Source: a virus (lineage: Duplodnaviria; Heunggongvirae; Uroviricota; Caudoviricetes). Taken from it: a stretch of DNA of 15,142 bases. Positions within the stretch are counted from its first letter, which is position 1. Each line of letters begins with the position of its first letter. Under the pieces are notes generated by a model. It had not been told where the DNA came from. It made no database searches and saw nothing but the letters and a program-made list of their open reading frames with translations. Positions 1 to 15,142 of the stretch are shown piece after piece. The translations under genes were made by a program, and so were the position numbers. The stretch lies in IMG/VR virus record IMGVR_UViG_2671180770_000004, positions 1 through 15,142 of that record, one strand, 5' to 3'.

Positions 1-749
1 AGGAATCCAAGAGCTTTCACTGCTTCGGCCTGTGTCAGTTCTGACGATGCGCGAATGTCGCGGCGAAATATCTGGGAACAGAGCGGCAATAAGTCGTCAT
101 CCCATGTTTTATCCAGGGCGATTAGCAGAGTGTTAATCTCCTGCATGGTTTCATCGTTAACCGGAGTGATGTCGCGTTCCGGCTGGCGTTCTGCAGTGTA
201 TGCAGTATTTTCGACAATGCGCTCGGCTTCATCCTTGTCATAGATACCAGCAAATCCGAAGGCCAGACGGGCACACTGAATCATAGCTTTATGCCGTAAC
301 ATCCGTTTAGGATGCGACTGCCACGGCCCCGTGATTTCTCTGCCTTCGCGGGTTTTGAATGGTTCGCGGCGGCATTCATCCATCCATTCGGTAACGCAGA
401 TCGGATGATTACGGTCCTTGCGGTAAATCCGGCATGTACAGGATTCATTGTCCTGCTCAAAGTCCATGCCATCAAACTGCTGGTTTTCATTGATGATGCG
501 GGACCAGCCATCAACGCCCACCACCGGAACGATGCCGTTCTGCTTATCAGGGAAGGCGTAAATTTCTTTCGTCCACGGATTAAGGCCGTACTGGTTGGCG
601 ACGATCAACAATGCGATGAACTGCGCATCGCTGGCATCGCCTTTAAATGCCGTCTGGCGAAGAGTGGTGATCAGTTCCTGTGGGTCGACAGAATCCATGC
701 CGACACGTTCAGCCAGCTTCCCTGCCAGTGTTGCGAGTGCTGTACTCAT
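1..749 (-). CDS. bet: Bet (Red-beta) single-strand annealing recombinase; 3' end of gene truncated by window edge
   Basis: Reverse-strand translation from ATG at 749-747 reads MSTALATLAGKLAERVGMDSVDPQELITTLRQTAFKGDASDAQFIALLIVANQYGLNPW..., matching lambda Bet by recall. The ORF track shows only the internal fragment 281..514. Upstream GAGG-type RBS. About 12 C-terminal codons lie beyond position 1. Confidence 0.9.
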   Translation of the reverse strand, partial: MSTALATLAGKLAERVGMDSVDPQELITTLRQTAFKGDASDAQFIALLIVANQYGLNPWTKEIYAFPDKQNGIVPVVGVDGWSRIINENQQFDGMDFEQDNESCTCRIYRKDRNHPICVTEWMDECRREPFKTREGREITGPWQSHPKRMLRHKAMIQCARLAFGFAGIYDKDEAERIVENTAYTAERQPERDITPVNDETMQEINTLLIALDKTWDDDLLPLCSQIFRRDIRASSELTQAEAVKALGF

Positions 750-754
750 CCGTT

Positions 755-1051
755 TTATACCTCTGAATCAATATCAACCTGATGGTGAGCAATGGTTTCA
801 ACCATGTACCGGATGTGTTCTGCCATGCGCTCCTGAAACTCAACATCGTCATCAAACGCACGGGTAATGGCTTTTTTGCTGGCCCCGTGGCGTTGCAAAT
901 GACCGATGCATAGCGATTCAAACAGGTGCTGGGGCAGGCCTTTTTCCATGTCGTCTGCCAGTTCTGCCTCTTTCTCTTCACGGGCTATCTGCTGGTAGTG
1001 ACGCGCCCAGCTCTGAGCCTCAAGACGATCCTGAATGTAATAAGCGTTCAT
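755..1051 (-). CDS. gam: Gam (GamS form), RecBCD inhibitor
   Basis: ORF track 98 aa [21 protein letters not shown]...[10 protein letters not shown], near-identical to lambda Gam by recall. The long-form start ATG at 1170-1168 is in a different frame (see findings). Confidence 0.9.
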
Positions 1052-1124
1052 GGCCGAACTCCTGAAATAGCTGTGAAAATATCGCCCGCGAAATGCCGGG
1101 CTGATTAGGAAAACAGGAAAGGGG

Positions 1125-1268
1125 TTAGTGAATGCTTTTGCTTGATCTCAGTTTCAGTATTAATATCCATTTTTTATAAGCGTCGACGGCTTCACGAAAC
1201 ATCTTTTCATCGCCAATAAAAGTGGCGATAGTGAATTTAGTCTGGATAGCCATAAGTGTTTGATCCAT
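1125..1268 (-). CDS. kil: Kil (host-killing / FtsZ inhibitor), 47 aa
   Basis: C-terminal 47 aa of track ORF 1125..1394 ([47 protein letters not shown]) matches lambda Kil by recall. ATG at 1268-1266. Its 3' end overlaps the gam long-form start, as in lambda. Confidence 0.8.
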
Positions 1269-1401
1269 TCTTTGGGACTCCTGGCTGATTAAGTATGTCG
1301 ATAAGGCGTTTCCATCCGTCACGTAATTTACGGGTGATTCGTTCAAGTAAAGATTCGGAAGGGCAGCCAGCAACAGGCCACCCTGCAATGGCATATTGCA
1401 T
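1237..1401 (-). CDS. cIII: CIII, FtsH/HflB protease inhibitor, 54 aa
   Basis: C-terminal 54 aa of track ORF 1237..1503 ([54 protein letters not shown]) matches lambda CIII by recall. ATG at 1401-1399 preceded by AAGGAG RBS. Confidence 0.85.
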   Translation of the reverse strand: MQYAIAGWPVAGCPSESLLERITRKLRDGWKRLIDILNQPGVPKNGSNTYGYPD

Positions 1402-1462
1402 GGTGTGCTCCTTATTTATACATAACGAAAAACGCCTCGAGTGAAGCGTTATTGGTATGCAT

Positions 1463-1489
1463 ATAAAAAGGCCCTCACACTGGAGGGCA
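1463..1489 (-). terminator. Putative intrinsic terminator in the leftward (pL) operon
   Basis: Minus strand reads GCCCTC-CAGTGT-GAGGGC followed by CTTTTTATAT: a GC-rich 6-bp stem with a U-run. Lies between the 156-aa ORF and cIII. Confidence 0.5.
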
Positions 1490-1592
1490 AAGAAGATCTC
1501 CAATAATCAGAACAAGTCGGCTCCTGTTTAGTTACGAGCGACATTGCTCCGTGTATTCACTCGTTGGAATGAATACACAGTGCTTACTCGTA

Positions 1593-2063
1593 CTAATAAA
1601 ATACCCAATTTTCTGTTTCTTGGTTGTGCCCAAAGTTATATTCAATATCTGGTGTTGATGTATCAATATTCTTCATCCCATCAACAAGAGTTGATACAAC
1701 AGCCAAATCTTGTTTGATTCTCATTAAATGGTATTTCTTCCGGCGCAATAAACTTTCAATGGCAAGTTTCTTCGTTGGGAATGCAAAAGATCTTTCTGCA
1801 TTTTTTGCTACTTTCTTAATTGCATATCTATTTCTCTTTTGTTTCCATTCCTGTAACCACTGATTTGGTGCTGGTTTAAAATTAACAATCCAATGCGCAG
1901 GAACCAACCATGCATAATGCTCTGTCTGATGAAAAGCTATATATTGAAGTGCGAATATTTTGATTCCATCTTCTTCAACTGTCGCCTGGAATCTCCAGAA
2001 AACAGGCATTCCATCATGTTCAGTTTCTGATTCAGGAAAAGGTACGCTCCATGATTTTGTCAT
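1593..2063 (-). CDS. Hypothetical protein, 156 aa, AT-rich accessory gene between N and cIII
   Basis: Intact ORF with strong RBS (GAGGTGA 6 nt upstream of ATG at 2063-2061). AT-rich relative to flanking lambda-like genes. No family recognised. Confidence 0.6.
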   Translation of the reverse strand: MTKSWSVPFPESETEHDGMPVFWRFQATVEEDGIKIFALQYIAFHQTEHYAWLVPAHWIVNFKPAPNQWLQEWKQKRNRYAIKKVAKNAERSFAFPTKKLAIESLLRRKKYHLMRIKQDLAVVSTLVDGMKNIDTSTPDIEYNFGHNQETENWVFY

Positions 2064-2125
2064 ATCTCACCTCAAATAAGTGGCTTGCTGCCAAAACAAT
2101 GAACCATCCGGAAATTCCAGATAGT

Positions 2126-2350
2126 TCATAATTCACTCTTCAATACTTCCAACTTACTAATCGCCGATAGATATCCGCGCTGATAGGTCATCATCATTCC
2201 TTCGAGCTTGCCACTTCTTAACTCCTCCCTGAGCAATTGTATTGCTTGATCAATAACCTCTGCCTTAGCGTCCTTTATGGCTTGCTTGCGGGGCTTTGCT
2301 TTCTGCTTTGGCAGATTTCTCAAGCATGATGGAATGTATGTCTGATTCAT
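2126..2350 (-). CDS. Hypothetical small basic protein, about 74 aa, translationally coupled to N
   Basis: ATG at 2350-2348 lies 3 nt after the N stop (minus strand GAGGTAAGTGATG; the GAGG in the last N codons serves as RBS). No family recognised. Confidence 0.5.
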   Translation of the reverse strand: MNQTYIPSCLRNLPKQKAKPRKQAIKDAKAEVIDQAIQLLREELRSGKLEGMMMTYQRGYLSAISKLEVLKSEL

Positions 2351-2353
2351 CAC

Positions 2354-2626
2354 TTACCTCGCTGTCAGTTGTTTTGATTTCCGGTAGCCTGCCGCGTAAA
2401 TGGCTACGTTTGGCAGGCAAATACTTCCACTGCATTCATCTGCCTTCTTGCAGCGAAGGCTTCCGAGTGATGCTGCTTTATCTGCTCTGACGCAACCAGA
2501 GAGCTTTAGCGCAATTTTTCGCGCCAGTCGCTGCTCTTGCATTGCCTGTTCACGTTGAGCCTGTCTGCGTGCTCTGCGGCGATTTCTGGCGTTATCGTCA
2601 GCCAGATATGTAATGACTACTGTCAT
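2354..2626 (-). CDS. N: N-type transcription antiterminator (P22 gene 24 / phi21 N family)
   Basis: 90 aa with an N-terminal arginine-rich motif (NARNRRRARRQAQREQ) and a C-terminus ...LPNVAIYAAGYRKSKQLTAR resembling P22 gp24 by recall. GGAGG RBS 5 nt upstream. First gene downstream of oL/nutL. Confidence 0.8.
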   Translation of the reverse strand: MTVVITYLADDNARNRRRARRQAQREQAMQEQRLARKIALKLSGCVRADKAASLGSLRCKKADECSGSICLPNVAIYAAGYRKSKQLTAR

Positions 2627-2734
2627 GTTGACCTCCGATGATTGACTTTGGCGGTGACGCGCCGGGTGCTTATCTTCCGGTTGCCGTCGTGCAGCTGCAC
2701 TTCACGTCACCCCAAAGCCAACTACTCTTTGGTT

Positions 2735-2775
2735 CCCGCATTTCGGCGGGACAATCCCATCAATGTTAAAGAGCC
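2735..2775 (-). promoter_or_regulatory. nutL: boxA plus boxB hairpin
   Basis: Minus strand reads GGCTCTTTAACA (boxA, rrn/P22-like), a 13-nt spacer, then CCCGC-CGAAAT-GCGGG (5-bp stem, 6-nt loop). The same boxB and a near-identical boxA recur downstream of cro. Confidence 0.6.
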
Positions 2776-2821
2776 TGCCAAGCTGTTCCGTTTGGCTTCC
2801 AGCGTCCTGCTGATGGCTAAA

Positions 2822-2908
2822 GAATACTGTAGGTATTTTATTATGTAAATACCCAAGGTATTTATTTTTGGTGAAATAATGATAAGCAAATGAATACAAA
2901 GGATATTT
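2822..2908. promoter_or_regulatory. oL operator cluster (three 17-bp dyad sites) with embedded pL
   Basis: GAATACtgtagGTATTT (2822-2838), AAATACCcaaGGTATTT (2847-2863), GAATACaaaggATATTT (2892-2908). Half-site consensus about AATAC. Same dyad family as the oR sites. Confidence 0.55.
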
Positions 2909-2993
2909 ATTTTTTCGGTGTCTGCTTGTTCAGTGCTTTTTATGCGGGATATGTGAAGTGGATCCCGATAGCTATTGCTGCCGGGATTATGAG

Positions 2994-3362
2994 TTAGTCA
3001 GCGAAGGTTAAGACGAGAATTACCTTAATGATGTCTGCTACAACAGACACGGCCATAGATAAACCAAAGACGATCCAAGCCATAGAGATGTCTTCACTAC
3101 CATCGTATAGAGTTCCGTAATCACTGGTGTAAGGCGTAAATGTCGCGCCTTGATACAATAGGTATAAGCTTGATCCATAGAGGATAAATGCAGATATCCC
3201 TTGTATTGCCATGATCACCAGAATCATGAAACGAGCTGATCTATGCGCCCAAGCCTGGCTTATTTTTTCTGATAGAGATTTCGCAATAAAAGCATGCGCT
3301 AAGCCGTAAATTGTCGAGATTGCCAACATCCCAAAAAAGCTTGCTATAGCGGTTCCAACCAT
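2994..3362 (-). CDS. Small polytopic membrane protein (about 122 aa) downstream of cI in the rexAB position; candidate exclusion/defence protein
   Basis: Track ORF 2994..3383. Probable ATG at 3362-3360, 17 nt after the cI stop, with a GGGG purine-rich RBS. About three predicted TM helices (AIMVGTAIASFFGMLAISTIYGL, FMILVIMAIQGISAFILYG, MAWIVFGLSMAVSVVADIIKVILVL). No similarity to lambda RexA/RexB recognised. Confidence 0.6.
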   Translation of the reverse strand: MVGTAIASFFGMLAISTIYGLAHAFIAKSLSEKISQAWAHRSARFMILVIMAIQGISAFILYGSSLYLLYQGATFTPYTSDYGTLYDGSEDISMAWIVFGLSMAVSVVADIIKVILVLTFAD

Positions 3363-3379
3363 AATCGCCCCTTGCGTGA

Positions 3380-4096
3380 TCAAACCAGCCTTAGTTTTGT
3401 CTCAATTGCAACGCCTATAATCTTGCAGTTTCCATTGATTGGCACGAGAGGCCATGCAGGATTAAGTCCCTTGAGGTATTTATTTCCGCCGTCGATTATC
3501 AGCTTCTTGAATGTTGCTTCGTTAGAGTCAGAAAGTTTTGCTATGACCAAGCTGCCGTTGATCGCCTCCCTTCCGGTATCGAAAAGAACGAATGTTCCCT
3601 CTGGAATGCTTAACCCAACCGGTGCCGTCATTGAATCACCTTCCACTTTAAGCCAGAACGCATTACCTTGAATATGCGCGTCAGACTCAAGCCAAACATC
3701 TATGTCTTTAATGGTGTATGGTTCGCATGCTTCACACCACGAGCCAGCCTGGATACTGCTTAACACCGGATACCTCTTTCCTGCTCTGTATTCCCCTGCA
3801 TACCTTACGTTGGCATCGCTCTTAAGGCTTTCTGCCTGTTCTGCAACCTTGGCAGCAATTGACTGGCTAAAATCAGCAATTGAGACTTGCAACAATCGTG
3901 CAAAACCAGATGCAACCTCAACGTTTAGCGCATTTCTGCCATTAAGATAATGCCCTACCGCTCCTTGGGTGATACCCAGTTCATCAGCGATTGAGTATTG
4001 GGTTATTCCCAATTCTTTCTTTTTTGACTCATACAAAGCCTTAAGCCGCTTAGCGTCTTCGAGCTGTTCTGTCGTCAGTGATTTTTTATTTTCCAT
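3380..4096 (-). CDS. cI: CI-type prophage repressor (HTH N-domain plus LexA/S24-like autocleavage C-domain)
   Basis: 238 aa. N-terminus MENKKSLTTEQLEDAKRLKALYESKKKELG resembles lambda cI. C-domain ...SWCEACEPYTIKDIDVW...FWLKVEGDSMTAPVGLSIPEG...FKKLIIDGGNKYLKGLNPAWPLVPINGNCKIIGV resembles 434 cI by recall. Divergent from cro across the operator region. Confidence 0.9.
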   Translation of the reverse strand: MENKKSLTTEQLEDAKRLKALYESKKKELGITQYSIADELGITQGAVGHYLNGRNALNVEVASGFARLLQVSIADFSQSIAAKVAEQAESLKSDANVRYAGEYRAGKRYPVLSSIQAGSWCEACEPYTIKDIDVWLESDAHIQGNAFWLKVEGDSMTAPVGLSIPEGTFVLFDTGREAINGSLVIAKLSDSNEATFKKLIIDGGNKYLKGLNPAWPLVPINGNCKIIGVAIETKLRLV

Positions 4097-4130
4097 AGCT
4101 TAATTCTAATAGCTAAGGTACTTAAACTAA

Positions 4131-4173
4131 AAATACCCTGAGTATTGATTGTTTTGAATACCTGTAGTATTCT
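4131..4173. promoter_or_regulatory. oR operators with pR
   Basis: 17-bp dyads AAATACCctgAGTATTG (4131-4147) and GAATACctgtaGTATTC (4156-4172, perfect palindrome). Candidate pR -35 TTGATT (4145-4150), 17-bp spacer, -10 TATTCT (4168-4173), directed toward cro. A third operator and pRM are likely in 4097-4130 but not resolved. Confidence 0.6.
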
Positions 4174-4202
4174 TTGTTCATGGTTAATAACGGAGAGTGC
4201 AT

Positions 4203-4397
4203 ATGATTCGAATGACACTTGCCGATTACGCCAAAATCCATGGACAGGCTAAAGCAGCCAGTGACTTTGGTGTAATCCAGTGCGCTATCAGCAAGGCCAT
4301 TCTGGCAGGCCGTAACATTATGGTTACGGTAAAGCCTGATGGCAGTGTGATTGGAGAGGAGGTTCGACCTTTCCCAAGCAACAAGAAAAACAAATAG
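4203..4397 (+). CDS. cro: Cro repressor
   Basis: [64 protein letters not shown] aligns with lambda Cro by recall (...[34 protein letters not shown]). GGAGAG RBS 5 nt upstream of ATG 4203. The track starts at an upstream GTG (4197). Confidence 0.85.
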
Positions 4398-4403
4398 TAA
4401 CAC

Positions 4404-4446
4404 CGCTCTTTAACAGTCATGGTCCTCATTCCCGCCGAAATGCGGG
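4404..4446 (+). promoter_or_regulatory. nutR: boxA plus boxB hairpin
   Basis: CGCTCTTTAACA (4404-4415), 15-nt spacer, CCCGCCGAAATGCGGG (4431-4446), the same boxB as nutL. Followed by hairpin GCGCA-tcagttgg-TGCGC (4455-4472), a possible tR1-like element. Confidence 0.65.
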
Positions 4447-4505
4447 AATACAACGCGCATCAGTTGGTGCGCATAACTTCTTATTTGTTAAGGAAATACT
4501 TACAT

Positions 4506-4784
4506 ATGCAACTTACAAGTACTCGCAAGAAAGCGAATGCAATTACAAGCAACATCCTAAATCGAATTGCTGTACGTGGTCAGCGAAAGGTTGCTGATGC
4601 ATTAGGGATCAATGAATCGCAAATTTCGCGATGGAAAGACAGCTTTATCCCAAAGATGGCCATGCTTCTGGCTGTGCTGGAGTGGGGTGTTGAAGACGAG
4701 GAATTAGCGGAGCTGGCAAAGAAAGTAGCCATGGTGCTGACAAAAGAAAAGCCTCAAGACTGCGGCAACAGTTTTGAGGCCTGA
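4506..4784 (+). CDS. cII: CII transcriptional activator
   Basis: MQLTSTRKKANAITSNILNRIAVRGQRKVADALGINESQISRWKDSFIPKMAMLLAVLEWGVEDEELAELAKKVA... shares the lambda CII core (SQISRWK...IPK..MLLAVLEWGV) by recall. AAGGAAAT RBS. The track ORF begins upstream at 4419 inside nutR and is not the true start. Confidence 0.85.
   Translation: MQLTSTRKKANAITSNILNRIAVRGQRKVADALGINESQISRWKDSFIPKMAMLLAVLEWGVEDEELAELAKKVAMVLTKEKPQDCGNSFEA
4742..4780 (-). terminator. Putative oop-like antisense terminator inside the cII 3' end
   Basis: Minus strand reads GCCTCAA-(16 nt)-TTGAGGC followed by TTTTCTTTTG. This is the position and orientation of lambda t-oop (antisense to the cII 3' end). Confidence 0.45.
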
Positions 4785-4818
4785 TGTAGAAAGACTGGAT
4801 CAATCCACAGGAGTAATT

Positions 4819-4980
4819 ATGACAAAACGTCGTAAGAAATACCAGGAAAAAGAAGAGATTCGACACCCTGATTCACCCGAGGGATTAGTGGTAGCCGCAG
4901 CAAATAACAGGGCGTTCGCAGAGCGCCTTGTTGGTATTTACAGACTAGCCAAAGCAGGAGTGAAACATGGGCGTCGTTAA
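4819..4980 (+). CDS. Hypothetical small basic protein (53 aa) between cII and the replication initiator
   Basis: ATG 4819 preceded by CAGGAG RBS. MTKRRKKYQEKEEIRHPDSPEGLVVAAANNRAFAERLVGIYRLAKAGVKHGRR. Overlaps the start of the next gene by 14 nt. No family recognised. Confidence 0.4.
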   Translation: MTKRRKKYQEKEEIRHPDSPEGLVVAAANNRAFAERLVGIYRLAKAGVKHGRR

Positions 4981-5857
4981 GTTAGCTGATTACAGGCATA
5001 ACCCTGTACAACATCAGGAGGCATCCAGTATGGGGTATGTCTCTATACACCGCCAGTTTATGGACAGCAGGCTCTATAAGGACTCTCAGGCAGTACATCT
5101 TTGGCTTCACTTAATCCTCAAGGCTAATCACGAATCTACTGTCGTCAATACGGATATCGGTCCGATAACTGTTGATCGCGGTCAGATGATAACTGGACGC
5201 CCGTCGCTGGTCAGAGAAACATTCATCCCAGACAACAAAGTTCGGAGCTTATTACGGACTTTTGAGTCGAAAGGGATGCTTAATATTTGCGCGATGGGGA
5301 AGAAATTTAGCCTGTTTACAATCGTTAAATATGACGATTTTCAGTCAAAAAATTGTCCAACGGTTGTCCAACGGTTGTCCAACGCAAACACCAGTAATGG
5401 CGCGGCTCTCAGCGGAGATTGTCCAACGGTTGTCCAACGGTTGTCCATAAACAATAATATAAATAATATCTCTAATACTGACGTATTAGAGAGTGCCACA
5501 GCAGACAAAAAGTCTGACAAGAAAAAACCTTCCGTCAGCTGTCAGGATGTTGTCGATGCTTACCACGAAATCCTTCCTGAAGCGCCAAGAATCCGCGCAC
5601 TGAATGACAAGCGTAAAAACCAGATCCGAACGTTCTGGCGCAAAGCCGGAGTGATAACCCGACAGCTTGACGGGCATGGGTTCACGATGCAGGACTGGAG
5701 AAATTATTTGAGCTACGTAGGCGAAAATTGCCGATGGATGTTCGAAGAGCGCCCAAACCATCAGCGCGGAACCGTCTGGCACAAAAAGGGATTTGATTTC
5801 CTGCTTAACGATAATACCTACCTGAAAGTTCGTGAGGGTGAACACGATGACCGATAA
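4967..5857 (+). CDS. Replication initiator (lambda O / P22 gene 18 analogue) with ori inside the gene
   Basis: 296 aa, AGGAG RBS. Immediately precedes a DnaB-like helicase. The coding sequence contains the iteron array and AT-rich segment typical of lambdoid ori. Confidence 0.8.
   Translation: MGVVKLADYRHNPVQHQEASSMGYVSIHRQFMDSRLYKDSQAVHLWLHLILKANHESTVVNTDIGPITVDRGQMITGRPSLVRETFIPDNKVRSLLRTFESKGMLNICAMGKKFSLFTIVKYDDFQSKNCPTVVQRLSNANTSNGAALSGDCPTVVQRLSINNNINNISNTDVLESATADKKSDKKKPSVSCQDVVDAYHEILPEAPRIRALNDKRKNQIRTFWRKAGVITRQLDGHGFTMQDWRNYLSYVGENCRWMFEERPNHQRGTVWHKKGFDFLLNDNTYLKVREGEHDDR
5353..5495. repeat. Origin of replication: six 11-bp iterons in two triplets, then an AT-rich unwinding region
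   Basis: TTGTCCAACGG repeated at 5353-5363, 5364-5374, 5375-5385 and 5419-5429, 5430-5440, 5441-5447 (partial). Followed by ATAAACAATAATATAAATAATATC and inverted repeat CTCTAATA-ctgacg-TATTAGAG (5471-5492). Confidence 0.8.

Positions 5858-15142: not shown

Follow-up and report, generated by a model that had tools for sequence, protein, structure and literature searches.

ORF74 and ORF156, two separately distributed genes between N and cIII in the early-left operon of a lambdoid (pro)phage

The interval between N and cIII and its regulatory sites

In phage lambda, the genes sieB, ral and ea10 lie between N and cIII. In the stretch of viral DNA analysed here (15,142 nucleotides of IMG/VR record IMGVR_UViG_2671180770_000004, referred to below as the window), this interval holds two other minus-strand genes, one for a 156-aa protein (ORF156, 1593..2063) and one for a 74-aa basic protein (ORF74, 2126..2350), which raises the question of what these genes are, whether they belong together and what they might do. 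The sequence-only reading had described them as a two-gene AT-rich insert in an anti-restriction and exclusion hotspot, with an anti-defence or host-takeover function or else the nature of a toxin-antitoxin-like or regulator-effector pair. We consider it rather probable that the segment consists of two independent early-lytic accessory cassettes of the lambdoid pL operon and not of one two-gene unit.

The window belongs to a mosaic lambdoid (pro)phage whose early-left (pL) operon is on the minus strand, with the transcription order candidate pL, nutL, N, ORF74, a hairpin, a linker with a ribosome-binding site (RBS), ORF156, two hairpins, cIII, Kil and Gam. The candidate pL promoter (TTTACA-17-TATTCT, 9 of 12 matches in the consensus scan; inferred position 2821..2849, minus strand) sits between the cI-distal membrane ORF and nutL. 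The nutL site (2735..2774, minus strand) has an exact twin in nutR (4405-4446, plus strand), since both contain the identical rrn-type boxA (GCTCTTTAACA) and identical boxB hairpins (CCCGCCGAAATGCGGG), and the nut sites were matched in none of 200 shuffled sequences. The N antiterminator that follows is a 90-aa protein of the HK620 type (2354..2626, minus strand; Pfam N_peptide, 1.1e-15; phrog_271, 4e-34). At the other end, the variable slot is bordered by cIII together with its 5' thermoregulator RNA (1237..1414, minus strand; Rfam RF01804, 88.5 bits, the RNA itself at 1356-1414), and the translation is that of a lambda-type cIII. The 3' non-coding tail of ORF156 (1461..1592, minus strand) contains a GC-rich hairpin terminator candidate at 1471-1488, and a second terminator-like hairpin (1431..1450, minus strand) lies just upstream of cIII, both of them from a terminator scan and folding. 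No promoter-like site was found when the minus strand was scanned from 1100 to 2820. Judged from these sites, the pL operon here is an intact, N-antiterminated one. Thus, the placing of the two ORFs between N and cIII is right, and their early, pL-driven timing, which had also been proposed, is supported by the presence of nutL and nutR and by the absence of an internal promoter-like site. The segment corresponds to the ral/sieB/ea10 segment of lambda both in genomic slot and in pL-driven early expression.

Directly after cI, where lambda has rexB and 933W has stk, there is a minus-strand ORF (2994-3383, with a probable ATG at 3362) encoding a 122-129-aa protein with about four hydrophobic spans. 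It matches phrog_6534, a family of unknown function, and has no Pfam or PADLOC match; it could be an exclusion or abortive-infection protein expressed in the lysogen.

The two proteins and their relatives

ORF74 belongs to phrog_5305, its residues 1-74 aligning with profile positions 1-71 of 71 (E 1.9e-37), and it is the same protein as that of the mEp213 gp46/HK225 gp41 family, its identity being 98.6% with mEp213 gp46 and with the proteins of mEpX2 and ECP1, but 49% with HK225 gp41. Its 41 homologues are from Enterobacterales wherever the source names the organism, and distant homologues were found in virulent phages and in Pseudomonas and Vibrio phages. The protein is basic (pI 9.72), and AlphaFold2 predicts a basic N-terminal tail followed by a helical hairpin (pLDDT 87). 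The junction of the gene with N reads TAA-GTG-ATG: the stop codon of N (TAA, 2356-2354) is followed 3 nt further on by the ATG of ORF74 at 2350, and a GAGG is located six nt 5' of this ATG. The 3-nt spacing is kept in all 78 loci having upstream sequence, in which the start codon is ATG (73 loci) or GTG (5 loci) and the preceding TAA closes an N-type frame. Moreover, two different upstream sequence classes, corresponding to at least two N types, have the same junction. ORF74 is thus a fixed 3' appendage of the N gene or module, and its description as a basic protein translationally coupled to N agrees with the pI of about 9.7 and with the invariant junction. The ORF74 homologue of HK225 starts the series of annotated genes about 300 nt past the annotated pL-type promoter, and no N is annotated between them (L010, 2176-2713); outside HK225, the family has the same 3-nt coupling to N and the same terminal hairpin. 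As for the annotation of this junction, RefSeq/PGAP calls an alternative-frame 56-aa ORF over the end of N (positions 2265-2435 of the window, minus strand; L004, 3801-3971) instead of ORF74 in E. coli 2018-05-5CC, and in other genomes ORF74 is left unannotated.

ORF156 aligns over its whole length with phrog_1636 (residues 1-156 on profile positions 1-156 of 156, E 5.4e-112), and it is the same protein as an unannotated ORF of H-19B (100% identity), L0079 of 933W (99.4%) and gp45 of HK97 (98.7%). Its position in the pL operon of these phages, on the downstream side of N, is likewise the same; the difference is that here it follows ORF74 and not N directly. The gene has a strong RBS, as had been noticed, with GAGGTGA four nt ahead of the start codon (GAGGTGAGAT-ATG). 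It is clearly AT-rich, with a GC content of 35.9% and a GC3 of 28%. The claim that both genes are AT-rich relative to their flanks holds for ORF156, whereas for ORF74 it stands only in part, as its GC content of 43.1% is below that of N (50.9%) and of the Red region (51.8%) but close to the window mean (43.5%). ORF156 is also basic (pI 9.05), with a net charge of about +13 over residues 61-120. One of its five AlphaFold2 models reached a pLDDT of 77.7 and the remaining four were at or below 60.5; the best model has a three-stranded sheet (residues 19-55), short helices and a long helix (98-130) in the strongly basic region, after which comes the conserved C-terminal motif NFGHNxETExWxF. An exhaustive profile search gave a superfamily of 87 representative relatives, distributed over phrog_1636, phrog_13631 and phrog_25384, most of which are in a similar size range barring fragments and two long outliers; the 31 relatives that were aligned have 131-169 aa and share a common core and an aromatic-acidic C-terminal end. 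None of the short ones among the 87 has a Pfam domain. The matches in BFVD were all uncharacterised phage proteins, and the same predicted fold was seen in those from phages of Erwinia, Sinorhizobium, Delftia, Rhizobium, Tenacibaculum and Cellulophaga. The neighbours of the distant members vary (a ParB-HTH protein twice, Rha, ASCH, SLOG and DUF6378), and no conserved partner gene was found when one was sought near them. Homologues of ORF156, of ORF74 or of both are carried by the virulent phages Bas81, NX263, LIET2 and Sasha.

Both ORFs were compared with diverged homologues at 38-64% identity, and the alignments of both proteins contain many invariant residues. Because pN is far below pS in ORF156 (0.20 vs 0.78) and in ORF74 (0.33-0.37 vs 0.74-0.93), the comparisons indicate that both are real genes under purifying selection. 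On the other side, one prophage (variant c26 of the IMG/VR loci L098-L177) has a frameshifted ORF156 of 84 aa, truncated after about residue 41, which shows that the gene can decay in prophages.

Neither protein resembles those known from this slot. At E<=1, Pfam gave no match of either ORF to Ral (PF11058), SieB or DUF2528; scans against NCBIfam and PADLOC gave nothing significant for either; and the PDB, searched by single sequence as well as by profile, yielded no match below E 0.03. Profile-profile comparison with hhalign yielded probabilities of 0.07% for ORF74 against the Ral of phi367 and 0.1% for the ORF156 superfamily against the Ea10 of the 933W-like Stx phage vB_EcoS_P32, and no relation of ORF156 to the 138-aa gene of STEC379 or to orf184. 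In addition, neither protein has a hydrophobic or transmembrane span, unlike SieB. The proposal that the two genes are unlike those of lambda is therefore borne out by the Pfam and hhalign results, and the remote-homology search, which had been named as a check, returned no confident homology to proteins of the sieB, ral or ea10 type. Both proteins are hypothetical in every source: a profile search of 5.8 billion proteins returned only the name 'hypothetical protein', and literature searches, including those for 'HK97 gp45' and '933W L0079', gave nothing relevant. DNA mimicry of the Ocr/ArdA type, whose proteins are strongly acidic, was also considered and is ruled out because both proteins are basic.

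Separate distribution and exchange at the slot

The distributions of the two genes are different. Of 5426 complete E. coli genomes, 598 (about 11%) carry ORF156; ORF74 is present in 149 E. coli genomes. The contiguous arrangement of ORF74 and ORF156 aligned in one piece with a single complete E. coli genome, NZ_AP027886. Among IMG/VR loci, ORF74 is present in 4 of the 80 ORF156 loci, while ORF156 is present in 20 of the 80 ORF74 loci and adjacent in 14; these loci are the 80 most similar tblastn matches per query with near-duplicate prophages included, so that the counts reflect diversity and should not be read as independent events. ORF156 comes directly after N, with no ORF74 in between, in 933W-like phages and in strain 14EC047; in mEp213 and HK225, genes other than ORF156 come after ORF74, the next gene being orf184 in mEp213 where it is ORF156 here. 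Other genes can also be interposed between the two, namely ral in phi367 and the Nmad5 gene in STEC379, and in the virulent phage Bas81 their homologues are about 17 kb apart. A type II toxin-antitoxin system would be expected as an adjacent, co-inherited unit, and the locus counts (4/80), the genome counts (598 vs 149) and the interposed genes show a different picture. Furthermore, no toxin or antitoxin domain (Pfam, NCBIfam, PADLOC) and no promoter-like site of its own was found for either gene. Despite their non-independence, the locus counts suffice to reject an obligate pair. On this comparative sequence evidence, the proposal of a toxin-antitoxin-like or regulator-effector pair appears largely refuted, and the term 'two-gene insert' is misleading for what are two independent insertions.

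The sequences around the two genes suggest how they came to be neighbours. A hairpin with a 14-bp stem followed by UGUUUUGG (2089..2129, minus strand) overlaps the stop codon of ORF74 and is a tL1-like terminator candidate of the ORF74 cassette. Its stability (dG -20.8 kcal/mol, z -4.75) was equalled in none of 200 shuffles, although the stem is AU-rich (5 GC pairs of 14) and the U-run is modest (5 U within the next 8 nt). The hairpin is nearly invariant in 80 loci and is missing where ORF156 directly follows N. It is followed by a conserved linker/RBS of about 30 nt (2061..2095, minus strand; GGCAGCAA[A/G]CCACTTATTTGAGGTGAGAT-ATG), which precedes many alternative cassettes, connects N straight to ORF156 in 933W-like phages and flanks ral on both sides in phi367. 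In blastn against related loci, homology breaks off sharply at three points (1460/1461, about 2095 and about 2357), which delimit two modules, 1461-2095 and about 2096-2357, and the boundary at 1460/1461 recurs in several phages. The repetition of the linker on both sides of ral suggests cassette exchange by linker recombination, and exchange would probably take place by recombination at the common linker and at the recurrent 1460/1461 joint. Lambdoid phages exchange modules in a mosaic way at conserved boundary sequences, a pattern known from comparative genomics of HK97/HK022 and of P22-like phages. The likeness here lies in the sharp breakpoints at gene boundaries and in the short linker repeated around inserted cassettes; the slot is a clean example of this known mosaic pattern, with nothing unusual.

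The gene in the first position behind the ORF74 linker belongs to at least 12 unrelated families among 55 scorable loci. These are ORF156 (13 loci, one of them frameshifted), an 83-aa protein (10), DUF7446 (9), orf184/mEp213_045 (6), a 149-aa membrane protein (4), Nmad5 (4; the name is RefSeq's own product name) and others, all of them preceded by the same linker/RBS. Nine first-position families besides DUF7446 were scanned, and no Pfam match was found. Over the whole N-cIII interval, related loci contain ral, the Nmad5 nucleotide-modification gene, SieB-like and Ea10 genes and many unknowns. In relatives, ral, Ea10 and SieB-like genes are found together with ORF156 or ORF74. The two genes add to the lambda slot genes and do not replace them, and they have no sequence or profile similarity to them. 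The slot combines variable content, conserved flanks and a known counter-defence gene, as a counter-defence hotspot would: behind ORF74 there are at least 12 first cassettes, and ral, Nmad5 and orf184 are among the genes of the slot. It is a recognised accessory hotspot, which supports the hotspot idea of the sequence-only reading, and the comparison of the slot across lambdoid phages, which that reading had asked for, gave variable content and separate distributions of the two genes.

An accessory region with ral and orf184 has been described by Silas et al. (bioRxiv 10.1101/2023.04.06.535777), according to whom orf184 triggers the Gop-beta-cII abortive system and cell death. In that region, orf184 occupies the exact position of ORF156, right after the ORF74 hairpin and linker. 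From its first 15 residues in the AlphaFold file of Silas et al. (MEALVVERSEDGYWT) and from the gene table, orf184 was identified as AFM76385.1, i.e. mEp213_045 (L003, 2160-2483), which lies directly after the ORF74 homologue in mEp213; it recurs directly after ORF74 in the IMG/VR loci L103, L129, L137 and L138. This identification rules out that orf184 is one of the two ORFs studied here. The table of 200 accessory genes tested by Silas et al., compared by protein sequence, is without ORF156 and ORF74, and neither protein is present in the supplements of two papers by these authors. For phi367 and phi296, DefenseFinder as run by the authors of these phages reported only a methyltransferase, Ral and Gam (PMC12502783).

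Possible functions and other genes of the window

Given this layout, ORF74, being coupled to N and placed ahead of a stable hairpin, would probably be made alongside N on the earliest pL transcripts, when antitermination has not yet set in. Because ORF156 lies beyond that hairpin, it would probably be an N-dependent delayed-early product. With its AU-rich stem and modest U-run, the hairpin makes this division into immediate-early and delayed-early a matter of inference. ORF156 would then be one of at least 12 alternatives that plug in behind the linker/RBS at the first position of the accessory region. Both proteins most likely act in lytic growth on a host or defence component, in counter-defence or host takeover. 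A lytic role is favoured over one in the lysogen because lysogens repress the operon, in which neither gene has a promoter-like site of its own, and because homologues are found in phages that are strictly virulent. Counter-defence or host takeover is put first because of the slot-mates ral, Nmad5 and orf184, and by this analogy a counter-defence role is plausible for ORF74 and for ORF156; guilt by association with ral and orf184 is a weak argument, as the slot also has SieB-like and Ea10 genes, whose functions are different or not known, and orf184, for which an experimental phenotype exists (the Gop-beta-cII trigger), is unrelated in sequence to ORF156 and ORF74. As to the mode of action, ORF156, with its strongly basic centre behind a predicted N-terminal beta-sheet, probably binds nucleic acid, and ORF74, predicted as a basic helical hairpin, probably associates with a macromolecular partner and may do so as a dimer.

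A bolder version of this reading would make the ORF156 superfamily a new and widespread class of early nucleic-acid-binding proteins that neutralise or trigger host immunity, with ORF74 as an immediate-early partner of N having a separate host target. The superfamily comprises 87 representative clusters from phages of many hosts, and no counterpart was found in the PDB by sequence or profile search; nevertheless, we regard this version as unlikely. Paralogues of the superfamily may exist within single virulent phages, of which LIET2 is a candidate case. This virulent Pantoea myovirus has the ORF156-superfamily protein gp069 and, in addition, gp064, which is annotated as similar to NW77_134 of phiEa2809 (the gene pair is at 4025-4480 and 5866-6297 of L009), and the two may be paralogues if NW77_134 is the phiEa2809 protein matched in BFVD.

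The explanation ranked second, after counter-defence or host takeover, is that ORF156, and possibly ORF74, is an accessory factor of DNA metabolism, which would bind phage or host DNA in support of recombination, replication or transcription and would not target defences. Its rank is due to the basic core of ORF156 and to the frequency of replication and recombination genes among the neighbours. In a Vibrio phage, the homologue adjoins RecE; in Bas81 and NX263, it is the first gene of an operon with a ParB-HTH protein, and a gene further downstream is annotated as RusA-like in Bas81 and as the beta subunit of DNA polymerase III in NX263; in a Klebsiella phage, it is near a primase and a ParB-like gene; and in the lambdoid phages, ORF156 is upstream of the Red or Erf genes. 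Such a role is rather unlikely.

It has also to be considered that ORF74 serves N itself, either as a stabiliser against proteolysis, in the way cIII protects cII, or as a modulator of the antitermination complex. The coupled junction, which all 78 loci share whichever of at least two N types they carry, would fit this, as would the place of the HK225 homologue as the first annotated gene after an annotated pL-type promoter and a weak, non-significant similarity of ORF74 to the I-domain of HslU (E 0.17). However, that same HK225 has no annotated N beside its ORF74 homologue, other homologues, carried by virulent siphoviruses and by phages of Pseudomonas and Vibrio, are away from any N, and many phages have the same N without ORF74. 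A role as an N accessory is thus improbable.

It is more improbable still that both genes benefit the prophage in the manner of sieB or rex, through superinfection exclusion or through lysogenic conversion. Some relatives do carry SieB-like genes in the slot, and ORF156 is AT-rich like many morons, but both genes belong to the repressed pL operon and lack a promoter-like site of their own, neither encodes a transmembrane segment as SieB does, and some homologues are carried by virulent phages, for which there is no lysogenic state. Finally, a functional pair of ORF74 and ORF156 is hardly credible. The genes adjoin and are co-oriented here and ORF156 is the commonest single occupant after ORF74 (13 of the 55 scorable loci, including the frameshifted copy), but they are separable and differently distributed, genes come between them in phi367 and STEC379 and some 17 kb in Bas81, and a hairpin terminator candidate lies between them here, with neither an own promoter-like site nor toxin or antitoxin domains.

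Taken as two independent early-lytic cassettes, ORF74 and ORF156 are ordinary accessory genes, already deposited as hypothetical proteins in model and Shiga-toxin phages, and the current understanding of lambdoid phages is unchanged by them. Still, ORF156 is found in about 11% of complete E. coli genomes, in the Shiga-toxin phages 933W and H-19B and in the model phage HK97, always as a hypothetical protein or an unannotated ORF, and its slot is the one where proven counter-defence (ral) and defence-triggering (orf184) genes exchange. The slot position and the prevalence of ORF156 make both genes reasonable candidates for an anti-defence screen, in which they are better treated separately than as a pair. 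In addition, the conserved linker and the N-ORF74 junction are exact handles for mining the cassette repertoire of the slot.

Two further genes were noted in the right part of the window. A 617-aa ORF (9213-11066, minus strand) runs opposite to the surrounding genes of the nin region (NinB, NinG and Q); it matches phrog_9230, of unknown function, has no Pfam or PADLOC match and may be a moron or a defence gene. Upstream of the NinG ORF and overlapping its start, there is a gene for an HNH endonuclease with a weak AP2-domain match (11473-12120, plus strand), which is probably a homing endonuclease.

What the first reader, a model, noticed from the sequence alone, without database searches (positions are those of the whole stretch)
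2994..3383. Small three-TM membrane protein co-oriented with cI in the rexAB slot: candidate superinfection-exclusion or abortive-infection gene
The gene begins 17 nt after the cI stop on the same strand, so it is plausibly expressed from pRM in lysogens, as rexA/rexB are in lambda. It is a single 122-aa hydrophobic protein with no resemblance I can see to RexA or RexB. Genes in this position are typically lysogen-expressed phage-exclusion functions, so it could be a compact exclusion module.
Basis: partly seen in the sequence, partly recalled or inferred. Interest (0 to 1): 0.65.

Follow-up and report, generated by a model that had tools for sequence, protein, structure and literature searches.

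The report
Phage HK620 hkaS membrane gene
This is hkaS, an already catalogued but never studied phage gene for a tiny three-pass membrane protein that rides in the same transcript as the prophage repressor, at the spot where phage lambda keeps its rexAB anti-phage genes; it is a sensible but untested candidate for blocking rival phages.

Summary
A 122-codon gene (window 2994-3362, minus strand) starts 17 nt after the cI stop and has its own ribosome-binding site. The reported end, 3383, belongs to a longer TTG reading that homologues rule out.

The gene is hkaS of coliphage HK620, annotated "unknown" in GenBank. It occurs at 92-98% protein identity in 16 phage records and in 146 of 5,426 complete E. 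coli genomes.

- **Protein:** a confidently modelled three-helix inner-membrane protein, N-terminus outside and C-terminus inside.
- **Relatives:** an orphan family. I found no Pfam, NCBIfam, PADLOC or PDB match, no RexB similarity, and no relatives among 1.84 billion representative proteins.
- **Selection:** it is under purifying selection but changes faster than cI.
- **Position:** every homologue, down to 50% identity, lies 17-20 nt after a cI gene, is followed by a hairpin or terminator, and sits inside the operator-bounded immunity region.
- **The slot:** closely related repressors carry other cargo there, including genuine rexA-rexB, BstA and other defence families (8-9 of 34 surveyed).

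Expression from the repressor promoters in lysogens is well supported by anatomy. The phage-exclusion function remains inference. I favour a block of incoming phage DNA at the inner membrane (about 0.3) over abortive infection (0.15) or a role unrelated to phages (0.25). Interest is moderate.

The parts
2994..3362 (-). hkaS coding sequence: 122 aa, three-pass inner-membrane protein, stop TAA at 2996..2994
   Evidence: ORF. 96.7% identical over 120 of its 122 residues (tblastn) to HK620 hkaS, AAK28867. PHROG 6534 match at E 4.6e-79 over the full length. AF2 model pLDDT 89.5. Purifying selection.
3368..3373 (-). Shine-Dalgarno AAGGGG, 5 nt before the hkaS ATG
   Evidence: Read from the sequence. 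Purine-rich SD-like runs sit at the same place in all homologous loci despite different intergenic sequences.
3380..4096 (-). cI repressor (238 aa), the upstream gene of the operon
   Evidence: Pfam HTH_3 8e-10 and Peptidase_S24 5e-24. 99.6-100% identical to cI of HK620, mEpX2, HK140 and HK630.
2962..2987 (-). GC-rich hairpin 7 nt after the hkaS stop: probable 3' end or stabiliser of the cI-hkaS transcript (no U-tract in this copy)
   Evidence: dG -13.7 kcal/mol, z -4.1, 0 of 200 shuffles fold as well. A hairpin occurs at the same position in every homologous locus. In L012 and L044 it is a canonical stem plus U-run terminator.
2822..2908 (.). Left operator cluster: 17-bp sites at about 2822-2838 and 2847-2863, and a third operator-like site at about 2892-2908, with pL reading away towards N
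   Evidence: The pattern AATAYCNNNRGTATT with at most 1 mismatch matches only at 2823-2837, 2848-2862, 2893-2907, 4132-4146 and 4157-4171 in 15 kb (0.21 expected by chance). OL1, OL2 and pL follow the HK620 annotation.
4107..4172 (.). Right operator cluster OR3-OR2-OR1 with pR/pRM. OR3 ends 10 nt from the cI ATG, the same spacing as in lambda.
   Evidence: HK620 annotation transferred with a constant offset of 5019. Pattern matches. Lambda geometry taken from NC_001416.
2354..2626 (-). N antiterminator, first gene of the pL operon: the left boundary of the cI-N cargo slot
   Evidence: Pfam N_peptide 1e-15 and PHROG 271.

Best explanation
hkaS is a cargo gene in the repressor operon of an HK620-immunity lambdoid prophage.

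**Anatomy shown here.** The gene lies 17 nt after cI, with its own ribosome-binding site and no room for a promoter. A hairpin follows it, and then come the left operators. It lies upstream of pL, which points away from it. It can therefore only be transcribed through cI, from pRM in lysogens and from pRE during establishment.

**Product shown here.** The protein is a 122-aa inner-membrane protein with three helices. Its N-terminus faces the periplasm, a basic amphipathic loop 1 faces the cytoplasm, an acidic Tyr/Gly-rich hairpin loop 2 faces the periplasm, and its C-terminus is cytoplasmic.

**Function inferred.** In the lysogen it sits in the inner membrane and stops superinfecting phages at the stage where their DNA crosses that membrane. 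That is a superinfection-exclusion mechanism of the kind known for T4 Imm, P22 SieA and HK97 gp15. On this reading the fast-evolving periplasmic loop would be the surface that meets incoming phage proteins. The invariant cytoplasmic-side cluster (W38, H40, R44, D110, K113, C-terminal VLTFAD) would hold the fold or a host partner.
For: **Operon anatomy.**
- The gap, SD, hairpin and operators are as described, and the HK620 record annotates a cI-transcript terminator after hkaS.
- The same arrangement holds in all 11 retrieved homologous loci, covering six distinct protein sequences down to about 50% mutual identity. They come from E. coli, Salmonella and Buttiauxella records and from metagenome contigs, one of which carries a protein that NCBI lists for Hafnia.
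- Two of those loci have textbook intrinsic terminators after the gene.

**Real, maintained gene.**
- dN/dS is 0.15.
- It is full-length in 146 of 5,426 complete E. coli genomes, and it is an annotated CDS in all 25 rows shown.
- This exact protein is seen on 637 contigs.

**Membrane protein with conserved topology**.

**The slot is a cargo and defence hotspot.**
- rexA-rexB sits next to a 76%-identical cI.
- BstA (twice) and other PADLOC families account for 8-9 of 34 surveyed slot proteins.
- stk sits in the slot of a Stx1 phage that shares this window's flanks.
- Owen et al. 2021 (PMC8585504) describe the cI-N region as a hotspot of mosaic diversity. [quoted passage not shown]
- In E. coli LF82, a different transmembrane protein of the lambdoid prophage Perceval (locus tag LF82_152, two away from the cI tag LF82_154) reads 81-fold above prophage background in RNA-seq (PMC9928086). 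The 168-aa four-TM gene I found two genes after that prophage's cI is probably this protein. I did not map the old locus tags onto the RefSeq tags.

**Pointers to entry block rather than abortive infection.**
- There is no partner gene and no soluble sensing domain.
- The periplasmic loop is the least conserved part (47% mean identity, 2 of 22 positions invariant).
Against: - No experiment and no homology links HkaS to phage exclusion. PADLOC, Pfam, NCBIfam, PDB sequences, BFVD and PDB folds all gave nothing specific.
- From my own knowledge, not checked here: known entry-blocking Sie genes such as P22 sieA and HK97 gene 15 lie near the virion genes they protect against. hkaS instead travels with the repressor. 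Judged from record names and genome sizes only, it is found in phages of different virion types: HK620, classified in Lederbergvirus, the 47-kb HK630, and 61-65-kb Stx2c phages. The characterised genes of this slot (rexAB, bstA, stk) are abortive or heterotypic systems, not entry blockers.
- The most conserved surface is cytoplasmic, which would suit an intracellular partner equally well.
- About three quarters of the slot genes surveyed have no known defence role.
Confidence: 0.3

Rival explanations
1. Single-component abortive infection. HkaS is a stand-alone membrane effector doing the job of RexB without a RexA-like sensor. It would oligomerise into a pore or leak that an infecting phage triggers, collapsing the membrane potential and killing the cell before progeny are made.
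For: - It occupies exactly the place of rexAB.
- The other characterised genes of this slot are abortive or heterotypic systems: BstA (PMC8585504) and stk.
- It has a conserved buried Asp110/Lys113 pair in helix 3 and Gln54 in helix 2, as channel-lining or gating residues might look.
- The conserved cytoplasmic face could receive a trigger.
- Its topology is N-out/C-in with three helices. From my own knowledge, class I holins have this topology.
Against: - It has no similarity to RexB and three helices rather than four.
- It has no sensor gene or sensor domain.
- There is no evidence of toxicity or oligomerisation.
- A constitutively expressed pore-former would need tight control, and nothing in the locus suggests any.
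Confidence: 0.15
2. Lysogenic-conversion function unrelated to phages. HkaS would be a membrane protein that benefits the lysogen in another way. Examples are immunity to a membrane-targeting bacteriocin, colicin or contact-dependent toxin (from my own knowledge, E1-type pore-forming colicin immunity proteins are also about 110-aa three-helix inner-membrane proteins), or tolerance of an envelope stress.
For: - The slot holds many non-defence-looking genes: an MscS-like channel, a DUF1275 membrane protein, a Tlde1-domain protein and a secreted 135-aa protein of the kind found in phage 434.
- In phage Huey, a feature annotated PagP lies under a match centred on the repressor gene.
- The size and helix count of HkaS are compatible with small immunity proteins.
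- It is retained in diverse E. coli from gut, food and water.
Against: - There is no Pfam or NCBIfam hit to any immunity family at E up to 1.
- No toxin gene is nearby.
- The family is confined to the repressor-adjacent prophage position and never appears elsewhere in bacterial genomes.
Confidence: 0.25
3. A role in the phage's own switch or life cycle. Examples are a membrane input that modulates repressor stability or induction, or protection of the establishing lysogen.
For: - Obligatory co-transcription with cI from pRM and pRE (anatomy).
- Every HkaS homologue is next to a cI with the same C-terminal domain type, including one hybrid repressor whose DNA-binding domain and operators are different.
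Against: - The same cI C-terminal domain (84-90% identical) occurs with at least eight other downstream genes, including rexA. The linkage is therefore explained by adjacency and by the conserved domain acting as a recombination arm.
- Repressors 65-76% identical to this one work without hkaS.
Confidence: 0.08
4. A hitch-hiker of little or no present function, kept only because it is trapped between cI and its left operators.
For: - It evolves four to seven times faster than cI at the protein level (pN 0.27-0.33 against 0.06-0.08 for window-versus-distant pairs; dN/dS 0.15 against 0.02).
- HF4s carries an apparent frameshift: two aligned pieces at 91.7% identity.
Against: - dN/dS is well below 1 with saturated synonymous sites.
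- Length, topology, SD and 33 invariant residues are conserved across six distinct sequences.
- Other relatives of this repressor have an empty slot, so loss is possible, yet it has not happened in these lineages.
Confidence: 0.07

Closest known systems
hkaS of coliphage HK620 (GenBank AF335538, protein AAK28867; PHROG 6534)
   Same: It is the same gene. The protein is 96.7% identical over 120 of 122 residues and the 1.3-kb region is 99.1% identical at DNA level. The neighbours are the same: cI upstream, and the left operators, pL and N downstream. It matches PHROG 6534 over the full length at E 4.6e-79.
   Different: Nothing substantive: four differing residues in the aligned 120. In this window the surrounding phage is a different mosaic, and no phage record covers more than 57% of the 15 kb. 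The function of hkaS itself is unknown.
lambda rexA-rexB (abortive infection; RexB is a 144-aa four-helix membrane protein)
   Same: The same slot and orientation: after cI, before the left operators, in the pRM/pRE transcript. A repressor 76% identical to this one carries genuine rexAB in that place. Both encode a small polytopic inner-membrane protein.
   Different: No sequence similarity (hhalign probability 0.6%). Three helices rather than four. One gene rather than two, with no RexA-like sensor.
Small inner-membrane superinfection-exclusion proteins (T4 Imm, P22 SieA, HK97 gp15)
   Same: They are small phage-encoded inner-membrane proteins made in the protected cell, with no enzymatic domain. 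SieA is expressed from the prophage and blocks P22 DNA injection at the inner membrane (PMC10883804). This is the mechanism I favour for HkaS.
   Different: No detectable sequence or fold relationship. From my own knowledge, those genes sit elsewhere in their genomes, near virion genes or in early regions, whereas hkaS is in the repressor operon. Exclusion by HkaS has not been tested.
BstA of Salmonella prophage BTP1 and stk of Stx phages (other cargo of the cI-N slot)
   Same: They lie downstream of the repressor and are presumed to share its promoter. BstA is highly expressed in lysogens and mediates phage defence (PMC8585504). stk lies between cI and N in a phage that shares this window's flanks.
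   Different: Both are large soluble proteins (BstA about 300 aa, Stk about 350 aa) with different mechanisms and no similarity to HkaS.

Membership tests
HkaS family (PHROG 6534) | Full-length sequence match to the family profile | tested here: met
   E 4.6e-79, residues 1-122 on profile positions 1-122. 92-98% protein identity over residues 1-120 in 16 phage records.
HkaS family (PHROG 6534) | Position 17-20 nt downstream of a cI-type repressor, followed by a hairpin and the left operators | tested here: met
   True of the window and of all retrieved homologous loci, L001-L012 and L044.
lambda RexB | Sequence similarity to RexB | tested here: not met
   hhalign probability 0.56%. No PADLOC hit at E up to 1. 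tblastn with lambda RexB finds nothing in the window but does find L020.
lambda RexB | Four transmembrane helices | tested here: not met
   The AF2 model has three membrane-length helices.
lambda RexB | Adjacent rexA partner gene | tested here: not met
   cI is immediately upstream, and a hairpin and the operators are immediately downstream. There is no second gene.
lambda RexB | Location in the cI transcript between cI and the left operators | tested here: met
lambda RexB | Abortive exclusion of T4 rII and other phages with loss of membrane potential | not testable with these tools
   Needs plating and membrane-potential assays.
Known Sie proteins (T4 Imm, P22 SieA/SieB, HK97 gp15) | Sequence or fold similarity to a described Sie family | tested here: not met
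   Pfam and PHROGs searches at E up to 1 returned only the protein's own PHROG plus chance-level hits. BFVD fold search gave no match at E below 0.26. I made no direct pairwise comparison with the individual Sie proteins.
Known Sie proteins (T4 Imm, P22 SieA/SieB, HK97 gp15) | Inner-membrane location in the protected cell | tested here: inconclusive
   Predicted from three hydrophobic helices and a conserved positive-inside charge pattern. Not shown experimentally.
Known Sie proteins (T4 Imm, P22 SieA/SieB, HK97 gp15) | Blocks entry of phage DNA after normal adsorption | not testable with these tools
   Needs adsorption and DNA-entry assays.
Class I holins | Three helices with N-out/C-in topology | tested here: met
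Class I holins | Highly charged C-terminal cytoplasmic tail, location in the late lysis cassette, and a match to a holin family | tested here: not met
   The protein ends ...VLTFAD with no tail. The gene is in the repressor operon. There is no holin Pfam or PHROG hit.
Pore-forming colicin immunity proteins (E1 type) | Match to an immunity-protein family and linkage to a toxin gene | tested here: not met
   No Pfam or NCBIfam hit. No toxin gene is in the neighbourhood.
Moron (autonomous cargo unit, as used for lambdoid phages) | Own promoter and own terminator flanking a gene not needed for lytic growth | tested here: inconclusive
   A terminator-like hairpin is present. No separate promoter is possible in the 17-nt gap, and the scan found none. 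It is better described as cargo of the repressor operon.

The most novel reading that the evidence does not exclude
HkaS is a self-sufficient 122-aa membrane protein of a fold family with no known relatives that does alone what lambda needs RexA plus RexB for. It would sense an incoming phage at the membrane and then either shut the DNA entry route or collapse the membrane potential. That would make it one of the smallest single-gene anti-phage systems, with the variable periplasmic loop as its specificity determinant.
Probability: 0.12. Interest if true: 0.65.

Novelty: new member of a known kind. Interest (0 to 1): 0.35.

Why it matters
If HkaS excludes phages, it adds a new and very small protein family to the prophage-encoded defences. 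It is easy to clone and test, and it is present in about 3% of complete E. coli genomes, including records named as Stx2c-converting phages and O145:H28 and O111:H8 strains.

It would also give a compact model for how a membrane protein with no soluble domain recognises an infecting phage.

More generally, the survey supports using "first gene after the repressor" as a cheap search rule for new defence genes. The conserved cI C-terminal domain appears to act as the recombination arm that swaps this cargo.

If HkaS has no phage phenotype, it is one more uncharacterised lysogen-expressed membrane protein.

Tried and rejected
- **Homology searches.**
  - Pfam gave only TssN at E 0.066, far below its cut-off, which I take as chance.
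  - NCBIfam, PADLOC and PDB sequences gave nothing.
  - The 5.8-billion-protein search found only 12 clusters, all the same family.
  - The exhaustive profile search of 1.84 billion representatives found only the family's own cluster and a 44-aa fragment.
- **Fold searches.**
  - BFVD and PDB Foldseek gave no match at E below 0.26.
  - The afdb50 library was unavailable.
- **RexB relationship.** Rejected.
- **Functional coupling to the cI C-terminal domain.** The Buttiauxella hybrid repressor suggested this idea. I rejected it as the main explanation when the same domain, 84-90% identical, turned up with at least eight other downstream genes.
- **Expression data from the literature.**
  - The LF82 study (PMC9928086) looked promising, because its prophage Gally is compared with HK620 and a highly expressed 'transmembrane protein' is listed for prophage Perceval near its cI.
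  - The Perceval repressor region carries no hkaS. Its two post-cI genes are a 340-aa soluble protein and a 168-aa four-TM protein.
  - It serves only as an analogy.
- **Literature on hkaS.** One search was wasted on substring matches, and the exact search found no paper. The mEpX2 and HK620 searches found no functional work on this gene.
- **HK620's annotated tIMM as the terminator.** It coincides with an operator-like palindrome, so I prefer the GC-rich hairpin at 2962-2987.
- **RNA families.** There is no Rfam family in the focal region.
- **First operator pattern.** My first pattern had the wrong spacing and found nothing useful. I corrected it.
Full report
**1. What is there**

The window carries a lambdoid immunity region on the minus strand:
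- cro (4197-4397, +) and cII (4419-4784, +);
- cI (3380-4096, -; HTH_3 plus Peptidase_S24);
- the gene in question (2994-3362, -);
- operators and pL;
- N (2354-2626, -).

The 122-codon reading it describes starts at ATG 3362. That is 17 nt after the cI stop codon (3382-3380) and 5 nt after an AAGGGG ribosome-binding site.

Homologues confirm the ATG. Each has a purine-rich SD before the equivalent ATG, in an otherwise different spacer. In the Salmonella version an in-frame TAA immediately precedes it.

**2. It is a known, named, uncharacterised gene**

The 1.3 kb around it is 98.7-99.3% identical to 16 phage records. These include HK620, HK630, HK140, mEpX2, HF4s, HZ41, two Stx2c-converting phages, phi296 and phi367.

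In the HK620 record the gene is hkaS, product "unknown". The annotators placed "tIMM; termination of cI transcript" after it.

It matches PHROG 6534 (unknown function) end to end at E 4.6e-79.

It is present, full-length and at 95% identity or more, in 146 of 5,426 complete E. coli genomes, always on the chromosome. All 25 rows shown are annotated "hypothetical protein". The exact protein of this window is seen on 637 contigs, and no source gives it a name.

No paper in the searchable library mentions hkaS together with HK620.

**3. The protein**

AlphaFold2 with the family alignment gives a confident model: mean pLDDT 89.5 and no residue below 70. It has helices 2-29, 41-74 and 89-121, a short helix at 31-38 and a small beta hairpin at 78-86.

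The charge distribution fixes the topology, and it is the same in all six distinct sequences:
- loop 1 (28-45) carries +3 to +5 net charge, so it is cytoplasmic;
- loop 2 (71-92) carries -1 to -4 net charge, so it is periplasmic;
- therefore the N-terminus is outside and the C-terminus inside.

Conservation is uneven:

| Region | Conservation |
|---|---|
| C-terminal VLTFAD | invariant |
| Loop 1 (cytoplasmic) | best conserved after the invariant C-end, 67% mean identity (K33, W38, H40, A43-R44-F45 invariant) |
| Helix 2 | Q54 and YLLY invariant |
| Helix 3 | D110 and K113 invariant |
| Loop 2 (periplasmic) | least conserved, 47% mean identity, 2 of 22 positions invariant |

**4. It is an orphan family**

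- There is no Pfam hit beyond a chance-level TssN match, and no NCBIfam, PADLOC or PDB sequence hit.
- The word-indexed search of 5.8 billion proteins found 12 clusters, all the same family. The sources name only E. coli, Hafnia and Salmonella for them.
- The exhaustive profile search of 1.84 billion representatives found only the family's own cluster and a 44-residue fragment.
- Fold searches gave nothing specific.
- Profile comparison with lambda RexB gave 0.6% probability.

**5. It is a real gene under selection**

Between the window and the 82%-identical relative, dN/dS is 0.15, against 0.02 for the adjacent cI. In the more distant pairs synonymous sites are saturated (pS about 0.8). For window-versus-distant pairs, pN is 0.27-0.32 for hkaS and 0.06-0.08 for cI.

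So hkaS is constrained, but it changes four to seven times faster than the repressor beside it.

**6. Conserved anatomy of the locus**

Every homologue I could place on a contig lies 17-20 nt after a cI gene. Where the contig extends further, it also lies before N. These comprise six distinct sequences, including a new one found in Buttiauxella.

A stable hairpin follows the stop codon in each locus although the sequences differ.
- In the window it is at 2962-2987 (dG -13.7 kcal/mol, z -4.1). It lacks a U-tract.
- In L012 and L044 it is a canonical stem followed by a run of U.

The repressor's operator motif (AATAYC-N3-RGTATT) occurs five times in the 15-kb window, against 0.21 expected by chance. 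All five sites flank the cI-hkaS pair.

OR3 ends 10 nt from the cI ATG, the same spacing as in lambda. From my own knowledge, the lambda pRM transcript starts at the cI start codon.

pL lies beyond hkaS and points away from it. The only way to transcribe hkaS is therefore through cI, from pRM in lysogens and from pRE during establishment. This step is inferred from anatomy. I found no transcript data for this gene.

**7. What the slot holds elsewhere**

A scan of one genome per species returned 80 loci with relatives of this repressor. The first co-oriented ORF after cI is extremely varied:
- 22 loci have an ORF within 65 nt of the cI stop;
- 8 of those have at least one predicted membrane segment;
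- only one is HkaS.

In Siccibacter, a repressor 76% identical to this one is followed by RexA (E 1.7e-109) and by a RexB 98% identical to lambda's. hkaS and rexAB are therefore alternative cargo of one slot.

Of 34 slot proteins of about 100 residues or more, 30 came from that survey and 4 from other phage and prophage loci retrieved earlier. Eight or nine matched known or candidate defence families in PADLOC:
- BstA (twice) and RexA;
- PDC-M03A, PDC-S42, PDC-S43 and PDC-M63A;
- capP and RmrA.

The tool reports counts per family, not which member matched, so some overlap is possible.

Others are an MscS-like channel, a DUF1275 membrane protein, a Tlde1-domain protein and a NYN-domain protein. 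A secreted 135-aa protein shared with phage 434 also recurs.

A Stx1 phage that shares this window's flanks has four genes in the slot, including stk.

Owen et al. 2021 make the same point for bstA, and cite earlier work calling the cI-N region a hotspot of mosaic diversity (PMC8585504). In E. coli LF82, a 'transmembrane protein' of the lambdoid prophage Perceval (locus tag LF82_152, two away from the cI tag LF82_154) reads 81-fold above prophage background in RNA-seq (PMC9928086). The Perceval repressor is followed by a 340-aa soluble protein and a 168-aa four-TM protein, and the latter is probably LF82_152. I did not map the paper's locus tags onto the RefSeq tags.

**8. Why the linkage to cI is so tight**

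I first thought HkaS might be tied to one immunity specificity. The Buttiauxella locus disproves that. Its repressor has the same C-terminal domain (87% identical) but an unrelated DNA-binding domain and different operators (TTAAGT...CTTAAA), and it still carries hkaS with a perfect terminator.

I then considered a functional tie to the C-terminal domain. That domain, at 84-90% identity, occurs with at least eight other downstream genes, including rexA.

The simplest reading is that the conserved C-terminal domain on one side, and the operator/nutL region on the other, serve as homology arms for exchanging cargo.

**9. Mechanism**

*Shown:*
- a small polytopic inner-membrane protein with conserved topology;
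- purifying selection;
- an obligatory place in the repressor transcript;
- a slot that holds known or candidate defence families in 8-9 of 34 cases.

*Inferred:* the protein is made in lysogens and serves the lysogen.

I commit to superinfection exclusion at the inner membrane, meaning a block of DNA entry, at about 0.3. My reasons:
- the protein has no partner and no soluble domain;
- the small inner-membrane Sie proteins I know of lack partners and soluble domains too;
- its most variable part faces the periplasm, where incoming phage proteins arrive.

Against this, the characterised genes of this slot are abortive or heterotypic systems. In addition, hkaS travels with the repressor rather than with virion genes, through phages that, judging by their names and genome sizes, have different virion types.

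The other readings:

| Reading | Probability |
|---|---|
| Single-component abortive system | 0.15 |
| Function unrelated to phages | 0.25 |
| Role in the phage's own switch | 0.08 |
| Near-neutral hitch-hiker | 0.07 |

The remainder is unassigned.

**10. Verdict**

The positional reasoning is correct but already embodied in a 2001-era annotation. The functional claim is plausible and untested.

hkaS is a good, cheap experimental target rather than a surprise. I score interest at 0.35. If hkaS does exclude phages, it would be a new family within a known kind of system.

Noticed in passing
window 9213-11066 (-): A 617-aa ORF on the opposite strand inside the nin region, with no Pfam, NCBIfam or PADLOC match. 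A 590-aa 'hypothetical protein' lies at the same place and in the same orientation in Stx1 phage AU6Stx1. It looks like another cargo gene.
   Followed up: partly
window 2869-2912 (HK620 record 7888-7931): The HK620 record's 'tIMM' terminator coincides with a third operator-like palindrome (AATATCCTTTGTATT, 2893-2907). Its annotated 'OL3' (window 2869-2885) contains no operator-like sequence. The two labels may be displaced. The hairpin conserved in position is at 2962-2987.
   Followed up: partly
L020 (Siccibacter colletis NZ_JMSQ01000026.1), about 3320-4610: Genuine rexA and rexB (RexB 98% identical to lambda's) lie downstream of a repressor 76% identical to this window's cI. This shows near-identical rexAB moving between immunity regions.
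   Followed up: yes
L018 3109-3513 (phage 434); L072, L073, L081: A 135-aa protein with a signal peptide recurs immediately after, or overlapping, the cI stop in several Enterobacterales. In one phage 434 record it is annotated 'repressor protection protein'. It is another uncharacterised family of the same slot.
   Followed up: no
L099 5550-7100 (E. coli LF82 prophage Perceval): After the Perceval repressor come a 340-aa soluble protein and a 168-aa four-helix membrane protein with a charged tail. This is a RexA/RexB-like architecture. The paper lists a Perceval 'transmembrane protein', LF82_152, at 81-fold above prophage background in lysogen RNA-seq (PMC9928086). It is probably the 168-aa protein, but I did not map the locus tags.
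   Followed up: partly
L019-L098 (cI relatives): The cI C-terminal (S24) domain is conserved at 84-90% identity across repressors whose N-terminal DNA-binding domains are unrelated (14-25% identity). The junction is in the linker, which is a clear domain-swap boundary.
   Followed up: partly
window 1356-1414 (-): Rfam Lambda_thermo (the cIII thermoregulator element): 88.5 bits against a gathering score of 50.
   Followed up: no
window 1593-2063 (-) and 2126-2353 (-): Two pL-operon ORFs between N and cIII, of 156 aa (PHROG 1636) and 75 aa (PHROG 5305). Both are of unknown function with no Pfam family. In HK620 the corresponding stretch differs: the record lists hkaQ and hkaP, with hkaP noted as a 'putative superinfection exclusion protein'.
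   Followed up: no
MT833387.1 (phage HF4s) 28106-28464: hkaS aligns there in two pieces over 359 nt at 91.7% identity. This suggests a one-base deletion or frameshift in that phage, or a sequencing error.
   Followed up: no
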